Shown one piece after another: positions 1-64,000 of a DNA stretch of 64,000 bases. This DNA is from Halobacteriales archaeon SW_5_70_135. Lineage in GTDB: Archaea > Halobacteriota > Halobacteria > Halobacteriales > SW-7-71-33. The stretch covers positions 63,122 through 127,121 of the forward strand of contig PXSK01000036.1 in assembly GCA_003022865.1 (NCBI GenBank), given 5' to 3'. The notes beneath the pieces were generated by a model. The model did not search any database. It was not told where the DNA came from and was given only the letters and a program-made list of their open reading frames with translations. Made by a program: the position numbers and the translations under genes. Numbering within the stretch: position 1 is the first letter of the stretch; every line of letters begins with the position of its first letter.

Positions 1-216
1 GGTCGCCCGGGCGACGGCGGCCGTGCGGGTGGCTATCTCGTCGACGGTCACCGGCAGCGTGGCGTCGTGGCCCAGCCGGAGGTTGCCGACGCTGTCGCCG
101 ACGAGAACCATGTCGACGCCGACCTCCTCGACGACGGCCGCCGTCGGCGCGTCGTAAGCCGTCAGCATCGTGACGGGGTCGTCCCCGCTCCGTGTACGGA
201 TGTCCTTCGCTCGCAT
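1..216 (-). CDS. panB: 3-methyl-2-oxobutanoate hydroxymethyltransferase (ketopantoate hydroxymethyltransferase), N-terminal 72 codons; gene continues past the window start
   Basis: Reverse translation from ATG at 216 gives MRAKDIRTRSGDDPVTMLTAYDAPTAAVVEEVGVDMVLVGDSVGNLRLGHDATLPVTVDEIATRTAAVARAT, which fits the conserved PanB N-terminus (MLTAYD, VGDSxG). The frame is open to position 1. Not in the supplied track. Confidence 0.8.
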   Translation of the reverse strand, partial: MRAKDIRTRSGDDPVTMLTAYDAPTAAVVEEVGVDMVLVGDSVGNLRLGHDATLPVTVDEIATRTAAVARAT

Positions 217-271
217 GCTCGCCGGTGTGACAGCGGCATTGGTAAATCCTTGCCTCCGCCGCCGAGGGTAA

Positions 272-766
272 TGTTCAGATCAGCAGCTGCTGATGGAGAC
301 ACTGGTGGTGTGGAGAGCCAGAAAGCCCCCGACGGCTCGCCGACTGCGACTCGCTGCGCTCCTCACTCACTCCGTTCGTTGCGGTGTCCTCGCGCGGTTG
401 CACCGCGCGAGCGGGCCGAGGCGGCTCCGCCGCCTCGCGGCTTACATCGGCTCGCCCGGCGAGCCGCCAGCCCCTTTCAGTCCCACCCGGCCGACGTTTC
501 CCAGGGCGGGACCGAAAGGGGCCGACGTGCTGCGGGAAGCACGGTGATGCAAGCACCATGCTCAACTCGCCGGAGGCGAGTTGGCATCTCAGGAGACTCG
601 TGAGTCTCCTGACGAGTCCGCAAGAGCGAAGCTCTTGCGAGATCCAGCAAATCTTCGATTTGCGCGACAGCGAGCACAGCGAGCGAGGAGCGCAGCGAGC
701 CGCGCAACCGCAGCACGTCGGGGGCTTCCTGGCTGTTGAAGTTAGTTTCGATCGCCAATCTGAACA
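272..766. repeat. Hairpin-array repeat element, copy 1 (MITE-like, non-coding)
   Basis: Perfect 9-bp terminal inverted repeat TGTTCAGAT (272-280) / ATCTGAACA (758-766). Subterminal inverted blocks GCCAGAAAGCCCCCGACG / CGTCGGGGGCTTCCTGGC. The interior is a chain of short perfect hairpins. Long blocks are shared with 46709-47566 and 26751-27432. Track ORFs over it (275..793-, 293..547+, 477..758-) have junk-like Arg/Pro/Ser composition. Confidence 0.8.
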
Positions 767-875
767 GTACCGCCGCCGGGACCGCGACCGCAACCGCTTA
801 GCCGTGCCCGCCGCATCTCCGACCGTGCCACGTGTCGAAGAGACCGACCCCGAGGGCGTCGACTACGGCTGGGTG

Positions 876-1109
876 ATGCAGACCACCTTCGTGCTCACGA
901 TCGTCCTCGGCGCCCCGGTGGTGGGCCTGCTCGCCTTCCTCCGGCCGCTGCCGACGTGGACCGCCCGCGCCGGCTTCGCCGTCCGCGTCGGCGCCGTCGT
1001 CTGGCTCGTCACCGCCGTCGGCGTCTACCTCTACGCTCGCCGGACCGATGTCGACGCCGACGCCGGAGCCGCCAGTCACGCCGACGAGGACGGCGACGCC
1101 GACGGGTGA
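876..1109 (+). CDS. Small membrane protein, two predicted TM helices, acidic C-terminus (hypothetical)
   Basis: C-terminal part of track ORF 384..1109. MQTTFVLTIVLGAPVVGLLAFLRPLPTWTARAGFAVRVGAVVWLVTAVGVYLYARR... is hydrophobic and plausible, whereas the upstream part lies in the repeat. ATG at 876, with an alternative in-frame GTG at 825. Confidence 0.45.
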   Translation: MQTTFVLTIVLGAPVVGLLAFLRPLPTWTARAGFAVRVGAVVWLVTAVGVYLYARRTDVDADAGAASHADEDGDADG

Positions 1110-1288
1110 CCCGGCGACGCCGACGAGCCGTCGTCGAGGGCGCCGGTCGTCGACTCGCACGCGACACCGGCGAGTCACGCCGTCTTCGGTGTCGGATCGG
1201 GCCGTCCCTCGAGGTCGTACACCACCCCCGCGTAGTCGTCGTGTGGCACGTCCGCGCTTCGGGCGCTCCGTTGAAGGACTGTCCTGGC

Positions 1289-1801
1289 TTAGGTTCGGTA
1301 CGTCCGCGACTGGCTGCCGGCCTGTGCGCTGTTCGTCGTGTAGTCCACCAGCCCCACCGTCTCCCTGACGGTGAGGAAGTTCGTCTTCTCGTTGCTTCCC
1401 TCCGGCAGGTGATACCGCACATCGTCACCGCCGACGTCCGCGACGATGGCTTTGTGGATCCGCGGATGCTCGTCCAGCAAGTCCCGGCGAACTGCATCGA
1501 GATCCGACTGGTGGTGGTCGTACTTCTCTTCCAGGATCGCCCGCCGAACACCGTCGAGTTTCTCCGGCTCGAGACCTTCCGGGCGGAAGTTCACGGGGAG
1601 CCCGAAGTCGTCCGCTACGAACACCACGAGTCGACCGCCGTGGCTGGCGGCGAGATCCCGCACTGTCTCTCTCACCGCGTCCGGGTCGTACCGTTCGTCA
1701 TCGTCGGCGGAATCCCTGAGGACAGCCATCTCTTCCCGCAGCAGCGTGTAGCGTTCGTTCAGGTCCTCCGCCCTGGCGTACGCTCTGATAAAATCGGTCA
1801 T
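1289..1801 (-). CDS. Hypothetical acidic cytoplasmic protein (170 aa)
   Basis: Track ORF 1289..1936 trimmed to the internal ATG at 1801 (MTDFIRAYARAEDLNERYTLL...). Composition is acidic and haloarchaeal-like. The N-terminal extension is Arg/Ser junk. No family recognised. Confidence 0.6.
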   Translation of the reverse strand: MTDFIRAYARAEDLNERYTLLREEMAVLRDSADDDERYDPDAVRETVRDLAASHGGRLVVFVADDFGLPVNFRPEGLEPEKLDGVRRAILEEKYDHHQSDLDAVRRDLLDEHPRIHKAIVADVGGDDVRYHLPEGSNEKTNFLTVRETVGLVDYTTNSAQAGSQSRTYRT

Positions 1802-1917
1802 CTCTCGTCCCACTCGCTTACGTTCACCCCGTTTCGCACGTCTCCTAATGAAGGCAGTCGTTTCAGTCCAGCGGGCGTCGGGCGACGGTCTGCTTTTAGA
1901 TTTCGTCGCGGTCGGTC

Positions 1918-2454
1918 TTGGCGAGCAACACGGCAACGCCGGCGCGAGTGCCGTTGGTGATCCACTGTTTCTTGCCGTCGATGACGTACTCCTTGCCTTC
2001 GCGGTGTGACCCGGTCGTCGCCGACCGGCGGTATCTCCCGCCGGACGGCGAGTCGCTGTCGGAGTCGACGTGGACGGACGGCGAGCCGGCGTACGTCCGC
2101 CAAGGCGAGCGTCTCTACCGGGTGCAGGTCGAGGGCCGCGAGCGGCTGGTCCTGGCGACAGTGCGCTACGAGGTCGTGACCGTCGCGACGTCGCTGTCGG
2201 CGTTCGGCCGCGAGCGCCGGTCCGCGGTGGTGACGAACGTGACCGAGACGACGCCGCCGGCGCCGGCGCGGTCGGTGCTGCTGAACGTCACCGAGAGCGG
2301 CGTCGTCGGGTGGGAGGGCACCGTCCAGAGCCGTCCCGAGCGGGTGGAGGCCGCCGCCGAGTGGGTCCGCGACCACCCGCTGGAGAACCACGTCGCCTTC
2401 GTCCGGTACCGGAGGGCGCTCTACCGGGTCACCGTCGAGGAGGCCATTGAGTGA
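1918..2454 (+). CDS. Hypothetical protein (178 aa)
   Basis: Track ORF with a TTG start at 1918, about 20 nt downstream of the TATA-like TTTTAGA (about 1894-1900). Alternative ATG at 1981. Divergent from 1289..1801. No family recognised. Confidence 0.5.
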   Translation: MASNTATPARVPLVIHCFLPSMTYSLPSRCDPVVADRRYLPPDGESLSESTWTDGEPAYVRQGERLYRVQVEGRERLVLATVRYEVVTVATSLSAFGRERRSAVVTNVTETTPPAPARSVLLNVTESGVVGWEGTVQSRPERVEAAAEWVRDHPLENHVAFVRYRRALYRVTVEEAIE

Positions 2455-2511
2455 GCGGCAGTGGCACCGGCGGCTGACCGCCCCGCTCCCCCGCGACGGC
2501 CCGGCGGCCGC

Positions 2512-3756
2512 TCACTCCCCGCGGAGGAAGGCGGCGACCTCCTCGGGGGTGACCCGGATGCCGCCGCCCTGCGCGAACCGCGGGGAGCCGCCGCCACCGC
2601 CGCCGAACGTCTCCGTGACGGCGTCGACGACCGCGCCGGCGTCGGCCGCGTCACCGTCGGCGGCGACGGCGACGAACGTCGACCCCGACTCGCCCGCGAG
2701 CGCCACGGCGTCGGCGCGGTCGCCGGCCGCCTCGCGCAGCGCGCTCTCGACGTCGTTCGCGTCGACGCCCTCGACCGTGCCCGCCGCCAGCGTGTGTCCG
2801 TCGCGCTCGACGGTGTCGAGGTCGGCGACCGTCCCCGCGAGCGCTCGCTCGCGCAGCGCGGCGGTCTCGTCTTCCAGGCGTCCGATCTCCTCGTGCAGGC
2901 GCTCGATTTCCGTCGGCAGGTCGTCGACGCCCACGCCGGCGGTCCGGGCCGCCGAGAGGAGACTGCGCTTCTCGGCGGCGCGACGGGAGACGCCGGTCGG
3001 GCCGACGGCGAACTCCACGCGGGTCGTCCCCTCGCCCGGGTTCGACCGTTCGAGGACGGTGATCGGCCCGATGGCCGCCGTGTTCGAGACGTGGGTGCCG
3101 CCACAGGCCGCCCAGTCCCACCCCTCGACGGTGACGACGCGGACGGTGTCGGCGTCGGTCAGGACGCCCTCCTCGGTCTTCGTGTTGTAGGCGATCTCCT
3201 CGCGCTCGTACGCCTCAGCCGTCGTGAACTGCTCCCACGAGACGTCGCGGGCCTCCCACACTGCGCGATTGACGAGTCGCTCCAGTTCGACGAGCGTCGC
3301 GTCGTCGACCCCGTCGACGGCGAGGTCGACGCGGACCTTCTCCTCGTCGATGCCGAAGCCGCCGTAGCCCAGCTCGTCGAACAGTCGCCGCCCCGCGCCG
3401 TAGAGGACGTGACTCGCGGTATGAGCACGGGCGCAGTAGCGGCGGAACGTCTCGTCCACCGCGCAGGCGACGGTGTCGCCGGCGTCGAACGCCGGCGCTT
3501 CGGCGAGGCGGTGGACGTGGCTGCCGTCCTCGTGGCCGACGTGCTCGACCCGGCTGTCGCCGATCGTGCCGCGGTCGGCGGGCTGACCGCCGCTCCGGGC
3601 GTAGAAGAACGAGCGGTCCAGTGCGACCCGTCGCCCGTCGACGGACTCGACGGTCGCCTCGAAGCTCGTCACGTCCGGCCGCAGCGCCGCCGGCTGTGCG
3701 TCGACGTCCGCCACCGTCTCTCGCTCCGGGTCTGGGTTCGCCTCCTGCTCGCTCAC
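2512..3756 (-). CDS. alaX: Alanyl-tRNA editing protein AlaX-L (threonyl/alanyl tRNA synthetase second additional domain plus DHHA1-like C-terminus)
   Basis: 414-aa ORF with editing-site motifs HTASHVL and CGGTHV and a C-terminal GGGGGG/GGG box, typical of AlaX-L. Confidence 0.85.
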   Translation of the reverse strand: MSEQEANPDPERETVADVDAQPAALRPDVTSFEATVESVDGRRVALDRSFFYARSGGQPADRGTIGDSRVEHVGHEDGSHVHRLAEAPAFDAGDTVACAVDETFRRYCARAHTASHVLYGAGRRLFDELGYGGFGIDEEKVRVDLAVDGVDDATLVELERLVNRAVWEARDVSWEQFTTAEAYEREEIAYNTKTEEGVLTDADTVRVVTVEGWDWAACGGTHVSNTAAIGPITVLERSNPGEGTTRVEFAVGPTGVSRRAAEKRSLLSAARTAGVGVDDLPTEIERLHEEIGRLEDETAALRERALAGTVADLDTVERDGHTLAAGTVEGVDANDVESALREAAGDRADAVALAGESGSTFVAVAADGDAADAGAVVDAVTETFGGGGGGSPRFAQGGGIRVTPEEVAAFLRGE

Positions 3757-3804
3757 GTCTTACGGGACGGCGCCGGCGACGAAAAGCTCTCCCCGGCCCT
3801 GCCG

Positions 3805-4761
3805 CTACCGCCGGGCGTCCGCCGCCAGCAGCCGCTCGAGCAGCGCCGTCTGTGCGTGCCGGCGGTTCTCGGCCTGCCGCCAGACGACGGACCGGTCACT
3901 CTCGACGACGGCGTCGGTCACCTCCGCGCCGCGATGAGCGGGCAGACAGTGCATGAACGCGGCGTCCGCCGGCAGCAGCGAGGCGTCCACCTGGAACCCT
4001 CCGGTCTCGAAGGTCGCCAGCCGCTCCGCCCGGTCGGAGTGGTTCATGCTCACCCAGGCGTCCGTGTAGACGACGTCCGCGCCCGCGACGGCCGTTTCGG
4101 GGTCGTGCGTGACCGTCGGGGCGTCGCCGAGCGCCGCCGCCCGGTCGAGCGTCGCGTCGTCGAGGCCGTGTTCCGGCGGCGTCGCCACCGTCAGGTCGAC
4201 GCCGGTCGCCGCACAGCCGAGCGCGAACGACCGGGCGACGTTGTTCCCGTCGCCGACCCAGGCGGCGGTGGCGCCGTCGAGGTCGCCCGCGACCTCGCGC
4301 ACGGTCAGCAGGTCCGCGAGCGTCTGGCAGGGGTGGGCGCGGTCGCTGAGGGCGTTCACGACGGGCACGTCGGCGTAGGTGGCGAGCTCCGTCAGCGACT
4401 CGTGGTCCTCGACGCGGGCCACGATCGCGTCGGTGTACCCCGCCAGACACCGCGCCGTGTCCCGCAGCGGCTCGCCGCGGGACAGTTGGGTCTCGCCCGG
4501 ACCCATGAACACGGTGTCGCCGCCGAGGTCGGTCACCGCGCGCTCGAACGAGACCCGGGTTCGCGTCGACGGCTGCTCGAACAGGAGCACGACCGAGCGT
4601 CCGACCAGCGCCCGTGACGGCGGCGGGTCACGTGAGCGCCCGAACGCCGCCGCGGCGTCGAGCAGCGCCGTCAGCTCGTCGGCGTCGAGGTCGTCCACGT
4701 CCAGCAGGTGACGGACGGGAGCGTCGTCCCCGTCGTCCTGGCCCTCGGTCGCGGCCGTCAC
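3805..4761 (-). CDS. argF: Ornithine carbamoyltransferase
   Basis: Contains STRTR, HPCQ and HCLP motifs (FEQPSTRTRVSFE, DRAHPCQTLADL, FMHCLPAHRG). Start set to GTG 4761, which overlaps the upstream stop as GTGA. The track ORF 3805..5502 N-terminal extension is Arg-rich junk. Confidence 0.9.
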   Translation of the reverse strand: MTAATEGQDDGDDAPVRHLLDVDDLDADELTALLDAAAAFGRSRDPPPSRALVGRSVVLLFEQPSTRTRVSFERAVTDLGGDTVFMGPGETQLSRGEPLRDTARCLAGYTDAIVARVEDHESLTELATYADVPVVNALSDRAHPCQTLADLLTVREVAGDLDGATAAWVGDGNNVARSFALGCAATGVDLTVATPPEHGLDDATLDRAAALGDAPTVTHDPETAVAGADVVYTDAWVSMNHSDRAERLATFETGGFQVDASLLPADAAFMHCLPAHRGAEVTDAVVESDRSVVWRQAENRRHAQTALLERLLAADARR

Positions 4762-5798
4762 GCCGCCACCACCTCCTCGCAGGCCCGCACGAGCACGTCG
4801 ACCGCCCGGTCGTACCCCGAGAGGTCGAGCCGCTCGTCGGGCGCGTGGTCGAGCGCCGAGTCGCCCGGGCCGTAGGTGAGCGCCGGACAGTCCCAGCTGT
4901 CGGCGTACAGGTTCACGTCGCTGGTGCCGGTCTTGCGGAGATGCCGCGGGTCGCCGCCGACCGAGCGGACGGCGGCGCGGAACGCCCGCGCGAGGTCGGT
5001 CCGCGCCGACTGCAGCGTCGGCGACACCGGGGACGACCAGTCGACGTCGACGCGGTCGTCGGCGACCGCCGTCCGGACGGTCGCGGCGTCGACGTCCGGC
5101 GGGAGCCGGAACTGGACCTCCATCTCGGCGGTCACCGCGGTGCCGTCGTCGTCGAGCCCGCCCTCGACTGCGACCGGTTTCGCGGTGACCGTCTCGAATA
5201 CCGGGCCGTCCCCGTCGTCGTAGGTCGCCTCGACGTCCGTCCACCAGTCGAGCAGGTGCTGGACGGCGTTCGGCTCCGGCCGCGAGGTGTGGGCCGACCC
5301 GGTTCTCGCGCTCGCGGTCCCCGCGAGGAACCCGCGGTAGCCGAGCGTCAGGGCGTCCCAGCCGCCGGGTTCGCCGTCGACGACCGCCGCCGGCGCGTCG
5401 CGCTCGGACACGAGGTGACGGGCGCCGCGGGAGTCGGTCTCCTCGCCGACGACGCCGGCGAAGGAGGCGCCGGTCTCGACGGCGGCGACCGCCATCGCAC
5501 ACAGCGGTCCCGTCGCGTCGACACTACCCCGCCCGTGGAGTTCGCCGTCCACGACCCGCACCGGGAGGTCGCCGGGGACGGTGTCCACGTGGGAGCTGAG
5601 CAGGACGCCGTCCTCGCCGGGAGCGCGAACGTTGCCGACCTCGTCGAGCCACGCCTCGCGGCCGTGCTCGCGCAGCCAGCCGACGAGGTGCTCGGCGGCC
5701 GCCCGCTCCTCGCCGGACGGCGACGGGATCGAAACCATCGACTCGAGCAGGGCGCGCGCCTCGGCGGTCGGGACCGCGGCGTCGTCGGTGCGGCTCAC
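4758..5798 (-). CDS. lysK: [LysW]-ornithine/lysine hydrolase (M20 peptidase family; ArgE/LysK type)
   Basis: M20 deacylase-like sequence (SPSGEE..., SSHVDTVPG, GRGSVDATGP, GEETDS). GTG 5798 overlaps the upstream stop (GTGA). Sits in the arg cluster. Confidence 0.8.
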   Translation of the reverse strand: MSRTDDAAVPTAEARALLESMVSIPSPSGEERAAAEHLVGWLREHGREAWLDEVGNVRAPGEDGVLLSSHVDTVPGDLPVRVVDGELHGRGSVDATGPLCAMAVAAVETGASFAGVVGEETDSRGARHLVSERDAPAAVVDGEPGGWDALTLGYRGFLAGTASARTGSAHTSRPEPNAVQHLLDWWTDVEATYDDGDGPVFETVTAKPVAVEGGLDDDGTAVTAEMEVQFRLPPDVDAATVRTAVADDRVDVDWSSPVSPTLQSARTDLARAFRAAVRSVGGDPRHLRKTGTSDVNLYADSWDCPALTYGPGDSALDHAPDERLDLSGYDRAVDVLVRACEEVVAA

Positions 5799-6913
5799 GC
5801 CGGCACCTCCGCGACGGCGCTCAGTGCCGCGACGACCTCGTCGACGTGGCGCTTCTCGACGGTGAGCGGCGGCAGCAGCCGCAGCACGCGCCGGCCCGCC
5901 GGCAGCGCGAGCACCTGGTGGTCGAGCGCGAGCCGCCGGAGCGTCCGCGTCGCGCTGTCGACCTCGACGCCGACCAGCAGCCCCGCGCCGCGCACGGAGA
6001 AGCCGGCGTCGGTCAGCTCCGACCGGAGGTACGCCCCCGTCTCGGCGGCCCGCGCCGGCAGGTCCTCCGCGACCAGCGTCTCCAGGGTCGCGTTCGCGGC
6101 GGCGGCCACGACTGGATTGCCGGAGAACGTCGACCCGTGGGGGCCGGCGGCGTCGGCGATCCAGTCGGCACACAGTGCGGCACTCATCGGGAGCCCGCTC
6201 GCCAGCCCCTTCGCGGTGGTCAGCACGTCCGGGACGACCCCGGCCCGCTCACAGGCCCACAGCGTCCCCGTCCGGCCGAGCCCGGTCTGGATCTCGTCGA
6301 GAACGAGCGCCGCGCCGGCCGCGTCGGCCGCGTCGCGGGCCGCCCGGAGATACCCCTCCGGCGGGACGTTCGCGCCGCCCTCGCCCTGGACGGGTTCGAG
6401 CACGACCGCGGCGACGTCCTCGTCGACGGCGTCGGCGAGCGCGTCGGCGTCGCCGTACGGGACGAACTCGGTCTCCGGCAGCGGCTCGAACGGCTCGCGG
6501 TACGTCGGCTTCCAGGTGACCGACAGCGCTCCCATCGTCCGACCGTGGAAGGCCCGCTGTGCGGCGACGAACTTCGTCCCGCCCGTCGCGCTGCGAGCGA
6601 ACTTCAGCGCCGCTTCGACCGCCTCGGCGCCGCTGTTCGCCAGCCACACTCTGTCGACGTCGCCGGGCGCGAGCGCGGCGAGGCGCTCGTGGACTGCCGC
6701 GCGCGCCCCGACCGGGTACGACCCCTGGACGTACAGCAGTTCGCGGGCCTGCTCGACGACGGCCTCGACCACGTCCGGGGGACAGTGCCCCAACGGCGCA
6801 CAGGCGTAGGAGGCGCCGACGTCGAGGTACTCGGTGCCGTCGGCCGCGGTGAGGTGGACGCCCTCGCCGCCGACGACTTCGATCGGCTTCTCGGAGGAGA
6901 CGAAGCCGCTCAC
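5795..6913 (-). CDS. lysJ: Acetylornithine / [LysW]-aminoadipate-semialdehyde/glutamate-semialdehyde aminotransferase (class III PLP)
   Basis: Class-III aminotransferase motifs (ANSGAEAVEAALKFAR, DEIQTGLGRTG, TTAKGLASGLP with the PLP lysine). GTG 6913 overlaps the upstream stop (GTGA). Alternative GTG at 6922. Confidence 0.88.
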   Translation of the reverse strand: MSGFVSSEKPIEVVGGEGVHLTAADGTEYLDVGASYACAPLGHCPPDVVEAVVEQARELLYVQGSYPVGARAAVHERLAALAPGDVDRVWLANSGAEAVEAALKFARSATGGTKFVAAQRAFHGRTMGALSVTWKPTYREPFEPLPETEFVPYGDADALADAVDEDVAAVVLEPVQGEGGANVPPEGYLRAARDAADAAGAALVLDEIQTGLGRTGTLWACERAGVVPDVLTTAKGLASGLPMSAALCADWIADAAGPHGSTFSGNPVVAAAANATLETLVAEDLPARAAETGAYLRSELTDAGFSVRGAGLLVGVEVDSATRTLRRLALDHQVLALPAGRRVLRLLPPLTVEKRHVDEVVAALSAVAEVPA

Positions 6914-7827
6914 GCCCGACACACCTCTCCGTCGGTGTCCTCGCCGTCCTCTCCGCCCTCGTCGTCGGTCGCGACCGCCGCCGGCAGCACAGTCGTCCCG
7001 TTCCCGGCGAGCGCCGCCCGCACCGGTCGGTCGGCGCCGGCGCCAGCGACGTGGACGGCCGTCGCACCGCCGGACAGCGCGGTCTCGGCGGCCATCACCT
7101 TCCGGGTCATGAACGACTCCGCGGCGTCGCGCAGCGCCGCGAACGCCTCGGGGGTGTCGACCTCGTCCGCGACCGTCGACGGGTCGTCCGGGTCGGCGTA
7201 CACGCCGTCGACGTCGGTGAGCACGACCAGCGTCGCCTCGAGCGCGGCGGCGACGGCCGCCGCCGCGCGGTCGGTGTCGGCGTTCGCCGGGGTCCACTCC
7301 CCGTCACAGTCGCCGTCGTCGCCATCGGTGTCGGTGTCGTCGGCGAGCACCGGTACGGTGACGACCGGGGTGTAGCCGCCGGCGATCAGCGTCTCCAGCA
7401 GGTGGTCGTTCACCGCCTCGACCGTGCCGGCGTGGTCGCCACGGCGGATCCGAGTGTGGCCGTTCTCCCGGACCTTCACCGCTGACTTGCGGTCACCGGT
7501 CAGCAGGCGACCGTCGACGCCGGAGAGCCCGACGGCGTCGACCCCGGCGGACTGGAGCGCGGCGACCAGGTCCGTGTTCACCCGCCCGGGCAGGGCCATC
7601 TCGACGGCGGCCATCGTCCGCTCGTCGGTGAACCGACCGGCGACGCCCGCCGGCGTCTCGACGTACTCCGGCTCCTCGCCAAGGTCGGCGAGCAGGTCGT
7701 CGACGGCCGTCGACCCGCCGTGGACGACGACGACGTCCTCGCCGTTCGTGATGAGGGCGGCGACGTCGGCGAGCGCCGTCTCCGGGTCCACGGCGCGCGC
7801 GCCGCCGACCTTCACGACGACGGTCAC
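6910..7827 (-). CDS. lysZ: Acetylglutamate / [LysW]-glutamate kinase (amino-acid kinase family)
   Basis: VVVKVGGA...VVVHGGS N-terminus typical of ArgB/LysZ. GTG 7827 overlaps the upstream stop (GTGA). Carries an acidic insert, DDTDTDGDDGDCDGEW. Confidence 0.85.
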   Translation of the reverse strand: MTVVVKVGGARAVDPETALADVAALITNGEDVVVVHGGSTAVDDLLADLGEEPEYVETPAGVAGRFTDERTMAAVEMALPGRVNTDLVAALQSAGVDAVGLSGVDGRLLTGDRKSAVKVRENGHTRIRRGDHAGTVEAVNDHLLETLIAGGYTPVVTVPVLADDTDTDGDDGDCDGEWTPANADTDRAAAAVAAALEATLVVLTDVDGVYADPDDPSTVADEVDTPEAFAALRDAAESFMTRKVMAAETALSGGATAVHVAGAGADRPVRAALAGNGTTVLPAAVATDDEGGEDGEDTDGEVCRA

Positions 7828-8897
7828 GGCGATCCCACCGGGTGTAGCCCCTGGAACTCGAGTCCGGCCGTCTCCTCGAACCCCAGCGCGACGTTGGCGG
7901 CGTGGACCGCCTGACCGGCCGTCCCTTTGGTGAGGTTGTCGATCGCCGAGAACACCACCATGCGGTCGTGGCCGACCTCGAAGCCGACGTCGGCGTAGTT
8001 CGTGCCGGCGACGGCCTTCGGTTCGGGGTAGCGGTAGGCGCCGCTCCCGCCGGCGACCGTGCGGACGAACGGCTCGTCGTCGTAGGCGTCCCGGAACGCG
8101 GTCCAGCAGTCGGCCGTCCGGACCGGTTCGTCGAGCGAGAGGTGACAGGTCGCGCTGGCGCCGCGGACCATGTCGACGGCGTGGGCGGTGAACGACACCG
8201 GCACACCGAGTTCCTGCTCGATCTCGGCCTCGTGACGGTGGCCCGTCGGGGCGTACGGCCGAACGACGCCGCTGCGCTCCGGGTGGCTGGCGGCGACGCC
8301 GCCGCCCGCGCCGCCCTCCGAGGAGCCGACCTTCACGTCGACGACCGTCTCGGTGTCGTCGTCGACGATGCCGGCCTCGACGAGCGGGTACAGCCCGAGC
8401 ACCGTCGCGGTCGCGTTGCAGCCGCCCGTCGCCAGAACGTCCGGGTTCGACGCCGCGATCTCGTCGCGGTGGAGTTCCGGCAGCGCGTACACCGCCTCGT
8501 CGAGGTACGTCGGGGCGTCGTGGCCGTCGTACCACTCGTCGTACGCCGCCGGGTCGTTCAGCCGGAAGTCCGCCGACAGGTCGACGACCAGGTCGGCGAG
8601 GTCGGTCCAGGCGCCGACGTGTTCCATCGCGACGCCGTGGGGCGTCGCCGCGAACAGCACGTCGACCGGTCCGAGGTCGTCCGGGTCGGTGAACCGCAGT
8701 TCGGCACCGCGGAGGTTCGGGTGGACCGCCCCGACGGAGCGGCCGGCGTACTCCCGGCTGGTGGCCCGGTCGACGACGAACGACGGGTGACGGTCGAGCA
8801 GGCGCAGCAACTCCCCGCCGGCGAAGCCGCTCGCGCCGACGACCGCCGCCGAGAGGTCGTCTCCGGCGGTCGCCGCCCCGTCCGTCGCGAGGCTCAC
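7824..8897 (-). CDS. lysY: N-acetyl-gamma-glutamyl-phosphate / [LysW]-glutamyl-phosphate reductase
   Basis: VVGASGFAGGELLRLL Rossmann N-terminus and the catalytic GGCNATA cysteine motif. GTG 8897 overlaps the upstream stop (GTGA). Confidence 0.9.
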   Translation of the reverse strand: MSLATDGAATAGDDLSAAVVGASGFAGGELLRLLDRHPSFVVDRATSREYAGRSVGAVHPNLRGAELRFTDPDDLGPVDVLFAATPHGVAMEHVGAWTDLADLVVDLSADFRLNDPAAYDEWYDGHDAPTYLDEAVYALPELHRDEIAASNPDVLATGGCNATATVLGLYPLVEAGIVDDDTETVVDVKVGSSEGGAGGGVAASHPERSGVVRPYAPTGHRHEAEIEQELGVPVSFTAHAVDMVRGASATCHLSLDEPVRTADCWTAFRDAYDDEPFVRTVAGGSGAYRYPEPKAVAGTNYADVGFEVGHDRMVVFSAIDNLTKGTAGQAVHAANVALGFEETAGLEFQGLHPVGSP

Positions 8898-9766
8898 GCC
8901 GTCACCCCCTGGGCGTCGGCGCCGGCGACGCTCGTCTCCAGCCAGTCGACGACCGCGGCCGGCACGTCCACCTCGACCGTCTCGTCCAGCGCCGCGAACT
9001 CGACGGTGTGGTTCACCTCGTGACAGACGTACGAGTCGCCGGTCTCCATCAGGTCGACGCCGAGCAGACCGCCGCCGACCGCCTCGCTGGCGTCGGCGAC
9101 GACCGCCTCGGCCGCCGCGTCGAGTTCGAACGGCGTCGTGTCGGCGCCCTGTGCCGCGTTCGTCAGCCAGTCGTCGGCCGACCTGGCCATCGCCGCGACG
9201 GGCGTACCGTCGGCGGCGAGCACGCGCAGGTCGCGGCCCGGCTTGTCGACGAACTCCTGCACGTAGAACACGCTGTGCTCGTAGTGGCCGAGCGTCTCCT
9301 TGTGTTCGAGAACCGCCTCGGCGGCCGTCCGGGAGTCGACCTTCGCCATCAGCCGGCCCCACGAGCCGACGACGGGCTTGAGCACACACGGGTAGCCGAA
9401 CGACTCGACCGCCGCCAGCGCCGCGTCGGGCGTGAACGCCACCTCGGTGTCGGGCGTGGGCACGCCCGCGGCCGACAGCGCGAGACTCGTCTCGACCTTG
9501 TCGGCACAGGTCGCGGCCGTCGCCGCGTCGTTCACCACCGGGACGCCGCAGCGCTCGCAGAACCGGGTGAGATACCGGCTCCGTGAGGCCGCGAGACACC
9601 GGTCGAGCACCACGTCACAGTCCGCCAGTGCCGCCGGGAGCGACGACAGGCCGAACTGCTGGTCGCGGACGTCGACACGGGTCACCTCGTGGTCGCGGGC
9701 CGACAGCGCCCGCATCAGCGCCTTCTCGTCCGTCCGGACGCGGGAGAGTGCGAGGCCGACGTGCAT
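8894..9766 (-). CDS. lysX: RimK-family ATP-grasp ligase, [LysW]-glutamate/aminoadipate ligase (LysX/ArgX)
   Basis: 290-aa ATP-grasp protein (CVLKPVVGSWGR, VQEF, LGVDLME...VCHEVNH), immediately downstream of lysW. Confidence 0.88.
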   Translation of the reverse strand: MHVGLALSRVRTDEKALMRALSARDHEVTRVDVRDQQFGLSSLPAALADCDVVLDRCLAASRSRYLTRFCERCGVPVVNDAATAATCADKVETSLALSAAGVPTPDTEVAFTPDAALAAVESFGYPCVLKPVVGSWGRLMAKVDSRTAAEAVLEHKETLGHYEHSVFYVQEFVDKPGRDLRVLAADGTPVAAMARSADDWLTNAAQGADTTPFELDAAAEAVVADASEAVGGGLLGVDLMETGDSYVCHEVNHTVEFAALDETVEVDVPAAVVDWLETSVAGADAQGVTA

Positions 9767-9767
9767 C

Positions 9768-9932
9768 TCACTCCCCCCAGTCCTCCGCGAGCTCCGGCGC
9801 TCGCTGGAGGACCGGCGGGGAGACCTCCACGGTCTCCAGTTCCGTGCCGCAGACGGTGCAGTCGACGATCTCTCCCACCAGGGGGTCGTCGGGAACCGTT
9901 ACCTCGGCGTCGCACTCGGTGCAGTGCGCCAT
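9768..9932 (-). CDS. lysW: Amino-group carrier protein LysW/ArgW (54 aa, zinc ribbon, C-terminal EDWGE)
   Basis: Not in the ORF track (under 60 aa). Reverse translation from ATG 9932 gives MAHCTECDAEVTVPDDPLVGEIVDCTVCGTELETVEVSPPVLQRAPELAEDWGE, then a TGA stop at 9770-9768. It has two CxxC pairs and the hallmark C-terminal EDWGE tail. It ends 1 nt before the lysX ATG. Confidence 0.9.
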   Translation of the reverse strand: MAHCTECDAEVTVPDDPLVGEIVDCTVCGTELETVEVSPPVLQRAPELAEDWGE

Positions 9933-9969
9933 CGTACGCTTCATTGGCCCACGGACACACTTAACTGCA

Positions 9970-9995
9970 ACGAAATTATAATCTGAGTTATCTTT
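9970..9995 (-). promoter_or_regulatory. Putative promoter of the lysW-argF operon (AT-rich TATA region)
   Basis: This is the only AT-rich patch in the 250-bp lysW-argH spacer. Minus-strand AGATTATAATTT lies about 45-50 nt upstream of the lysW ATG. Confidence 0.4.
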
Positions 9996-10181
9996 ACGTG
10001 GACGCCTCTGAGCGCGTTCTGAGCCCGTCTGAGGGCAGTTTGGCGTTCGGTCGTGTTCGTCGGAGTATGTCTGTGTGGCGGGGCTGGGACCGCCCCGGTC
10101 GCGGCGGGACGGGTCGGCCCCGCCGGTGAGCGTCGACGCCCGTGAACGCCGGAACCGGCCGGTCCACGCTGTCGACGGCGG

Positions 10182-11648
10182 TCACGCGTGGTACACCTCC
10201 ACGGCGTCCCGGAGCCGCTCGTCGGCGGCGGCCAGGGTGTCCCGGCGCTCCGCCAGCGCCGTGCGGTCCTCGTCGAGGCCCGTCGTCGCCCGGTCGAGCG
10301 CGTCGGCGACCGCGGACGGCGCCGGTCCGCCGGGAGAGTCGCGGGTCGCGACGCTCTCGACCGGGTCAAGCGCCACCTCGAGGGCGGCGGCGTCGACGTA
10401 CGCCGACAGCGACTCGCCGAGCACGGCCTCCGCGGCGGCCGCGAGCGTCTCGCGGTCGGGCGTGCCGTCGGCCGTCTCGGCGGCGCGAGCCACTACCTCG
10501 TGGGCGGTCCGGAACGGAACCCCGGCGGCCGCGAGCAGGTCGGCGACGCCGGTCGCCGTCGAGAAGCCGTCACCGGCGGCCGCGGCGAGCGCGTCGGCCG
10601 GCCAGTCGGCGGTCGCGACCGCGCCCGCGGTCACCTCCGTCGCCGCCGTCACCGCGTCGACGGCGTCCCACGAGTGACCCGTCGCGCGCTGTAAGTCACG
10701 GTTGTACGCCCGCGGCAACCCCTTCAGCGTCGTCAGCAGCGCGTTCAGGTCGCCGGCGGCGTCGCCCGCGACGGCGCGGACGAGTTCGAGCGTGTCGGGA
10801 TTCACCTTCTGGGGCATTATCGACGACGTGGAGGCGTAGGCGTCGTCCACCTCGACGAACCCTCGGGAGGCGAACACGACGAGGTCTTCCGCCACGCCGG
10901 ACAGCGTCACCGCGTGGGTCGACAGTGCCGCGGTCGCCTCCAGCAGGAAGTCCCGTGCGGTGACGGCGTCGGCGGCGTTCGACAGCACGCGGTCGAACCC
11001 GAGCAGCGTCGCCACGCGCTCGCGGTCCACGTCGAACGTGGTGCCGGCGAACGCCGCCGCGCCCAGCGGCGAGGCGTTCGTCCGGTCGACGGCCGCGAGC
11101 AGTCGGTCGGTGTCCCGGGCGACGGCCCGCTCGTACGACAGCGCCCAGTGGCCGACCGTCGTCGGCTGTGCGGGCTGGAGGTGTGTGAACCCCGGCATCA
11201 CCGTCTCGACCTCGGCCTCGGCGACCGACGACAGCGTCGCCCGCAGGTCGAGCGTCGCCTCGACGGCCGCCAGCAGGTCCGTCCGCAGCCGGAGCCGGAT
11301 GCAGGCGGCGACCTCGTCGTTGCGCGAGCGGGCCGTGTGCATCCGTCCGCCGTCGGGACCAACCCGCTCGACGACGGCCGTCTCGATCGCCTCGTGGACG
11401 TCCTCGCCCGCCGGCAGTGCGGCGTGACCGGCCGCCTCGACGTCGTCGAGGGCGGCCAGGATCGCTCCGGCGGTGTCCGCGTCGACGATCCCCTGTTCGG
11501 CCAGCATCACCACGTGGGCACGGTCGACCGCCAGGTCGGCCGCGAAGGTCCGCTCGTCGGCCGCGAGCGAGGACACGAACTCGTCGGCGGGGCCGCCGCT
11601 GAAGCGGCCTCGGCGGACGACGCTCCGGTCGTTCGCGTCCCCGGTCAT
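10182..11648 (-). CDS. argH: Argininosuccinate lyase
   Basis: 488-aa fumarate-lyase superfamily ORF with the GSSIMPQKVNP signature (TSSIMPQKVNPD). Its ATG lies 1 nt after the argG stop. Confidence 0.92.
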   Translation of the reverse strand: MTGDANDRSVVRRGRFSGGPADEFVSSLAADERTFAADLAVDRAHVVMLAEQGIVDADTAGAILAALDDVEAAGHAALPAGEDVHEAIETAVVERVGPDGGRMHTARSRNDEVAACIRLRLRTDLLAAVEATLDLRATLSSVAEAEVETVMPGFTHLQPAQPTTVGHWALSYERAVARDTDRLLAAVDRTNASPLGAAAFAGTTFDVDRERVATLLGFDRVLSNAADAVTARDFLLEATAALSTHAVTLSGVAEDLVVFASRGFVEVDDAYASTSSIMPQKVNPDTLELVRAVAGDAAGDLNALLTTLKGLPRAYNRDLQRATGHSWDAVDAVTAATEVTAGAVATADWPADALAAAAGDGFSTATGVADLLAAAGVPFRTAHEVVARAAETADGTPDRETLAAAAEAVLGESLSAYVDAAALEVALDPVESVATRDSPGGPAPSAVADALDRATTGLDEDRTALAERRDTLAAADERLRDAVEVYHA

Positions 11649-11649
11649 C

Positions 11650-12963
11650 TCACTGTTCGCCGCCGTCGGTCACGACCGTGGTGTCGTCCGGGTCGCCGGT
11701 CTCCTCGTCCGCCGCGTCGGTGGCGGCGGTCGCGAGCCGAGACTGGAACCCGTGGTACTTCGCGACGCCGGTCGCGTCGGCCTGGGCGATGTCGCCGGTG
11801 ACCGACTCCGTGTCGAACGACGCGGCGTCGGCGGCGTAGGTCGCGTACGGCGACTCGCGGCCGACGACGCGGGCCTTGCCGCCCTCGAACCGCACCGTGA
11901 CGGTGCCTGTCACGCGGGACTGCGTGACCTCGATGAACCCTTCGAGAGCGTCCATCAGCGGGGCGTCGAGCAGTCCCTCGTAGGCGGTCTCGGCCCACTC
12001 CTGGTCGACGTGGCGCTTGAACGAGCGCTCGTCGGCGGTGAGCACCAACCCCTCCAGCGCCTCGTGGGCGGTCAACAGCGTCGTCGCGGCGGGGTGTTCG
12101 TAGTTCTCGCGGACCTTCAGCCCGAGCATCCGGTCCTCCATCGTGTCCGTGCGGCCGACGCCGTGAGCGCCGGCGACCTCGTTCAGCGTCTCGACCAGGG
12201 CGACCGGGTCGAGCGCCTCGCCGTCGAGGGCGACGGGGTAGCCGTCCTCGAAGCCGACGGTCACCGTCTCCGTCTCCGTCTCCGTCCCCGTCTCTGTCTC
12301 CCCGTCCGGCGGGGCCGTCCACTCGTAGATCTCCTCACCGGGGACGTACGAGGGGTCCTCGAGGGCGTCGCCCTCGACCGAGCGCGACCACAGGTTCGTG
12401 TCGATCGACCACGCCCCTTCGTTGCCGCCCTCGACGGGGAGGTCGTGGTCGGCGGCGTAGGCCGTCTCCCACTCCCGGGTGAGACCGAGCTCGCGCACCG
12501 GCGCGACCACCTCGAAGTCACCGTCACGCCAGACGGCCTCGAAGCGCAGCTGGTCGTTGCCCTTCCCGGTGCAACCGTGGGCCAGCGCGACACAGTCCTC
12601 GGCGGCAGCGACGTCGCGGACCGCCTCGGCGACGACCGGCCGCGCGAGGGCGGTCCCCAGCGGATACTCCTGGTAGGTGGCGTTCGCGCGGACGGCGTCG
12701 AGACAGTGGTCGGCGAACGCCGACCGAGCGTCGACGACGCGGTGCTCCGTCCCGAGCGCGGCGGCCGTCTCGGCCGCCTCGGCGAGCTCCGCGTCGGGCT
12801 GGCCGACGTCGACGGTGACGCCGATCACCTCGTCGTAGTCATACTCCTGTTCCAGTAGCGGCACGCAGACCGTGGTGTCGAGTCCGCCGCTGAACGCGAG
12901 CGCGACGGACTCCGCGTCGGTGTCAGTGTCAGTGTCAGTGTCGGTGTCAGTAGGTGGTGTCAT
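11650..12963 (-). CDS. argG: Argininosuccinate synthase
   Basis: ALAFSGGLDTTV P-loop-like motif and HGCTGKGNDQLRFE. ATG at 12963 is preferred over the track GTG at 12981. Carries an N-terminal (TD)6 run and an internal ETETGTETETET run encoded by hexanucleotide repeats. Confidence 0.9.
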   Translation of the reverse strand: MTPPTDTDTDTDTDTDAESVALAFSGGLDTTVCVPLLEQEYDYDEVIGVTVDVGQPDAELAEAAETAAALGTEHRVVDARSAFADHCLDAVRANATYQEYPLGTALARPVVAEAVRDVAAAEDCVALAHGCTGKGNDQLRFEAVWRDGDFEVVAPVRELGLTREWETAYAADHDLPVEGGNEGAWSIDTNLWSRSVEGDALEDPSYVPGEEIYEWTAPPDGETETGTETETETVTVGFEDGYPVALDGEALDPVALVETLNEVAGAHGVGRTDTMEDRMLGLKVRENYEHPAATTLLTAHEALEGLVLTADERSFKRHVDQEWAETAYEGLLDAPLMDALEGFIEVTQSRVTGTVTVRFEGGKARVVGRESPYATYAADAASFDTESVTGDIAQADATGVAKYHGFQSRLATAATDAADEETGDPDDTTVVTDGGEQ

Positions 12964-13254
12964 TCGTTCGGTGTGAGACACCGCCGAACCGGGCGGTGGT
13001 CGGTGAGAACGGGGCGACCGGACGAGAGGAGGGGAGTGGTAGCGGGGCTCAGTCGCCCCGTCGAAACACGACGGCGGACCCGCGGCCGACGCCCGGCGAG
13101 CGGACGGAACGGGTCCCGCGTGTCATTGACCGGTCGTACGGCAAGCCCACACTAAACGGTTCCGCTCCGGGCAATCGCCGTGGTTCGCTCCGGGACTCCG
13201 ACGTCTGCCGAGGGCGACCGGCGCGTGCGAAGGGAGACGAGAGCGGAGACAGGA

Positions 13255-13767
13255 TCAGTCCTCGGAGAGGGAGACATCTAGCCGTTCCTCGACGGCCTCG
13301 ATGAGCGAACCGCCGACGCCGGCCTGGGTGGCGCGACCCTGTTCGACGGCGAGGATGTCCGACTCGCGAGCACCGAGTTCGGCGGCGAGTTCCTCGCGCT
13401 GGAGGCCGGCCTCCTGGCGGGCCGTCTCCAGGGTCTCGCCGTAACCGGAGACGAGATAGGGGAGCGGGTCGTCGTCGTAGTCGGCGCCCTCTTCCTCCCA
13501 GTGCTCGGAGTCGCCGTCGAAGACGGGGCCGGCGCTGGCGGCGTTCTGTGCGGCCCGGCGATCGCGGTCGGGCTCGTCCTCGTCGCGTGAGCCTCGCTGC
13601 TTCTCCTCCTTGTGTGCCGTGTCGTCGTAGGGGGCGCAGTCCGGACACACCGAGAGGGTGGCGCCGGCGACGTTCGCCTCGGCCAGGTCGTCACTGGTCG
13701 AGCCACAGAGCTCGCAGGAGCCGCCGCTGCCGCCTCCCGACGAGCCGCCCGTCGAATACTTGACCAT
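13255..13767 (-). CDS. mbf1: Multiprotein-bridging factor 1 family transcriptional regulator (N-terminal zinc ribbon plus C-terminal HTH/XRE)
   Basis: CELCG...CPDC zinc ribbon, an acidic linker, and a C-terminal HTH (ARQEAGLQREELAAELGARESDILAVEQG). This is the archaeal MBF1 architecture. Confidence 0.85.
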   Translation of the reverse strand: MVKYSTGGSSGGGSGGSCELCGSTSDDLAEANVAGATLSVCPDCAPYDDTAHKEEKQRGSRDEDEPDRDRRAAQNAASAGPVFDGDSEHWEEEGADYDDDPLPYLVSGYGETLETARQEAGLQREELAAELGARESDILAVEQGRATQAGVGGSLIEAVEERLDVSLSED

Positions 13768-13786
13768 ACGCGGTCTATGGCGGTCG

Positions 13787-13800
13787 ATTTATTTGAATAT
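13787..13800 (-). promoter_or_regulatory. TATA box for mbf1 (leaderless)
   Basis: Minus-strand ATATTCAAATAAAT lies 20-33 nt upstream of ATG 13767. Confidence 0.5.
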
Positions 13801-13922
13801 CCCGCTTGCCGTGACGCCGCCCGCGCCCCGGACGTCCCGCAGCCGCCTGGCTGTCCGCCCCGGCCAGTCCGGTGGTGACGAACGGACATCCTTATGTGGA
13901 GCCGATCCCTACCGCCGCAGCG

Positions 13923-14007
<85 letters not shown>

Positions 14008-14126
14008 ATCCTGCGGCGAGTGACGCGCGAGCCGCAGGTGCGTGCCGAGGATTCGAATCAACGAGCGGGAGGTGAGTGACCGCAGGGAGCGAACGGGAGC
14101 GAGTGAAGTTCGAATCCGGTCCCACG
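14008..14126 (+). repeat. tRNA-Leu(GAG) tail: 8-bp hairpin, degenerate T-loop copy, homologue of the 45-nt tRNA-Leu(CAA) insertion, and a perfect 20-nt duplicate of the tRNA 3' end
   Basis: GTTCGAATCCGGTCCCACGC occurs at 13987-14006 and again at 14107-14126. Blocks 14062-14078 (GAGCGGGAGGTGAGTGA) and 14086-14101 (GAGCGAACGGGAGCGA) are identical to 49179-49195 and 49209-49224. GGATTCGAATC is at 14048-14058. The hairpin is CCTGCGGC(14009-16)/GCCGCAGG(14030-37). Confidence 0.8.
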
Positions 14127-14278
14127 CGTTCGGCTCTCGGTTCACATGCGGCCAGAGACGAATGGTCGGTGTAGAACGTGTACAGTGCGAGCGGACGATG
14201 GCGAGCTCGAGCGTCTATCGAGCGGAGGGACCGGGTCGTGAGGGTCCTCAAGCACGTCTAGCACGTTGCCCTTTGGAG

Positions 14279-14285
14279 AAAAAAA
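14279..14285 (-). terminator. T7 run (minus strand), candidate archaeal terminator downstream of the islet lipoprotein gene
   Basis: A7 on the plus strand (ggagAAAAAAAtcc), about 105 nt past the stop at 14392. Oligo-T tracts act as archaeal terminators. Confidence 0.3.
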
Positions 14286-14391
14286 TCCAACAGCGCGCGA
14301 GAGCAGTGGACTGGTCAGGTGTTGACCGGAACCCCTCGTGTACTACAGTATGATCGGCTACACCTCCACCTCTTGAGTTCGTACGGTGCCC

Positions 14392-14811
14392 TCACTCTGA
14401 GTGATGACTGTGATCCCCTCGTTTGTAAGCACTATACCGGACCATCGTTCTTCCTGTTAGTTGATACGACCACTCTGTAGTCGTTTTCCAACTGAGCTCC
14501 AGTGTCAGACCGATCTCCTCTCCGGACGATAGATCGAACGAACGATCGATCACAGTTCGGTCGGTTTCCCTTTCGAGTATCCTTACGCTGAGGTCGACCT
14601 CGGCCTCGTTCTTCCATTCTGACTCGATCGTTACTCTTACTACTCGGGTGATGGGGGCGCTCAGTCGTGGACGTGGTCTCCGTTCCTGCCGTGGTCGTAC
14701 CGGACGCGTCGACCGTCGTTGGTTCGCCGTTAGAGGAGTCTTCGGACCGATACCGGCACATCCTGCTGCGAGCACGAGTAGTATTATGCTGAGCAGGCGA
14801 TGTCTTCGCAC
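14392..14811 (-). CDS. Putative secreted lipoprotein in the low-GC islet (possibly frame-disrupted)
   Basis: GTG start; signal peptide with lipobox (M)RRHRLLSIILLVLAAGC. The C-terminal 85 aa look protein-like. Residues about 20-55 are Arg/Pro junk, while an alternative frame over about 14655-14746 reads SEDSSNGEPTTVDASGTTTAGTETTSTTE, a typical post-lipobox linker. Confidence 0.5.
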   Translation of the reverse strand: MRRHRLLSIILLVLAAGCAGIGPKTPLTANQRRSTRPVRPRQERRPRPRLSAPITRVVRVTIESEWKNEAEVDLSVRILERETDRTVIDRSFDLSSGEEIGLTLELSWKTTTEWSYQLTGRTMVRYSAYKRGDHSHHSE

Positions 14812-15077
14812 GGCTGCATGCGATATTCTTGCCGATAAGTACTTTCTTCCGCAAAGACACGCCCGTCCGGCCCCAATCAGTCCGTTTCTGACGAGAGACG
14901 ACAGCGAGGGCGGCCGTCCCGAGATCGGGAACGGGGTCGTGGCGCCGGCGAGTGCAATAGAGCGGTACGGACGGTCGTCCCGGAGACGTATACCTGCGGT
15001 CCGTACGCGGGAACGGAAAGCGACGGACGGCGATCGGTGCGGCTGCTCGGCGAGAACTGATGACCTTCGGTCGAGGC

Positions 15078-15275
15078 TCAGAGCAGGCCGAGGTCCTCGA
15101 CGACCATGTCGGTGAGGCGGTCACGGACGGCGGGGTCGACCCGGGCGACGTCGTCGCCGTCGTGGAGGTTCTCGTTGTGACGCTCGACGGCGTCGGCGAG
15201 CTCCGAGAGCGGCACCTGCGACTCGGAGCCACACTCCGGGCAATGAACCGGAACGGTCGGCTCGTCGTCGGACAT
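15078..15275 (-). CDS. Small acidic protein with a single CPxCG motif (hypothetical, 65 aa)
   Basis: Track ORF MSDDEPTVPVHCPECGSESQVPLSELADAVERHNENLHDGDD... with haloarchaeal acidic composition and high GC codon bias. Confidence 0.55.
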   Translation of the reverse strand: MSDDEPTVPVHCPECGSESQVPLSELADAVERHNENLHDGDDVARVDPAVRDRLTDMVVEDLGLL

Positions 15276-15384
15276 CGTCGTCGACTGCGCGACGCGGCGG
15301 AATGAGTCTTCCGGCTCGGCGGCCGTCAGAGGACGGACCCGTCGGAGAGTCGGCGTCGTCTCGGAGAACTGGCCGGCCGTCGAA

Positions 15385-15397
15385 CTTAAATCAAAAG
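15385..15397 (+). promoter_or_regulatory. TATA box for the sensor kinase gene (leaderless)
   Basis: CTTAAATCAAAAG lies 17-29 nt upstream of GTG 15414. Confidence 0.45.
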
Positions 15398-15413
15398 CTC
15401 TATTTCGGAAGGT

Positions 15414-17387
15414 GTGGTCATCCAGCTCCCGCTCTCACCGTTGAGCGTTCTCTTCCTTCTCTCGACAGGCCTGCTGCTGGCGACGGCCGCGATGACGTTC
15501 GTCGCGGGAGGAACGCCCGAGGTCAGGCGCTGGCTGCTCGCGCTGATGATGGCGGACGCGATGTGGGCGCTGGCGAGCGTGCTACAGCTGGAGGCGGCCT
15601 CGGAGTCGGTCGCCTTCGTTGCGACGACGGTCTGGCTCGTCACGAGCGGCGCCGCCGCGACGCTCTGGTTCCTGTTCGCCGTCGTCTACACCGGTCGGGA
15701 ACCGCTGGTCACTCGCCGCCGGCTGGCCGTGCTCGTGGCCCCGCTGATCGCCCACGCGGTCGCCTTCGCGACGAATCCGCTCCACGGCGCGTCCGTGAGC
15801 GGGTTCACCGCGTCGACACGACCGGTCACGACCGTCGTCGGGTTCTCTTACGGGCCGGTGTACGCGACCGCCACGCTGTACGCGCTGCTGCTCACCGTGG
15901 TCGGCACGGCGCTGGTGGCGGAGACGGCGCTCCGGGACCCCGAGCTGTACGCCGACCAGAGCCTCGCGCTCGTCGTCGGCGCCGTGATGCCGATCGCCGG
16001 GGTGGTGCTGTCCGCTACCGGCATGAGTCTGCCAGGCGTCCAGGACGTCGGGGAGACGAGCTACACGCCGGCGACGCTGTCGGTCACTGCGGTGTGTTAC
16101 GGCTACGCCCTGCTGCGGACCGACCTGCTCGCCGCCGGCCCGCTGGTGGCGAGCGAGGGTCGACAGGTCGCCGTCGAGTCGCTGGAGGAGGGCTTCGTCA
16201 TCGTCGACGGGCTCGGACAGGTCATCGACGCGAACGCGGCGGCCCGGGAACTGCTGTCGACTCCGACGCTGGTCGGCCGGGAGCTCTCCGCCGTCCTCCC
16301 GGAGGAGGCGACGTCGGTCGACACGACGGGCGAGACGACAGTTCGGACGGACGACGGGGCGATCCTGGCGGCGATGGCGTCCGACCTCGACGACGACGGC
16401 AGGCCGAACGTCGGTCGGGCCGTGATGCTGCGCGACGTGACCGAGCGAGAGCGCCGGGAGGAGCGCCTGCAGGTACTGAACCGGGTGCTCCGACACAATC
16501 TCCGGAACGACATCAACGTCGTCCGCGGCTTCGCCGAGCAGATCGCCAGGCAGGAGCTCGGGTCGATGAGCGAGACGGCGGCCGCCCGGCGCATCGTCGA
16601 CCGGGCGGACAGCCTGATCGGCGTCGCCGAGAAGGCCCGGACCGTCGAGCGGCTGCTCGACGCCGGCGCGACCGTCGAACGCGGGCCGGTGGCACTGGCC
16701 GAACTCGTCGAGGAGCGGACCCGCGAGGCGGCCGCGGAGGCCGACCGCGACGTTCGTCTCGTCGTCGACACCCCCGAGACGTGCCGGATACGGTCGAACG
16801 GCGCCGTCGTCGGGATGGTGTGCCGGGAACTGTTTGACAACGCCGTCCGCCACAGCGACCGCGAGCGGCCGACCGTCCGCGTCTCGCTGACCGTCGACGA
16901 GTCGGTGCGACTCCGCGTCGCCGACGACGGGCCGGGCATCCCCGACGAGGACCGCGAGGCGGTGCTCAGCGGCGACGAGACACAGCTGGCACACGGGAGC
17001 CGCCTCGGGCTGTGGACGGTCCGCTGGGGCGTGCGCTACCTCGGCGGCGAGCTCGACATCCGCGACCGCTCGCCGACCGGCACCGTCGTCGACGTGTGTC
17101 TCCCGCGGGACGCCTCGACGTCGTTCGCGGCGTCGGCGGCGCCCGAGAGCGACGCCGACCCCCACACGGAGCGCGGGACGGACCCGACGGCCGTGACCGC
17201 CGAGAGCGTAGACGCGGACGCAGGCCCCGACCGGTCGGTCGCCGGTGAGACGCCCTCGCCGGACGACCGCCCGGCGGCCCCGGAGTCCGGGTCCGTCGAC
17301 GGCTCGTCGCTCCGTTCGACGGAGGGGTCGAGCGGCGCGAGCCCTCCGCCGGTCGAGGAGGTCCGCGACGACGCCGAGACGGGGTAG
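15414..17387 (+). CDS. Sensor histidine kinase with N-terminal multi-pass (7TM-type) membrane domain, PAS-like region, HisKA and HATPase_c
   Basis: About 230 aa of hydrophobic helices, then a phospho-acceptor region (RVLRHNLRNDINVVRGF) and an ATPase domain (N-box ELFDNAVRH, DDGPGIP, GLGLW-like RLGLWTV). The tail is acidic and Ser-rich. Confidence 0.85.
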   Translation: MVIQLPLSPLSVLFLLSTGLLLATAAMTFVAGGTPEVRRWLLALMMADAMWALASVLQLEAASESVAFVATTVWLVTSGAAATLWFLFAVVYTGREPLVTRRRLAVLVAPLIAHAVAFATNPLHGASVSGFTASTRPVTTVVGFSYGPVYATATLYALLLTVVGTALVAETALRDPELYADQSLALVVGAVMPIAGVVLSATGMSLPGVQDVGETSYTPATLSVTAVCYGYALLRTDLLAAGPLVASEGRQVAVESLEEGFVIVDGLGQVIDANAAARELLSTPTLVGRELSAVLPEEATSVDTTGETTVRTDDGAILAAMASDLDDDGRPNVGRAVMLRDVTERERREERLQVLNRVLRHNLRNDINVVRGFAEQIARQELGSMSETAAARRIVDRADSLIGVAEKARTVERLLDAGATVERGPVALAELVEERTREAAAEADRDVRLVVDTPETCRIRSNGAVVGMVCRELFDNAVRHSDRERPTVRVSLTVDESVRLRVADDGPGIPDEDREAVLSGDETQLAHGSRLGLWTVRWGVRYLGGELDIRDRSPTGTVVDVCLPRDASTSFAASAAPESDADPHTERGTDPTAVTAESVDADAGPDRSVAGETPSPDDRPAAPESGSVDGSSLRSTEGSSGASPPPVEEVRDDAETG

Positions 17388-17547
17388 TGGAAGCGGCGTC
17401 GGGCCCGACGGCTGCAGAGCGCACGGGACGGCTCGCCCGTGACCTGGCGCGTCGTCGACCCTCGACGGCGGCGACGAGCGCGACGACGACGGCTACCTCG
17501 GCGAGGCGTTCCGGCGCGAGCGCGACGGCGAGTGAACGCGAGAGCGA

Positions 17548-18204
17548 TCAGCAGCCGCCGGCGGCGCCGCCGGCCGCGCCGGCACCGCCGGCACAGGCGG
17601 CGGCCGCGCCGGAACTGGAGGCGGCGGCCGCGGCGGCGACGGCGGCGCCGCCGGTGTAGACGCCGGAGGCGGCCATCGACTCGGCGTCGAACTGCTTGAA
17701 GTTCACCGGTGGGACGCCGTCGTCGCCGTCGTCCCCCTCGGCGACCGCCGCTCGCAGCGCCCGCAGGTCGCCCGTCGACAGGAACTGCTCGACCAGCGGC
17801 GGGTGGACGGTCACGCGGCGGTAGACCGCCCGCTGTTCGTCGGCGTCCGCGTAGGCGAACTGCACGTCGTAGTGGCGCACGTGTATGTCCCCGAAGGCGG
17901 GGTGGACGGCCTCCAGCACCCGACCGACGACGTCCCATACCCGGTCCCGCGGCGGCTCGCCCGGCGGGTCGAACAGCACCGGCACGACGGGGACGACCAC
18001 GTCGCCGCCGTCGTCGTGGGTGTTGACGCGGTTCACCTCCGCAACCGCGGGCGTCTCCGCGAGGTACTCCGGCAGGGGGTCGAACGTCTCGACGAGGGCG
18101 TCCTCGGCCTCGCGCTGGCGGTCGCGGTAGTTCTCCGTCAGTTCCTCCAGCCCGAGCGCGTCGAGCGCGTCGGCGACGCGCTCCGTGAGACCCTGTTCGG
18201 ACAT
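17548..18204 (-). CDS. Hypothetical acidic protein with a C-terminal Gly/Ala tail ending in Cys
   Basis: Track ORF (218 aa). The N-terminal 170 aa look globular. The last about 40 aa are GGAAVAAAAAASSSGAAAACAGGAGAAGGAAGGC. No family recognised. Confidence 0.6.
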   Translation of the reverse strand: MSEQGLTERVADALDALGLEELTENYRDRQREAEDALVETFDPLPEYLAETPAVAEVNRVNTHDDGGDVVVPVVPVLFDPPGEPPRDRVWDVVGRVLEAVHPAFGDIHVRHYDVQFAYADADEQRAVYRRVTVHPPLVEQFLSTGDLRALRAAVAEGDDGDDGVPPVNFKQFDAESMAASGVYTGGAAVAAAAAASSSGAAAACAGGAGAAGGAAGGC

Positions 18205-18348
18205 ACGACCGAGGGTACGCGGCGTCCGCTGAAAAGCGGCGGGGCCGTCCGCCCGCGGGGCGGAGGGGCGGGCGACGCGCCGGGAGTACCGAACCGCTGG
18301 CGGACGGGCACTCGCGGACGGACCGCTCGCGGGCGTCGAGCCGTAGGC

Positions 18349-19209
18349 TCAGGACTCCGGGGGCGCGGACTCCTCGTCGGCGAGGGCGGTGACCAACGGG
18401 GCGTCGGTCGTCGGATGGTCGTCGACGGCCGCGGTGACGTCGAACGTCGACCGGAGCGTGTCGCGCCCGAGCACCGTCTCGGGCGGGCCGCGGGCCCGTA
18501 TCCGGCCGTCGGCGAGGACGACTAGCCGGTCACAGAACCGCGCGGCCAGGTTGAGGTCGTGGACGGCCGCGACCGCGGTCCGTCCCTCGTCGACGATCTC
18601 GCGGGTCAGGTCGAGCGTGGCGACCTGGTGGCCGATGTCGAGGCTGGCGGTCGGCTCGTCCAGGACGAGCACGTCGGCGTCCTGGGCGAGCGCGCGGGCG
18701 AGCAGCACCCGACTGCGCTCCCCGCCGCTGACGGCGCCGACCGACCGCTCCGCCAGGTCGGTCACGCCGACGCGCTCCATCGCCCGGTCGACGGCGTCGG
18801 GGTCGGGGTCGGCCCCGAAGCGCGGCCGGTGGGGGTGTCGACCCATCTCGACGACCGTCCGCACGTCGAAGGCGAAGCCCACGCTCGTGTCCTGTGGCAC
18901 GGTCGCCACGCGGCGACTCCGCTCGCGGGCCGACAGCGCGTCCACGTCGTCGCCACCGACACGGACCGCGCCCGCGTCGGGCGCGAGCGTGCCGTTGACC
19001 GTCCGCAGCAGCGTCGTCTTGCCGGCGCCGTTCGGGCCGACCAGCCCCACCAGTTCGCCCGGCGTCGCCCGGAGGTCGACGCCGTCGAGCACGCGCTGGC
19101 CGCCCAGGTCGACGGTGACGCCGCCCGCGTCGATGCCGGCGAGTCCGTCGGGGCGGGCGTGGCCAGTGGGGCGGCGACCGGTCGCGGCCCGCAGCAGGGC
19201 GTCGATCAC
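18349..19209 (-). CDS. ABC transporter ATP-binding protein (iron-siderophore/cobalamin type, FepC/BtuD-like)
   Basis: Walker A GPNGAGKTT, signature LSGGERSRV, Walker B VLVLDEPT. GTG 19209 overlaps the permease stop (GTGA). The long track ORF 18349..20760 is an off-frame extension. Confidence 0.88.
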   Translation of the reverse strand: MIDALLRAATGRRPTGHARPDGLAGIDAGGVTVDLGGQRVLDGVDLRATPGELVGLVGPNGAGKTTLLRTVNGTLAPDAGAVRVGGDDVDALSARERSRRVATVPQDTSVGFAFDVRTVVEMGRHPHRPRFGADPDPDAVDRAMERVGVTDLAERSVGAVSGGERSRVLLARALAQDADVLVLDEPTASLDIGHQVATLDLTREIVDEGRTAVAAVHDLNLAARFCDRLVVLADGRIRARGPPETVLGRDTLRSTFDVTAAVDDHPTTDAPLVTALADEESAPPES

Positions 19210-20342
19210 AGCTCGTGTACCTCCCGGCGACGGAGCAGGAAGAGAAAGAAGGGTGCGCCGAGAAAGGCGGTGACGATGCCGACGGGCAGCTCCAGCGCGC
19301 CCAGCCGGGCGACCGTGTCCGTCGCCACGAGGAAGACGGCGCCGGCGACGGCACTCGTCGGCATGAGCACGCGGTGGTCGGGGCCGACGACGAGCCGCAG
19401 CAGGTGCGGGACGACCAGGCCGACGAAGCCGATCACCCCGGAGACGGCGACGGCGGCGCCGGTGAGCACGCTGGCGACCGCCAGCAGCACCCGTTTCGTG
19501 CGCTCGACCTCGACGCCGAGGGCGGCGGCCTCCTCCTCGCCCAGGAGCATGAGGTTCAGCTCGCGGGCGTGGGCGTACAGCACGGCGAAGGCGACGACGG
19601 CGACGGGGACGATGACGGCCACCTTCCCCCAGGTGCTCCATCCGAGGTGACCGAGCAGCCAGAGGTACGCCTCCCGGAGCGAGCGGCCGTTGGTGACGAG
19701 CATGTAGGCGACGACCGCGCCGAGAAACGTCTGCATCGCCACGCCCGCGAGCAGCAGCGTGGCGACGGGCGTGTGGCCGTCCTCCGTGGCGACCGCGTAG
19801 ACGAGGAAGGCCGCCCCGACGGCGCCGAGGAAGGCGGCCACCGGCAGGCCGAGCGGGACCGACACCGAGGCGACGATGGCGGCGACCGCGCCGACGGCGC
19901 CGCCGGAGGAGACGCCGACGATGGAGGGGTCGGCCATCGGGTTGCGGAAGAAGCCCTGCATCACCGTCCCGGCGGTGGCGAGCGCGAAGCCGACCGCCGC
20001 CCCGAGGGCGACCCGTGGTAGCCGCAGCCGCACGACGATCACCTGGTGAGCGTCGCTGACGGCGAACTCGAACGGCGACAGCCAGGCCAGACCGACGACG
20101 GGACCGGGCAGTGACACCGGGCCGAGATGCCACTGGCCCCAGTCGGGGGCCGGCACCGGCAGGCTGACGGCGTTCAGCGTCGCTCGCGCGATGGTGCCGT
20201 AGGCGATCGGTTCGTAGCCCACGCGGGCACCGACGAGGACGGTGCCGACGAGCAGCACGACGAGCGCCCCGGTGTAGACGACCGCCCGCGAGCGAACCCC
20301 CCACGAGCGCGGCGCCGGCAGGCGCTCCCGCGAGAGCGACAT
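19206..20342 (-). CDS. ABC transporter permease, FecCD/BtuC family
   Basis: Trimmed to ATG 20342 (MSLSRERL...). Has about 9-10 TM helices and FecCD-type conserved stretches (RLPRVALGAAVGFALATAGTVMQGFFRNPMADPSIVGVSSG). Confidence 0.88.
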   Translation of the reverse strand: MSLSRERLPAPRSWGVRSRAVVYTGALVVLLVGTVLVGARVGYEPIAYGTIARATLNAVSLPVPAPDWGQWHLGPVSLPGPVVGLAWLSPFEFAVSDAHQVIVVRLRLPRVALGAAVGFALATAGTVMQGFFRNPMADPSIVGVSSGGAVGAVAAIVASVSVPLGLPVAAFLGAVGAAFLVYAVATEDGHTPVATLLLAGVAMQTFLGAVVAYMLVTNGRSLREAYLWLLGHLGWSTWGKVAVIVPVAVVAFAVLYAHARELNLMLLGEEEAAALGVEVERTKRVLLAVASVLTGAAVAVSGVIGFVGLVVPHLLRLVVGPDHRVLMPTSAVAGAVFLVATDTVARLGALELPVGIVTAFLGAPFFLFLLRRREVHEL

Positions 20343-20363
20343 CGGTCTGTGCAACTGCACTTG

Positions 20364-20383
20364 CTTTAGATAAATACTTATTG
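20364..20383. promoter_or_regulatory. Bidirectional AT-rich promoter between the ABC permease and substrate-binding protein genes
   Basis: CTTTAGATAAATACTTATTG lies about 30 nt from both divergent ATGs (20342 minus, 20405 plus). Confidence 0.5.
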
Positions 20384-20404
20384 ACTCCGCTCGCCCGGTC
20401 GGAC

Positions 20405-21637
20405 ATGCGAGACAGGTTCGTCGCCACAGTCGCGCTGTCCACACTGGTCGTACTGGTCGCCGTCGCCCCGCTGGCGGGCGTCGCGAGCGCCGACGTCACG
20501 GAGCCGCGGGCGGCCGCGTCGGTCGCCGCCGAGCCGGTCGCGCCGGGGGCGGCCGGTCTGACGGGACCGACCACCGACGGCGTCGCGTCGCTACAGCAGC
20601 AGTGCACGGAGGGTGAGGCCTCGTACCCGCTGGAGGTCGAGGACAACACGAGCGCGACGGTCACGATCGAGGAGGCGCCGGAGACGGTCGTCACGCTCGG
20701 GCCGAGCGCCGCACAGACGGTGTGGGAGCTCGGCGCCGATGACAAGGTCGTCGGCGTCACGCAGTTCGCCGCCTACCTGGAGGGCGCGGGCGAGAAGACG
20801 AACGTCTCGACGTCACAGTTCGCCGTCTACGACGCCGAGGCGATCGTCGCGGCCGACCCCGACGTGGTGCTGGCGCCGAACATCGTCTTCGAAAGCGAGG
20901 TGACCCGACTGCGCGAGGCCGGCCTCACGGTGTACAAGTTCGACCCCGCGACGTCGATCGAGGACATCCAGCGGAAGACCCTGCTCACGGGCGCCCTGGT
21001 CGACGACTGCGAGGCCGCCCGCGAGACGAACCGCTGGGTGCGGCAGAACCTCGACGCCGTCACCGGGGCTGTCGAGAGCCGCGAGCCGGTGCGGGCGCTG
21101 TACGTCAGCTTCGGTCAGACGACCGGCGGCGACACGTTCACCCACAGCATGATCGAGGCCAGCGGCGCCACGAACGTCGTCAACGAGGCGGGCCAGACCG
21201 GCTACGTCTTCCCGGTCAATCAGGAGCTCGTCGCCGAGCAGGACCCCGAGTGGCTCGTTCTGACCAACCCCAACTCGCGAGTGCCGGAGCAGGCGCCGTA
21301 CAACCAGACGACCGCCGGCGAGGAGGGCAACGTCGTCGTCGTCAGCTCCAACTGGCTCAACCAGCCCGCCCCCCGGTCGGTCGTCTTCGCCGTGCGCAAC
21401 ATGACCGAGGCGTTCCACGGCGACGTCTACGGCCCGGAGAGCTACGTCTCCCGCGAGGAGGCCGCGCGGACACCGACGCCCACCACGACGACGGGGACGA
21501 CCACCACCGACACGACCGACAGCACCACGGCGGAGCCCACGACCGCCGACGACGGGCAGGCCCAGCCCGGCTTCGGCGCCGTCGTCGCCGTCGTCGCCGT
21601 GCTGGGGGCACTGGCGCTGCTGCGACGGCGCGACTGA
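20405..21637 (+). CDS. Periplasmic-type substrate-binding protein (BtuF/FhuD class) with Thr-rich linker and PGF-CTERM archaeosortase sorting signal
   Basis: ATG 20405, signal peptide [29 protein letters not shown]. Class-III SBP body. C-terminus is [55 protein letters not shown]. Confidence 0.85.
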
Positions 21638-21725
21638 CTCCCCTCGCCGTCGGCGTCACCGCCGCCGTCGACCGCCGCGGGAGCCGGACCACAACGCTCA
21701 CACCGGTCCGCCCCACAGCGTCGGT

Positions 21726-22007
21726 ATGGTCGAGAACGCCATCTACCCCGCCTATCTGGACGGCGACTGTACCAGAGGCGAGGGGCGTCGGGTGCCGGCG
21801 ACGGCGGCCGTCGAGGAACCGACCGTCGACGAGATCGCCAAGGCGGTCCAGCAGGTGGGGTACGACGCGGTCGTGGAGCGAGACGTCGCCTACTCGCGGG
21901 AGCACTGGCGGGAGCGCGGGCGCGTTCTCGTCAAGGGCGCCGAGGACGCCACGAAGAACGACATCGTCCAAGCGGTCGCGGCGTACGTGACCGCCATGCG
22001 GGACTGA
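21726..22007 (+). CDS. srp19: Signal recognition particle protein SRP19
   Basis: 93 aa; IYPAYLD...[10 protein letters not shown]-terminal motif typical of SRP19. Confidence 0.85.
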
Positions 22008-22291
22008 TGCGACCCGCCGGCGAGGTCGTCCGCGCGACCGGCGGCGTCGCGGTGCTGCGGGCCGCCGTCTCCGTCGACCCCGAGACCGTCGACCGCGACG
22101 ACCCGACGCCGGCGCTGTCGGCCGCCGGCCTGCCCGCCGCGGGCGACGAGGTGGTCGACGGCTCGCTGACGACCGTCGGCCGGGTGGTCGACGCGTTCGG
22201 CCCGCTGGAGCGGCCGTACCTCGCCGTCGACGCCGACGACCCCGCCGCACACATCGGCGAGCGCCTCTACGTCCGCGAGCGCCAGCGATGA
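22007..22291 (+). CDS. gar1: H/ACA RNP protein Gar1
   Basis: 94 aa; GRVVDAFGPLERPYLAV core typical of archaeal Gar1. The ATG shares 1 nt with the srp19 TGA. Confidence 0.8.
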   Translation: MRPAGEVVRATGGVAVLRAAVSVDPETVDRDDPTPALSAAGLPAAGDEVVDGSLTTVGRVVDAFGPLERPYLAVDADDPAAHIGERLYVRERQR

Positions 22292-23358
22292 CCGGGGACG
22301 CGCCCGCTCCCCGGCCGGCGACCCGTGCCCGCGGACCCTCGGCAGCGACCGTGCTGTGCGTGCTCGGGGTCTTCGTGGCGGTGCAAGTCGGGGCGCTTTC
22401 GCTGGCGGCGCCGTTCGCCGGCGACGGCGCTGGCGCCGGTGCCGGCGCCGTCGAGAACCCCGGCGACCCCGTCTTCGGCGTGGTGTACCTCGCCGGCGTG
22501 CTCGTAGTCTCGGGCGCGCTGCTCGTCGCGGTGCGACGCGGCGCGACCTGGGTGCTGCGTGGCTTCGCCGTGTTCGCCTCGGGGCTGCTGTCGTGGTTCG
22601 TGCTGGCCTCGCTGCTGCCGGCGCTGGGCTCCGGCGTCGTCGGACCGCTGGTGACGGTCCACGTCCCGGCGACGGTCGGCGCGCTGGCGCTGGTGGTCGC
22701 CCTGCTGGTGCGCCCGGAGTGGTACGTCCTCGACCTCGTCGGGGTGCTGACCGGGGCGGGTGCGGCCGGCCTCGTCGGCGTGACCCTCGACGTGCTCCCG
22801 GTGCTCGTGTTGCTCGTGACGCTGTCGGCCTACGACGCCGTGGCGGTGTACGGCACCGGGCACGTGGGCGCGCTGGCCGGCGGCGCCGTCGAGTCCCGCG
22901 CGCCGGTACTGTTCGTCGTTCCCGGCGACCGCTCCTTCTCCTATCTCCACCGCGACGACAACGACGATGACGACGGTGACGGCGACGGCGACGGCGAGGA
23001 GCGACCGCCGAGACGGCCCGACGGCGGCCGACCGTCCGCGTCGGCGTCGCCGCCCGGCGGCGCGCTGTTCATTGGCATTGGCGACGCGGTGTTGCCGACG
23101 ACGCTGGCGGTCAGCGCCGTCGCCTATCTGCCGGCGCCGCTGTTCGACCTGCCCGGCGTGGCGCTGTCGCTGCCGGCGCTGAGCGCCCTCCTCGGCACGC
23201 TGGCCGGTCTGGGCGTGCTGCTGTGGGCGGGCAGAGGCGGCCGCGCACACGCCGGCCTCCCGCCGCTGAACGGCGGGGCCCTCCTCGGCTATCTCGCCGG
23301 CTCGCTGGCCGCCGGCGTCCCGCTGGCCGAGGCCCTCGGCGTCGCCGCTTACCTCTGA
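22288..23358 (+). CDS. Presenilin / signal-peptide-peptidase-like intramembrane aspartyl protease (A22 family), paralogue 1
   Basis: Multi-pass membrane protein with YD (LSAYDAVAVY), GxGD (GIGDAVLP) and a PAL-like motif (HAGLPPLNGG). Has a long acidic loop, DDNDDDDGDGDGDGEE. ATGA overlap with gar1. Confidence 0.8.
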   Translation: MTGDAPAPRPATRARGPSAATVLCVLGVFVAVQVGALSLAAPFAGDGAGAGAGAVENPGDPVFGVVYLAGVLVVSGALLVAVRRGATWVLRGFAVFASGLLSWFVLASLLPALGSGVVGPLVTVHVPATVGALALVVALLVRPEWYVLDLVGVLTGAGAAGLVGVTLDVLPVLVLLVTLSAYDAVAVYGTGHVGALAGGAVESRAPVLFVVPGDRSFSYLHRDDNDDDDGDGDGDGEERPPRRPDGGRPSASASPPGGALFIGIGDAVLPTTLAVSAVAYLPAPLFDLPGVALSLPALSALLGTLAGLGVLLWAGRGGRAHAGLPPLNGGALLGYLAGSLAAGVPLAEALGVAAYL

Positions 23359-23417
23359 CTCCGATTCCGGGACCCGCGGACGACACGCACTTGTCCCGTC
23401 CCGCCGCAGAGTCGGCC

Positions 23418-24473
23418 GTGAGCGACACGAGAGACGCCGACCGGCGAGAGACGCCGGACGGCGAGGCGGTGGCCGACGTCGACCTCGACGCCGACGGCAG
23501 CCGGTCCGACGCGGGCGTGTACGACGAGCGGGGGGGAGCCACCGGGGAGACGGCGGCAGAGAAGACGTTCGAGCCGCTCCCCGCCGCCGGGATTTTCCTG
23601 CTGTACGCGCTGACGGTCCTCGGCGGGGTGGCGCTCATCGGCCCGTACCGGGCCGCCGGGGTGCGGGCGTTCGAGGACCCCACCGCGCTGTCGAACGTCG
23701 CGCTGATCGTCGCCGAGGTGCTGGTCGCGACGCTGCTGCTGCTGCTCGCCTTCCGCTCCGACCGCGCCGAGGGGGTGGTCCGGCTGGTCGTGCTCGGGGC
23801 CGTCGCCGTGCTCGTCCAGTCGCCCGTCGGCGTGTTGCTGCCGGCGAGCGTGCCCGCGCCGGGGCTGGTCGGGCCGGCCGTCGGTGCGGCCGTCGCCGGC
23901 GTGCTGTGGGTCTACCCGGAGTGGTACGTGATAGACGCCGCGGCGGTCGGCTTCGGCGCCGCCGCCGTCGGACTGTTCGGGGTGAGCCTGTCGCCGCTGC
24001 CGGTAGTCGCCCTGCTGGTCGTGATGGCCGTCTACGACGTCTACTCGGTGTACGTCAGCGAGCACATGCAATCCCTCGGCGGCGGCGTCGTCGGCCTGAA
24101 GCTGCCGATGGTGTTCGTCGTCCCCGTCGACCGGGAGTTCTCGCTGCTGGCGGTCGACGACCTCGCCGACCTCTCCGAGGGGGCGATGCTGCTGGGCGTG
24201 GGCGACGCCGTCTTCCCCGGGATGCTCGCCGCCAGCGCGCTCGCCTTCCTCGACGCGCCCGCCGTCGTCGCCGGCCTGAGCCTCCCCGTCCTGGGCGCGC
24301 TCGCCGGCGCCGCGGTCGGCTTCGTCGCGCTCGAAGTTCTCCTGTTCGCGGTCCGGCGCACCCACGCCGGTCTCCCCGCGCTCAACGGCGGCGTCCTCGC
24401 CGGCTACCTCGCCGGCTCGCTGGCCGCCGGCGTCCCGCTCGTCGAGGCGCTCGGACTCGCGCCGTACCTCTGA
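23418..24473 (+). CDS. Presenilin / signal-peptide-peptidase-like intramembrane aspartyl protease (A22 family), paralogue 2
   Basis: YD (VMAVYDVYSVY), GxGD (GVGDAVFPG), PAL (HAGLPALNGG). The C-terminal 40 aa are nearly identical to paralogue 1. Start is tentatively GTG 23418, since there is no in-frame ATG upstream of the first TM. Confidence 0.75.
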   Translation: MSDTRDADRRETPDGEAVADVDLDADGSRSDAGVYDERGGATGETAAEKTFEPLPAAGIFLLYALTVLGGVALIGPYRAAGVRAFEDPTALSNVALIVAEVLVATLLLLLAFRSDRAEGVVRLVVLGAVAVLVQSPVGVLLPASVPAPGLVGPAVGAAVAGVLWVYPEWYVIDAAAVGFGAAAVGLFGVSLSPLPVVALLVVMAVYDVYSVYVSEHMQSLGGGVVGLKLPMVFVVPVDREFSLLAVDDLADLSEGAMLLGVGDAVFPGMLAASALAFLDAPAVVAGLSLPVLGALAGAAVGFVALEVLLFAVRRTHAGLPALNGGVLAGYLAGSLAAGVPLVEALGLAPYL

Positions 24474-24580
24474 CGTTCCGGAGCGCTCGTCGAGCCGGGA
24501 AACCGGCAGACAGCGACGGCCCAGTTTCACTTTCACCCGGATTGGCGTCGGTTGAAGCAGGCGGCGCTCGTGGTGGCGGT

Positions 24581-25660
24581 ATGGACGACAGCGTGCGACG
24601 ACACGCCGAGGTTCTGGTGGAGCACTCGATCGAGGCGAGCGCCGGCGACCAGGTGCTGATCCGGGCGCCGACGGCCGCCGAGGAGTTGGTGGTCGCGCTG
24701 TACGAGCGGCTCGGAGCCGTCGACGCCCGGCCGGAGACGCTGTGGACCGATCGGCGGGCCGACCGCGCCTACCTGGAGCGGGTCGACGCCGACGCGGTGA
24801 TTACTCGTGAGACGCGCCTGGCCGCCACGGAGGCCGCCGACGCCGTCGTGCTGGTGAAGGCGCCGCGCAACGCCGCGGAGGGCAGCGACGTCTCGGGCGA
24901 GGTCGCCCGGGCGCGCGGCGAGGCGAAGCAGCCGGTGCTCGACGCCCGCCTCGACGGTCGCTGGGTGATCACCGTCCACCCGACGGCCGCGGCGGCACAG
25001 CGCGCGGAGACGAGCACGGCGGCGTACCGCGACCTGGTACACGACGCCGTCGACCGCGACTGGGCCGCACACGCCGAGCGCCAGTCCGGGCTCGCGGAGC
25101 GACTCCGCGAGGCCGAGAAGCTCCGCCTCGTGGCGGGCGAGACGACGGACCTGCGTCTCTCGGTCACTGGCATGGACGTCTACGTCGACGACGCGACCGA
25201 GAACCTCCCCGGCGGCGAGGTGGCGACCGCGCCGGTCCCCGACAGCGTCGAAGGGACGGTCCGGGCGGACGCCCCGCTGGTCCGCGGCGGCGAGACGATC
25301 GAGGGCGCCCGACTCACCTTCGAGGACGGCCGCGTCGTCGACCACGACGCCGAGCGCAACGCGGCCGCGCTGGGGCGGCTGCTCGACCGCGACGAGGGCG
25401 CACGACGGCTCGGCGAGGTGGGCGTCGGCACGAACCGCGGGCTCGACCGCTTCGTCGGTGACGTGCTGTTCGACGAGAAGGTCGGCGGCACCGTCCACGT
25501 CGCGCTCGGGCGGTCGATGGAGGAGTGCGTGCCCGAGGGTCGGCCGTTCAACGAGAGTGCGGTCCACGCCGACGCCGTCGTCGACACCCGCGAGGACGCC
25601 CGCCTGGAGGTCGACGGCGAGGTCGTTCTGCGGGACGGGAGGTTCCGGTTCGAGGACTGA
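24581..25660 (+). CDS. Aminopeptidase, M29 (AmpS/PepS thermophilic metalloprotease) family
   Basis: 359 aa from ATG 24581. The C-terminal region GEVGVGTN...GTVHVALG...HADAVV matches the M29 metal-site pattern. Confidence 0.75.
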   Translation: MDDSVRRHAEVLVEHSIEASAGDQVLIRAPTAAEELVVALYERLGAVDARPETLWTDRRADRAYLERVDADAVITRETRLAATEAADAVVLVKAPRNAAEGSDVSGEVARARGEAKQPVLDARLDGRWVITVHPTAAAAQRAETSTAAYRDLVHDAVDRDWAAHAERQSGLAERLREAEKLRLVAGETTDLRLSVTGMDVYVDDATENLPGGEVATAPVPDSVEGTVRADAPLVRGGETIEGARLTFEDGRVVDHDAERNAAALGRLLDRDEGARRLGEVGVGTNRGLDRFVGDVLFDEKVGGTVHVALGRSMEECVPEGRPFNESAVHADAVVDTREDARLEVDGEVVLRDGRFRFED

Positions 25661-25666
25661 CTCGGA

Positions 25667-26707
25667 TCAGTCCTCGCGGCCGGGCATCGCCTCGCTGGCG
25701 GGCGCGACGTCGATGGTCGTGCCGCGGCCGCGCTCGCGAGCCCGCTCGTACAGCATGTACGCGGCCGCGATGGTCTCTATCGCCGTGCCGCCGGAGTCGA
25801 AGACGGTGACGTCCTCGGGGGACTCGCGGCCGGGCTCGACGCCCGCCACGACATCGCCGAGCTCGGCGTGGACGTGGGACTCGTCGACGACGCCGGCCTC
25901 GACGGCGGCGACGAACGAGCCGGCGTCGAGCGTCGCCCGCTCGCGGAGGTCGGGCACGTACCGCGCCCGGCGGACCGTCTCGCCGTCGAGTTCGCGCTTC
26001 TCGGGGTCGTACTGGCCGACGGCGGTGACGTGGGTGCCCGGCGAGAGCAGAGAGCCGTCGAAGACCGGTTCGCTCGCCGTCGTCGCCGTGATCACCGCAT
26101 CGGCGCCCTCGACGGCGGCCGCGCTGGAGGCGACGGCGGCGACCGTCGCGTCGAGGCGCTCGTTCAATCGGCCGGCGAACGTCTCGCGGTGGGCCTTCGT
26201 CGGCGAGTACACTTCGACGCGCTCCCAGTCCCGCACCGTCGCCGCCGCCAGCGCCTGGCCGCGGGCCTGCGTGCCCGAGCCGATCACCGCGAGGTCCGTG
26301 GCGTCCTCGCGGGCCAGGGCGTCCACGCCTACCGCGCCGGTCGCGCCGGTCTTGTACGGGTTCATCGCCGCGCCGTCGACGACCGCCAGCGGCTCGCCGC
26401 TCTCGGCGTCGAACACCGGCGTGAGAAACCAGGCGTCGCCCCTCCCGAAGCCGGCGGCGTACATGTAGCCGCCCATCGCGCCCGTCTCTGGGAGGATCGC
26501 CGTGTAGCCGGTGAGCATCCCGCCCGGAGCCGAACGGCCCGAGTCCGGGCCCGAGCGGCTCAGGTTCGAGCGGCTGAGCCGCGTACGCGGCCTGGCGGGC
26601 GCGCCATCCCCGCGCTGGCGGTAGCCCTCCCGCACCGCGTCGACGTACGCCCCCGGCTCTGCCAGGTCTGACACTTCCTCGCTGGTGAGATACAGCGCCT
26701 CGGTCAT
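25667..26707 (-). CDS. Ornithine cyclodeaminase / mu-crystallin family protein (archaeal alanine dehydrogenase-like)
   Basis: 346 aa; Rossmann VIGSGTQARGQ and family-typical NPYKTGATGAV and TAVGQYDPEKRELD. Confidence 0.8.
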   Translation of the reverse strand: MTEALYLTSEEVSDLAEPGAYVDAVREGYRQRGDGAPARPRTRLSRSNLSRSGPDSGRSAPGGMLTGYTAILPETGAMGGYMYAAGFGRGDAWFLTPVFDAESGEPLAVVDGAAMNPYKTGATGAVGVDALAREDATDLAVIGSGTQARGQALAAATVRDWERVEVYSPTKAHRETFAGRLNERLDATVAAVASSAAAVEGADAVITATTASEPVFDGSLLSPGTHVTAVGQYDPEKRELDGETVRRARYVPDLRERATLDAGSFVAAVEAGVVDESHVHAELGDVVAGVEPGRESPEDVTVFDSGGTAIETIAAAYMLYERARERGRGTTIDVAPASEAMPGRED

Positions 26708-26750
26708 CGACCGCCCTCTGTCGTGGCCCGACTAAAGGTGTGTCGTCACT

Positions 26751-27432
26751 CAGCAGTTGGTGTGCTTGAAGCGCTCGGCGCACTCATTGCTCATCGCTCT
26801 CGATTCTTCTGACGAGTCCTCCGAAGCCCTCGGCACGCTCTCCTCAGTTGCTTTCGATCCCGTAGTTGCGTCCTTCGAAGGGCGAGGCACGCTCGACGCC
26901 GCTGACTCGCTGCGCTCCTTACTGCGTTGCGGTGCTTACGTCGTCAGCGACGGTCAACCGTGCCTCGCCCTTCGAGTCTATCGGAACGGCGGAGCCGTTC
27001 CGGTCGCCCGAAAATCGCTCAGCGATTTTCGCAGGCCACCAGGTGTATACGGCGGCGAGTACTCCCCATGCCTCCCCGCCCGGTCGGTGAGTGTGCTCGG
27101 TCGGCTCGCCGTTGCTCGCCGGCTCGGCGGTTACACCGCCTCGCTTGGCGGCGCGTGGCGCCGCCCTCTCCTCGCACGTATCGACCGGGCGCAGCCTCGT
27201 TGCAGGGCGCGCGAGCAACGCGCGAGGGCCGAGAGGCGGCTGGGGAGGGCGAGGCTGCGGTGCGGTCGGGCGGGACTGAAAGAGGCTGGCCCGTTCGGGG
27301 TTCGTCGTGACGCAAGCACCGTGCTCAACTCGCCTCCGGCGAGTTGGTATCCAGCAGAACTTCGATTTGCACGACAGCGAAGCGAGGAGCGCAGCGAACG
27401 AGGTGCCCCGAACGGGCCGGGGGCTTTCTGGG
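26751..27432. repeat. Hairpin-array repeat element, copy 2 (degenerate; termini eroded)
   Basis: Shares blocks with copies 1 and 3 in the same order and orientation: CAGCAGTTGGTGTG; GACTCGCTGCGCTCCTTACTGCGTTGCGGTG; GCAAGCACCGTGCTCAACTCGCCTCCGGCGAGTTGG; CTTCGATTTGCACGACAGCGAAGCGAGGAGCGCAGCGA; GGGGGCTTTCTGG. It lacks the ATCTGAACA end. Confidence 0.7.
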
Positions 27433-27540
27433 ACCCCACAGCAGGATCGAGAGAGTCACAGACAACCGAAACCGCCGAACGGGGGGACATTCCAGACCGA
27501 CGCAGGAGAGTCGAGAGCGAACGCGGACGACCGGGTCACC

Positions 27541-27654
27541 TTTGCGCTTCAAAGGGGCAGTTTGTGCGTCAAAGCCGCCAGTATCTGCGTTTTCACGTGC
27601 GAACTACCGATCGGTCCGGGTTTTCGCGCGCGAACAGAAATTTCGTACGCGAAA
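27541..27654 (+). promoter_or_regulatory. Five helically phased TTT-N7-(A/G)AA boxes upstream of folCP
   Basis: TTTGCGCTTCAAA (27541), TTTGTGCGTCAAA (27561), TTTCACGTGCGAA (27591), TTTCGCGCGCGAA (27622), TTTCGTACGCGAA (27641). Spacing is 20/30/31/19 bp. The last three are palindromic. Confidence 0.4.
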
Positions 27655-27695
27655 CTGGTCCCCGAAACGGGCCAGCGGCGTGGCGTGCCGAGAGG

Positions 27696-27706
27696 GATTT
27701 AACTCC
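27696..27706 (+). promoter_or_regulatory. TATA box for folCP
   Basis: GGATTTAACTC lies about 20-30 nt upstream of GTG 27721 / ATG 27727. Confidence 0.45.
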
Positions 27707-27726
27707 GGCGAGCGGGACCGGTGAGC

Positions 27727-30507
27727 ATGGACTACAGCGAGGCGGCGGGACTGCTGTTCGGCCTGGACCGGTACCCGCCGCGACGGGGGACGGTGGCGAC
27801 GGCGGAGCTTCTCGACGCGCTCGGGAATCCTCACGAGGACCTCGCCTGCGTGCAGGTCGCCGGCTCGAACGGTAAGGGGACCACGGCGCGGATGGTCGAG
27901 AGCACGCTGCGCGAGGCCGGCGCCGAGGTGGGGCTGTACACCTCGCCGCACACGGAGGACGTCCGCGAGCGGGTTCGCGTCCAAGGGCGACCGATAGCCA
28001 AGCGGGCGGTCGTCGAGTTCGTCGCCGCCGCGGAGGGCCGACTGCGCGGGGAGACGGCGGCGCCGCCGACGTTCTTCGAGGCGACGACGGCGCTGGCGCT
28101 GTGGGAGTTCGACCGCCGCGGCGTCGACGTCGCCGTGCTGGAGGTGGGCATCGGCGGGCGTTACGACGCCACCAGCGTCGTCGACCCGGTCGCGGCCGCG
28201 GTGACGAGCGTCACGCTCGAACACACGGAGTTTCTCGGCGACACCGTCGAGGAGATCGCCCGCGACAAGGCCCAGGTGGTGCCCGAGCGCGGCCCGCTGA
28301 TCACCGCGACCGACGGCGCGGCGCTGGCGGCCGTCCGGGAGGTCGCCGGCGACCAGGTGGTGACCGTCGGCCGCGTCGGCGACGACCGCGAGGGCCACGC
28401 CGGGACGGAGCCGGACGTGCGGGTCGCCTACGGCGGCCGTGTCGACCACGTGGAGGCGGCGGTGACCGTCGCCGGCGGGGACGCGGCGGTCGAGCGTGCC
28501 GGCGACGGCGGGAGCGAGCGCGAGGCGGGGGGCACGGGCGACGACCTGCTCGCCGATTCCTGGCGCGTGGGGACCCGACTGCCGACGCCGGGCGCACACC
28601 AGGCGGAGAACGCCGGCGTGGCGACGGCGCTGGCCCGCGCCGTGTTAGTCGACGACCGCGTGACCGTCGCGCTCGACCCGGAGTTCGACCTCGACCCCGC
28701 GCCGGGGGTCGTCCCCGTCGCGGTCGCGGAGCGGGGACTGCGTCGCGCGCGCTGGCCCGGCCGGTTCGAGGCGCTGTCGACCCGACCGCTCGTGGTGCTC
28801 GACGGCGCCCACAACCCCGGCGCCTGCGAGCGCCTCGCGGAGACGCTCGCGGAGTTCGACCGCGCGGACTGCCATCTCGTGCTGGGTGCGCTCGTCGACA
28901 AGGACCACGCCGGCATGGTCGACGCCCTGCCGGAGGCCGCGACGGTCCACGTCTGTCGTCCGCCCGTCGAGCGCGGCGAGGCCGCCGCGACGCTCGCCGG
29001 CGTGGTGGCGCGGTCGACGGACGACGACGCGACCGCGCCCGCCGTGACGACCCACGAGACGGCCCACGCGGCGGTCGAGGCGGCGCTGGCGGCGGCCGAC
29101 GCCGAGGACGGCGTGCTCGTCACCGGCTCGCAGTACCTCGTCCGCGAGGTCCGCCGGCGCTGGAGCGGCCTGGACCGCCGCCCTCGCGTGCGGGACGCCG
29201 ACGACGCCGCCCGCGTGGCCCGCGAGGCCGACCTCTCGTCCGAGCAGCGCCGCGCGGCCGCCGGCGAGACGCTCGCCCGCACGCTCCGACTCCGCGTCGG
29301 CCCGCAGCTCGCCGCCCCGCTGGAGCGGACCGCTCTCGCCGCCGACCTCGTCTGTCGCGTCGCCGAGACGGACGACGAGGAGCCACGCGAGGTCGTCCTC
29401 GCCGGCCCCGTGGCGGGGCTGCGCGAGTTCGCCGCACGGCTCGACGACCGGGCGGAGCTCGCCCCGGTCGCCGACCGGATCCGGCGGGCGCTCGGGGCGT
29501 CCGGCGGCGCCGACGGACCGGCCGGCGAGGACGCCGGCGGCCGCCCGCTCGGGCCGCCGGCCCTGCCCGGCGCCGCAGCCGGAGACGGGACGGCGGTGTT
29601 CCGCGACGCGGCGGCGTTGGGCGTCGCGGGCGCCGTCGAGGGGCGCGACCGCTCGCCGGTCGGCGACGACCGGCTGCCGTGGCTCGCGGGCGAGACGCCG
29701 ACGGTCATGGGCATCGTCAACGTCACGCCGGACAGCTTCCACGACGGCGGCCAGTACGACGCCGTCGACGCTGCCGTCGAGCGCGCCCACGACCTCGTGG
29801 AGGCGGGCGTCGGCGTGCTCGACGTCGGCGGCGAGTCGACCCGACCGGGCGCGGACCCGGTCGCCGTCCGGCGGGAGATCGAGCGCGTCCGCCCCGTGGT
29901 CGAGGCGATCCGCGAGGCCGGCATCGACACGCCGGTCTCGGTGGACACCCGGAAGGCGCCCGTCGCCCGGGAGGCCTTGGAGGCGGGCGCGGACGTCGTC
30001 AACGACGTGAGCGGCCTGGAGGACCCGGACCTGCCCCGCGTGGCCGCGGAGTACGACGCCGGGCTCGTCGTGATGCACAGCCTGGCGGCGCCGGTCGACC
30101 CCGACCGGGAGGCCGAGTACGACGACGTCGTCCGCGAGGTCGCGGAGTGGCTCCGCGAGCGGGTGCTGTTCGCCGAGCGCGTCGGCGTCGACCGCGAGCG
30201 GGTCGTCGTCGACCCCGGACTGGGCTTCGGGAAGTCGGCGAGCGAGGACTTCGAGCTGCTCGACCGCCTGGCGGAGTTTCGGGCGCTGGGCTGTCCCGTG
30301 CTGGTCGGCCACTCCCACAAGTCGATGTTCGGGGCGGCGGGCTACGAGGCCGGCGAGCGGCTGGAACCGACCGTCGCGGCCACGGCGCTGGCCGTCGACC
30401 GCGGTGCCGACGTCGTCCGCGTGCACGACGCCGCCGAGAACGTCGCCGCGCTGCGGACGGCCGTGGCGACCCGGCGGGGCGTCGACCGCGACGGGACCGG
30501 GGGCTGA
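27727..30507 (+). CDS. folCP: Bifunctional folylpolyglutamate/dihydrofolate synthase (FolC) - dihydropteroate synthase (FolP) fusion
   Basis: N-terminal Mur-ligase P-loop (VAGSNGKGTT). C-terminal pterin-binding domain (MGIVNVTPDSFHDGG, DVGGESTRPG). A linker of about 170 aa joins them. ATG 27727, with alternative GTG 27721. Confidence 0.88.
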   Translation: MDYSEAAGLLFGLDRYPPRRGTVATAELLDALGNPHEDLACVQVAGSNGKGTTARMVESTLREAGAEVGLYTSPHTEDVRERVRVQGRPIAKRAVVEFVAAAEGRLRGETAAPPTFFEATTALALWEFDRRGVDVAVLEVGIGGRYDATSVVDPVAAAVTSVTLEHTEFLGDTVEEIARDKAQVVPERGPLITATDGAALAAVREVAGDQVVTVGRVGDDREGHAGTEPDVRVAYGGRVDHVEAAVTVAGGDAAVERAGDGGSEREAGGTGDDLLADSWRVGTRLPTPGAHQAENAGVATALARAVLVDDRVTVALDPEFDLDPAPGVVPVAVAERGLRRARWPGRFEALSTRPLVVLDGAHNPGACERLAETLAEFDRADCHLVLGALVDKDHAGMVDALPEAATVHVCRPPVERGEAAATLAGVVARSTDDDATAPAVTTHETAHAAVEAALAAADAEDGVLVTGSQYLVREVRRRWSGLDRRPRVRDADDAARVAREADLSSEQRRAAAGETLARTLRLRVGPQLAAPLERTALAADLVCRVAETDDEEPREVVLAGPVAGLREFAARLDDRAELAPVADRIRRALGASGGADGPAGEDAGGRPLGPPALPGAAAGDGTAVFRDAAALGVAGAVEGRDRSPVGDDRLPWLAGETPTVMGIVNVTPDSFHDGGQYDAVDAAVERAHDLVEAGVGVLDVGGESTRPGADPVAVRREIERVRPVVEAIREAGIDTPVSVDTRKAPVAREALEAGADVVNDVSGLEDPDLPRVAAEYDAGLVVMHSLAAPVDPDREAEYDDVVREVAEWLRERVLFAERVGVDRERVVVDPGLGFGKSASEDFELLDRLAEFRALGCPVLVGHSHKSMFGAAGYEAGERLEPTVAATALAVDRGADVVRVHDAAENVAALRTAVATRRGVDRDGTGG

Positions 30508-30601
30508 CCGCCGAGGGGCGGTCCGGACGGCGCGAGCTGTCGTCGCTGTCGGGAGCGACCCGAAGAGATGAAGGGCACGACGGTGGAGCGAGAGGACAAC
30601 G

Positions 30602-32152
30602 GTGGACATCGATCTCAGAGCGGTGAGCCGCGACGTCGGCCGCATCCTGCTCGTGGTCTCGCTGATGGCGGGGGTCTCGGCGGCGGTCGCCGCGCTCAAC
30701 GGCGAGCTGTTCGCCGTGCCCGGCTTCCTGGCGTCGGCGGTGGTGCTCGCCGGCGTGGGCGGCGGCCTGGCGCGGCGCTACCGGGACGCCGGCGCGCCGA
30801 GCAAGCTCGACGCGATGGTCTCGGCGGCCAGCGCGTGGGGTGCGACGGGGCTGGTCGGGGCGTTGCCCTTTCTCGTCATCGCGTGGACGATGGCGCTCGA
30901 CCCGTACCCCGCGTGGGCGAACACGCCGCCGATGAACGACACCGTGCGCGTGTTCCTCAATCCGCTGGACGCCGTCTTCGAGAGCATGAGCGGCTTTACA
31001 GGCACGGGGCTGACGATGGCCGCCGTCGAGGAGGACCTGCCCCGCGCGCTACAGTGGTGGCGGTCGCTCACGGAGTGGATCGGCGGCGTCGGCGTGGTCG
31101 TGCTCACCGTCGCCGTCCTCGCCCGGCCCGGCAGCGGCTCGTACGCGCTGTACGAGAGCGAGGCCCGCACCGAGCGCATCCGCCCGAGCATCGTCTCGAC
31201 GGTGCGGGAGATCTGGAAGATCTACCTCGGGCTGACCGTCGCCTCGGTCGTCCTCCTGTACGCCGTCGGGATGCCGCCGTGGGACGCTATAAACCACGCC
31301 ATGACGGGGCTCGCGACGGGCGGGTTCTCGGTCCACGCCGCCTCGATCGGTCACTACGGCAGCCCGCTCATCGAGTACGCTGTCGTGCCGGTGATGGTCG
31401 CCGGCTCGATCGCCTTCCCCGTCTACTACGCGGTCTTTCAGGGGGACCTGCGCCAGCTGTACCGCGACCTGCAGACCCGGTGGGTGTTCCTCTGGTTCGC
31501 CGCCGGCTCGGCCGTGCTCGCGCTCGTGCTCCACCTGAACGGCCAGTACGACACCCTGGAGGAGACCGTCCGCGTGAGCCTGTTCCAGTTCGTCTCCGCG
31601 ACCTCGAACGCCGGCTTCGGTACCGCGACGATCGGCGCCGGCACCGAGCAGGTGTGGGGCAGCGGCGCGACGCTGTTCACCTGTCTCGGGATGCTCACCG
31701 GCGCGGCCGCGGGCTCGACGGTCAGCGGCCTCAAACTGATCCGGGTCATCGTCCTGCTCAGGGGGACCGCCTGGCAGATCGGAGGCGTGATGCTGCCCGA
31801 CAGCGCCGTCCGCCGGCTGGAGGTCGGCGACCGCTCGCTCGACGGGGCGCAGGTGCGCCGCGAGTACACCGAGGCGACGCTGGTGTTCGTGCTGTGGATC
31901 GTCTTCCTCGTCGTCGGCGTGGCGGTGTTTCTCGCGGTGCTACCGGAGTCCTACCCGCTGGAGTACGTCGTCTTCGACGTCATGAGTGCTCAGAGCAACG
32001 TCGGCCTGGACTCGGGGATCACCGGCCCCGACATGCCGACGGCGGCGAAGGCCGTGCTGGTGCTGAACATGTGGGTCGGCCGCCTGGAGATCATCCCCGT
32101 CGTCGTCCTCATCGGCGCGGTCCTCCGGCGGACGAACCCGGTGAGCGGCTGA
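30602..32152 (+). CDS. trkH: Potassium uptake protein TrkH
   Basis: 516-aa polytopic membrane protein with repeated TrkH pore-loop motifs (SGFTGTGLT, TGGFS, TSNAGFG, QSNVGLD). GTG start. Confidence 0.88.
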   Translation: MDIDLRAVSRDVGRILLVVSLMAGVSAAVAALNGELFAVPGFLASAVVLAGVGGGLARRYRDAGAPSKLDAMVSAASAWGATGLVGALPFLVIAWTMALDPYPAWANTPPMNDTVRVFLNPLDAVFESMSGFTGTGLTMAAVEEDLPRALQWWRSLTEWIGGVGVVVLTVAVLARPGSGSYALYESEARTERIRPSIVSTVREIWKIYLGLTVASVVLLYAVGMPPWDAINHAMTGLATGGFSVHAASIGHYGSPLIEYAVVPVMVAGSIAFPVYYAVFQGDLRQLYRDLQTRWVFLWFAAGSAVLALVLHLNGQYDTLEETVRVSLFQFVSATSNAGFGTATIGAGTEQVWGSGATLFTCLGMLTGAAAGSTVSGLKLIRVIVLLRGTAWQIGGVMLPDSAVRRLEVGDRSLDGAQVRREYTEATLVFVLWIVFLVVGVAVFLAVLPESYPLEYVVFDVMSAQSNVGLDSGITGPDMPTAAKAVLVLNMWVGRLEIIPVVVLIGAVLRRTNPVSG

Positions 32153-32163
32153 CCTCGCCAGGG

Positions 32164-32847
32164 TCAGGACGGCCGGTTCTCGTCGTGCCCGAACACGCTC
32201 GTCAGCTCCGGCGTGGCGCCGTGTCCGGAGAAGACCGTCAGCCTGTCACCGACCTCGACAGCGGTGTCGCCACGGGGAGCGATCGGCCGTTCGCCGTCTC
32301 TGGCGACGGCGACTATCAGCACGTCCCCCGGCAGTAGTCCATCCTCGGCGGCGTCTATCAGGCGCATCCCGGCGACCGGGGCGCCCGCCGCGACGTTTAT
32401 CTCGAACACCTCGGCCTGCTCGCCGACGCGCATGTAGTCGGCGATGTCCGGCCGAACGGCCGCCCGAAAGAGGTTTTTGGCGATCAGCTGCTGTGGGTTC
32501 TCGACGGCCTGGACGCCGACGTGCTGGAACAGCGGGGTGTGCTCGGGGTCGTGGACCACCGACGTGACCGTCGGCACGGACAGCTCGCGGGCGAGCAGAC
32601 AGACCATCACGTTGGTGGCGTCCTCTGCGGTGGTCGAGATCAGCGCGTCCGCCTCCTCGACGCCGGCGTCGACCAGGGTCTCCCTCGTCGTCGCGTCGGC
32701 GTTCAGGACGAGACAGTCGTACTGCTGTGCGATGGCGTTGGCCTTCGTCGCGTCGCGCTCGACGGCGACGACCTCGTGGCCGGCCTCCGTCGCGAGTCCG
32801 ACGAGCGGCGTGCCGATGGCACCCGTCCCGACGATGATGACGTACAC
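32164..32847 (-). CDS. trkA: Potassium uptake protein TrkA (TrkA-N NAD-binding plus TrkA-C)
   Basis: MYVIIVGTGAIG Rossmann motif with a C-terminal RCK_C domain. Convergent with trkH. Confidence 0.88.
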   Translation of the reverse strand: MYVIIVGTGAIGTPLVGLATEAGHEVVAVERDATKANAIAQQYDCLVLNADATTRETLVDAGVEEADALISTTAEDATNVMVCLLARELSVPTVTSVVHDPEHTPLFQHVGVQAVENPQQLIAKNLFRAAVRPDIADYMRVGEQAEVFEINVAAGAPVAGMRLIDAAEDGLLPGDVLIVAVARDGERPIAPRGDTAVEVGDRLTVFSGHGATPELTSVFGHDENRPS

Positions 32848-33153
32848 GTCGCCGTCTTCTCACCCCCAGGTCGAAAGCGTAACGCTCCCTCCGCCAGCAG
32901 TGGTCAGAACGCGACGTCCCGACGTGAACGGGAACCCCCCGGTGACAGTAGCCGGCTCGCGACGCCCCGAGCGGAGCGTCGGTCGTGCTGCGGTCGACGG
33001 ACGCCGGCGCGTCGCGGGGCGACTCGCCGTCGGGCGCCGGGGGACGGAGACTCCCGTTCGGGACGCCGTCGTCGCTCTCCCGAACCTGCTCGACCCGTTC
33101 GGGGCGGTCGTCAACGGCGCGGTCGGGTCGAGTCGAGTCGGGTCGAGTCGCCG

Positions 33154-34197
33154 TCAGCCCTCCGCACCGGCGGCCCGGTAGCACTCCTCCAGTCGGGCGG
33201 CGACGGCGGCGCGGTCGTACTCGTCGAAGTCGGCGTCGCGGTCCCGTCGCTCGTACTCGCTCAGCGAGCGCAGCGCGTCGACGAGTTCGGTCTCGTCCGT
33301 CGTCCGGAGCCCGCGGTCGCGGCGCTCGACCAGCTCGTGGGCGCCCGAGTCGGCGTGGTACTCGACCACGCCGACACAGCCGCTGGCGAGCGCCCACAGC
33401 AGTTCCTCGGCGAACACGCGGCGCCGGGCGGTCTGGACGAACGCCCGCGCCGCACGGTAGACGCCGACCCGCTCGCGGCGGTCGAGGTCGCCGACGAACC
33501 GCACGCGGTCGTCGATCCGCAGCTCGCGGGCCTGCCGTCGGTGCTCCGAGCGCAGCGGGCCGTCGCCGACGACGGTCGCCGACCAGTCGAACGCCCGCAG
33601 TTCGGCCAGCGCCAGCAGCAGACTCTCCAGATTGCCGTCGGAGTCGAGTCGACCGGCGAAGACGATGTCGTCCTCGTGTGCCGTCGCGGGCGGTGTCGCC
33701 TCGATCAGGTCGAGGTCGACCGGGTCGGGGACGACCGACACGTCGGCGGCGGTCGCGCCGGCCTCGCGGAGCCGCGTGCGGACGGTCTCGGCGGGCGCGA
33801 CCAGCCGGTCGACGCCGGTCACGGCGTCGGCGTCGAACGCGAGGTCGTAGAACTCGCCGACGACCGGCACGCGGGCGAGGCGGGCGCCGTAACGGGCGGG
33901 TCCGACCGCCGCGGAGAAGCCGGCGTCGACGTGGACCACGTCCGGAGCGGCCCGCCGGAGCGCCAGCGGCAGTCGCAGCCGGTAGCCGCGGCCGGGCGCG
34001 TCGGCGACGACCCGGTAGGTGACGCCGTCGGTCTCGAAGGCCTCCAGGTCGGCCTCCCACCACGGCGTCGTCAGCACCGTGACGCGGTGGCCGCACTCGG
34101 CGAGCAGCGTCGCCACGCGCTCGAACCGCTCCCGGGCCGGGTGCAGGGGCGGCTCGCGGTGGTGGACCGTCTCCGGGGCGACCAGTGCGACGTGCAC
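33154..34197 (-). CDS. Glycosyltransferase, GT-B fold (GT4-like)
   Basis: 347 aa. The N-terminal domain is MHVALVAPE..., and the C-terminal domain has the E-x7-E-like region (FAEELLWALASG). No specific function can be assigned. Confidence 0.7.
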   Translation of the reverse strand: MHVALVAPETVHHREPPLHPARERFERVATLLAECGHRVTVLTTPWWEADLEAFETDGVTYRVVADAPGRGYRLRLPLALRRAAPDVVHVDAGFSAAVGPARYGARLARVPVVGEFYDLAFDADAVTGVDRLVAPAETVRTRLREAGATAADVSVVPDPVDLDLIEATPPATAHEDDIVFAGRLDSDGNLESLLLALAELRAFDWSATVVGDGPLRSEHRRQARELRIDDRVRFVGDLDRRERVGVYRAARAFVQTARRRVFAEELLWALASGCVGVVEYHADSGAHELVERRDRGLRTTDETELVDALRSLSEYERRDRDADFDEYDRAAVAARLEECYRAAGAEG

Positions 34198-34265
34198 GCC
34201 GGCAGTCGGTCGCGGGCGCGGCTTAAGTGCGACGGGTCCGCGCCGTCCGGACGGTCACGACACTA

Positions 34266-34343
34266 CGGTGGCACGCTCCCGCGACACATCGTCGGGCGCC
34301 GTCCGGGCGACGACCGCACGCGGTGGCACGCTCTCGCGACACA
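34266..34343. repeat. Two 23-bp direct repeats (1 mismatch) upstream of the glycosyltransferase gene
   Basis: CGGTGGCACGCTCCCGCGACACA (34266-34288) and CGGTGGCACGCTCTCGCGACACA (34321-34343), period 55 bp, 70-145 bp upstream of ATG 34197. Confidence 0.7.
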
Positions 34344-34356
34344 CCGTGGGGAGTGC

Positions 34357-34740
34357 TCACTCCTCGCTCTCGTCGATCCAGGCGAGGCATCTGTCGATGA
34401 AGCCGACGAGCTGTTTCGCGGCCTCCGGATCGAGCGTCACCAGCGTGCCGGTCGACTCGTCGTGGGGGAACTGCATCACGACCCCCTTCTCGTAGGTCAC
34501 GATCGAGCAGTTCAGCTCCCCGAGCCGGTACGACGTCTCCAACGCGGTCAGTTCCTCGTGTTCTCGCCGCAGCCCCTCGACGATCGCCTCGATCTCCGCC
34601 GAAGTGTACTGTGACTGGAGGTCGTCGCGCAGGTAGAGAAGTTCGTACTCCTCTCCGTCGTAGTAACCGACGGCCCGCAGGAGGTCTCCCGCCCGGTGTT
34701 GCAAGAACTCACAGAGTTCCTCGGTGACGCCGACAGTCAT
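34357..34740 (-). CDS. Hypothetical acidic cytoplasmic protein (127 aa)
   Basis: Only the last 127 codons of track ORF 34357..36717 look coding (MTVGVTEELCEFLQHRAGDLLRAVGYYDGEEYELLYLRDD...). ATG at 34740. The rest is antisense to the S9 peptidase gene. Confidence 0.65.
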   Translation of the reverse strand: MTVGVTEELCEFLQHRAGDLLRAVGYYDGEEYELLYLRDDLQSQYTSAEIEAIVEGLRREHEELTALETSYRLGELNCSIVTYEKGVVMQFPHDESTGTLVTLDPEAAKQLVGFIDRCLAWIDESEE

Positions 34741-34772
34741 GCTCACGTTTGTGAGCGGACAAGAATAAAACG
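34741..34772 (-). promoter_or_regulatory. Palindrome GCTCAC-GTTT-GTGAGC abutting the start codon, plus a TATA-like TTTTATTC
   Basis: The perfect 6-bp inverted repeat at 34741-34756 lies between the minus-strand TATA (34761-34772) and ATG 34740, which is an operator-like position. Confidence 0.35.
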
Positions 34773-34929
34773 TCGGTCCGGCTCGGTACCGTCGCCCGCC
34801 GTGCCGTCCGACCCCCGACCGACGGGGACTCGCCGGCTGTCGGACCGCTCCCGGGCGGTCCGCGGGCTCCCGTCGGGGCCGGCTCCGTGTCACCGAAAGC
34901 GGTTTGCCCCGCGTGTTCACAGGACTGCC

Positions 34930-36741
34930 ATGGCCTACGACATCGAGCGCTACCTCAACGTCCGCGGGGCCGGCGGCGCCTCGCTCGGACCGGACGGTCG
35001 GCTCGCCTTCCTCATCGACACGACCGGCGTCGACCAGGTGTGGACGCTCGACGAGCCGGGCGGGTGGCCCGCACAGCGCACCTTCTACGACGAGCGGGTC
35101 ACCTTCGCGTCGTACTCGCCGGAGCGTCCGGAGCTGATGTTCGGCATGGACGAGGGCGGCAACGAGCGCGCGCAGTTCTACCGCCTCGACGACGACGGTG
35201 ACGAGGTGACGAACCTCACCCGCCACCCCGAGGCGAAACACAACTGGGGCGGCTGGGGGCCGGACGGCGACCGCTTCGTCTTCTCCTCGAACCGCCGGGA
35301 CGAGAGCGTCTTCGACCTGTACGTTCAGGAGCGCGACGCCGTCGGCGAGGACGCCCGGCTCGTGCGCGAGACCGACGGCTGGTACACGCCGGCGGGCTTC
35401 TCGCCCGACGGCGACCGGGTGATCGTCGTCCAGGCGCACTCCTCGTTCGACCAGGACGTCTACGTGCTCCACACGGAGAGCGGCGCGATGGGCCACCTCA
35501 CCCCCCACGAGGAGCGGGTGCGCTACGGCAGCACCGAGTGGGGTCCCGACGGCGAGGCGGTCTACTGCACCACCGACCGGGGCGCGGACACCACGTACCT
35601 CGCGCGGATAGACGCCGAGACCGGCGACCTCGACGCCGTCGTGGAAGGCGGCGACTACAACGTCGACGGCGTCTCGCTCGACCGCGACGCCGGACGGCTC
35701 GTCTACTCCCGCAACGTCGACGGCTACACGGAGCTGACGGTGGGCGAACTCGACGACGGCGAGGTCCGCGAACACCCGACGCCGGACCTGCCGGGCGACC
35801 TGGCGGGCGGCGTCTCCTTCGGCCCGGACGCCGAGCGGTTCGCCGTTACCGCCTACGGGGCGACGGACAACCCCGACGTCTACGTCGTCGACGTCGAGAC
35901 CGGCGACGCCGAGCGCTGGACCCACGCCTCGACGGCCGGCGTCCCGCCGGAGTCGTTCCGGGCGCCCGAGCTCGTCAGCGTCGAGAGCTTCGACGGCCTG
36001 GAGGTGCCCGCCTTCTTTACCCTGCCGGCGGACGCCCCGGCGGGGGAGACGCCCGTCGTCGTCGACATCCACGGCGGCCCGGAGAGCCAGCGCCGCCCCG
36101 GCTTCCACGCCGTGAAACAGTACCTGCTGAGCCGCGGCTACGCCGTCCTGGAGCCGAACGTCCGCGGCTCCTCGGGCTACGGCCGGGAGTACACCCACCT
36201 CGACGACGTCGAGAAGCGAATGGACTCCGTCGCCGACGTCGAGGCGGCCGTGGAGTGGCTCCACGACCGCCCGGCCGTCGACCCCGACCGTATCGCCGCG
36301 ATGGGCGGCTCCTACGGCGGCTTCATGGTGCTGGCCTGTCTCACCGAGTATCCGGACCTGTGGGCCGCCGGCGTCGACGTCGTCGGCATCGCCGACTTCG
36401 TCACCTTCCTCGAGAACACCGGCGAGTGGCGCCGCTCGCTCCGCGAGGCGGAGTACGGCTCGCTGGAGGCGGACCGCGAGTTCCTCGAGTCGGTGAGTCC
36501 GATAAACCACATCGACGCCGTCCGGGCGCCGCTGTTCGTGCTCCACGGCGAGAACGACCCGCGGGTGCCCGTCGGCGAGGCCGAGCGGATAGTCGAGCAG
36601 GCCAGCGAGTACGTCCCCGTCCGGAAACTCGTCTTCGAGGACGAGGGCCACGGCTTCTCGAAGCTGGAGAACCGGATCGAGGCCTACTCCGCGATCGCCG
36701 ACTTCCTCGACGAACACGTCGGCGCCCCCGAGGGCGTCTGA
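34930..36741 (+). CDS. Prolyl oligopeptidase family (S9) serine peptidase with N-terminal beta-propeller (acylaminoacyl-peptidase-like)
   Basis: 603 aa. Propeller repeats are followed by a catalytic domain with GGSYGGF (nucleophile Ser), and the Asp/His region LHGENDPRVP...DEGHGF. Confidence 0.85.
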   Translation: MAYDIERYLNVRGAGGASLGPDGRLAFLIDTTGVDQVWTLDEPGGWPAQRTFYDERVTFASYSPERPELMFGMDEGGNERAQFYRLDDDGDEVTNLTRHPEAKHNWGGWGPDGDRFVFSSNRRDESVFDLYVQERDAVGEDARLVRETDGWYTPAGFSPDGDRVIVVQAHSSFDQDVYVLHTESGAMGHLTPHEERVRYGSTEWGPDGEAVYCTTDRGADTTYLARIDAETGDLDAVVEGGDYNVDGVSLDRDAGRLVYSRNVDGYTELTVGELDDGEVREHPTPDLPGDLAGGVSFGPDAERFAVTAYGATDNPDVYVVDVETGDAERWTHASTAGVPPESFRAPELVSVESFDGLEVPAFFTLPADAPAGETPVVVDIHGGPESQRRPGFHAVKQYLLSRGYAVLEPNVRGSSGYGREYTHLDDVEKRMDSVADVEAAVEWLHDRPAVDPDRIAAMGGSYGGFMVLACLTEYPDLWAAGVDVVGIADFVTFLENTGEWRRSLREAEYGSLEADREFLESVSPINHIDAVRAPLFVLHGENDPRVPVGEAERIVEQASEYVPVRKLVFEDEGHGFSKLENRIEAYSAIADFLDEHVGAPEGV

Positions 36742-36789
36742 CGGCGTCCGTACGAGCGGACTGACACCCGCAGCGAGATCGTCGACGGG

Positions 36790-39700
36790 TCAGGCCAGCC
36801 ACTCGTCGGGTTTCGTGTCGTAGTCGACGTCGTCGGCGACGATGCCGAGCTCCTCGACGCGTTCCCAGTCGAGTTCGTCCATCTCGACGCGGTCGCCGTC
36901 GTAGCGGACCCGCAGGCCGGCCTCCTCGGGCTCGGGCTCCTTGTCCCGGCGTTTCGCCACCTCGACGTCGTGTTCGTCGACCTGCTTGACGACGGTGACG
37001 AGGTTCACCGGCCGGCCCCACAGCTCGAACACCCGTTCGAGGGTGCGCTTGGCCTGCTCGACGTCGAGCATCACGCCGTTGTAGTGGTGTGCCAGCAGCA
37101 GCTCGTTGCGGTTGCGGTAGTTGCCGTCCCTGACGGTGATCGTCGGCTTGCCGAAGTTGGTGAACTGCAGCAGCAGCTTCCGCTTGACGTCCTCGTAGTC
37201 GGTGGAGGCGACGCGGAACTGGCCCGCCGCCTGCGAGTACTCGTAGGTGAAGTACTCGTTGTCGTCGACGAACTCCTGGGTGAGGAACTCGTCGAGGAAG
37301 GTGACGTCGTTGTGGCTCTCGCGGATCTCGAACATGCGCCGCCAGCCCGCCCGGTAGTCGACGTCGGCGAGGGCCTCCTCGACGGAGTCGTAGCGGTCGT
37401 TCTCGAACATGTACCGACCGACGCGCTCGAGTTCGGACTTCGAGATCGACCCGAGAAAGCCCCGGAACTGCGGGCGCAGCAGCGAGAAGTGCCGCCACGC
37501 CAGCCCCTCGTAGCTGAGCACCTTCCACGGGTAGCGGTCGACGTCCACCTCGCCGTCGCGGGCGCGCTCTATGTTCTCGCGGTCGAGATAGCGGTCGTCG
37601 ACCGCGTCCAGCGCGTCCAGGGTCTCGTTTGTGGGCGCGGCGATCGCCTCCGGCGGGGACAGCGTCTCGAGCACGTCGTCGGCGTCGACGGCCTCGGAGA
37701 AGTTCCGCCAGGTGATCCCCTCGACCCGCAGCAGCTTCTCGACGACGGCCTCGCGGTTGGTGGTGTTCTCGACGTACTCCCACAGCTCCAGGCCGAGCTT
37801 GTAGGGGTTGAGCCCGGGCGAGCCGAGCACCTTCGCCATGTGGTCGGCGTAAGTCATGAACTCGTCCGCCTCGGCGAACCCCTCGTCGGCCATCATCTTC
37901 GACTCCCAGTAGGAGTTGTGGTTGATCAGACCGGCGGCGGCGTAGCGGTGAGTCTCCTCGACGGAAATGTCGTAGACGGTGCCGGTTCCCTCCTCGGTCG
38001 AGACGACTTCGTCCGTCCACGACTCCGTTTCGAACCAGGCGAGGTCGTCGAGATACGCCCACAGACTGTCGGCCTTCTCGTCGTATCCGAAGCCGATCTC
38101 CTCGGCGAACTCACGGGCCGACGCCCCGGTCAGGTGAACGTGGTAGCAGCCGTCGTTCTGTTCGCGGCGTCGCGTGAGCATCCCGAAGTTCGCGAGCAGG
38201 AGCTGGACCTGCTCGCTCATCTCCTCGCTGCTGGTGCTGAGGATCGCTCCCTGGCCGCCGGCGTAGCCGTCGGCGTCGAACAGTCCGCGGAGGAACTCCG
38301 CGACGACCGACCGGGGCGACCGGAGGACCGCCTCGGGGACAGTCTTCTCGTCCGAGGCGTCCCCGTCCGGTAGGTCGAGCGACGGAGCCTCGGTCAGCAT
38401 CTCGACCAGGTGCCCCGAGTAGACGTAGGTCCGCCACCGGCTACCTTGCTCCTCCACGCTGGGGTCGACGCCGAACAGCTCCGTGGCGAGTCCGGCGAAC
38501 TCCTCGGCGCGCTCGCGGCGAGCGGCGGTGAAGCCGACGTGACCCGCAGCGGTCGAGACGTGGCCGTCGCCGACGAGCAGCCCGAGCAGGCGACCGAACG
38601 CCTCGGTCACCTCGTCCGGAACACGGATCGGGTCCCGTTCCGCCACACCTCGGTTCGCCCCGTCGTACGCCTCCAGCGCCGCCTCGATCGCCTCGGCGCG
38701 CTCCGCACGGCCGACGTCGCGGTACCGCATGACCGTCCAGACGGAGACGCCGGCCTCGTCGGCGACGTCACCGAGACTGGTGTACTCGGGTGGCGACCAG
38801 TCGATCGCCGCGTAGTCGTCTGCCCAGAGACCGTCGCCGCCGGAGACCTCGATCTCGTCGCCGGGTTCCAGTTCGTCGAGCCGCACCCACGAGCCGTCCG
38901 GACGACGCACGCGGTGGTTGTTCGACCCCGTCACCTCGAACCCGCGTCGCGTCTCGACGGTGACGGTGTCGTGGTCCGGGATGACGTTCGAGTCGTACAC
39001 CTCGCGTGGTGCGTCGCCGTCCGACACCGTCGTGTGGTCATCGACCACCGCCTCCATCGGGAGCACGCCGTCGTCGGTGAACACCGGCGTCTCGGGGGCG
39101 ACACAGGCCCACCCCTCGTTAAGTATTTTTGTCATCTTCTGCGGCGCGAAATAGTACGCTTCGGCACGCAGCATCTCCAGCACGTCGCGCTGCCAGTCGG
39201 CCATCTCGACGGCCTTCCCGGCGTCGTCGTCGTACCGCTTGCCGTGGGCTCGCAGGAAGCCGAGTAGGTCCTTCTCGGGCTTCTCGGGGTACGAGCGGGC
39301 CGGCGCGTCCTCACCCTGGCCGTCGACCCACTCGTCGTCGAACACCTGCTCGCGGACCTCCTCGGAGATGTCGAGCTCGCCGAGCTGGTCGGCGACGTCC
39401 TCGTCGATGTCGTCGCCGGCGTCGTACTCGTCGAACTCGTAGCGGTCGGCCCCGAAGGAGCGGTACTGGTCGATGTTGTCCTCGAGCGCCAGCGCGTGGT
39501 CGATCCACCGCTCGACCTCGTCGCGGTCGATCGAGGGGTCGGACATGTACTCCTCGATGGCGTCGGCGTGGCGTTCGAGCATCTGGGCGGCACCGACGCC
39601 GTCGTCGAACATGCCGTACCACTCGTTGTTGGCGAAGAAGTCGGAGTGTGCCTCGACGTGGGTGATGACGGCCTTCTGGTCCGCCGTCGTGTTGGACTCC

Positions 39701-39993
39701 TGGAGGAAGGCGTTGGCGGGGTCGTCGTTGTTGACGATCTCGAAGGCCTTGCCCATGCCGTACTGGCCGCGCTTGCGGTGGCGGTCGTACTGCATCCCCC
39801 AGCGCCAGTGCGGGTAGCGCCGCTGGAAGCCGCCGTAGGCCATCAGCTCGTGCATCTCGTCGTAGTCGACTACCCAGTAGTTCACCGGGAACGGGTCGAG
39901 CCCGAGCTTGCGGGCGAGACGGTTGGCCTCCTCGACCACGCGCTCCAGGTCGCCGGCGATGCGCTGTTTCGTGAATCGTCCTGGCTGTGTCAT
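36790..39993 (-). CDS. spoVR: SpoVR/YcgB-family protein interrupted by an intein (extein about 670 aa)
   Basis: N-extein ...PQKMTKILNEGWA and C-extein SYWESKMMADEGF... rejoin into the conserved SpoVR NEGWASYW motif. It is the last gene of the prkA-yeaH-spoVR module, and its ATG lies 1 nt after the yeaH stop. Confidence 0.9.
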   Translation of the reverse strand: MTQPGRFTKQRIAGDLERVVEEANRLARKLGLDPFPVNYWVVDYDEMHELMAYGGFQRRYPHWRWGMQYDRHRKRGQYGMGKAFEIVNNDDPANAFLQESNTTADQKAVITHVEAHSDFFANNEWYGMFDDGVGAAQMLERHADAIEEYMSDPSIDRDEVERWIDHALALEDNIDQYRSFGADRYEFDEYDAGDDIDEDVADQLGELDISEEVREQVFDDEWVDGQGEDAPARSYPEKPEKDLLGFLRAHGKRYDDDAGKAVEMADWQRDVLEMLRAEAYYFAPQKMTKILNEGWACVAPETPVFTDDGVLPMEAVVDDHTTVSDGDAPREVYDSNVIPDHDTVTVETRRGFEVTGSNNHRVRRPDGSWVRLDELEPGDEIEVSGGDGLWADDYAAIDWSPPEYTSLGDVADEAGVSVWTVMRYRDVGRAERAEAIEAALEAYDGANRGVAERDPIRVPDEVTEAFGRLLGLLVGDGHVSTAAGHVGFTAARRERAEEFAGLATELFGVDPSVEEQGSRWRTYVYSGHLVEMLTEAPSLDLPDGDASDEKTVPEAVLRSPRSVVAEFLRGLFDADGYAGGQGAILSTSSEEMSEQVQLLLANFGMLTRRREQNDGCYHVHLTGASAREFAEEIGFGYDEKADSLWAYLDDLAWFETESWTDEVVSTEEGTGTVYDISVEETHRYAAAGLINHNSYWESKMMADEGFAEADEFMTYADHMAKVLGSPGLNPYKLGLELWEYVENTTNREAVVEKLLRVEGITWRNFSEAVDADDVLETLSPPEAIAAPTNETLDALDAVDDRYLDRENIERARDGEVDVDRYPWKVLSYEGLAWRHFSLLRPQFRGFLGSISKSELERVGRYMFENDRYDSVEEALADVDYRAGWRRMFEIRESHNDVTFLDEFLTQEFVDDNEYFTYEYSQAAGQFRVASTDYEDVKRKLLLQFTNFGKPTITVRDGNYRNRNELLLAHHYNGVMLDVEQAKRTLERVFELWGRPVNLVTVVKQVDEHDVEVAKRRDKEPEPEEAGLRVRYDGDRVEMDELDWERVEELGIVADDVDYDTKPDEWLA
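37915..39105 (-). other. Intein with LAGLIDADG homing-endonuclease domain (397 aa: Cys1 ... His-Asn; +1 Ser)
   Basis: Codon TGT at 39105-39103 gives Cys1 after NEGWA. Block A is CVAPETPVFTDDG, block B GFEVTGSNNHRV. The LAGLIDADG motifs are LLGLLVGDGHV and FLRGLFDADGYA. Block F is VYDISVEETHRYAAAG. Block G is LINHN (AAC at 37917-37915), followed by Ser (TCC). Confidence 0.88.
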
Positions 39994-39994
39994 G

Positions 39995-41296
39995 TCACTG
40001 TGCCTCCGTCGAGAGGATCTCGTAGATGGCGTCGGTGACGTCCTCCGGGCCGGCCACGTACGCCACCGCGACGTCCGAGCTGCCCCCGAAGTGACGCTCG
40101 ACCTCCTCGGCGTGGGTGGCGTTGATCGCGTTGCCGCTCGGCTGCGTTTCGACGTACGCGTGGAGGTTCGCGGGGATCTGCTCCATCAGCGGGATCACCC
40201 GCTCTTCGGTGTCGTTCGAGGAGTTCTCGGAGTCGCCCGCCGCGAACACGTAGCGGTTCCAGTCGTCGAAGGGGTACTGCTCCAACAGCTCCGCGGCGAG
40301 GTCGTACGCGCTCGAAATCTTGGTGCCGCCGCCGGAGCGGATGCCGAAGAACTCCTCGCGCTCGACCTCCCAGGCCTCGGCGTCGTGGGCGATGTAGACG
40401 AACTCGGCGTTGTCGTACTTGCCCTGTAAATACCAGTCGAGCGGCGTGAACGTGCGCTCGACCAGCTCGCGTTTCTTCTCTCGCATCGAGCCGGAGACGT
40501 CGCGGACGTTGACGACGACGACGTTCCTCTCGCGCTCCTCGACGGTCTGCGGGTGGCGATAGCGTTCGTCCTCCCGCCTGAACGGGACGTGGTCGATCCC
40601 CCCGGCACGGATGCGCTCGGTCGTCGAGGTGTAGTCGTTCGCCGCCTCGAACTCGTCCAGTGAGGCGTACGCCGAGCGCTCCTCGCGGGGGATCTCGTCG
40701 TACGCCTCGGTGAGCCAGGCCTTCGAGACGGGCACCGAGTCCTCGCGGGCGTACTCGAAGGCCCGCGACGGGCCGACGCCCGCCACCCGCAGCAGCTCGC
40801 GGAGGTACTCCTCGTCGAAGTCCATCGCCAGCTTGCGTTTCAGGCCGCGCTTGAACATCCGCTCGAAGTCGAGCGTGGAGTCCGGACCGGTCCGCGTCAG
40901 CTCGGTGTACGGTCCGTCCTTCTCCTCGACGACGCGTTTACCCTTCGGCTCCAGCTCCAGGCCGAGCTCCTCGTCGAGCTCCTCGGCGAACTCCTCGGGG
41001 TCCATCTCGTAGTACTCGTGCTCGCCGTCCTCCTCGCCGGGCTCGCCGCCCTCCTCGCCCCCTGGTTGGGGCTGGGGCTCCCCGACGGGGTCGCCGACGT
41101 CGGCGTCGCCCTGGCCGACCCCGCCCTGGTCGCGGCGGTCGTACTCGAACTCCGGCAGGTCGACGATCTTGATCGGCACGCGCACCTCGTCCGGCAGCGA
41201 CTCGCCCAGGTCGCCGTACTGGATGAACTCCGAGAGGTCCTCGCGGTTGTGCTCGCCCACCTCCCGAAAGCGGTCGAGGTCGTCTCTCAGTCCCAT
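39995..41296 (-). CDS. YeaH/YhbH family protein (DUF444/UPF0229, vWA-like)
   Basis: Trimmed to ATG 41296 ([13 protein letters not shown]...). Has a MIDAS-like [13 protein letters not shown]. Conserved partner of PrkA and SpoVR. Overlaps the prkA2 end by 10 nt. Confidence 0.85.
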
Positions 41297-43701
41297 CGGT
41301 AGCTCACCTGGCCCATGACGTGCCGGCTCGTCAGCTCGGCGGAGGCCGGCGAGTAGTCGAACAGTTCCATCATGCGCTCGACGGTCTGCTCCTTGACCGC
41401 CGCCGTCTCCGTGCCGGAGGGCGGGTCGTCCCACTGGCGCGGGTCCAGGTCCTCGTGGATGCGGGCGACGTCGTCCCAGTCGTTGGTTTCGAGCACCGAA
41501 CGGATGACGGGGATGTCCGTGAGGTCGACGGCGTCGGCGGAGAAGTTCTCGCCGCGCTGCTCCCAGGCGTGGCGGTTCACCGCCGTGATCACCTTCTGCT
41601 CGCGGAACTGCTCGACCGCCGACGAGGGACTGTTGCCGTCGTAGCTCTCCTCGCCGAACCGTCCCAGATGTTCGGTCTCGAACAGTTTCATCTTCAGCGG
41701 GTTCGGCTCGACGCGCTCGCCGCGGTCGTTTTCGAGGGTCTCGTCGGTGCCCCAGGCGTAGACGTGCTCGACGTACTCGGCGACGGTCGTCTCGTCGACG
41801 CGGCGGTCGTGCATCATCGCGTCGAGCACGTCCGCCTCCTGGCGCTCGAAGACGTGGTTTTTCACCGGCACGACGCGGTTCTCGAACTCCGTGCGCTCGC
41901 CCGGCGAGAACACCGGCGCCTCGGCGAGCCCCTCGGCCATCTCGTTGAGTACGTCACGGGGCATGATCACGTCCTCGACCCCGAGCTCGGGGTGGTGACG
42001 GTCGCGGTCGGTCTGCAACAGGTCGGCGACCACGTCCCGGGTATACGTCACCGGCACGCCGTGGTCGCCGTCGCGGGCGTCGTCGTCGAACTCGAAGTCC
42101 TCGACGTGGCGGCGCTCGTCGCCCTCCTGGAGGTAGCCCCGGTCGAACAGCAGTGCCTTGTCCACCAGGTCGAGCCCGGCCGGCAGGTCCTCCTCGTCCA
42201 GCCGGGTGACGACGGCGTACAGCGCCGCCGCCTCGACGGCGTGGGGCGCGATCTCGCGGTCGCTCACCGAACCGGCGGCGTCTTTCACCGTCATGGAGAC
42301 GGGCTCGCGGATCCGCGCCTCGAGTTCGGCGTAGTCCCCGGCGTCCCAGACGTCGGTCTCGCCGGTGAGCTCCCGCCTGACGAGTTCGGTCTCCAGCGAG
42401 AGGTTCGTCAGGTAGACGAAACGGTGCCGGTCGAGTCGTCGCTTCAGGGCCTTCAGCGGGTCGCGACCGCCCTGTTCGGCGTGCTGGTTCAGCTGCGCTT
42501 CGAGGTCGGGGTTCGAGATGATCACCAGCTGGGTGTCGATGTCCATCCCGATGCCCTTGTCCAGCTTCACCGTCCCCTCGTCGGGGACGTTCAGCAGCTT
42601 CCGCAGCAGGTCGGCATGCTGGGCGGCGTCCTCGACGACGGTGAGACAGCCGTTGCCCTGCGAGAGCACGCCGTCGTAGGAGAACGCCTGTGGGTTCTTC
42701 CGACCCCGCGAGCCCAGCTCCTGGAGCATCCCGCGCATCCAGGAGCCGACGAGTCGCTCCTTCGGGGGACCCTCGTCCTCGCTGTGGAGCACCCCGACGC
42801 CCTGGTCGACGTCGACGACGTAGTTCTTCACCCGGAGGTGTGCGTCGTCGGTGATCGCCGAAAAGAGGTCCTCGACGCCGTCGCGGCGGTACTGCTCCTC
42901 CAGGTACTCGTAGGCCTCCCGCGAGAACGGGTCGAGCCGGCCCTCGACGCGGACGGGAATGTGGTCCGCACTCGTCTCGTTCAGCCTGGCGAGCAGGTCA
43001 CGGCGCACCTCGGGCGGAAACACCGTCAGCGGGTGTGCCTGTACGGGGGACTCGTACCAGTCGTCCTCGCTGGTGACCTCGTCGGCGTACGAGAGCCCAC
43101 GGGAGTCGCCGCCGGCGGCGACGTTCCACTCGACGGTGTAGCGGCGTCCCTCGGGCGTCTTCGAGTACTCGCGCAGACCGTTGATCAGACAGCGCTTCAG
43201 CTCCGATTTCCCGGTCGCCGTCGGGCCGTCGAACCAGACGATCTTCTCGTCCTTGCCGCGACCGGCGGCGATCGAGCGCAGGTCGTCGACGAAGGCGTTC
43301 AGCGTCTCCGTGTTGCCGAGAATGGCGTGTTCGCCGTCGTTGTGCGGGTCGTCGAAGAAGCGGTACCGCTCCTTCCGTTCGCCCTCCTCGACGACGGTAC
43401 GCGTGCCCGCGGCCTCGATCGCCTCCAGCAGGTACTTCGAGGCCTGGGAGGCGATCGAGGGCTCCTCGAAGACGCGGTCGACGTACGCCGACAGCGACAT
43501 CGGCGCCTCGTAGGTGGCCGACAGCGCCTCGTCGGCGGCGTCGACGTAGGCACCACCGCCGGGGTCGGCCGCGTCGCGGTCGCTGCCGTGCACTCGACGG
43601 CCGAGGCCGCCGTCCCCGTGGTCGCGGTCGCGGTTGCGGTCGCGGTCGCCGTCGCTGTCGCGGCTACGGTCACGGTCGCCGTTCCGGTCGGTGTCGCTCA
43701 T
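41287..43701 (-). CDS. PrkA-family AAA-type protein kinase paralogue 2 (804 aa) with N-terminal Asp/Arg low-complexity region
   Basis: ATG 43701 shares a T with the prkA1 TGA (ATGA). Walker [15 protein letters not shown]. PrkA-like N-terminal and C-terminal domains. N-terminus is [32 protein letters not shown]. Confidence 0.8.
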
Positions 43702-45773
43702 CAGTTCTCCATCTCGGTCTTGGCGACCTCCGCGCCGGCGAACTCGAGCACCTCGCGGGCGCCCTCCTCGGAGTAGCCCTGGTCGGTCAGCGCCTCGACC
43801 CAGGCGTTGCGCTCCTCGTCGTCGTACTCGTTCGTGGAGACCAGCGCCGAGAAGTTGATGTTGTGTTTCTTGTCCTCCCACAGCTTGCGTTCGAGCGCAC
43901 GCCGCAGCCGCTCGTTGTCCGTCGGGTCGAAGGCCTCCCCCTCCCGCGCCCGGCGGGACACCCAGTTCGAGACCTCCTGCCGGAAGTCGTCTTTCCGGTC
44001 TTCGGGCAGGTCGAGCTTCTCCTCGACCGAGCGGAGGAACGTCTCGTCCGGCTCCTGCTCCCGGCCGGTGAGTTCGTCCTCGACGGTGGCGTCGTCGATG
44101 TACGCCATCACGTGGTCCATGTACTTCTCGCCCTGGCGCTGGATCTCGTCGACGTCGTACGCCAGTGCGTGGCGCACGTCGTCGATGGCGCGCTCCTTGT
44201 ACTCCTCGCGGACCGTCTCCAGGTAGCGGTAGTACGTCTCGAAGTTCTCCTCGGGGATCGAGCCGTGGTGTTCGAGGTTCTCCTCGAAGTGGTTGAAGAC
44301 GGTCAGCGGCGAGAGAAAGCCCCGGTCGCGGTGTTTGGAGTCCATGATCGCCTCGGCGATCTCGTCGCCGATGAACCGCGGGGAGACGCCCTCCATCCCC
44401 TCGCCGATCTCGGCGGTGCGCTCGGCCTCCTCGCGCAGCTTGCGCAGGTCGATGTCCTCGGACTCGTCGACGTCGCCGTTGTACGCCTTCGCTTTCTGGA
44501 CCAGGCCGACGGTCTCGGAGTCGGGCTCCTCGACCCGGGTGAGCACGCCGAACAGCCCGGCCATTTCGAGGGTGTGCGGTTCGACGTCGATGTCGGGCAC
44601 GTCGGCGTTGCGCAGCATCTTCCGGTAGATCTGCGCCTCGTCGTCGTAGCCGAGCACGTAGGGGAAGTCGATCCGCTTCGTGCGGTCGTTGAACGCCTCC
44701 ATCTTCTCGTCGCCCTTCTTGTCCTTGTACTCGGGCATGTTCGTCCGCCCGACGATCACCTGGTCGATGTCGATGCGAGGGTTGTTCTGGGGCTTGACGG
44801 TCTGCTCCTGGGTGGCGTGCAGGAAGTCGTAGAGGAACTCCCGCTGGAGCTTCAGCAGCTCCTCGCCGGAGAAGACCCCGCGGTTCGCGTTGCAGAACGC
44901 GCCGGAGTAGTCGAACGCCCGCGGGTCGCTCTCGCCGTAGACGGCGATCTTCGAGTAGTTGACGTCGCCGGTGAGCTCGGTCTCGTCCTGGTTTTTCTTG
45001 TCCTTCGGCTCGAACGTCTCCAGGGCCTGGCGCTTGTTCTCGTCGGCGATCAGGCGGACGACCTCGACGTGGTTCTCGAGGACGGCCTGCAGGTCGTCGT
45101 CGTAGTGTGCGAGCAGCCGGTCCATGTACAGCTCGCTCTCGGGGTCGAGCGACTGCTCGTTGCGGATCGTGTAGGGGGCGTCGAGCTCCTCGTTGAGCCC
45201 CTCGACGACCCGCTCGCGCTGCTCGACCGGCAGCAGCACCAGCGGGTCCTGGTTCATCGGCGACCGTACCGTGTCGTCGGCGGGGTCCTGGTCGCCGACG
45301 ACCGAACAGAGGTCGACCCACCGGAACGTGTACATCCGGCCCTCCTCGCGCATCGTGTAGTCCTCGAAGTACTTGCGGATCTGGCGGTCGAAGTGTGACT
45401 TGCCGGAGCCGACCGGCCCCAGGAGGAGCTTGATGCGCCGCTCCGGTCCCAGGCTGCGGGCGCCCGACTTCACCTTGTTGACGAACTCGTGGATCGCCTC
45501 GTGGATGACCCGCCCGTAGAAGGTGTTCTCGCCGTCGTTCAGCGGGTCCTCGCTGGCGAGGCGGTACTCGACGACGCCGTCTTCCTCGTCGTACTCCGTG
45601 CCGTAATAGTCGAACATGTCCGCCACGCGCTGGTTGGCGTTGCGGGCGACGGTCGGGTCGTCGTACAGTTCGTCGAGATACCACTCGAAGCTCTTCGTCT
45701 CCCGCAGGTCCTCGGGCATCGAGGCCTGGTAGCTCTCACTCAGGTCAGCGAGCGTGTCGGTGTTTCTGCTCAT
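43701..45773 (-). CDS. prkA: PrkA/YeaG-family serine protein kinase (690 aa)
   Basis: ATG 45773 (MSRNTDTLADLSESYQ...). Walker A LLGPVGSGKSHF. Collinear resemblance to YeaG/PrkA (FYGRVIHEAIHEFVNK..., GVFSGEELLKLQREFLYDFL...). The track ORF upstream extension is junk. Confidence 0.88.
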   Translation of the reverse strand: MSRNTDTLADLSESYQASMPEDLRETKSFEWYLDELYDDPTVARNANQRVADMFDYYGTEYDEEDGVVEYRLASEDPLNDGENTFYGRVIHEAIHEFVNKVKSGARSLGPERRIKLLLGPVGSGKSHFDRQIRKYFEDYTMREEGRMYTFRWVDLCSVVGDQDPADDTVRSPMNQDPLVLLPVEQRERVVEGLNEELDAPYTIRNEQSLDPESELYMDRLLAHYDDDLQAVLENHVEVVRLIADENKRQALETFEPKDKKNQDETELTGDVNYSKIAVYGESDPRAFDYSGAFCNANRGVFSGEELLKLQREFLYDFLHATQEQTVKPQNNPRIDIDQVIVGRTNMPEYKDKKGDEKMEAFNDRTKRIDFPYVLGYDDEAQIYRKMLRNADVPDIDVEPHTLEMAGLFGVLTRVEEPDSETVGLVQKAKAYNGDVDESEDIDLRKLREEAERTAEIGEGMEGVSPRFIGDEIAEAIMDSKHRDRGFLSPLTVFNHFEENLEHHGSIPEENFETYYRYLETVREEYKERAIDDVRHALAYDVDEIQRQGEKYMDHVMAYIDDATVEDELTGREQEPDETFLRSVEEKLDLPEDRKDDFRQEVSNWVSRRAREGEAFDPTDNERLRRALERKLWEDKKHNINFSALVSTNEYDDEERNAWVEALTDQGYSEEGAREVLEFAGAEVAKTEMEN

Positions 45774-46178
45774 GGTCTTGTGGACGTTCGAGTCGCCCCA
45801 CCGGCCGGCGTCGTGTCCGGCGGCGCCGGCCGGCCGTGCGTCCCCGGGGCGGAGAGGGGAGCGCGGTCCCGTCCGCCGTGGCCGCCGCCGCGGGCGACTG
45901 CGGACAGACGCTCGTGCGCGTGCGGGGTGTGACCGGTCATCTCGTTCCCGGTCGCCGGACCGCCCCACGGAGCGAGGCGTTCGCGGGGAAGCGGGCGGCG
46001 CCCGATACCGTCTTACCCGTCGGGGACCGACCGACTTAAGCCCTGGCTCACCCCTCGGGACACGTATGTATCGAACCGAAGCACGACCGCGGCCGGGCAG
46101 GGGGGTCGCCGCCGCGAGCGCCGCGGGCCGGTCGGCGCGGACCGGGAGCGCCAAGTCGGCGGCCCCTCGACGGCGTCC

Positions 46179-46577
46179 ATGAGCGAGGGCGCCCTCTCGG
46201 AGCTCCCCGAGAGCTGGACGTTGTGGAGCGAGAGCGAGGACGGCCGCCTCGTCCTCGCCTACCGGCCCGACGTGTTCGACTCCGAGACGTTCCCCGCGCC
46301 CTGTCTCCCGACGCTGTACGTCACTCGCGGCCCCAGGAAGCGACGCCGCCCGCCCGGCGAGCGACCGCGACTCCGCGAGGACTGGCACGTCACTCTCTAC
46401 CTGGAGCCGGAGGTGAGTGCGCCGAGTCGCTCCCGCGGCCGGCGGGACGAGGCGGTCGCCGTCGCCGTCGAGTGGGCCCGCGAGTTCGACCGCGGCGACG
46501 TCGACTACCGCGACCTCTACCGGGTCCCGCGCGAGCGGTATCTCGACCGACTCGACGGGCTAACGGGCCGGGAGTGA
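46179..46577 (+). CDS. Hypothetical protein (132 aa)
   Basis: Track ORF MSEGALSELPESWTLWSESEDGRLVLAYRPDVFDS... with plausible composition. No family recognised. Confidence 0.55.
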   Translation: MSEGALSELPESWTLWSESEDGRLVLAYRPDVFDSETFPAPCLPTLYVTRGPRKRRRPPGERPRLREDWHVTLYLEPEVSAPSRSRGRRDEAVAVAVEWAREFDRGDVDYRDLYRVPRERYLDRLDGLTGRE

Positions 46578-46708
46578 CCGGGCGACGGTCGTCGGGACGC
46601 GACCGGACACCCACACTACGGACGGAGCGGCCGCTCATCGGGCGGGCTCGCGACACGCCCTCTCGCGACCCGTGCCGACGGTCGAACTGTCGTCGGTGCG
46701 GACGGCAG

Positions 46709-47566
46709 TGTTCGGATTAGCAGCTGCCGATGGAGATACTGGAGGTGTGGAGAGCCAGAAAGCCCCCGGCGGCTCACCGGCTGCGACTCGCCGTGCTCCT
46801 CGTCAGTCACTTCGTTCCCTTCTGCGGTGCTTGAGTCGTCGCCAGAAACCTGCGGGTTCTGGCTGGCTCGAAAATCTTCGATTTTCGAACGTCTCGCTCG
46901 GCGAGCCGCCGGCCCCTCTCGGTCCCGCCCTGAGAAACGTCGGCCGGGCGGAATCGAAAGGGGCCGGCGTGCTGCGGGACGCACGACGAAGCGAGCACCA
47001 TGCTCAACTCGCTGGCGGCGGGTTGGCATCTCAGGCGACCCGCGGGTCTCCTGACGAGTCCGCAAGAGGAAGCTCTTGCGAGATCCAGTGAATCTTCGAT
47101 TTGCGCGACAAGCGGGAGAGCGAAGCTCTCCCGGGCAGCGCGGAGGGAACCTCCGCTGACCCTCGGGCTCCGCCCGAGGACAGCCGGGCGGCGGAGCCGC
47201 CCGGCGACAGCGAACGCAGTGAGCGAGGAGCGCAGCGGGAGACTCGACGAGTCTCCCTGGCAGCCGGGCGCTATGCGCCCGGCGACAGAGAGGCGCGTAG
47301 CGCCTCTGGCAACAGGCGGCGGAGCCGCCGGTGACAGCGAGCCGCGCGACCAGCGAGGCGCTACGCGCCTCGGGCAGCCGGCGTTGACGAGAGCGAAGCT
47401 CTCGTGAGCCAATCAGAGTCGGAGGCTCTGATGACGTTCGTCAGAGCTCCGCTCTGACGGGCCAGCCAGAACCCTGCGGGTTCTGGTGACGGCGAAGCCG
47501 CCGGCGACGCAGCACGCCGAGGGGCTTTCTGGCTGTTCAACGCTGTTCCGGTCGCCGATCTGAACA
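46709..47566. repeat. Hairpin-array repeat element, copy 3 (longest; more than 20 consecutive hairpins)
   Basis: Termini are TGTTCGGAT (46709-46717) / ATCTGAACA (47558-47566). It shares left, central and right blocks with copy 1 and carries an extra segment of about 350 bp (about 47105-47500) made of perfect 7-10 bp stems with 3-nt loops. All overlapping track ORFs look non-coding. Confidence 0.8.
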
Positions 47567-47618
47567 GTACCGGTCGCGACACCCCGATGCTTAACCGGGC
47601 GCCCCGCGGAGCACGCGC

Positions 47619-48074
47619 ATGGGTCAGGTCACGCTCATCGGGACTCGTCTCGCCGACGAGGGGCAGGAGTTCGTCTACCGGGGCGAGGCCGCCGGCTGCG
47701 AGGGCTGTCCGTACCGGAGCCAGTGTCTCAACCTCGACGAGGGCGTGAAGTACCGCGTCACGGACGTCCGGGAGAACGCACAGACGCTCGACTGTGCGGT
47801 CCACGACGACGGCGTCACCGCCGTCGAGGTCGAGGCCGTCCCCGTCCGGGCGAACGTCGCCTCGAAGCAGGCCTACGCCGGCAACCGGACCACGCTCCCG
47901 GGTCCCTGTCCGCACGTCGACTGCCCGAGCCACGAGCTCTGTGTCCCCGACGGCGCCGAGATGGGCGCGGAGTACCGGATCGAGGAGGTCGTCGGCGAGC
48001 CGCCACACGAGTTCTGCGCTCTCGACCGCGACCTGACGACGGTGCGGTTCGCCCCGCCGACGGATCAGTCGTAG
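47619..48074 (+). CDS. UPF0179 family protein (conserved archaeal Cys-rich protein)
   Basis: 151 aa; TLIGTRLADEGQEFVYRGEAAGCEGCPYRSQCLNLDEGVKYRVTDVR...LDCAVHDDGV...GPCPHVDCPSHELC matches the UPF0179 pattern as I recall it. Confidence 0.8.
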   Translation: MGQVTLIGTRLADEGQEFVYRGEAAGCEGCPYRSQCLNLDEGVKYRVTDVRENAQTLDCAVHDDGVTAVEVEAVPVRANVASKQAYAGNRTTLPGPCPHVDCPSHELCVPDGAEMGAEYRIEEVVGEPPHEFCALDRDLTTVRFAPPTDQS

Positions 48075-48904
48075 TCGACGACGCCCTCGGCGGTGACGCT
48101 GCCGACTCTCGTGGCGGCGTAGCCGAACATGTCCTCGTACCCCTCCGCCGACACCAGCACCGGCACGAACGGCGTCTCGGCCGACCACGGCTCGCCGTCG
48201 ACGCTGGCGAACGGCTCGCCCGCCGGCACGACCTCGAAGTTGTCGACGACCACCTCGTACTCCCGGTCGGCGGGCTTCGGTATCGGTCGGTCGAGCCGGT
48301 AGAGCGGCTTCTCCGTGGTCGTCGTCGGCGCGCTCACCGCGCCCGTCGCCGCCAGGAACGCCCGCGACAGTTCCACGGCGTTGCGGGCGGCGGCCGCACT
48401 GCCCTGGTGGCCGACCTCGACCTCGACCGTCGGCACGGCTTCGAGCATCCGACCCTCGGAGGGTTCGGTGGAGTCGACGACCGCCGTCACCGGCAGCGCG
48501 GCACACACTTCGAGCCGGCGCGTGTCCGGCTCGACCACGACCGCGAACGGCTCCGGGTGCGACTGCGTCGAGTGGATGGCGAGAGTGAGCTTGTCCGACA
48601 GCAGGTCGTACAGTCGCTCCGCCAGTCGCCCCTCGTGTGTGTCGTCGAACTCGAACGCCGTCGGGTCCGTCCCCCGTGGCGGGAACGCGCGGTTGAGGTC
48701 GGTCTCGACGTAGCGGACGCCCCGCTCTAGCGCCGTCTCGTTCGCCAGGACGAGCGTCACCGACCCCGCCGGATCGAGGTCCGCCGCGAGGAGTTCCTCG
48801 ACGGCGTGTGCCCCGGACGGCTCGTCGCCGTGGATCGCGCCCACGACGGCCACCTCCGGCGGGCCGGTCCCGATCTGCTCGACGTACACTATCAGTTCGG
48901 ACAC
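48065..48904 (-). CDS. Succinylglutamate desuccinylase / aspartoacylase (AstE/AspA, M14-like) family protein
   Basis: Trimmed to GTG 48904 ((M)SELIVYVEQIG...). Zn-site-like VGAIHGDEPSG and ...DLNRAFP. Start is uncertain. Confidence 0.7.
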   Translation of the reverse strand: MSELIVYVEQIGTGPPEVAVVGAIHGDEPSGAHAVEELLAADLDPAGSVTLVLANETALERGVRYVETDLNRAFPPRGTDPTAFEFDDTHEGRLAERLYDLLSDKLTLAIHSTQSHPEPFAVVVEPDTRRLEVCAALPVTAVVDSTEPSEGRMLEAVPTVEVEVGHQGSAAAARNAVELSRAFLAATGAVSAPTTTTEKPLYRLDRPIPKPADREYEVVVDNFEVVPAGEPFASVDGEPWSAETPFVPVLVSAEGYEDMFGYAATRVGSVTAEGVVDYD

Positions 48905-49119
48905 GGGGCAGGATGTAAAGCCTCTCGGAACGCGGCGGCGCACACGACGGTCGGACGGGGCGACAGTGGTACCGTGAGGCGGCCGCCGGCAGGAGCGCGG
49001 ACGAGCGCGTTCGACCGGAGGACCTCGGGTACGCGGGACTGGGGCTGGGGGCTGGGGTGATACGACCGGGCGGAGAGTCGCACCGCTTAACTCGACGGCC
49101 CTCACAGCGGTGACTGCCT

Positions 49120-49250
49120 GCGGGGGTAGCCAAGCCTGGAAACGGCGGCGGACTCAAGATCCGCTCCTGTAAAGCAGGGAGCGGGAGGTGAGTGAACGCC
49201 GACGGCGTGAGCGAACGGGAGCGACCGTGGTTCGAGTCCCGTCCCCCGCA
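49120..49250 (+). tRNA. tRNA-Leu (anticodon CAA) carrying a 45-nt insertion in the T-arm (putative non-canonical intron)
   Basis: Acceptor stem GCGGGGG/CCCCCGC plus A73. Anticodon arm GCGGA-CUCAAGA-UCCGC, with anticodon at 49155-49157. Variable arm CCUGUAAAGCAGG. T-stem 5' strand GCGGG (49181-85) is separated from T-loop UUCGAGU (49231-37) and the 3' strand CCCGU (49238-42) by 49186-49230. TATA-like GCTTAACT about 30 nt upstream. Confidence 0.75.
49186..49230 (+). other. 45-nt insertion in tRNA-Leu(CAA) between positions about 53/54 (boundary can slide by 2 nt because of GG repeats)
   Basis: AGGUGAGUGAACGCCGACGGCGUGAGCGAACGGGAGCGACCGUGG. It contains an internal hairpin ACGCCG/CGGCGU. Removing it restores a standard 86-nt class II cloverleaf. 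It is homologous to 14064-14106. Confidence 0.6.
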
Positions 49251-49404
49251 CTGCGGGACCTCGACCCGACGTGCAGGAGATCGCCGGAGCGATCGTCTCT
49301 CGTATCACTTGTCGATCGACGCCGACTCCGACACCCACGCTGACACTGACACCGACACCCACACCCACGCCGACACCGACGGACGCCTTTTGAGCCGTGC
49401 GCCC

Positions 49405-50025
49405 GTGATCGGCGGCGTGTCCGGCGACCCGGCGTTCACGCTGCTGGGCTGGCCCGCGAGTGAGCCGACGCTGCGGCTCGACTACCGCGAGTTCGCCTAC
49501 GCCGGCAAGTTCGTCGTCTCCGGCACCGGCAAGGCGGTCCTGCACGCGCCCGAGGCCGACCTCCGGCGGGGGCGCGACGCCGACGAGTGCGCACGCGGCG
49601 TCCTCGCTGCGGTCGCCTTCGACGCCGACCGCACCGACTCCGACCGGGCGGTGCTGCGTTACGTCACGGTACGGACCGACCGGCAGGGAGAGGGGCTCGG
49701 CCCGCTGCTGGTCGAGCGACTGCTCGACCGAACCGCCGCCGAGGGGCGGTACGACCACGCCCGCATCGCCGTCAACAACCCGTACGCCTACGTGGCGCTA
49801 CACCGCGCGGGCTTCGCGTACGCCGGCGAGGCGACCGGCATCGCCGAACTCGTGCTGGAGCGACCGGTCGGGCGGCCGGCGACGGTCGACGCCGACCGCT
49901 ACCGTGCCGGACTCGACCGCTTCCGGGAGCGCGACCCGACCGCCGAGGAGCGCGCCCTGATCGAGCGCGAGCGGGCGGCGGGACCGCCCGGGTCGAGCGA
50001 GCGAGACGAGCGGGACGGACGGTAG
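49405..50025 (+). CDS. GNAT-family N-acetyltransferase
   Basis: Acetyl-CoA motif [21 protein letters not shown], followed by [13 protein letters not shown]. The start is uncertain: GTG 49405, or TTG 49309, which would add a DADSDTHADTDTDTHTHADTD acidic repeat. The track start 49192 lies inside the tRNA. Confidence 0.7.
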
Positions 50026-50072
50026 CCGGACCGGACGGCACCGTTCAAGACGCCGGCGCTCGTGCCGACCGT

Positions 50073-51047
50073 ATGGGCAACGCGGCGCTGCGGGATCTCG
50101 CGGCGATCGAGACCGTCCCGTACGACTCGCTGAGCGGGGCATCGGTCGCCGTCGACGCGCACAACTGGCTGTACCGCTACCTCACGACGACGGTGAAGTT
50201 CACCGCGAACGGGGCGTACACCCGTGACGGCGAGGAGGTGCCGAACCTCATCGGGGTCGTCCGGGGGCTGCCGAAGCTGCTCGAACACGAGCTCACGCCG
50301 GTGTTCGTCTTCGACGGCGGCACGACCGGCCTGAAGCGCGACGAGATCGAGCGCCGCCGCGAGAAGCGCGAGACGGTCGAGGAGCGACTGGCGGCGGCCC
50401 GCGACCGCGGCGACGAGGTCGAGGCCGCCCGGCTGGAGTCGCGCACTCAGCGGCTCACGCCGGTCATCCAGGAGACGAGCCGTCGCCTGCTCGACCTGCT
50501 CGACGTGCCGGTCGTCGAGGCGCCCGCCGAGGGGGAGGCACAGGCCGCTCACATGGCCCGACAGGAGGCGGTCGACTACGTGGGCACGGAGGACTACGAC
50601 GCCCTGCTGTTCGGCGCGCCGCTGACGCTGCGCCAGCTCACCAGCAGCGGCGACCCCGAACGGATGTCGCTGGCGGCCACGCTCGACGCTCACGACCTCA
50701 CCTGGGAGCAGCTGGTCGACGTCGCCGTCCTCGTCGGGACGGACTTCAACGAGGGACTCGACGGCGTCGGTCCCGCGACCGCCGTCGACCTGGTCCACGA
50801 GCACGGCGACCTCTGGGGGGCGCTGGAGGCACGCGGCGACCACATCGAGGCCGCCGACCTCGTCCGGGAGCTGTTTCTCGACCCGAACGTCACCGACGCC
50901 GAGTACGACCCGGACGTCCGGCCGGACGTCGACGGCGCCCGGGAGTTCGTCGTCGAGGAGTGGGGCGTGCCCGTCGAGGAGGTCGAGGCCGGCTTCGAGC
51001 GTATCGAGACGGCGGTGACACAGACCGGGCTGGACCGGTGGACCTGA
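50073..51047 (+). CDS. fen1: Flap endonuclease 1
   Basis: 324 aa from ATG 50073. XPG-N ([12 protein letters not shown]), XPG-I ([13 protein letters not shown]...[12 protein letters not shown]) and H3TH ([16 protein letters not shown]). Confidence 0.9.
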
Positions 51048-51230
51048 CCGCCGGGACTCCCCACCCCGGCAGGGGTCGACGCCGTCGCCGCCGCCGGGTC
51101 GGAGCGGCCCGGCGGGGGTCGACGCCACCGCGAGCCCGCACTCCGGTCGAGTCCGAGGCCGTCGGCGGACGGTGAGACGACCGCTTCAGCCTGGAAAAGG
51201 CACTTATCCGCGGACGGGTCACGGCCGACC

Positions 51231-52753
51231 GTGCGCCGCCGCAGAGTCCTCGCCGGCCTTCGACCGGTCTGGTCGGACTTTCGGGCTGCAACTCCCGGGA
51301 GTCGGCCGACCCGTCGGGGACTGACCGGGGTCGGGACGACCGGAGTCGGACGCCGACGGCCACCCCGGAGGGGACGGACGAGGGGGCCGAACTCGAACTC
51401 GGGGCGGCGAGCGTCGTCGACCTCGAGACGGCGGACCGGACGTACGCGCTCTCGCCGCCGACCTACCGCTCGGACGACGGCGCCCGGGTGTCGGTGCGGT
51501 TCGCGTCGACGGCGACGGCCGACGGCCCCGCGACGGTGACGGCGACGCTTACCGACGGGAACCCGTTCGAGAACACGTTCGAACTGGAGTGGACGCCCCC
51601 GTTCGGTCGGCGGACGAGCGACCTGCCGCACCCGATGGGCGACCGGTTCGGCGACACCGGCAGCTACCGCGTCAGGCTGGCGTTCGCGCCGACCGCGAAC
51701 CACGACTTAGTGGACGATCCGCCCGCGGTCGAGCGTGCGGCCGACGGGTACTGGCGGCTCGCCGGCGGGGTCGACCACTGGCTCCCCGAGCGGGTCCGGC
51801 TGGGTCCCGGCGAGACCGTCCACGGCGAGTACGCCCTCGTCGGTCGGGCCGACGGCGTCGGGCGCGGCCGTCCACAGGGCGTCTACGAGTTCGCCCGGCC
51901 GGACGAGCGACCGCTCCGGGTGACCGTCTGGGAGACCGACGCTCCGGGTTCGGAGCCCGCCTCGCGCTTCGAGGGGGTCTCGCTGCCGTCGCTGTCGGGC
52001 GAGAACGGGATCGCCTGGTACCACGAGGCGGACACGAGCACGCCGACGTTCGTCCGGCCGAGCGTCGAGCGGACCGACCTGCCCGCCCGCATCGAGTTCA
52101 CGTTCCTCAACCGCGCCCGCGAGCCGACCAGTTGCGGTCACTGGAGTCTCTACAAGCTCCACGACGGCGACTGGTACCGTCTCGGACCGTACGTCCGGGC
52201 GGGCGACTGCCGAGTCGTCGGTCCGGGCGGCTGGAAGACGTGGACGCTGCGGGCGGCCAACGGCGAACTGGCGCCGAGCGGGGCCGCCGACTACGGCCAT
52301 CTCGGCGGCGGCCGGTACGCCGCAGTCGCCGGCTACGGCCACGCGACCGCCGAGAGCGCTGCCCTCGTCGAGTTCGACGCCGGACCCGTCGCAGTCGTGC
52401 CGACCGAGGACGCGACGGGCGAGCGCGAGGACGACATGGTGACGGTCACGTCGGGGCGTTGGCGAGCCGCGCCCGACGAGGAGGGTCGCGCCCGGCGCCG
52501 ACTGGTGCTCGAGCGCGTCGACCGGGCCGACCGGACGCTCATCGCCGAGCAGGTGATGCGTCGCCGGTTCCGCGGCCTGCGGAACACGCTGGCGTTCGCC
52601 GTCACCGCCGACGCCATCGCCGACGTCGACCGGGTCGTGCTGCGGGCGGACGACGCCGTGGTCGACCGTGTCCTCGGCTACGACGCCGACCGGCGACGCG
52701 TCCGGTTCGACGGCCGTGCCTACGCGCTCCGGCGGGCGAGCGCTGACGACTGA
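51231..52753 (+). pseudogene. Secreted Tat-lipoprotein of unknown function, reading frame broken after codon 9-10 of the signal peptide
   Basis: Frame 0 from GTG 51231 reads (M)RRRRVLAGL. Frame +2 from 51257 reads PSTGLVGLSGCNSRESADPSG... and runs uninterrupted into track ORF 51488..52753. There is no ATG/GTG/TTG in that frame between the stop at 51173 and 51488. Adding one T to the TT at 51259-51260 gives MRRRRVLAGLSTGLVGLSGC..., a 507-aa ORF. Confidence 0.7.
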
Positions 52754-52803
52754 GCGGCACGGGCGGCGAAGCCTTTTGAACCGACGTAGCCGACCGTCGG
52801 GCC

Positions 52804-54243
52804 ATGGTCGACGACGACCCGGACACCGCGACCGACGGCGACGAGGGCGGCGAGTACCGCGTCGAGCGGGACAGCCTCGGCGAGGTCGAGGTGCCCGTCG
52901 AGGCGTACTGGGGCGCACAGACACAGCGCGCGGTCGAGAACTTCCCCGTCTCGGACGAGCGCTTCGGGCGGCGGTTCGTCCGGGCGCTGGGCGTGGTGAA
53001 GAAGGCCGCCGCGGAGGCGAACCTCGACCTGGGACTGCTGCCGGCGGAGGAGGGCGCGGCGACAGTCGAGGCCGCGGAGGAGGTGATCGCCGGCGAGCAC
53101 GACGACCAGTTCCCCGTCGACGTGTTCCAGACCGGCTCGGGCACCTCGATGAACATGAACGCCAACGAGGTGATCGCCAACCGCGCCACGGAGATCCTCG
53201 GCGAGGAGCTGGGGACGCGGGCGGTCCACCCGAACGACCACGTCAACTTCGGGCAGTCCTCGAACGACGTGATCCCCACGGCGACACACGTCGCCGCCCT
53301 GGACGCCGTCGAGAACGACGTGTTGCCGGCCCTGGAGACGCTGCGGGAGGCCCTGGCCGACGCCGAGGAGCGCTTCGACGACGTGGTGAAGACCGGGCGC
53401 ACACACCTCCAGGACGCCACGCCGGTGACGCTGGGCCAGGAGTTCTCCGGCTACCGCACCCAGGTCGAACACGGGGTTGAGCGCGTCCGGTCGACGCGGG
53501 AGCACCTCGGCGAGCTCGCGCTGGGCGGGACCGCCGTCGGCACCGGACTGAACACCCACGAGGAGTTCCCGGGCCTCGCGGCCGCCTACGTTGCCGGGGA
53601 GACCGGCCTGGACGTGCGGGAGGCCGAGAACCACTTCGAGGCACAGGCCGCCCACGACGCGATGAGCGAGGCTCACGGCGCCCTGCGCACCGTCGCCGGG
53701 TCGATGCACAAGACGGCGAACGACCTGCGACTGCTCGCCTCCGGCCCGCGCAACGGACTCGGCGAGGTAGAGCAGCCGGAGAACCAGCCCGGCTCCTCGA
53801 TCATGCCCGGGAAGGTGAACCCCGTCGTCGCCGAGGCGGTCAACCAGGTGTACGCCCAGGTCGTCGGCAACGACGCGACCGTCTCGACCGGCGCCGCCGC
53901 CGGACAGCTCGACCTCAACCTCTACAAGCCGGTGCTCGCGCACAACTTCCTGCAGTCGGCGACGCTGATCGCTAACGCCGCGAAGACGTTCGCCGAGCGG
54001 TTCGTGCGCCGACTGGAGGCCGACCGCGAGCACTGTGCGACGGCGGTCGAGCAGTCGATAGCGCTCGCGACGGCGCTGAACCCCGTCATCGGCTACGACG
54101 CCGCGAGCGAGGTGGCGAAGGCGGCCCTGGAGGAAGACAAGACCGTCCGCGAGGTCGCCGTCGAGCGGGGTTACCTCACCGAGGCCGAGGCCGACCGCGT
54201 GCTCGATCCGGAGCGGCTCACCGGCCGGGGGATCCTCGACTGA
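52804..54243 (+). CDS. fumC: Fumarate hydratase, class II
   Basis: 479 aa; GSSIMPGKVNPV signature and the TGRTHLQDATP and SSNDVIPTA motifs. Confidence 0.92.
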   Translation: MVDDDPDTATDGDEGGEYRVERDSLGEVEVPVEAYWGAQTQRAVENFPVSDERFGRRFVRALGVVKKAAAEANLDLGLLPAEEGAATVEAAEEVIAGEHDDQFPVDVFQTGSGTSMNMNANEVIANRATEILGEELGTRAVHPNDHVNFGQSSNDVIPTATHVAALDAVENDVLPALETLREALADAEERFDDVVKTGRTHLQDATPVTLGQEFSGYRTQVEHGVERVRSTREHLGELALGGTAVGTGLNTHEEFPGLAAAYVAGETGLDVREAENHFEAQAAHDAMSEAHGALRTVAGSMHKTANDLRLLASGPRNGLGEVEQPENQPGSSIMPGKVNPVVAEAVNQVYAQVVGNDATVSTGAAAGQLDLNLYKPVLAHNFLQSATLIANAAKTFAERFVRRLEADREHCATAVEQSIALATALNPVIGYDAASEVAKAALEEDKTVREVAVERGYLTEAEADRVLDPERLTGRGILD

Positions 54244-54381
54244 GCGGGCGGTCGCCGTCGTCGGGTCCGGCTGGAGATGACCCGTCTACGTGGTCGGCAG
54301 ACCGCACGCCGCCGTGGGGATCTGTGACGGGGCAGGTCGGAAACACATAGACTTTTGGGTGACGCGCCCCTCGCATAGGGT

Positions 54382-54933
54382 ATGCACAAGTGTCGCGACT
54401 GCGGTCGCGCGTTCAGTTCGGAGCTGAAGTACGAGCTACACCGAGACACGTGTGGCCGAGACCGCCTGCTCTGCCGGTCATGTGGCAACAGGTTCGGCGA
54501 ACGAGAGGCCACCACGGACGGCTGGCACTACCGATGCCCCGACGAGGACTGCGAGGCCGAGGGGCTGAGCGAGTCGATCGTACGACTGGAAGACGCCCGC
54601 GATAGCCTGGTCCGTCGGCACGCTCGTCTCCGGGTTCGTGCTCGGCACACTCGTCGCGGTCGGGCTGGCCGCGGTCGCCCGCGAGTGGGTCCCGCTGGGG
54701 GCACTGGTGACGCTTCTGGTCGGAGTCCTCGGGCTCGTCCTCGCCGTGCTGCGCTACCGGCGCTGGCGCTTCGAGCTGCAGGCGGACGCGCTCTACCTCG
54801 AACGCGGCGTGCTCACCCGGGTGCGGACCGTCGTGCCGTTCGTCCGGGTGCAACACGTCGACACGCAGCGCAGTCCCGTCGAGCGGCTGCTCGGACTATC
54901 GAGCGTCGTCGTGTACACGGCCGGCTCCCGTAG
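54382..54933 (+). CDS. Small C2H2/zinc-ribbon protein; 3' end unresolved (no in-frame stop before 54933, runs out of frame into the next gene)
   Basis: The first about 70 codons are convincing (MHKCRDCGRAFSSELKYELHRDTCGRDRLLCRSCGNRFGEREATTDGWHYRCPDEDCEAEG). After about 54600 the translation turns into Arg-rich junk overlapping 54638..55036. Confidence 0.5.
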   Translation: MHKCRDCGRAFSSELKYELHRDTCGRDRLLCRSCGNRFGEREATTDGWHYRCPDEDCEAEGLSESIVRLEDARDSLVRRHARLRVRARHTRRGRAGRGRPRVGPAGGTGDASGRSPRARPRRAALPALALRAAGGRALPRTRRAHPGADRRAVRPGATRRHAAQSRRAAARTIERRRVHGRLP

Positions 54934-55036
54934 CGCGGACGTCACCGTCCCCGGCCTGACGCCCGACCGGGCCGACGAGCTCCAGGCGCGGCTGCGCGAA
55001 CTCGCCGTCGAGACCGACCCGGGTGACGCGGTGTGA
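54638..55036 (+). CDS. YdbS-like bacterial PH domain (bPH_2/DUF304) membrane protein
   Basis: RYRRWRFELQADALYLERGVLTRVRTVVPFVRVQHVDTQRSPVERLLGLSSVVVYTAG matches the bPH_2 core (compare B. subtilis YdbS ...VPMVRVQHVDTSQGPL...). The first available start, GTG 54638, truncates TM1. The frame is open and hydrophobic from 54569. Confidence 0.75.
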   Translation: MLGTLVAVGLAAVAREWVPLGALVTLLVGVLGLVLAVLRYRRWRFELQADALYLERGVLTRVRTVVPFVRVQHVDTQRSPVERLLGLSSVVVYTAGSRSADVTVPGLTPDRADELQARLRELAVETDPGDAV

Positions 55037-57015
55037 GCGGCGACGACCCGGCCGACGGACCGCCAGCCGCCGCACCCGGGGCCGCTCCGGAGGCCGACGA
55101 CGCCGGTCCCGACGGCGAGGAAGGTAGTCGGCGGCACACCGGCGCCTCCGGAGAGGACGGCCACGGGAGCAGCGGAAAGAACGAGGACCGCGGAAGCGAC
55201 GAAGAGAGCGAGGACCACAGGAGCGACCGAGAGAGCGAGGACCGCGGGAGCAGCGGAAAGAGCGAGGACCGCAGGAGCGATCGGGAGAGCGACGAGACTG
55301 GCGAGGACGGGGCGGAGACGGCGAGTCGGCGGGGCGTCGAGACCGCGGGACGACGACTCCACCCGCTGTCGGTGCCGTACAGGGCGGTGACGCGGGCGCT
55401 CCGGCCGTCGACGCTTTTGATCGTCGTCACCGCCGTCGGACCGGGGTCGCTCGACCCGCAGTCACTCACCTTCATCGGGCTGTTGCTCGCCGGGCTCGCC
55501 GCCACTTTCGCGTACCAGTACGGCTACTACCGACGGTTCAGGTTCGCCCTGACCGACGACACGCTCGACGTCGCTTCGGGCGTACTCTCGCGGCGCAGTC
55601 GGGAGATACCGCTGCGACGCGTCCAGAACGTCGACGTGGGACAGAACCCGCTCCAGCGGGCGATGGGGATCGCCGCGGTGCGGATCGAGACCGCGGGCGG
55701 CGGCGACACCGAGGCCGTCCTGGAGTATCTCGGCCGAGAGGCCGCCGAACGGCTCCGCGACGACCTCCGGCGAGCCGCCAGGCGAGCGCGGGCGAACGAC
55801 GGCGAGGTTGAGGTCGGGGCCGAGGCCGGGACGGCCGACGAGGCGGAGCCGGGAGTCGACGAGACCGTCGGGGGCGAGGGCGAGAGCGAGAGCGAGCGCG
55901 AGGAGGTGTTCGCGCTGTCGCGCCGGAGCCTCGCCGTGGTCAGTCTGTTCAGCTTCGACGCCGGTGCGGGCGTGATATCGAGCGTCGTGGGCGTTCTCCT
56001 CAGCGGCGGTGACCCCTCGAACCTCGTCGGCGTCGGCCGGGTGCTGGCCGACCTGCCGCTGGGGCCGGTCGAGACGGCCGTCATCGGCGTCGCCGCCGTC
56101 GGCGTGCTCGCCTGGCTGCTGAGCGTCGTGCTCACCGTCGCCCGCTACTACGGCTTCCGGCTGGTCCGCGTCGACGAGGGACTGGAGTACGAGCGCGGAC
56201 TCGTCCAGCAGTACTCCGGCACCATTCCCGTCGAGAAGGTCCAGACCGTCTCGCTACGGTCGGACCTGGTTCACCGCCGACTCGGCTATCTCGCCGTCGC
56301 CGTCGAGACGGCCGGCTACTCGCCGGGCAGCGAGCGCAGCGCCCGCCAGCTCGCCGTGCCGCTCGCCCCGCGCGCCGAGGCGCTGCGGGTGGCTCGTTCC
56401 GTCGAGCCGTTCGCTGTCGACGACGACGAGGACGACGCGGAGGCGACGTTCGGACTGGAGCGTCCGCCCCGGCGGGCGCGACGCCGGTACGTCGTCCGGT
56501 TCGCGCTGGCCGTCCTCGCGCTCACGGGACTGGCGGCCGTCGCGCTCGGACTGCTGACTGCCAGGGGTGTCGGCCCGGGACTGGCGGTCGACCGTCGCCT
56601 GCTCGCGGCGCCGCTGGCGGCGCTGCTGCTGACGCCGGTCGCGGCACACCGCCGCTGGCGGAGTCGCGGACACGCCGCCGGACCCGAGCATTTCCTCGCC
56701 CGGACCGGGTACTGGCGGCGCGTCACTCGAGTCGTGCCGTACTACCGCGTGCAGACGGTGATCGAGTCTCGCACGCCGTTCCAGCGGCGGCGACGTCTCG
56801 CCAGCGTCACCGCCGACACCGCTTCCTCGGCCAGCCTGCTCGGCGGCGAGGCCGTCGCCCTCGACGTCGACGTCGACCGGGCCGTCGCCCTCCGGGAACG
56901 TCTCCGGACCGAACTCGACGGGGCCATCGGGGCGCGAGCGAGCGACCGGGAGCGACCGGAGGAGGCGCGGAACGCCGACGGCGACGACCCCGCCGGCGGT
57001 CAGACGTCGGGGTGA
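55033..57015 (+). CDS. YdbT-like membrane protein with three bPH_2 domains and an N-terminal Ser/Glu/Asp/Arg repeat region
   Basis: GTG 55033 overlaps the ydbS stop (GTGA). The motif is repeated (IPLRRVQNVDVGQNPLQRAMG; IPVEKVQTVSLRSDLVHRRLG; VVPYYRVQTVIESRTPFQRRRR). The N-terminus reads GSSGKNEDRGSDEESEDHRSDRESEDRGSSGKSEDRRSDRESDE. Confidence 0.8.
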   Translation: MSGDDPADGPPAAAPGAAPEADDAGPDGEEGSRRHTGASGEDGHGSSGKNEDRGSDEESEDHRSDRESEDRGSSGKSEDRRSDRESDETGEDGAETASRRGVETAGRRLHPLSVPYRAVTRALRPSTLLIVVTAVGPGSLDPQSLTFIGLLLAGLAATFAYQYGYYRRFRFALTDDTLDVASGVLSRRSREIPLRRVQNVDVGQNPLQRAMGIAAVRIETAGGGDTEAVLEYLGREAAERLRDDLRRAARRARANDGEVEVGAEAGTADEAEPGVDETVGGEGESESEREEVFALSRRSLAVVSLFSFDAGAGVISSVVGVLLSGGDPSNLVGVGRVLADLPLGPVETAVIGVAAVGVLAWLLSVVLTVARYYGFRLVRVDEGLEYERGLVQQYSGTIPVEKVQTVSLRSDLVHRRLGYLAVAVETAGYSPGSERSARQLAVPLAPRAEALRVARSVEPFAVDDDEDDAEATFGLERPPRRARRRYVVRFALAVLALTGLAAVALGLLTARGVGPGLAVDRRLLAAPLAALLLTPVAAHRRWRSRGHAAGPEHFLARTGYWRRVTRVVPYYRVQTVIESRTPFQRRRRLASVTADTASSASLLGGEAVALDVDVDRAVALRERLRTELDGAIGARASDRERPEEARNADGDDPAGGQTSG

Positions 57016-57724
57016 TCGGCGATCGACCCGTCGACGCCCGCCGCCCGCAGCCGGTCGGCCGTCGAGCGCCCCCGGACCGTCCAGGCGTTGACGGCGAGGT
57101 CTCGCTCGTAGGCCCGGTCGACGAAGGGGGTGTCGACGAGCGAGTGATGCGGGGTGGCTCTGGTGGCGTTTATAGCGCCTTCGCCGTTGTCGACGAAGGG
57201 GGTGTCGACGAGCGAGTGATGCGGGTGCACCGCCGCACAGCCCAGTTCCGCCGCGGTCTCGACCGCCGCCGTGGGGTCGCCGTCGGGGCCGACGAGGTAC
57301 GCCCGGTCGAACTGCGACCGCTCCGCGACGTCGGAGAGCACGGACGCCTCGAAGGCCGAGACGAGCACCCGACGCCGGTCGAGTGCACGCAGGTCGTCCA
57401 GCGCTGCCCGGACGGGCGTCTTCAGTTCGACATTGAGACCGACGCCGTCGGGGAGGGCGTCGACGACCGCGCGGAGCGTCGGCACGCCCTCGCCGGAGTC
57501 ACGACAGAGAGCTCCGCCAGGGCGGCGGCCGCGTGGTCGCCGACGGGACCCGTCGCGTCGGTCGCGCGGTCGACGGTCGCGTCGTGGATCACCACCGGCT
57601 CGCCGTCGGCGGACCGCCGGACGTCGACCTCGACCCAGTCGGCGCGTTCGGCGGCCGACCGGGCCGCACGGAGCGTGTTCTCCGGGTGTCTGGCCGCGAA
57701 GCCGCGGTGTGCGATCAGCTCCAC
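57000..57724 (-). pseudogene. Glycerophosphodiester phosphodiesterase (GDPD/UgpQ family), frameshifted, with a 72-bp in-frame insertion
   Basis: The N-terminal part (GTG 57724: VELIAHRGFAARHPENTL...VEVDVRRSADGEPVVIHDATVDR) is in the frame of track ORF 57422..58537. The C-terminal part (GEGVPTLRAVVDAL...NVELK...NAWTV) is in the frame of 57000..58037. The switch is at the CTCTCT run near 57507-57512. The total length of 725 nt is not a multiple of 3. Confidence 0.75.
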
Positions 57725-57776
57725 GGGGGCGTGTCGACCCGGCAGGGCAAAACGTCTCGCTCTCCTTCGGGCGGTC

Positions 57777-58484
57777 GTGTCCGCCAGTTTCGACTTCGGC
57801 GGCCGGGTGGCGCTGGTGACCGGCGCGAGCGGCGCGCTCGGTAGTGCCGTCGTCGAGCGGTTCGACGACGCCGGCGCGACCGTCGCGGCCGTCGACGTGG
57901 CTCCGTCGGAGGACGAGGAGTCGCCGCTCGGCCCCGACCGTGTGGCGTTCCACGAGGCGGACCTCACGGACGAGCGAGCGGTCGAGGAGACCGTCTCGCG
58001 GGTCGTCGAGGACCACGGCCGTCTGGACCTGGACCACCTGCTAAACGTCGCCGGCACCTGGCGCGGCGGCGACCCGGTCGAGTCGACGCCACTGGAGACG
58101 TACTGATTACTGATCGACGTCGGCCTGACGACGGCGTTTCTGACGACGAACCACGCGCTGCCGCATCTGCGGGAGACCGGCGGGGCGGTCTGTTCGGTGT
58201 CCGCCCGTCGTCGCTGGAGGGCGACGAGGGCGACGGACCGTACCGGACCGCGAAGGCTGGCATTCGACTGCTGACCGAGACGGTCGCCGAGGAGAACCTC
58301 GGGGAGATACGGGCGAACTGTGTGATGCCCCCGGTGCTCGACACGCCGATGAACCGCGAGACGATGACGCCGAGCGACGACTGGGTCGACCCCGCCGACG
58401 CGGCGACGGTGATGAACCCTCCTCTGTTCGGAGGGCGCGAGTCCGACCAGCGGCGCCGCCGTTTCGGTGTACGGCGAGGCGTAG
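57777..58484 (+). pseudogene. Short-chain dehydrogenase/reductase (SDR), disrupted by one in-frame TGA and two frameshifts
   Basis: GTG 57777: FDFGGRVALVTGASGALGSAVV... (TGxxxGxG). TGA at 58104-58106, followed in the same frame by LLIDVGLTTAFLTTNHALPHL. The frame changes near 58203 (then SSLEGDEGDGPYRTAKAG, the YxxxK motif) and near 58415 (then TLLCSEGASPTSGAAVSVYGEA, stop at 58482-84). Confidence 0.75.
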
Positions 58485-58543
58485 CCACGCGCGAAGTCGC
58501 CGACACGGAACCCTTTTGCCCGTTCCGCCGGTCGCACCGACGT

Positions 58544-60088
58544 ATGACGACGGAGGACCGGATCGACGAGTTGGAGGACCTCCGCGAACGGGCGTTACAG
58601 GGTGGCGGCCAGGAGCGGATCGACCGCCAGCACGAGAAGGGGAAGCTGACCGCCCGCGAGCGCGTGGACTACTTCCTCGACGAGGACAGCTTCGTCGAGT
58701 TCGACCAGCTGCGGACGCACCGCTCCAGCAACTTCGGTCTAGAGGAGCGGCAGGTCCCCGGCGACGGCGTCGTCGCCGGCTACGGGAAGGTCGACGGTCG
58801 GACGGTATTCGTGTTCGCCCACGACTTCACCGTCTTCGGCGGCTCGCTGGGCGAGGTGTTCGCCGAGAAGGTCTGTAAGGTGATGGACAGGGCGATGGAG
58901 GTCGGCGCGCCGGTGGTGGGGCTGAACGACTCCGCCGGCGCCCGCATCCAGGAGGGGGTTGCCTCGCTGGCCGGCTACGCGGAGATATTCAAGCGCAACC
59001 AGCGTGCCTCCGGCGTCGTCCCGCAGATAAGCGCCATCATGGGCCCGTGCGCCGGCGGCGCCGTCTACTCGCCGGCGATCACCGACTTCGTCTTCATGTC
59101 GCGGGACACGAGCTACATGTACATCACCGGACCCGGGGTGACCGAGACCGTCACCGGCGAGGAAGTGAGCCACCAGGACCTCGGCGGCGCGGGCGTGCAC
59201 ACCTCGACGACGGGTATCGCCCAGTTCGCCGGCCGGAGCGACGAGGACGTGCTCGACGGCATCCGGCGACTGCTCTCGTACCTGCCGAGCAACAACGTCG
59301 AGGACCCTCCACGCGTCGAGCGCGAGGACGCCGACCCGGGCGGCGACGTCGGCGGTATCGTCCCCGACCGACCGCAGAAGCCGTACGACATGACCGACGT
59401 GATCGAGGGTGTCGTCGACCGCACCAGCTTCTACGAGGTGAACGAGGAGTTCGCCCGCAACGTCGTCGTCGGCTTCGCGCGGCTGGACGGTCACGCCGTC
59501 GGCGTCGTCGCCAACCAGCCCCGCGTCAACGCCGGCACGCTCACCGTCGACGCCTCGATGAAGGCCTCGCGGTTCGTCCGGTTCTGTGACTCGTTCAACG
59601 TTCCCATCCTCACCTTCGTCGACGTGCCGGGCTACATGCCCGGGACGGAGCAGGAGCACCGCGGGATCATCCGCCACGGCGCGAAGCTGCTGTACGCCTA
59701 CTCGGAGGCGACCGTACCGCTATTGACCGTCGTCACGCGGAAGGCCTACGGCGGCGCCTACTGCGTGATGGCCTCGAAACACCTCGGCGCGGACGTGAAC
59801 TACGCCTGGCCCACCACGGAGGTGGCCGTGATGGGGCCACGCGGCGCCGTGAACATCCTGTACGACGACGAACTCGCGGCGGCCGACGACCCCGAGGCGC
59901 TCCGCGAGGAGCTCATCGACGAGTACCGCAAGGAGTTCGCCAACCCGTACACCGTCGCCGACCGGGGCTTCGTCGACGACGTGATCGAGCCGGAGGAGAC
60001 GCGAACGCGACTCGTCGACGACCTGGCGATGCTGCGGTCGAAACGCCGGAACCACCCCGACAAGAAACACGGCAACATCCCACTGTAA
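58544..60088 (+). CDS. pccB: Propionyl-CoA / acyl-CoA carboxylase carboxyltransferase (beta) subunit
   Basis: 514 aa from ATG 58544. Carboxyl_trans family (KLTARERVDYFLD, FAHDFTVFGGSLGE, GPCAGGAVYSPA, RKAYGGAYCVM). Confidence 0.9.
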   Translation: MTTEDRIDELEDLRERALQGGGQERIDRQHEKGKLTARERVDYFLDEDSFVEFDQLRTHRSSNFGLEERQVPGDGVVAGYGKVDGRTVFVFAHDFTVFGGSLGEVFAEKVCKVMDRAMEVGAPVVGLNDSAGARIQEGVASLAGYAEIFKRNQRASGVVPQISAIMGPCAGGAVYSPAITDFVFMSRDTSYMYITGPGVTETVTGEEVSHQDLGGAGVHTSTTGIAQFAGRSDEDVLDGIRRLLSYLPSNNVEDPPRVEREDADPGGDVGGIVPDRPQKPYDMTDVIEGVVDRTSFYEVNEEFARNVVVGFARLDGHAVGVVANQPRVNAGTLTVDASMKASRFVRFCDSFNVPILTFVDVPGYMPGTEQEHRGIIRHGAKLLYAYSEATVPLLTVVTRKAYGGAYCVMASKHLGADVNYAWPTTEVAVMGPRGAVNILYDDELAAADDPEALREELIDEYRKEFANPYTVADRGFVDDVIEPEETRTRLVDDLAMLRSKRRNHPDKKHGNIPL

Positions 60089-60092
60089 GCTT

Positions 60093-60112
60093 CCCCGCTC
60101 TAAAGAGCGGGG
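60093..60112 (-). ncRNA. Right-end hairpin of the IS (probable 3' stem of the TnpB omega/reRNA scaffold)
   Basis: CCCCGCTC-TAAA-GAGCGGGG, a perfect 8-bp stem that overlaps the tnpB stop codon (60100-60102) and lies 3-8 nt from the element end. The full extent of the RNA cannot be defined from sequence alone. Confidence 0.4.
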
Positions 60113-61347
60113 CTTTCACCATGGACTCCCACTCTAACCGAATCCGGTGCGGTGGTAAACCCGCTCGTGTTCAGCGTCCCGGTGTTTATACGCACGCCTA
60201 CGGGTGCGTCTCCGTCCGAAGACTTGTGCAACGAACGGAGGATCTTGAAGCCGACGTTCTTCGCCGCGTTGTAGTCGGCATGGACCTTGTAGCCACACTT
60301 CTGACAGCAGAAGGAGTCCTGCGACGGGCGGTTGTCGGGATGGGTGAAACCACAGCCCGTACGCGAGCATCGCTGGCTCGTGTACTGCGGGTCCACCTGC
60401 TTGACCGCGACACCGCGTTCCTTCGCCCTGTATGCGACGTACTCATAGAGGCGTCGGAACGCCCATTCGTGGAGGCGCTTCGCGCCGGGCATTCGGTCGC
60501 GGATGCCCGTCAAGTCCTCGAAGGCGATGTGCGAACACCCGCCTTCGACGGCTTCTCGGACGATACCGTTCGCCACGCGGTGGAACAGCTGCTCGAAGCG
60601 CCCCGTCTCCGTCTCACCGACACGCTTCATCGCCTCGTGGGCGGAGCGCGTTCCCTTCTGTTGCATGGACGCGCGGCGCTTCTCGTACTCGCGGTGCCAG
60701 TGGTTGAGTTCGTCGCCGGACCAGAACACGCCTGTCGAGGTGACGGCGATATTCTTGACCCCGAGGTCCACGCCGAGAACCGTTCCGTTCTCGGGAGGTT
60801 CGGGGGCGTCCACGTCCGCCTTTGTTCGGACGTGGAGGTAGAACTCGCCCGCGGGTTCGCGGTAGTGAAGCGTCGCGCCAGTCGTCTCATAGTCTTCGGA
60901 CAACAGGTACTGCGAGTGGGGCGTATCGTGGTTCTCGCCGGGCAGGACGTACTCGGCAGTGATGCGCCCACCGACAGTCGAAAGCGAAGCGTGGTCGTCG
61001 TTAAAGGTCGCGCTCCGCTGGTCGTATTCGAGGAACGGCGACGTGAAGCGCGGGAGGCTCGCTTTCTTCCCGCGCTTCCACTTGGCGACGACCGACTTCA
61101 GCGCCTCGGCGGCGCGGCTTCGCGCCGCCTGGACAAGGTTCGCGTGGAGGTCGGTCGCCTCGCGCACGTCCTCGTAGGTGCGGTCGTGGAGGCGGCGCTT
61201 GCTGGTTATCACGTAGCCATCATCGTCGCGGGCGTGGCGGACCACGTAGTTCGCCGCGTCGCGGAACTGGTCGATAGTGTCGTGCAGAAGGGCGGCGTCG
61301 CTGTCGGTCACGTCGAGCTTGACTGGGACGGTGCGCCGCACCTCCAT
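60100..61347 (-). CDS. tnpB: TnpB (OrfB) RNA-guided endonuclease-like transposon protein, RuvC-like plus zinc finger
   Basis: 415 aa. RuvC-I VLGVDLGVKN, RuvC-II IAFEDLTGIR, zinc finger CSRTGC...CQKCG, RuvC-III HADYNAAKN. Confidence 0.9.
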   Translation of the reverse strand: MEVRRTVPVKLDVTDSDAALLHDTIDQFRDAANYVVRHARDDDGYVITSKRRLHDRTYEDVREATDLHANLVQAARSRAAEALKSVVAKWKRGKKASLPRFTSPFLEYDQRSATFNDDHASLSTVGGRITAEYVLPGENHDTPHSQYLLSEDYETTGATLHYREPAGEFYLHVRTKADVDAPEPPENGTVLGVDLGVKNIAVTSTGVFWSGDELNHWHREYEKRRASMQQKGTRSAHEAMKRVGETETGRFEQLFHRVANGIVREAVEGGCSHIAFEDLTGIRDRMPGAKRLHEWAFRRLYEYVAYRAKERGVAVKQVDPQYTSQRCSRTGCGFTHPDNRPSQDSFCCQKCGYKVHADYNAAKNVGFKILRSLHKSSDGDAPVGVRINTGTLNTSGFTTAPDSVRVGVHGESPAL

Positions 61348-61483
61348 ACATCATCCAGAACGTCCATGGTTATGTCACCAACGGAACGGGGGGGAGTCAG
61401 CCCTGCCATCGATGGCGGTTGTATAGTCAAGCGAACGCGCTTCCTCCCCGCCCTGAATGACGGGGTCTCCGCGCTATGGTAAG

Positions 61484-61807
61484 ATGAGCGAGGACGGCGG
61501 CCGCGACACGCCGGACGGGGGAACCGTGCGCCTGCCCGTCGGCGAGGGCGCGACACTGTCGCTCCCGCCCGAGGCCACCGACGGGGAGGCCGCCGCCATC
61601 GTCGCCGCCGTCGGTGCACACCTCACCGACCTGGACCGCGTTGCCGTCGCCGCCGCGGCGGTGGACCGGGAGGACGACGGCGGCTGGGACGGCCGTCGCT
61701 GGGCGTTCGCCGGTCGGACCGAGGCGCTGTCGGGCCGTACAGCGCGGCCGACCGACGCGACGCCGGCGGACCCGTGGACCGCGGCCGGACGGTCGGACCG
61801 CCTCTGA
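61484..61807 (+). CDS. pccX: Small acc-operon protein (PccX / acyl-CoA carboxylase epsilon-like)
   Basis: 107 aa from ATG 61484 ([13 protein letters not shown]...[21 protein letters not shown]...). It is Ala-rich and resembles the small subunit normally encoded directly after pccB in haloarchaea. Here it is separated from pccB only by the IS. Confidence 0.6.
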
Positions 61808-62006
61808 GCCGTCACCACGTTCACGTCGGAGTCACGAACAGGCGGCACGTGGATCGTGTCCGCGGGCCGGCGTGCCGCACTCCCGTTCGGACCGGACCCG
61901 CGCTGTGCGTCAGGGCACGCCGTGTATTGGTGTCGGTTTCGTACAAGAACGTCAGGGGTCGGGGAAGCCGCGCCACGGCCGAGTCGTCGGACCCGTTCTC
62001 GGCGGG

Positions 62007-62654
62007 TCACTCCCGTGGGCGGGCGAGGACCGCGAGGTGGTCCGCGTGGAGGGGGTCGAGCCGCTCGGTCGCCAGCACTTCGTAGTCGGAGGACAGGCGC
62101 TCCAGGGCGTCCTCGAAGACGGCCGCCGGCTCGCGGGTCACGTCTTCGCTGCGGGCCTTCAGCGCCAGGAGGAGCCGGCCGTCGTCGGCGAGGAAGCGGC
62201 GGTTCCGCAGGGCGACGTCGGCCTGACCGCGGGTGGCGACGTCCTGTACGAGCACGTCCACCTCCGCCTCGACGATCCCGGCGTACGTCGCCGGCCGGCG
62301 GGCGTCCTTCAGCAGCGGGAACAGCCGCGGGCGCTCCTCGGCGGCGGCGACCAGGTCACCGAGCGGACCGGGAGCGAACTCCACCGCGTAGGTGGGGCCG
62401 GCGACGTCGGCGACGTGTGAGACGGTCGTCCCCGCCGCGGCACCCAGATAGAGCACCCCGGCGTCGGCCGTCAGCCCGGGGCCGAGCCCGCGCTCGACGG
62501 CGGCGGCGAGTTTCGAGCGGCGTGCGTCCCACAGCCGCCAGACGCCGTCGGTCGGCTCGCCGTATACGGGGGAGCCGCGGGTCGCCAGCCGCCGCTCGCC
62601 GTCGAACTCGCGATAGGCGAGTCCGTCGACGCCGTCGACGACTGACTCCGTCAC
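62007..62654 (-). CDS. flpA: Fibrillarin-like rRNA/tRNA 2'-O-methyltransferase
   Basis: 215 aa; LYLGAAAGTTVSHVADV SAM motif and VLVQDVA. GTG 62654 overlaps the nop5 stop (GTGA). Confidence 0.9.
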   Translation of the reverse strand: MTESVVDGVDGLAYREFDGERRLATRGSPVYGEPTDGVWRLWDARRSKLAAAVERGLGPGLTADAGVLYLGAAAGTTVSHVADVAGPTYAVEFAPGPLGDLVAAAEERPRLFPLLKDARRPATYAGIVEAEVDVLVQDVATRGQADVALRNRRFLADDGRLLLALKARSEDVTREPAAVFEDALERLSSDYEVLATERLDPLHADHLAVLARPRE

Positions 62655-63499
62655 GGCTCTTCCTCCGTCTCGCCGTCGGCGGTGCGTTCGCGGACCCGGG
62701 CGATGCGCTCGTCGAGGTCGCGCTCCAGTTCCGGGCGGCGGTCGCCGGCGTAGTGGTCGATCCGGGCGGCGATGGCGAGCTTGCCGGCCAGCGCACGGGC
62801 GGCCGACCCGCGCTCCTCGGGGTCGGTCCCGCGGACGTACTCGTGCGTGTAGATGACGCCGTGCTTCGGCGAGGGAGCGTGTCCTCGGAGGTGCGCGAAC
62901 AGCGCGTTCTCGGCACCGAGGACCTGCACCGTGCCGGCGGGCATGCGCGCGAGCGACTCCAGGTCGCCCGCGAGAGCGGTCAGCCGGGCGGCGAGCACCG
63001 GCCCGGCGAGCGCGGCGAGGTTCGGGGCGACGGTCGGGGCGACCCGCTCGACGGTCGCACGGAGTTCGTCCCGCTCGGCGTAGAGACCGGCGGCACGCTC
63101 CGCGAGGCCGACCAGTCGACGGTCGAGTTCGTCCTCCGACTCCCGGTCGACGACCGTACGTACGACGGCCTCGGCACCCCCGTCGCTCGCGGTGTCACCG
63201 GCCCACTCGGCGACGCGCTCGGCGAGTTCGTTCGCCACGCGCTCGGTGTCGTCCAGCGCGCGGACGGCCTCGACGAGCCGGCGGTCGTCCGCCCGCTCGT
63301 GCTCCGCGACGGCCGCTCGCGCGGCGGCCGTCGTCGCGGCGTGTAGGGCGTCGTAGTACGCCTCGCGGTCGGCGACCACGCCCCGCTCGACGGCCAGTCC
63401 CGGCCAGTCGGCCGGCCCGTCGCGACGGCTCTCGCGGACCGCGCTCGCGGCCGCCTCCGGGTCGGCGGGGTCGAGCTCCGCGAACCAGGCGCCCTCCAT
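62651..63499 (-). CDS. nop5: C/D box sRNP protein Nop5 (Nop56/58 homologue)
   Basis: 282 aa from ATG 63499. The NOP domain reads VAPNLAALAGPVLAARLTALAGDLESLARMPAGTVQVLGAENALFAHL...PKHGVIYTH. Upstream partner of flpA. Confidence 0.88.
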   Translation of the reverse strand: MEGAWFAELDPADPEAAASAVRESRRDGPADWPGLAVERGVVADREAYYDALHAATTAAARAAVAEHERADDRRLVEAVRALDDTERVANELAERVAEWAGDTASDGGAEAVVRTVVDRESEDELDRRLVGLAERAAGLYAERDELRATVERVAPTVAPNLAALAGPVLAARLTALAGDLESLARMPAGTVQVLGAENALFAHLRGHAPSPKHGVIYTHEYVRGTDPEERGSAARALAGKLAIAARIDHYAGDRRPELERDLDERIARVRERTADGETEEEP

Positions 63500-63548
63500 G
63501 CCCGCCCTCGGGCGCGGCGTCGAATGAATCTCCCGACTCACCCCGGAA

Positions 63549-64000
63549 CTATCCACGTGCACGGGCGACAGTGTACCCCGCCTCGCGGCGGACGACCTCG
63601 ACCGCGGAGAACGGCAGCGAGTCCTCGTAGGCCAGCGTCTCGTTGTACACCAGCCACAGCCGTCCGTCCGTCGCAAGGACGGACCGCGCTCCCCGGAACA
63701 GGTCGTCGGTCACGCCGCGTCCGGCGTGCGTCGGCGGGTTCATCACGACCAGATCGAACGGTCCCGTCACGCCGTCCGCGGCGTCGGCCGTGTGGACACT
63801 CGCCCGCAGTCCGGCTCGGCGGACCGTCCGCTCGGCACAGGCCGTCGCCGGCCGGCTCGCGTCCGTCAGCGACGGCGTCGTCGCCGCCCCGCCCAGTGCC
63901 GTCCCGAGCGCCCCGTACCCGCAGGCGATATCGAGCAGGCGCGCGCCGTCGAGTGTCGCCTCCCTCGCGACGGTCTCGGCGAGCAGCCGCGTCCCGCGGT
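63549..64000 (-). CDS. Class I SAM-dependent methyltransferase (MTS / RsmC-like, NPPxH motif), C-terminal part; 5' end beyond the window
   Basis: The reverse frame is open from 64000 (...LLDIACGYGALG...VTGPFDLVVMNPPTHAGRG...), with stop TAG at 63551-63549. The track lists only 63549..63770. Confidence 0.65.
   Translation of the reverse strand, partial: RGTRLLAETVAREATLDGARLLDIACGYGALGTALGGAATTPSLTDASRPATACAERTVRRAGLRASVHTADAADGVTGPFDLVVMNPPTHAGRGVTDDLFRGARSVLATDGRLWLVYNETLAYEDSLPFSAVEVVRREAGYTVARARG

Follow-up and report, generated by a model that had tools for sequence, protein, structure and literature searches.

Three hairpin-rich intergenic repeats of a Halobacteriales archaeon: probable non-autonomous IS6-end elements with a structured cargo

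What are the three hairpin-rich repeats lying between genes in a 64,000-nucleotide stretch of contig PXSK01000036.1 of Halobacteriales archaeon SW_5_70_135 (hereafter the window), and how did they come to be there? The original prediction had described a MITE-like family of hairpin-rich, non-coding repeats that lie between genes and have inverted repeats at and near their ends, and this description was upheld. It had also assigned shared ordered blocks to all three copies. When the three regions were compared with the window by BLASTN, copy 1 (267–771) and copy 3 (46704–47571, + strand, 868 bp) proved to be colinear homologues (272–364 with 46709–46801, 89%; 451–669 with 46893–47110, 85%; 709–772 with 47508–47572, 83%); for copy 2 short blocks only were returned (27307–27351 and 27349–27380), and it became readable as a full but degenerate copy only after the conserved module described below had been recognised.

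The true ends were placed at 267 and 771 (copy 1) and at 46704 and 47571 (copy 3). The claimed 9-bp terminal inverted repeat is real and extends to 14–17 bp (GGYANTGTTCRGAT...), and the claimed subterminal blocks were likewise recovered (GGAGAGCCAGAAAGCCCCCG, found 3 times at ≤3 mismatches vs 0 expected). The 5' terminal repeat of copy 1 (GGTAATGTTCAGATCAG; 267–283, + strand) resembles an IS6 IRR and aligns with the IRR (reverse complement, GGCATTGTTCAGATTAGCTG) of L048 and L049, two intact 697-bp haloarchaeal IS6 elements with an annotated 211-aa IS6-family (DDE) transposase. The 3' repeat (755–771, − strand; reverse complement GGTACTGTTCAGATTGG) resembles an IS6 IRL and is identical to that of L048 (GGTACTGTTCAGAT) at 14 of 14 positions; the corresponding repeats of copy 3 lie at 46704–46720 and 47555–47571. 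The end pairs read: copy 1 (W1), GGTAATGTTCAGAT / GGTACTGTTCAGAT; copy 3 (W3), GGCAGTGTTCGGAT / GGTACTGTTCAGAT; L048, GGTACTGTTCAGATAAG / GGCATTGTTCAGATTAG; L049, GGCAGTGTTCAGATAAG / GGCATTGTTCAGATTAG; the element ends and the IRL/IRR of L048/L049 agree at no fewer than 14 of the first 17 positions. In addition, the first 18 nt of the 5'-end query from the metagenome locus L021 were identical (18/18) to the end of a deleted Haladaptatus IS6 copy (L047). The termini thus appear to be those of archaeal IS6-family insertion sequences of the ISH14/ISH15/ISH29 type; a match to a known transposase partner had been named in advance as counting against the original prediction, and the partner found is an IS6-family element with an annotated DDE transposase. 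Against IS6 mobilisation, an IS6 transposase was matched neither in the 64-kb window (tblastn) nor in any metagenome locus.

Copy 1 is flanked by target-site duplications GCCGCCGAG (258–266) and GCCGCCGGG (772–780), which agree in 8 of 9 bases; in L052/L053, where the site is empty, a single GCCGCCGCC lies within a 91-nt panB–DUF5822 spacer. Copy 3 is flanked by a decayed left duplication GGTGCGGAC (46695–46703) and a right one, GGTCGCGAC (47572–47580). Because the left flank has diverged, the two match at only 6 of 9 positions and the empty site departs from a clean excision; in L042/L043 it contains a single GGTCGCGAC between flanks of 96.5–98% identity, and the shorter spacer of L045 (70 nt) likewise lacks the element. 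A perfect 9-bp flanking duplication (9/9) was found at L038. For both copies, empty sites in closely related metagenomic genomes are clean or near-clean, the insertion polymorphism being seen between genomes 94–98% identical. Target duplications of 8 bp are recorded for ISH14 and ISH29, and of 9 bp for ISH15 (ISfinder data in PMC6807381).

IS6-matching terminal repeats, 9-bp target duplications and empty sites together argue for a classical transposase-mobilised MITE, and the three repeats are probably copies of a non-autonomous IS6-end transposable element with a structured cargo. An IS6-family DDE transposase encoded elsewhere would bind both ends in trans, and insertion would proceed by the replicative (cointegrate) route known for the IS6 family, followed by resolution. 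The same observations bear on two other explanations of the dispersal. Local segmental duplication without any mobile family would suit just three copies in 64 kb, as well as the scan of species-representative genomes with a core pattern (GCTCAACTCGCNNNNNGCGRGTTGG), which returned three chance bacterial matches and no relevant one; this pattern, however, is a lineage-specific inserted hairpin. Empty sites, target duplications and IS6 termini exclude such an explanation, as does the occurrence of related loci by the dozen in other organisms; virtually no chance is given to it. Mobilisation as single-stranded DNA, either as an IS200/IS605-derived PATE or as a REP/BIME array served by a RAYT-type Y1 transposase, would account for the many subterminal and internal hairpins and for their BIME-like clustering in arrays, and PATEs are abundant in haloarchaea (PMC3119063). 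PATEs and IS605-type elements, however, have neither terminal inverted repeats nor target duplication (PMC3119063), whereas the present element has 14–17 bp repeats and 9-bp duplications, its termini match a DDE-transposase IS family, and its hairpins do not repeat a single REP consensus; this route is regarded as very improbable. The original prediction had favoured a likeness to REP/BIME or ssDNA-mobilised elements over a classical MITE, and is on this point contradicted by the IS6 termini, the 9-bp repeats and the empty sites.

What, then, is carried between these ends? The absence of a believable ORF was confirmed: six long ORFs from the three copies contained no significant Pfam domain, the one weak match (E = 0.089) lying below the family cut-off. 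The cargo, which is not transposase debris, is a dyad-symmetric module of three stems (P1, P2 and P3) within an outer stem, and its half-unit is conserved across Halobacteria. The mobile shell is ordinary; the folded module and the dense arrays of mini-hairpins are unusual. In copy 1 (all features on the + strand) the 5' arm of the outer stem (GAGCCAGAAAGCCCCCG, 315–331; motif conserved in 28 of 28 metagenome loci) pairs with its complement CGGGGGCTTCCTGGCTG at 719–735. The left (P1) domain (332–466), delimited by module alignment A3 with covariation and by the hairpin census, has arms at 332–342 and 457–466, conserved motifs CTCGCTGCGCTCCTC (350–364) and GTTGCGGTG (378–386), two inserted hairpins (389–411 and 417–437) and a third (448–466). 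The central P2 hairpin, CAGCCCCTTTCAGTCCCACCC ... GGGCGGGACCGAAAGGGGCCG (468–524), is self-complementary, matches the reverse complement of its copy 3 counterpart at 88% and is conserved in L020, L022 and L039. The right (P3) domain (523–720; arms 523–535 and 708–720) holds hairpins at 563–583, 589–612, 619–639 and 647–663 and the B motif in inverted form (GAGGAGCGCAGCGAG, 685–699). In copy 3 the outer stem is formed by 46752–46768 with 47519–47535, P1 by 46769–46779 with 46899–46909, P2 lies at 46910–46966, P3 is formed by 46966–46976 with 47508–47518, and an array of 12 hairpins occupies 47113–47486; between copies 1 and 3, P3 shows a compensatory A–T to G–C change.

In the module alignment 94.4% of cells were paired and 10 pairs had changed on both sides, values reached by 0 of 500 shuffles (slid controls, 28–45% paired), and covariation was strong in P1 and the inner helices. 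Folded as single-stranded DNA, copy 1 was far more stable than shuffles on both strands (z = −10.4 on the + strand and −14.9 on the − strand). Since the stems go on pairing through compensatory changes, the module is constrained as a single-stranded fold, be it of DNA or of RNA; to judge from the types of mismatch, the favoured strand is the complement of GAAAGCCCCCG.... The suggestion that the interior is more than MITE filler is supported by this covariation and by the loop statistics given below.

With the module as a guide, copy 2 can be read as an old, degenerate relative. It spans about 26846–27431 (+ strand) as a degenerate full-length module with a variant outer stem (27419–27431) and comprises B/C motifs (26906–26945), hairpins from the census (26982–27002, 27009–27031, 27147–27165 and 27326–27346), the 3' arm of P2 (27268–27286) and P3 arms (27288–27300 with 27406–27418). 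The strain contig L046 differs from the copy 2 spacer by one base; around this OCD–folCP spacer the nearest relatives have another gene order, so that it gives no date for copy 2. IS6 repeats are not recognisable in copy 2 or in many metagenomic modules, which tells against the IS6-MITE explanation and implies that the module is present, and perhaps spreads, independently of IS6 ends.

The claimed dense, independent palindromes were borne out. Hairpins with perfect stems of 7 bp or more number 25 in the three copies (2,115 bp) vs 97 in the other 61.9 kb; with stems of at least 8 bp and 3-nt loops the counts are 20 and 7, an enrichment of about 84-fold by density. The arrays consist of perfect hairpins with stems of 7–10 bp, and the stems of the 25 are diverse, conforming to no single REP consensus. 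Three-base loops are GNA or TNC in 17 of 22 cases within the elements (p = 6e-12) vs 3 of 17 outside; on one strand the two types are equally frequent (8 vs 9), and at one orthologous position the loop is flipped (GGA at 563–583, TCC at 27326–27346) between identical stems. A loop of three bases with a closing C-G pair is a feature of hyperstable mini-hairpins in DNA more than of RNA. The loop bias points to hairpins at the DNA level. Copy-3 hairpin arrays differ between two contigs from one metagenome sample. A target duplication at a single hairpin insertion was seen in L033 only (TCAGTCCC) and not in L034, L037 or L038, so that the hairpins carry no consistent insertion signature.

On the preferred IS6-MITE explanation, perfect 7–10 bp hairpins with C-GNA-G or C-TNC-G loops would have accreted at a few permissive sites, often in pairs, enlarging a basic element of ~310–350 bp to 505 and 868 bp. 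As DNA-level palindromes they might be made and kept perfect by intrastrand template switching, conceivably during replication or replicative transposition and nucleated by a very stable GNA mini-hairpin. Against template switching, the P3 arms of copy 3 are still perfectly paired although 540 nt apart, which selection on a long single strand explains better than a local process.

The same pairing across 540 nt speaks for another proposal, in which the module is first of all a gene for a structured non-coding RNA, or else an RNA leader or regulatory element, that IS6 ends merely disperse; P1, P2, P3 and the hairpins would then be helices and expansion segments of RNA. The strong compensatory covariation of P1 and of the inner helices fits this proposal, as does the position of the element just upstream of a same-orientation gene start in 5 of the 6 copies with an identifiable 3' IS6-type end (W1, W3, L021, L024 and L038; the exception is L035). 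A plasmid leader containing the module, described below, is moreover conserved approximately like its protein and has compensatory pairs. Rfam, however, gave no family match at E-value thresholds on either strand; overall it returned only chance-level matches of microRNA type, none at or near a gathering score, in a gathering scan that also overlooked a tRNA detected by ARAGORN. The balance of GNA and TNC loops and the flipped orthologous loops are predicted for a strand-symmetric DNA palindrome and not for a transcribed RNA, and C-G-closed loops of three bases are the more DNA-typical. An RNA as the primary identity of the module is accordingly held to be somewhat unlikely. Two further candidates were dropped as judged from sequence alone: an ORB/origin, for want of an AT-rich unwinding element, and CRISPR repeats, for want of a repeat–spacer architecture.

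Beyond the window, the ~100-nt half-unit was found at 28 metagenome loci and in 43 haloarchaeal plasmid records (>24 genera); viral contig scans and phage BLAST gave no match. On plasmids an RPA-like OB-fold gene often follows the module at a distance of ~550 nt (Haloferax, Haladaptatus, DL31, Halobacterium DL1, Haloprofundus and Natribaculum), and in many plasmids a conserved leader of ~550 nt, which precedes this gene for a single-strand-DNA-binding protein, begins with the module. The leader is conserved about as well as the downstream protein and contains compensatory pairs. Derivation of the stretch just 5' of the OB-gene ATG from an IS6 transposase leader was considered and rejected, the similarity being confined to Haloferax.

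This association raises another origin for the cargo, namely a single-stranded-DNA signal native to the leaders of plasmid RPA-like genes, of which the MITE copies would be dispersed, possibly exapted, descendants. Such a signal might work as a single-strand promoter, prime synthesis or offer SSB-like proteins a platform for binding, and the palindromes could also act as cruciform or supercoil sinks where promoter regions are divergent. The position ~550 nt upstream of the RPA-like gene in these haloarchaeal plasmids speaks for it; so do an excess of A·C over G·T mismatches on the gene-sense strand, which places wobble pairs on the antisense (template) strand, the better folding of the − strand of copy 1 as DNA, the DNA-type GNA loops, and the location of copies 1 and 2 between divergent genes. 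Against this, the folded stems show no evident TATA-like box, nothing points to transfer as a single strand or to rolling-circle replication in these plasmids, the gene association could reflect a single ancient insertion inherited with the gene, and the wobble counts are small and phylogenetically non-independent. On balance such an origin is judged decidedly improbable.

A wider synthesis was also weighed and is thought rather improbable as a whole. Here the module would be a functional single-stranded structure native to the ~550-nt leaders of plasmid RPA-like SSB genes, and might be either the equivalent in archaea of single-strand promoters or initiation signals or a large structured RNA of a new type; captured by an IS6-type MITE, it would have been seeded beside chromosomal promoters, and the hairpin arrays would stem from an undescribed palindrome-generating process nucleated by C-GNA-G mini-hairpins.

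As a probable IS6-end MITE family with documented recent insertions in uncultured Halobacteriales, the repeats provide a handle on archaeal IS6-type transposition; the 2021 review of the IS6 family cites only two IS6-family MITEs, which are rare in curated collections. The cargo matters more, a covarying fold being common to dispersed MITEs and to plasmid SSB-gene leaders of more than 20 haloarchaeal genera and having no Rfam family. The GNA/TNC hairpin arrays constitute a natural system for the origin and persistence of perfect palindromes in GC-rich polyploid archaea. In practical terms, the elements break metagenome assemblies and mislead gene callers: contigs L004, L050 and L056 end inside elements (L050 at the P2 hairpin), and a 169-aa DUF5822 gene call begins within copy 1.

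Several known systems resemble parts of this arrangement. PATEs of the IS200/IS605 type (Dyall-Smith et al. 2011, PMC3119063) are likewise non-coding, hairpin-bearing, heterogeneous in sequence and abundant in haloarchaeal intergenic DNA; they are defined by subterminal hairpins and a conserved terminal oligonucleotide, and lack the terminal inverted repeats and target duplication that the present element has. Bacterial REP/BIME form similar clusters of short GC-rich intergenic palindromes in either orientation, but within a genome REPs follow a common consensus and are linked to RAYT genes, whereas here diverse stems lie inside a MITE bounded by terminal repeats. From general knowledge, Correia/NEMIS, ERIC, RUP and BOX are also intergenic, gene-adjacent, long imperfect palindromes that can fold as RNA or DNA and affect their neighbours; each is essentially one long hairpin, in contrast to the nested, independent covarying stems and open-ended mini-hairpin array described here. 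Double-hairpin elements and GC clusters of fungal and algal mitochondrial DNA are, as generally known, small mobile or expanding GC-rich palindromes, often paired, in non-coding and structured regions, but they belong to another domain of life and have no sequence relation to the arrays. By analogy only, and again from general knowledge, the Frpo/ssi sequences that precede ssb in the leading regions of conjugative plasmids from bacteria are also a hairpin-rich non-coding region directly 5' of an SSB gene, and the structured strand apparently is, as there, the template strand; no promoter elements were identified in the present fold, however, and single-strand transfer is not a shown trait of haloarchaeal plasmids. 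The ISfinder IS6 MITEs of 227 and 336 bp (PMC7986276, PMC6807381) are close in size to the basic element of ~310–350 bp, and MITEHarch3, an ISfinder MITE of the archaeal IS6 family (PMC7986276, PMC6807381) compared by name and size range only, may be a relative. The archaeal IS6 insertion sequences ISH14, ISH15, ISH29 and ISHarch12-14 share with the element near-identical terminal repeats (GGYANTGTTCAGAT...), a duplication of 8–9 bp and haloarchaeal hosts; the element differs from them in having no transposase, in copy lengths of 505 and 868 bp and in an unrelated interior, in which a covarying dyad-symmetric module is combined with hairpin arrays.

BLASTN of copy 1 (267–771) against the whole window matched copy 3 (46704–47571) at 272–364/46709–46801 (89% identical), 451–669/46893–47110 (85%) and 709–772/47508–47572 (83%), order and orientation of the common blocks being the same in both; the central ~60 nt also matched each other in reverse complement, so that the core is a palindrome. 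The ordered blocks originally predicted for three copies were thereby recovered in copies 1 and 3; copy 2 (about 26846–27431) gave short BLAST blocks only against these, and could be read, via the conserved motifs of the family, as a complete but degenerate copy. A subterminal 20-mer occurred three times at ≤3 mismatches (0 expected). Copy 1 as single-stranded DNA folded far more stably than shuffles, with z = −10.4 for the + strand and −14.9 for the − strand, and no significant Pfam domain was found among six long mechanical ORFs of the copies. Of the perfect hairpins, 25 fell within the three copies (2,115 bp) and 97 within the other 61.9 kb; among those with a stem ≥8 bp and a 3-nt loop the numbers were 20 and 7, about 84-fold by density. 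The three-copy, hairpin-rich, non-coding repeat was thus borne out.

Terminal repeats: copy 1, GGTAATGTTCAGATCAG (5', 267–283) and GGTACTGTTCAGATTGG (3', 771–755, reverse complement); copy 3, GGCAGTGTTCGGATTAG and GGTACTGTTCAGATCGG. The predicted inverted repeat was present, its length being 14–17 bp and not 9 bp. The equivalent end of L021 (L-numbers denote fetched metagenome or plasmid loci) gave an 18/18 match on a Haladaptatus plasmid in a short BLAST. The match is at the end of a degraded gene, the pieces of which read as IS6-type transposase; tblastn with this fragment returned 72 plasmid records from haloarchaea, many of them with the annotation 'IS6 family transposase'. L048 and L049 were intact 697-bp elements, each with a 211-aa transposase, left end GGTACTGTTCAGATAAG or GGCAGTGTTCAGATAAG and right end GGCATTGTTCAGATTAGCTG. 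The termini of the window copies are the same as those of these IS6 elements, whose size, transposase length and repeats fit ISH14, ISH15, ISH29 and ISHarch12–14 as tabulated from ISfinder (PMC6807381). The target duplication in that table is 8 bp, 9 bp for ISH15 (PMC6807381). Direct repeats of 9 bp were found around L038, TGGCGTCGC/TGGCGTCGC (9/9), copy 1, GCCGCCGAG/GCCGCCGGG (8/9), and copy 3, GGTGCGGAC/GGTCGCGAC (6/9). IS6 transposase was absent from the 64-kb window and from every fetched metagenome locus.

Orthologous loci in close relatives were reached via homologues of the flanking genes. Copy 1 site: in L052 (MAG Halobacteriales archaeon SW_7_71_33) and L053 (a second contig) the flanks were 94–97% identical, and the panB–DUF5822 spacer was 91 nt, ...CCTCC GCCGCCGCC GCGACCGCAACCGCTTAGCC, i.e., an element-free target in which the duplicated 9-mer occurs once. 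Copy 3 site: in L043 and L042 both sides were 96.5–98% identical, and 66 nt with one GGTCGCGAC stood where the window has 46595–47568, an empty site less clean because the left flank had diverged; the corresponding spacers in more distant relatives were 70 nt (L045) and 214 nt (L044). All three copies were present in a 99.5–99.97%-identical strain (sample ERZ27230166), the assembly of which breaks inside copies 1 and 3. Terminal repeats, target duplications and empty sites, taken together, place the element among the IS6-family MITEs. The original prediction had seen a likeness to REP/BIME arrays or ssDNA-mobilised elements; this gave way to the IS6 termini, 9-bp duplications and empty sites. 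PATEs (haloarchaeal IS200/IS605-derived elements) and IS605-type elements have neither terminal repeats nor target duplications (PMC3119063), which contradicts the REP/BIME or IS200/IS605 reading, and a PATE identity was rejected for the window element, which has both.

When copy 1 was searched by BLAST against plasmids, only window 302–378 was matched, by intergenic sequence with no annotation in Haloferax volcanii pHV4, Haladaptatus, Natribaculum, Haloarcula, DL31 and Halobacterium DL1. A pattern from this segment gave 28 metagenome loci, and the cleaner query L039 gave 70 places in 43 plasmid records of >24 genera. The unit, about 95–120 nt, consisted in order of GAAAGCCCCCG; P1, a 12-bp stem whose first three pairs vary between copies; motifs GCGACTCGCTGCGCTCCTC and TGCGGTGCTTRCGTCG, forming inner helices; the 3' arm of P1; and GGCCCCTTTCAGTCCCACCC. 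The 'full' elements (L020, L022, L033, L037, L039 and the window copies) have, after the first unit, a second one in inverted orientation with its own stem P3, different from P1; two GGCCCCTTTCAGTCCC arms made a central hairpin, P2, and GAAAGCCCC paired with GGGGCTTTC as the outer stem. Two modules were placed head-to-head (A− then A+) in L015 (5680–6260) and L036 (7806–8220), vs tail-to-tail in the full elements, so the half-unit behaves as an independent building block.

Covariation was assessed on 22 distinct units: 94.4% of cells were paired; changes on both sides were found in 10 pairs (45 cells); no column shuffle out of 500 attained these figures; with partners slid out of register pairing fell to 28–45%. 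Stem mismatches on the GAAAGCCCCCG strand were mainly A·C (21 vs 7 G·T in one count, 13 vs 6 in another), which would place the wobble pairs on the complementary strand, a suggestive result only, the counts being small and not independent.

In at least eight fetched loci the unit opened a ~550-nt conserved non-coding stretch ending at the start codon of a 285–300-aa protein annotated 'DNA-binding protein' (Haloferax pHV4, two Haladaptatus plasmids, DL31, Halobacterium DL1, Haloprofundus, Natribaculum and metagenome locus L034), with replication factor A/SSB model matches (Pfam, NCBIfam; PDB 2kbn) to its C-terminal OB fold. Such leaders, present in many haloarchaeal genera, were located at L005 2440–3060 and L006 2470–3115, also in L009, L010, L011, L034, L061 and L062; the RPA-like OB-fold gene is followed by a gene for an HNH nuclease in DL31 and DL1. 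The leader was about as conserved as the protein and contained further helices with compensatory pairs, e.g., columns 406–505 of the plasmid leader alignment A4. No Rfam match was obtained for the leader; the gathering-threshold Rfam scan of the whole window gave 0 matches, though ARAGORN finds tRNA-Leu(GAG) at 13924–14008, so that the Rfam negatives are weak. About 40 nt upstream of GAAAG were alignable between leaders and MITE, which makes the MITE essentially IS6 ends fused to leader-type sequence; the leader may descend from an exapted MITE, or the MITE from a piece of leader captured between IS6 ends.

Basic elements were roughly 310–350 bp, and the surplus length of the window copies was made up of perfect hairpins inserted at a few scaffold positions, one of them between GGTG and CTTAC in the left unit of copy 1, another between GAGGAGCGCAGC and GAGCC in the right unit of copy 3, which mirrors the site that is split in L037 and L038. 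Hairpins were frequently paired (L033, L034, L037, L038, copy 1). Among 22 three-base loops there were 8 GNA and 9 TNC (p = 6e-12 vs 12.5% expected), nearly all three-base loops in the elements having a C-G closing pair; outside the elements GNA/TNC loops were 3 of 17. C-GNA-G is a hyperstable DNA mini-hairpin motif. GNA and TNC were about equally frequent on one strand, and orthologous hairpins with the same stem carried complementary loops (GGA at 563–583 vs TCC at 27326–27346; GAGAGC-GAA vs GAGAGC-TTC in different loci, the stem identical), as a strand-symmetric DNA palindrome would predict and a transcribed RNA would not. Related hairpins differed chiefly at the tip, as with AAATC-GCA-GATTT vs AAAGACGC-GTA-GCGTCTTT at one site of L037/L038. 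For the copy 3 block 47107–47205 two versions were found in ERZ27230166: four hairpins as in the window (L056), and two hairpins near-copying the next pair with only the loops different (L004 1–55); the second, at a contig end, is tentative, and the two could reflect population heterogeneity or another genomic copy. Three small hairpins without a MITE (GGGAGACGCCACGGGTCTCC once, GGGAGGCGCTACGGGCCTCC twice, GACAG linker) were present in the DUF5820–UPF0179 spacer of the related MAG locus L044 (1620–1790), so mini-hairpins can exist outside the element. Intrastrand template switching might, we infer with low confidence, create the hairpins and maintain their perfection. Selection on a long single-stranded fold, the alternative, would better explain P3, which was perfectly paired yet different in sequence in each of copies 1, 2 and 3, with a compensatory A-T to G-C change between copy 1 and copy 3, where the arms are 540 nt apart.

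In both young copies the end of the element was followed at about 20 nt by a TATA-like GCTTARCCG, itself about 28 nt ahead of a leaderless start codon. Among the six copies with an identifiable 3' IS6-type end, five (W1 and W3, i.e., window copies 1 and 3, L021, L024 and L038; not L035) preceded the start of a gene oriented the same way; copies 1 and 2 are flanked by divergent genes. Such positions may reflect tolerance of insertion at these sites or an effect on regulation. Automatic gene calling is misled by the MITE: in strain contig L050 (ERZ27230166) the DUF5822 gene (region window 600–1109) was called as 169 aa, beginning within copy 1 at window-equivalent 600, and the start of the conserved protein (94 aa) is GTG 825. 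Just past copy 2, upstream of a folC–folP fusion gene (27540–27655), five spaced palindromic boxes, TTTGCGCTTCAAA, TTTGTGCGTCAAA, TTTTCACGTGCGAA, TTTTCGCGCGCGAA and TTTCGTACGCGAAA, look like a putative set of operator sites.

At 49118–49250 the 5' part of tRNA-Leu(CAA) was fused to a downstream copy of the tRNA 3' end, and no tRNA was called there by ARAGORN; in strain contig L004 (99.75% identical; 1968–2098) this tRNA was intact with 79 extra nt, and in related MAG locus L045 (2717–4351) a phage-type integrase lay beside it. The region looks like an att-site scar or a deletion. A ~125-nt direct repeat (83% identical; 23237–23359/24348–24474) flanked about 1 kb, with a ~98-nt indel vs strain contig L046 beside it at 24494–24497. 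Tandem repeats of 27 nt at 55156–55295 (five listed copies of a 59-nt reference, 76–81% identical to it, four at 27-nt spacing) probably encode a repetitive acidic or Ser/Gly/Arg-rich stretch.

The shell of the present element is of a known kind: ISfinder lists IS6-family MITEs, among them MITEHarch3 of halophilic archaeon DL31 (PMC6807381, PMC7986276), which may be a relative. The cargo goes beyond MITE descriptions in the literature searched in its module of nested stems, which covaries and is common to the leaders of plasmid SSB genes, and in its arrays of hairpins with GNA/TNC three-base loops.

Follow-up and report, generated by a model that had tools for sequence, protein, structure and literature searches.

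The SpoVR-family gene in the window analysed here—the whole 64,000-nt stretch of contig PXSK01000036.1, from Halobacteriales archaeon SW_5_70_135—very probably contains a canonical intein of class 1, lodged in an invariant SpoVR motif, NEGWA/S (the slash marks the insertion point), and equipped with a LAGLIDADG endonuclease of two motifs and a small helix-turn-helix (HTH). The kind is known, and this is a well-formed instance of it: the same intein occurs at the same spot in many bacteria and haloarchaea, and for that reason the suggestion in the original prediction that it might be a new intein allele falls. The gene and its parts are as follows.

36790..39993, minus strand: SpoVR precursor gene, 1067 aa plus stop (ORF list; Pfam SpoVR PF04293, E=2.8e-78, and SpoVR_C)
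39106..39993, minus strand: N-extein, precursor aa 1-296, with the C-terminal end MTKILNEGWA
37915..39105, minus strand: intein, 397 aa, precursor aa 297-693; calculated 43.4 kDa, pI 4.26
36790..37914, minus strand: C-extein, aa 694-1067 plus stop; begins SYWESKMM, with Ser at +1 as the nucleophile

When the gene is translated (in Python), Cys297 directly follows KILNEGWA and LINHN693 directly precedes SYWESKMM, so that the coordinates, the 397-aa length, the Cys start and the His-Asn end first proposed for the insert are reproduced exactly. Deleting the insert in silico recreates NEGWASYW, as had also been proposed: the 670-aa product carries NEGWASYWES, and its Pfam SpoVR match, residues 15-352, runs unbroken over the junction and improves from E=2.8e-78 to 2.9e-85, with SpoVR_C (PF24755) matched at E=7.5e-10. 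The calculated masses are 121.6 kDa for the precursor, 78.3 kDa for the joined exteins and 43.4 kDa for the intein. The five residues just ahead of the insertion point, N292, E293, G294, W295 and A296, are invariant in our SpoVR alignments (A1 and A3). Neither a solved SpoVR structure nor, by sequence, any SpoVR relative in the PDB was found. In an AlphaFold2 model of the extein, made from 60 intein-free sequences, the site lies within a predicted helix (285-306), with a mean pLDDT of 66 overall and 51-66 near the site; this model is too weak to build on.

Intein-free SpoVR proteins align to the precursor with the single, clean gap at NEGWA/SYW that the original prediction anticipated (alignment A1). 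The closest of them comes from the same species: this allele, L001, is 97.6% identical in nucleotide sequence across the gene, and is collinear with window positions 41909..35403 at 97-98% nucleotide identity, bar the precise absence of 1191 bp, which is the intein. The intein is both present and absent, then, within one species, and among the best 120 haloarchaeal SpoVR clusters found with an extein-only query it is absent from about 112; 111 intein-free haloarchaeal clusters were identified. Among the intein-free alleles, L001 has Ser at +1, and Ala there (GCC, as in L123) is common. That the 397-aa segment might instead be a built-in domain of a longer form of SpoVR, never excised, or an artefact of assembly, is barely conceivable given this gap in so many orthologues, the same-species allele included, the complete set of splicing residues together with a HINT and LAGLIDADG fold, and the recurrence of the insert in about 100 independent haloarchaeal assemblies. 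Of the 48 differences that separate L001 from the window, 15 fall within 150 nt of the insertion site on either side (binomial P=0.003). A co-conversion tract was considered on this account and set aside as not robust, since P=0.003 holds when the interval is tied to the site beforehand and becomes P=0.10 as a scan statistic. Five codons 5' of the insertion point, at 39121..39132 on the minus strand, four A/T-ending codons stand in a row (ACA AAA ATA CTT, encoding TKIL) in a gene whose GC3 is about 0.95 (shuffle P about 0.004); the run is common to L001, is found in part in Halovenus salina (L044), and is missing from two other intein-free haloarchaeal alleles.

The intein itself divides into the following parts.

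38806..39105, minus strand: N-terminal HINT half, intein aa 1-100; block A Cys1, block B G60-S61-N-N-H64
38632..38805, minus strand: HTH insert, intein aa 101-158 (SLGDVADEAGVSVWTVMRYRDVGRA...); Pfam LacI HTH, E=2.8e-4
38041..38631, minus strand: LAGLIDADG homing-endonuclease domain, intein aa 159-355; PF14528, E=8e-24, in two stretches
38563..38592, minus strand: LAGLIDADG motif 1, RLLGLLVGDG, acidic residue D180
38266..38295, minus strand: LAGLIDADG motif 2, FLRGLFDADG, acidic residue D279
37915..38040, minus strand: C-terminal splicing part, intein aa 356-397; block F VYDISVEETHRYAAAG, block G LINHN; TIGR01443 intein_Cterm

The splicing domain is recognized from several directions. TIGR01445 (intein_Nterm, NCBIfam) spans intein aa 1-67, and the N-terminal HINT half is rich in beta-strands in the AlphaFold2 model; several NCBIfam models of intein-containing proteins match the insert at E values of about 1e-14 to 1e-15; and a sequence search of the PDB returns inteins at E=2e-9. 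The Pfam model Intein_splicing (PF14890) is matched at 36.5 bits, barely over its cut-off of 35.8. The AlphaFold2 model of the intein has a pLDDT of 87.8, and Foldseek matches it best to archaeal inteins that bear an endonuclease, with E down to 4.6e-23. Pfam, NCBIfam, the PDB search and AlphaFold2 with Foldseek concur, in short and at levels well past chance, on the full-length LAGLIDADG intein of the original prediction. In 28 haloarchaeal copies (alignment A2), C1, G60-S61-x-x-H64 (block B), D379 and H386 (block F) and N395-H396-N397 (block G) are invariant, and the +1 residue is Ser in every intein-bearing allele seen. The textbook block B motif is TxxH, with Thr. Blocks A, B, F and G and both LAGLIDADG motifs are all present, as first described, but block B departs from the canonical form in having Ser at the position of the Thr; in the bacterial orthologues this position is Ser, Ala or Gly. 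With a nucleophile as its first residue, the block B His, a C-terminal His-Asn followed by Ser at +1, a clean gap in its relatives and a HINT fold, the insert has the hallmarks of class 1, and on sequence and modeled structure it is to be placed in that class, its endonuclease being of the two-motif LAGLIDADG type.

Two further parts interrupt the splicing domain. The HTH segment has predicted helices at 111-118, 122-131 and 137-149 in the AlphaFold2 model; Pfam LacI is matched in five of the six intein family members tested, one of them over the gathering cut-off (29.3 bits), and the insert is present in the bacterial SpoVR-intein orthologues as well. The endonuclease that follows has the features of a single-chain LAGLIDADG enzyme: two motifs, each with a conserved acidic residue, and a duplicated core fold. 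This alpha-beta-beta-alpha-beta-beta-alpha core, residues 160-355 or so, is matched by Foldseek to I-DmoI, I-Tsp061I and WhiA at target TM values of 0.7-0.77, and G179, D180, G181 and H182 in the first motif region, and D277, D279 and G280 in the second, are invariant in the 28 haloarchaeal copies.

Among inteins of known structure, those of TliVMA and PhoVMA (7qss, 7qsu, 7qst), PI-PkoII (2cw7), PI-PfuI (1dq3) and PI-SceI (1vde) likewise have a HINT domain split by a two-motif endonuclease, although their host proteins are other than SpoVR. Against these solved inteins Foldseek gives E values of 4.6e-23 to 3e-13 and query TM values of 0.48-0.66, at sequence identities of only 14-18%. The endonuclease domain aligns with that of the TliVMA intein in the PDB sequence search (E=2e-9); this VMA alignment begins at residue 159, and so does not take in the LacI-like HTH (101-158). 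The accessory DNA-binding regions of PI-SceI and PI-PfuI are of other kinds.

The SpoVR intein is widespread. About 100 other haloarchaeal clusters, formed at 90% identity and including complete genomes, bear this intein, some of them under the JGI name ‘SpoVR/YcgB/intein/homing endonuclease’. A scan of species-representative genomes found at least 55 complete and at least 8 partial inteins at T-K-x-x-N-E-G-W-A/C...HN/S, and same-site inteins in at least nine bacterial phyla, Chloroflexota, Myxococcota, Planctomycetota, Armatimonadota, Acidobacteriota, Bipolaricaulota and Gemmatimonadota among them; the tally was taken from the first 120 matches, and these taxon counts are lower bounds and no census. 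The bacterial copies are 28-52% identical to the window intein from end to end, with the HTH and the endonuclease counted in, and among 1.84 billion proteins the best non-haloarchaeal matches are SpoVR proteins with an intein at about aa 255-298. SpoVR inteins also appear on IMG/VR contigs in an alignment-based scan; an IMG/VR scan with the window intein as a single sequence returned zero relatives. By these sequence comparisons, the window intein is a member of one orthologous SpoVR-intein family that extends across many bacterial phyla and the Halobacteria. Other organisms have two more SpoVR inteins, placed at the invariant motifs EIVNN/ and HVEAH/S.

Full-size bacterial members of the family (from Polyangia, Sandaracinaceae, Kofleriaceae, Longimicrobiaceae, Gemmata, Roseiflexus and Ktedonobacterales, among others) occupy the same site and share the four-part layout—N-terminal splicing part, HTH, LAGLIDADG endonuclease, C-terminal splicing part—in 393-414 aa, the closest of them being 50-52% identical to the window intein at full length. 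They differ from the haloarchaeal copies in charge, with a mean pI of 8.0 against 4.3-4.7, and in the start of the C-extein, which is S[FY]WH in bacteria and SYWE here; in a rough neighbor-joining tree the haloarchaeal copies form a separate clade. A preprint (10.1101/2025.01.02.630785) reports that InBase lists a SpoVR intein from Chloroflexus aurantiacus, which it describes as having an antisense endonuclease. The Chloroflexus sequences that we compared, from C. aggregans (B8GD24), Chloroflexus sp. Y-396-1 and Chloroflexus sp. L061, have the intein in the same host protein at the same point (NEGWA/C...NHN/SYWH), and to judge from these congeners the InBase intein of C. aurantiacus J-10-fl probably occupies that site too. 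They are about 37% identical to the window intein across the aligned parts but, unlike it, are reduced to 276 aa, with the HTH gone and the endonuclease largely lost. L061 contains no antisense LAGLIDADG ORF; the antisense ORFs there are 95-120 aa long and lack the motif.

The site was, then, already on record. The protein is deposited in GenBank with 100% identity as PSQ38225.1, where it is named only ‘SpoVR family protein’, and to this are added the JGI intein names and the reported InBase entry. What had been said of haloarchaeal inteins at large fares better. A survey of 118 haloarchaeal genomes (Soucy et al. 2014, PMC4071816) counted 24 intein alleles, spread over 13 genes, among them cdc21, polB, pol-II, rfc, rir1, gyrB, top6B and udp, and agrees that the hosts are nearly all proteins of replication, repair or nucleotide metabolism, UDP-glucose dehydrogenase excepted. 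SpoVR is missing from that gene list. The SpoVR intein resembles the surveyed ones in kind of element, in class of host organism and in its patchiness within genera, but its host protein, from a module related to stress or sporulation, is no enzyme of replication or nucleotide metabolism.

If we read the family correctly, the intein probably splices and its endonuclease probably still cuts. The 121.6-kDa precursor would be translated first; Cys1 would then carry out an N-S acyl shift, Ser+1 would attack in a transesterification, and Asn397, aided by His396, would cyclize to free the 43.4-kDa intein and leave the exteins ligated as a 78.3-kDa SpoVR in which NEGWASYWES is restored. Intein-free spoVR alleles would then be cut site-specifically, at the NEGWA motif, by the released intein or by the precursor, with the HTH supplying DNA contacts, and repair from the intein-bearing copy would spread the element by homing. 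In the survey cited above, patchy distribution within genera was read as the outcome of homing and gene transfer (PMC4071816). The distribution of the SpoVR intein is patchy inside Natrinema, Halosimplex and Haloarcula, as expected of a homing element.

When 88 copies are compared in pairs, identity averages 0.666 between inteins and 0.660 between exteins, and intein and extein identities are correlated (r=0.63); most inheritance therefore seems to be vertical or within clades, and current homing in this lineage is putative. One could suppose that the intein splices with its endonuclease inactive, as a fixed, vertical passenger kept only because its imprecise loss ruins an essential SpoVR motif. 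The correlation and the equal means are in keeping with this, as are the full adaptation of the intein to an acidic, halophilic proteome and the decay of the endonuclease elsewhere: P0101 has AVAGAGRI and ADAAGAV where the LAGLIDADG motifs stand, and the Chloroflexus copies have no LAGLIDADG match in Pfam. We think it unlikely, while granting it some weight, since the catalytic Asp pair and the motif glycines are invariant in the 28 haloarchaeal copies, and the mean column conservation of the endonuclease (0.75) is on a par with that of the splicing domain (0.77-0.81, the C-terminal splicing part being highest at 0.81). The alleles with and without the intein that stand side by side at 97.6% identity, the patchiness in the three genera, and the pair P0080 and P0086, whose inteins are 99% identical and their exteins 85%, speak against a fixed passenger as well. 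The intein is a long-standing resident of the haloarchaea, as its acidic pI, the like divergence of intein and extein and the well-kept endonuclease indicate. A recent import was considered from base composition and rejected: GC is 0.69 in the intein versus 0.66 in the exteins, and GC3 0.89 versus 0.93-0.96, and because this gap is small and the pI acidic, no such import is argued.

SpoVR is the final gene of a prkA-prkA-DUF444-spoVR operon, whose upstream members are these.

39995..41296, minus strand: DUF444 (YeaH-like) gene, 433 aa; Pfam DUF444, E=6.5e-104; start set by comparison with L001
41287..43701, minus strand: PrkA-family gene 2, 804 aa; Pfam PrkA and AAA_PrkA
43701..45773, minus strand: PrkA-family gene 1, about 690 aa; Pfam PrkA, E=8e-74, and AAA_PrkA, E=4e-61; inferred start

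Stops and starts in the operon overlap or abut: the start of PrkA-family gene 2 overlaps the upstream stop as TGATG, and the DUF444 gene stops one base ahead of the SpoVR start. The linkage of SpoVR with two PrkA genes and a DUF444 gene agrees with a haloarchaeal signature gene cluster of this PrkA/DUF444/SpoVR kind (PMC3102087). Rfam and tRNA scans of the window found nothing relevant.

Since the intein interrupts the most conserved motif of SpoVR, the precursor is probably inactive, and one can imagine the intein as a conditional switch, responsive to salt, redox or starvation, that gates the PrkA/DUF444/SpoVR stress module post-translationally. Its position, its conservation to the same degree as its host, and the precedent of a Halobacterium intein whose conditional splicing is reportedly activated by salt (Reitter et al. 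2016, as cited in PMC10663303) would suit this idea. It is nonetheless improbable. The intein is missing from about 112 of the best 120 haloarchaeal SpoVR clusters and from the same-species allele, so that a regulatory role, if any, is dispensable, and an intact endonuclease and spread across phyla suit a selfish element. We give equally little credence to a retained switch that would keep SpoVR inactive until circumstances favor its use, and to the related notion that the allele travelled between bacterial phyla and Halobacteria in low-GC viruses whose spoVR genes bear this intein.

For the understanding of intein function in general, an endonuclease-bearing intein in SpoVR changes nothing. 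It does bear on annotation, in that PSQ38225.1 and its 100 or so haloarchaeal relatives, entered plainly as ‘SpoVR family protein’ and overlong by about 400 aa, deserve to be labeled as intein-containing, and it adds a host outside replication to the list for haloarchaea. Gene flow might be traced by its states of presence, absence and decay, as it has been with other inteins (PMC4071816). And since this intein and the two further SpoVR inteins all lie in invariant motifs—NEGWA/S, EIVNN/ and HVEAH/S—they mark these motifs as functionally critical to the protein.

Translation of the SpoVR-family gene runs through ...MTKILNEGWA to Cys297, continues for 397 aa to ...AAGLINHN693, and resumes with SYWESKMM; the coordinates and length first proposed for the insert are exact. 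The features discussed here are:

34696..36741, plus strand: S9 prolyl-oligopeptidase-family peptidase (Pfam Peptidase_S9, E=3e-45), convergent, downstream of spoVR
36790..39993, minus strand: SpoVR precursor ORF, 1067 aa (ORF list and translation)
37915..39105, minus strand: intein, 397 aa, Cys297 to N693
39121..39132, minus strand: four A/T-ending codons, ACA AAA ATA CTT, just 5' of the insertion point
41296..39995, minus strand: DUF444 gene, upstream of spoVR
43701..41287, minus strand: PrkA-family gene, upstream of spoVR
45773..43701, minus strand: PrkA-family gene, upstream of spoVR

Against the whole protein, the Pfam SpoVR match (E=2.8e-78) is broken into separated stretches. With the insert removed, a 670-aa product results in which SpoVR runs unbroken over the junction (residues 15-352, E=2.9e-85) and SpoVR_C is retained. 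Haloarchaeal SpoVR proteins without the intein align with one gap, at NEGWA|S, confirming the segment as an insertion rather than a constitutive domain. The sharpest case is P0079, encoded on ENA contig L001, which is collinear with 41909..35403 of the window at 97-98% nucleotide identity, the sole break being the precise absence of 37915..39105. One species-level population thus has both intein-plus and intein-minus alleles.

The insert itself has the signatures of an endonuclease-bearing intein. Pfam finds LAGLIDADG_3 in two stretches (E=8e-24) and Intein_splicing just over threshold (36.5 bits; cut-off 35.8); NCBIfam matches it to the intein parts of DnaB, GyrA, RNR, RFC, RNA polymerase A'', IF-2 and V-ATPase models (E=1e-15 to 1e-9), and to short intein N-terminal and C-terminal models. 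By sequence, its nearest relatives of solved structure are the Thermococcus and Pyrococcus VMA inteins, PI-PkoII and PI-PfuI, and these endonuclease-bearing inteins are also the top Foldseek matches (E=4.6e-23 to about 1e-13) of an AlphaFold2 model built from 28 haloarchaeal copies (mean pLDDT 87.8), followed by free-standing LAGLIDADG enzymes such as I-DmoI. The full catalytic set is present and invariant across those 28 copies: in intein numbering, Cys1; block B, G60-S61-x-x-H64, with Ser in place of the usual Thr; D379 and H386 of block F; N395-H396-N397 of block G, then Ser+1; and the motifs RLLGLLVGDG (D180) and FLRGLFDADG (D279). A three-helix segment (residues about 101-158) separates the N-terminal half of the splicing domain from the endonuclease. 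It matches LacI-type helix-turn-helix models in five of the six family members examined, in one case above the Pfam cut-off, and probably adds DNA contacts. Judging from this intact anatomy and from knowledge of the family, the precursor would undergo standard class-1 protein splicing, yielding a 78.3-kDa SpoVR and a 43.4-kDa intein (computed masses), and the intein would home by cleaving intein-free alleles.

Coupling among the four genes of the operon is tight, with stops and starts that overlap or abut. The stop of the first PrkA gene and the start of the second share TGATG (43699..43703), DUF444 overlaps the end of the second by 10 nt, and its stop lies one base from the SpoVR ATG (39993..39997). 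PMC3102087 describes this cluster—two PrkA, DUF444 and SpoVR—as a signature shared by all haloarchaeal genomes. The convergent S9 peptidase has an N-terminal beta-propeller, and its ORF as listed probably starts too far upstream.

A survey of haloarchaeal inteins counted 24 alleles in 13 genes, SpoVR absent (PMC4071816), and the haloarchaeal SpoVR-intein clade appears undescribed in the literature searched, where a single paper names SpoVR along with inteins. The original prediction's suggestion of a new allele does not hold, however: site, family and exact sequence (PSQ38225.1, 'SpoVR family protein', Halobacteriales archaeon SW_5_70_135, 100% identical over the precursor) are already in public databases. 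InBase has a SpoVR-like intein of Chloroflexus aurantiacus J-10-fl, according to a preprint (10.1101/2025.01.02.630785); those of Chloroflexus aggregans (B8GD24) and Chloroflexus sp. Y-396-1 occupy the same site but, unlike ours, are endonuclease-less, at 276 aa.

One genome per GTDB species was scanned with a DNA pattern for T-K-x-x-N-E-G-W-A-Cys. Among the 120 matches listed, 57 are SpoVR genes in which the Cys is native (NEGWACFWH), a feature so common in bacterial SpoVR/YcgB that the junction alone overcounts inteins about two-fold; such intein-free loci include L002, L006, L008, L016 and L019, and hosts Legionella, Halieaceae, Burkholderiales and Syntrophomonas. At least 55 complete and at least eight partial inteins (264-414 aa) among the matches listed lie exactly at NEGWA|C, in Chloroflexota, Myxococcota, Planctomycetota, Armatimonadota, Acidobacteriota, Bipolaricaulota, Fraserbacteria, Fervidibacter, Gemmatimonadota and Halobacteria. 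These inteins are homologous to ours over the full length, helix-turn-helix and endonuclease included. Among the matches listed, haloarchaeal copies are 66-70% identical to it, those of Longimicrobiaceae and Polyangia 50-52%, and those of Ktedonobacteria and Acidobacteriota about 30-38%. In a 1.84-billion-protein library the top non-haloarchaeal full-length matches are SpoVR with an intein at about aa 255-298, followed by multi-intein ribonucleotide reductases matched in the endonuclease part only.

Six IMG/VR contigs classed as viral (L124 to L129; 35-335 kb, 31-40% GC) carry DUF444 and SpoVR genes, the latter interrupted at the same site, NEG[FWL]A|C...HN|S, by an orthologous intein of full size (about 3001-4212 per locus; 34-40% identical over residues 1-397). 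SpoVR homologues also occur in GenBank phage records (megaphage LR756504, Ralstonia phage RsoM2USA, Thermus phages). Two SpoVR proteins from a representative-library search have a second intein besides that at NEGFA|C: P0130 (1351 aa) at ...IYEMVVN|C (FEIVNN motif) and P0139 (1244 aa) at ...MAHIIGH|C...AHN|SHFF (HVEAH|SDFF motif). Inteins are thus inserted at no fewer than three points in SpoVR, each within an invariant motif.

In intein-free haloarchaeal SpoVR clusters (P0079, P0105, P0108-P0120, P0415-P0512) the +1 residue is Ala (NEGWA-A-YWE) in 87 of 111 and Ser in 24; in all intein-bearing alleles it is Ser. An Ala+1 allele could support splicing only if its +1 codon were co-converted. 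Intein-free alleles with Ser+1, P0079 being one, may be susceptible to invasion or may have lost an intein precisely. Several intein-free proteins carry the name 'AbrB family transcriptional regulator' (P0115, P0439, P0441, P0442, P0451 and P0474 at NCBI; P0416 and P0465 in UniRef); Pfam gives them SpoVR and SpoVR_C only, and the name is probably a propagated misannotation. The A/T-ending tract stands out in a gene with GC3 of about 0.95 and 34 such codons in 670 (shuffle P about 0.004). L001 has three of the four codons, with ACG for ACA; intein-bearing Halovenus salina (L044) shares the tract partly; two intein-free haloarchaeal alleles (L122, L123) have GC-ending codons there. The tract could be a co-conversion relic from a low-GC donor, or reflect an endonuclease target preference.

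The full precursor retrieves about 100 clusters of haloarchaeal SpoVR of 1000-1100 aa that share its set of domains—Natrinema altunense, Halosimplex marinum, Halomicrobium katesii, Halovivax gelatinilyticus, Haloplanus, Halorhabdus, Haloparvum and Halorubrum among them—some bearing the JGI name 'SpoVR/YcgB/intein/homing endonuclease'. With an intein-free query, only about eight of the best 120 clusters have the intein, and it is patchy within genera: N. altunense and H. marinum have it, whereas N. soli, N. hispanicum, N. thermotolerans and H. carlsbadense do not. Haloarchaeal copies are acidic (pI 4.3-4.7, D+E 18-20%), as is the host protein (pI 4.46), whereas bacterial SpoVR inteins average pI 8.0; this points to long residence in haloarchaea, not to recent import. 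In pairwise comparisons of 88 full-size copies, identity averages 0.666 for the intein and 0.660 for the extein (r=0.63), and the endonuclease is about as conserved (0.75) as the splicing parts (0.77-0.81), a pattern that fits sustained selection on both activities and mostly within-clade inheritance. Inheritance has not been purely vertical: the inteins of P0080 and P0086 are 99% identical and their exteins 85%. P0101 is a decayed copy in which the motif aspartates and the helix-turn-helix are gone. Taken together, polymorphism within a species, decayed copies and the P0080/P0086 pair match the stages of the homing cycle, in which an element invades, becomes fixed, decays and is lost.

Follow-up and report, generated by a model that had tools for sequence, protein, structure and literature searches.

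The element between the DUF5820 and UPF0179 genes

The window, i.e., the whole 64,000-nt stretch of haloarchaeal DNA analyzed here, holds a noncoding insertion of 862 nt (46707 to 47568, no strand assigned) between a DUF5820 gene (46179 to 46577) and a UPF0179 gene (47619 to 48074). We refer to this insertion as copy B. It is polymorphic between strains: L029 (98% identity) and L028 (97%) have the empty site ...ccggacgtcgggc|accggtcgcgac..., where the window reads ...cggacggc|AGTGTTCGGAT...ATCTGAACAGT|accggtcgcgac, and in L030 just 70 nt separate the two genes. The one filled and empty site compared shows no target-site duplication, the junctions (...ggc|element|accggtc...) having no duplicated bases. 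An attempt to call flanking-gene orientation from GC3 miscalled the known orientation at copy B, and its result was discarded.

Copy B is bounded by outer terminal inverted repeats, AGTGTTCGGAT on the left (46707 to 46717, + strand) and ATCTGAACAGT on the right (47558 to 47568, + strand), which pair with each other and recur as the outer ends of copy A, L043, L065, L128, L143, and L116. Inner inverted repeats (AACAGCCAGAAAGCCCCCG/CGGGGCTTTCTGGCTGTT) form a closing stem, whose 5′ arm AGCCAGAAAGCCCCCG (46753 to 46768, + strand) covaries across the family with the 3′ arm ...GAGGGGCTTTCTGGCT (47519 to 47534, + strand). The left unit (46753 to 46924) has its folding orientation on the − strand, matches our covariance model at 49.5 bits (E = 3e-7), and bears inserted hairpins of its own (e.g., at 46868 to 46888). 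A long imperfect central hairpin, GGCCCCTCTCGGTCCCGCCC...GGGCGGAATCGAAAGGGGCC (46907 to 46969, no strand assigned), links it to the right unit (46951 to 47534), which has its folding orientation on the + strand and was delimited by alignment with copy A, copy 2, and L062. The model misses the right unit because a hairpin array expands it roughly fivefold. This array is the expanded variable part of the right-hand unit and fills the right half of copy B; it is not an autonomous, free-standing feature.

The dense run of back-to-back stem-loops that had been described at 47105 to 47500 is present in the sequence as described. Between 47100 and 47500 there are 12 perfect hairpins (stem of at least 7 bp, loop of at most 7 nt), whereas 500 dinucleotide-preserving shuffles gave 0.6 on average and never more than 5; the remainder of the window has about 1 perfect hairpin per 400 nt. 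With isolated mismatches permitted, the run becomes 13 adjacent hairpins (47113 to 47505) with 110 Watson-Crick pairs, 2 T.G pairs, and 3 other mismatches. Whether the stems count as perfect depends partly on how they are defined: extended past the first mismatch, they contain about 4% of non-Watson-Crick positions, as do the family's other stems. Some individual hairpins are also better read differently: GGGAGACTCG-A-CGAGTCTCCC becomes a 9-bp stem with the loop GAC, CCTCGGG-CTCCG-CCCGAGG an 8-bp stem with the loop TCC, and ATCAGAG-tcggagg-CTCTGAT a 9-bp stem that includes one T.G pair and has the loop GGA. As single-stranded DNA, both strands of the array segment are about equally foldable (+ strand, −156.9 kcal/mol, z = −10.3; − strand, −149.2 kcal/mol, z = −9.4). 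Since 47181 to 47571 is identical in an independent assembly (L027), the array is not an assembly artifact. Tandem Repeats Finder returned zero rows for the copy B element, i.e., no tandem periodicity.

Four scaffold hairpins common to copy A, copy 2, and L062 lie at 47005 to 47105 (+ strand): CAACTCGC-tggc-GCGGGTTG with a T.G pair, TCAGGCGACCCG/CGGGTCTCCTGA, CGCAAGAG-gaag-CTCTTGCG, and GAATC-ttc-GATTT. The array itself consists of three blocks, all given on the + strand. Block 1 (47113 to 47205) has 4 hairpins with loops GAA, GAA, TCC, and GGA and the direct repeat GCGACA at its bounds. The conserved module core GACAGCGAACGCAGTGAGCGAGGAGCGCAGC (47206 to 47236, + strand), which matches the family motif GAGGAGCGCAGCGAG, lies between it and block 2 (47237 to 47332; 4 hairpins with loops GAC, TAT, GTA, and GGA). 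A scaffold remnant, GACAGCGAGCCGCGCGACCAG (47333 to 47353, + strand), aligns with 697 to 712 of copy A and separates block 2 from block 3 (47354 to 47505), which has 5 to 6 hairpins (loops TAC, GAA, GGA, TCC, TGC, and AAGC), two of them (47412 to 47432 and 47439 to 47459) near-inverted copies of one another. Among the three-base loops of the array, 11 of 13 are G-N-A or its complement T-N-C, in mixed orientation (7 GNA and 4 TNC). The initial annotation had singled out GCGAAGC minihairpins; the bare heptamer is not enriched across the window (20 found, 18 expected), although 3 of the 20 lie in the array.

Related copies and hairpin turnover

The window contains two further copies, giving three in 64 kb with a different expansion site in each. 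Copy A (270 to 768, 499 nt, no strand assigned; units at 316 to 482 on the − strand and 633 to 734 on the + strand) has 7 perfect hairpins and the same scaffold as copy B without the three inserted blocks, which bears out the view that the array is an expansion absent from this first copy. Copy 2 (about 26872 to 27433, no strand assigned; units at 26872 to 26977 on the − strand and 27274 to 27433 on the + strand) is diverged, and its expansion sits in the central region, not at the array position. Hairpin number also varies between strains: block 1 is replaced by 2 different hairpins in the 99.7% identical strain L027, at the end of an L027 contig, while copy 2 there differs by 1 nt in about 1 kb (27127 G>A in strain L157, otherwise identical).

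In other genomes, homologous hairpins keep their spacers and their pairing, with stems altered on both arms and loops that vary or flip; the tips are the most variable part. In the loops of homologous hairpins, G and A are fixed and the middle base varies, as in CGAGGCGC-N3-GCGCCTCG, with loops GCA, GGA, GAA, and GAA in four genomes. The stems therefore do not decay freely, the outcome that the initial annotation had named as refuting, but undergo paired changes. Several hairpins, with or without a spacer, are recognizable as duplicated cassettes: 47187 to 47213 resembles 47315 to 47340, 47465 to 47486 resembles 46841 to 46862, and block 1 of L027 resembles block 2 of the window. The blocks are flanked by 4- to 6-nt direct repeats, which could be due to chance in this low-complexity, GC-rich context. 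Judging from the three cassette pairs, the array probably has a history of duplication. The initial annotation had argued for structural selection or hairpin templating "rather than plain duplication"; this was too strong, as at least three cassettes are recognizable duplicates, and the "perfect" stems can be explained without a dedicated hairpin-templating mechanism. Selection on structure gained support from the homologous hairpins and the sister strain, which pair through changes on both arms, and from the massive covariation in the unit (described below). That pairing is retained even as stems, loops, and the number of hairpins change supports the view that the hairpins are maintained for structure.

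Copy B belongs to a widespread family of small noncoding mobile elements of salt-loving archaea, built from nested palindromes. Matches were found at over 120 metagenome loci and in 58 named plasmid records, which represent about 25 genera of cultured haloarchaea. Among the cultured carriers are Natrinema, Haladaptatus, and Halobaculum roseum, the last with a unit at 39,372 to 39,495 of CP082287. The canonical member is a foldback of about 255 nt in which two inverted units of about 110 nt surround a central hairpin, and the same inverted doublet occurs in all three window copies. Most of the 48 delimited elements are 240 to 330 nt long with 0 to 2 perfect hairpins each; among these, the window copies are outliers (419 nt with 7 hairpins and 782 nt with 14 hairpins). 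Single-unit members (L035 [107 nt], L133, L093, and L084) span 107 to 176 nt and have 16- to 19-bp inverted terminal repeats. Viral contigs scanned with the 5′ motif gave no match, and a scan of species-representative genomes with a lineage-specific motif gave only chance matches in unrelated bacteria (L001 to L025). Searches of the literature by sequence strings and keywords found no description of the family.

No protein recurs beside the elements at the 120 metagenome loci. This includes transposase, tnpA, tnpB, and IS110 genes, and no RAYT-like (Y1 HUH) gene was found near the window copies or beside the elements at these loci. In haloarchaeal plasmids, one unit is situated 480 to 650 nt upstream of a gene for an SSB-like OB-fold protein, and its folding strand is the template strand of that gene; chromosomal copies do not adjoin such a gene. 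We rejected this protein as a catalytic partner, as it has an SSB-like OB fold and an acidic low-complexity N terminus without a nuclease or transposase domain, and neither the window nor the metagenome loci contain a homologue. Haloferax volcanii has a unit at 14,789 to 14,910 of plasmid pHV4, 390 nt upstream of the ISHvo9 (IS110) transposase gene. The surrounding region is homologous to plasmid loci without the IS and is present without ISHvo9 in 5 other plasmids, which indicates that ISHvo9 is a secondary insertion. Supplementary dRNA-seq tables had no usable transcription-start entry at the H. volcanii unit.

Covariation, strand preference, and loop sequences

We compared pairing in 85 units (32 pairs in the model) with shuffled and slid pairings. 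The structure of the unit covaries strongly: 95.6% of cells are paired, against 79% in shuffled and 35 to 48% in slid controls, and there are 399 double-change cells, against 109 in shuffles (0 of 500 shuffles reach 399), with double changes at 18 of the 32 pairs. The unit also has a preferred strand. In the folding orientation, there are about 86 G.U versus about 20 A.C combinations, and read in the opposite orientation, the mismatches are A.C in 33 cases versus G.T in 3. One fixed pair position has a G.U-type wobble in 33 of the 85 units. The internal-loop core of the unit, GCAAGCACC / GGAGCGCAGC, is conserved. The array lies on the preferred strand.

The loops are similarly biased. In 148 family units, triloops on stems of at least 6 bp were GNA in 15 cases, TNC in 1, and another sequence in 7, and GNRA and UNCG tetraloops were absent. 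Triloop hairpins of the window have GNA or TNC loops in 19 of 24 cases inside the elements versus 6 of 59 outside (P = 2e-9). By loop sequence, both array hairpins and family units show the C-GNA-G motif, i.e., a 3-nt G-N-A loop with a C-G closing pair. This is reportedly a hyperstable DNA triloop motif (from work of Hirao and colleagues and of the Bevilacqua lab), while GNRA and UNCG tetraloops are typical of RNA. The loop chemistry, with C-GNA-G present and GNRA/UNCG absent, and the strand preference point to single-stranded DNA. The earlier suggestion that the hairpins function as single-stranded DNA in a mobile context is thereby upheld in spirit by the loops, the preferred strand, and the mobile host element, with RNA as the less likely alternative. 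Against the DNA reading, RNA shows G.U-type wobbles at fixed positions just as typically as DNA does, the loop orientation within the array is mixed, and its two strands fold almost equally well.

Origin and possible function of the hairpins

The explanation that we favor, with about even confidence, is a nonautonomous REPIN-, MITE-, or small mobile repeat (SMR)-like element whose strand-specific DNA hairpins are selected for pairing and whose array has grown by duplication of hairpin cassettes. The unit of about 110 nt would fold on one strand, with a long variable stem enclosing the conserved core and a small C-GNA-G-capped hairpin, and the two inverted units around the central hairpin would offer one correctly oriented unit on each DNA strand. 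The working form would be single-stranded DNA, exposed when the DNA replicates or the element moves, and its shape would be recognized by a putative trans-acting factor that is not encoded nearby. Extra minihairpins may gather at tolerant sites, such as the variable loop and junctions after GCAGC and GCGAC motifs, probably arising by duplication, and sometimes inversion, of hairpin (plus spacer) cassettes between 4- to 6-nt direct repeats. New hairpins would then diverge under selection for pairing, fastest at loops and tips, and copy B, with 13 hairpins in three blocks, would be the extreme case.

The closest parallel is with the bacterial REP, REPIN, and BIME sequences, which are mobilized by RAYT, an IS200-like tyrosine HUH transposase (PMC3116915, PMC3337134, and PMC3733652). 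Like these, the present elements are noncoding, GC-rich extragenic palindromes that replicate as inverted doublets of hairpin-forming units; they form mosaic clusters with alternating hairpin orientation, do not carry their own transposase, are abundant and persist by vertical descent, and would act as hairpins of single-stranded DNA in a strand-specific way. In contrast, the present family is archaeal, its unit has about 110 nt with a conserved core versus 20 to 40 nt for REP, it has outer inverted repeats, and no RAYT-like gene was found beside any copy. Its arrays consist of differing stems rather than copies of one REP, and the GTAG/CGTC tag is not the rule, as array hairpins start with CGAG, CGGG, GCCG, GGGA, etc., and one with CGTC.

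The family also resembles, in its described features, the SMRs of Haloquadratum walsbyi. Those named HqIRS42, HqIRS43, and HqIRS55 are about 105 to 120 bp long and occur in many copies with prominent ITRs, no target duplication, and no related transposon; SMRs overall are about 80 to 300 bp, insert into PATE/IS605 palindromes in a genome of 48% G+C, and are mobilized in an unknown way (PMC3119063). Shared features are the haloarchaeal host, the single-unit size (107 nt in L035), ITRs, the missing target-site duplication at copy B, and the lack of a recurrent transposase at the 120 loci, whereas covarying stems, two-unit foldbacks, and hairpin arrays are not reported for SMRs. As in MITEs, the elements are small, noncoding, multicopy, and intergenic, with terminal inverted repeats and insertion polymorphism between strains. 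They differ in having no target-site duplication (at one site) and no parent IS with matching ends seen, and their internal stems differ between the arms, each being self-complementary, a pattern not predicted by a simple long-TIR model.

On bacterial conjugative plasmids, single-strand initiation sites (ssi) and single-stranded promoters (Frpo) lie next to ssb genes. The C-GNA-G triloop caps, as in d(GCGAAGC), the strand-specific folding of DNA, and the plasmid unit near an SSB-like gene may be analogous. However, priming or promoter activity of the unit would be putative, and chromosomal copies lie away from the SSB-like gene; transfer of single-stranded DNA is not known in haloarchaea. We tentatively consider that the unit may be a strand-specific single-stranded-DNA signal, equivalent in archaea to the REP/RAYT substrates or to the ssi/Frpo sites of plasmids, which would ancestrally have lain upstream of the plasmid SSB-like gene and become a self-spreading foldback. 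The arrays would then be evolving C-GNA-G "expansion segments" tolerated or used by a putative hairpin-recognizing enzyme.

A structured noncoding RNA gene, transcribed in the folding orientation, outward from the center of the element, with the array as an RNA expansion segment and the mobility of a selfish RNA gene or of a MITE that carries it, is a less likely alternative. It would account for the very strong covariation, for the many G.U and few A.C combinations in one orientation, for the conserved single copies at a syntenic plasmid position, and for the core GCAAGCACC / GGAGCGCAGC, which resembles a protein-binding RNA motif. The loops, however, are nearly all 3-nt C-GNA-G, a DNA motif, without GNRA or UNCG; the twofold symmetry demands divergent promoters in the GC-rich central hairpin, where none is evident by reading; and Rfam at gathering thresholds gave no match in the whole window, with only chance-level matches for copies A and B at E ≤ 10. 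We rejected a hammerhead-like string, CTGACGAG, whose score of 14.5 bits was far below the threshold of 48.5. It is rather improbable that the hairpins are functionless by-products of template switching or snap-back synthesis, perfecting quasipalindromes in tolerated MITE junk. Blocks bounded by 4- to 6-nt direct repeats, hairpins that are flipped or inverted duplicates of one another with tips varying most, and the turnover of one block between near-identical strains all fit such a process. Against it, the same hairpins recur at homologous positions across genomes with conserved spacers, the loop G and A are fixed with a 15:1 orientation bias, and the wobbles are strand asymmetric; a purely mutational process would not produce such orientation biases.

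Derivation from an IS200/IS605-type element (PATE), a TnpB guide-RNA scaffold, or an IS110 bridge-RNA region seems very unlikely, even though PATEs, which have subterminal palindromes, abound in haloarchaea (PMC3119063). The terminal inverted repeats and the two inverted units, on opposite strands, are unlike IS200/IS605 ends; the element motifs are absent from published PATE/IS605 end tables; and, as noted, no tnpA, tnpB, or IS110 gene recurs near the loci. The one IS110 neighbor, ISHvo9, occurs in H. volcanii alone, is a secondary insertion, and has its recombinase antisense to the folding strand. That the segment is palindrome-rich protein-coding sequence or a derivative of it has next to no probability. 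Long ORFs do overlap the array on both strands, but so they do everywhere in this 72% G+C genome, and the three overlapping the array have no Pfam match. The segment lies within a noncoding insertion missing from sister strains, and its changes are whole-hairpin indels and paired substitutions, not codon-wise. The coding alternative that the initial annotation had raised against itself thus found no signal.

If the explanation that we favor is true, a family of DNA (or RNA) elements selected for their shape is abundant across haloarchaeal genera and has so far gone unannotated; the covariance model built here (R1) could serve to annotate it. The family would explain why contigs break and "hypothetical ORFs" are called in haloarchaeal assemblies of high GC content and would provide a natural experiment on hairpin gain, flipping, and retained pairing. 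It would possibly also give archaea a first analogue of plasmid single-stranded-DNA signals or of the relationship between REPINs and RAYTs.

An expanded hairpin array within an inserted element

The initial annotation described about 14 back-to-back perfect stem-loops at 47105-47500, and a dense run is borne out: 47100-47500 holds 12 perfect hairpins (stem of at least 7 bp, loop of up to 7 nt) versus 0.6 on average and never more than 5 in 500 dinucleotide-preserving shuffles, and density elsewhere in the window is ∼1 per 400 nt. When isolated mismatches are allowed, 13 adjacent hairpins tile 47113-47505, with spacers of 1 to 31 nt, several of the short ones being G(A/G)CAGC variants (ggcagc, gacag, tggca, ggca). 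The stems are perfect, as described, only up to where counting stops; once extended, they contain ∼4% non-Watson-Crick pairs, comparable to the remaining stems of the family. As single-stranded DNA, the array folds at −156.9 kcal/mol on the plus strand (z = −10.3) and at −149.2 kcal/mol on the minus strand (z = −9.4). The array is no assembly artifact, since 47181-47571 is identical in a metagenome assembled independently (L027).

The window (G+C content, ∼72%) has a gene content of haloarchaeal type (DUF5820, UPF0179, OCD, and FolC-FolP), and the array lies between two plus-strand genes, DUF5820 (46179-46577) and UPF0179 (47619-48074). Two strains whose flanks are 97 to 98% identical to the window (L028 and L029) have the junction ...ccggacgtcgggc|accggtcgcgac... 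without an element, versus ...cggacggc|AGTGTTCGGAT ... ATCTGAACAGT|accggtcgcgac... in the window, and in a more distant relative (L030) the DUF5820-UPF0179 gap is just 70 nt. Therefore, 46707-47568 (862 nt; copy B) is an insertion. Its terminal inverted repeats are imperfect (9 to 11 bp), and no target duplication is visible against the L028 and L029 empty sites. Just downstream of copy B is the conserved TTAA box of the UPF0179 promoter. As this CTTAAC box (47590-47595; ∼25 to 30 nt 5′ of the start codon and kept in L029, L030, and the 85% relative L031) lies ∼20 nt beyond the right end, the insertion spares the probable promoter.

The surroundings of the insertion are themselves indel-prone. 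In the left flank (46650-46706), ∼45 nt that are absent from L029 contain CTCGCGAC as direct repeats, together with a hairpin (CCGACG...CGTCGG). At the same intergenic spot in L031 (1690-1770), the element is absent and a small hairpin cluster is present, in which GGGAGAC-gccacgg-GTCTCC precedes a tandemly duplicated AGAGGGAGGCGCTACGGGCCTCC, with a stem similar to the window's CGAGGCGC-tac-GCGCCTCG. In L028 (1-1500; JGI contig Ga0136447_1002686), lower-G+C bacterial-type dnaA/dnaN sequence is fused to the haloarchaeal locus, and the contig is probably a chimeric assembly.

The parent family and its plasmid relatives

We conclude with high confidence that the array is the expanded variable region within a single unit of a mobile element that is non-autonomous and built of nested palindromes. 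Two further copies in the window (copy A, 270-768; copy 2, ∼26872-27433) share its scaffold and are expanded at different internal sites. The canonical member is a foldback. Its inner inverted repeat (AGCNNGAAAGCCCCCG ... CGGGGCTTTCNNGCT) is followed, in order, by the left unit, the central hairpin (GGCCCCTTTCAGTCCCRCCC...), and a right unit whose conserved core is the reverse complement of the left's (CTCGCTGCGCTCCTC...TGCGGTGCTTRCGTCG versus GACGCAAGCACCGC...GAGGAGCGCAGCGAG). Length and hairpin statistics rest on the 48 elements that could be delimited, mostly 240 to 330 nt long with 0 to 2 perfect hairpins; the outliers are the window's copies (between inner repeats, 419 nt and 7 hairpins in one, 782 nt and 14 hairpins in another). 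A metagenome scan with the 5′ motif gave at least 120 loci, among which no recurrent protein stood beside the elements, the neighbors being ordinary housekeeping genes. By BLAST, a typical member matched 58 named plasmid records, H. volcanii pHV4 among them, which represent ∼25 genera of haloarchaea. Tandem 45-nt repeats flank the element on both sides in L037 (e.g., in the 90 nt preceding it), L062, L077, and L121, and the inner inverted repeat (AGCGTGAAAGCCCCTGCAGGAGTGATCGTGACCGCAACCCCAAAC) recurs at the start of each of them.

No Rfam family matches the element, its motifs are absent from published PATE end tables, and the literature, searched by keyword and by sequence string, yielded no account of it. 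Among described elements, it comes closest to the REPIN/BIME of bacteria, the "small mobile repeats" of Haloquadratum, and foldback MITEs, but it is assigned in full to none of them. Of the REPIN/BIME features, the tag sequence is lacking, and no RAYT was found beside the elements at the metagenome loci or near the window copies; of the MITE features, target duplication is not seen at copy B, and no parent IS was found at those loci. We have high confidence that the family is widespread in haloarchaea and apparently undescribed, the small mobile repeats having been compared by description.

On at least 14 named replicons from at least 10 genera, a single unit lies 480 to 650 nt upstream of the gene for a highly conserved ∼290-aa protein (e.g., NZ_CP082287 39372-40916; single-unit plasmid loci L026:2516-3116, L152, and L153-L156). 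The protein, found in 179 plasmid records with 80 to 95% amino acid identity across genera, has an acidic N terminus and an SSB/RPA-like OB fold; its gene is absent from the chromosomal copies and the window. The folding strand of the unit is always the template strand of this gene, and the ∼620-nt upstream region is conserved throughout and hairpin-rich, interrupted in pHV4 by an inserted ISHvo9. In bacterial conjugative plasmids, ssb genes are preceded by single-stranded-DNA signals, a layout that the haloarchaeal geometry appears to resemble.

Other repeats were also observed in the window. At 55156-55295, a 27-nt sequence (GAGGACCGCGGAAGCGACGAAGAGAGC-like) recurs four to five times in tandem and presumably encodes an acidic 9-residue repeat, and hexanucleotide-type (GTGTCA/GTGTCG)n repeats at 12915-12951 and 49345-49381 (inverted, 84% complementary) are probably Asp/Thr-rich linker coding repeats. 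A 118-nt direct repeat (23242-23359 and 24357-24474) is 84% identical at a distance of 1.1 kb.

Pairing and strand preference of the unit

The data point to selection on the shape of the unit and to preference for one strand. In 85 units aligned in one orientation (consensus structure of 32 pairs), 95.6% of all cells were paired versus 79% in shuffles and 35 to 48% with partners slid. Changes on both sides were seen in 18 of the 32 pairs, and the 399 double-change cells (109 in shuffles) were reached by 0 of 500 shuffles. The outer stem (12 to 15 bp) keeps its pairing through 83 different arm sequences in 93 half-elements. Mismatches in the folding orientation were of G·U type in ∼86 cells versus ∼20 A·C; in the opposite orientation, A·C numbered 33 versus 3 G·T. 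According to a covariance model built on the unit (R1), every window copy holds two units of divergent orientation; in copy B, the one on the right, whose folding strand is the array strand, was missed because the array inflates it about fivefold.

The main rival reading is a structured RNA with expansion segments, which the wobble tolerance suits no less than DNA. GNRA and UNCG tetraloops are favored in structured RNAs, but neither occurs among 16 tetraloop hairpins from 148 distinct units. When the same units are read in the folding orientation and stems of 6 bp or more are considered, triloop hairpins have G-N-A loops in 15 cases, T-N-C in 1, and others in 7. In the homologous hairpin CGAGGCGC-N3-GCGCCTCG of four genomes (loops GCA, GGA, GAA, and GAA), the G and A are fixed and the middle is free. 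Among the three-base loops of the array, 11 of 13 are G-N-A (7) or T-N-C (4); windowwide, these two loop types account for 19 of the 24 triloop hairpins that fall within the three elements versus 6 of 59 outside (P = 2 × 10−9). C-GNA-G is an established hyper-stable DNA mini-hairpin motif, the classic case being GCGAAGC. As C-GNA-G loops are frequent and GNRA/UNCG loops absent, the evidence tilts towards single-stranded DNA as the unit's form.

Turnover and growth of the array

Three blocks that copy A lacks are inserted in the right unit of copy B, at 47113-47205 (4 hairpins), 47237-47332 (4 hairpins), and 47354-47505 (5 to 6 hairpins), with recognizable conserved-core pieces between them and a short direct repeat (GCGACA, CAGC, or GCGAC) bounding each block. 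Similar inserts, of at most 4 to 6 hairpins, occur in L144, L073, L048, L057, L062, L108, L120, and L126. Two-hairpin inserts in L126:5050-5470 occupy conserved unit parts, the outer-stem 5′ strand and the central hairpin; the latter insert is flanked by a direct repeat (TCAGT), which hints that hairpin pairs may insert with short duplication.

The proposal that the hairpins are held for structure is upheld: at homologous positions across genomes, spacers are kept, stems are altered on both arms, and loops drift. One position has three versions (CGAGGCGTC-tcc-GACGCCTCG, CGAGGCGGC-tcc-GCCGCCTCG, and CGAGGCGC-gta-GCGCCTCG), and GCAAATC..GATTTGC becomes GGAAATC..GATTTCC. Of 37 homologous comparisons, 27 show different loops, 6 of these between identical stems. 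The loop of ACGGCGCC is ttc or gga, depending on the genome, and CAACTCGCC-gga-GGCGAGTTG in copy A is exactly flipped to CAACTCGCC-tcc-GGCGAGTTG in copy 2.

Hairpin number varies between copies, which are expanded at different sites, and between strains. In L027, 99.7% identical to the window over 2 kb, block 1 has 2 hairpins versus 4 and a different sequence; its first and last hairpins are homologous to the window's, differing at their tips alone (GGGAGA[GC-gaa-GC]TCTCCC versus GGGAGA[CTC-cac-GAG]TCTCCC and GCCGGGCG[GC-gga-GC]CGCCCGGC versus GCCGGGCG[C-tac-G]CGCCCGGC). In that strain, copy 2, which is internal to a contig of 37 kb, departs from the window sequence by 1 base in ∼1 kb. The array is therefore a local hot-spot of change, with the caveat that the variant block sits at a contig end.

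The initial annotation had favored selection or hairpin templating over plain duplication, a contrast that is too strong given three recognizable cassette duplicates: 47187-47213 and 47315-47340 (93%; hairpin plus GACAGCGA spacer), 47465-47486 and 46841-46862 (95%), and L027 block 1 and window block 2. Near-inverted copies pair 47412-47432 with 47439-47459 and 47289-47307 with 47354-47372. TRF finds no regular periodicity in the element, which argues for piecemeal growth with no recent tandem burst.

That the hairpins are modular, structurally conserved, and gained or lost between strains, we hold with high confidence. With moderate to low confidence, we propose that the units fold as strand-specific single-stranded DNA and that the array arose from cassettes, its mini-hairpins having been duplicated and inverted at tolerant junctions and their pairing maintained by selection. 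A putative trans-acting factor would recognize the units by shape, and the inverted pair would ensure one functional unit on whichever strand.
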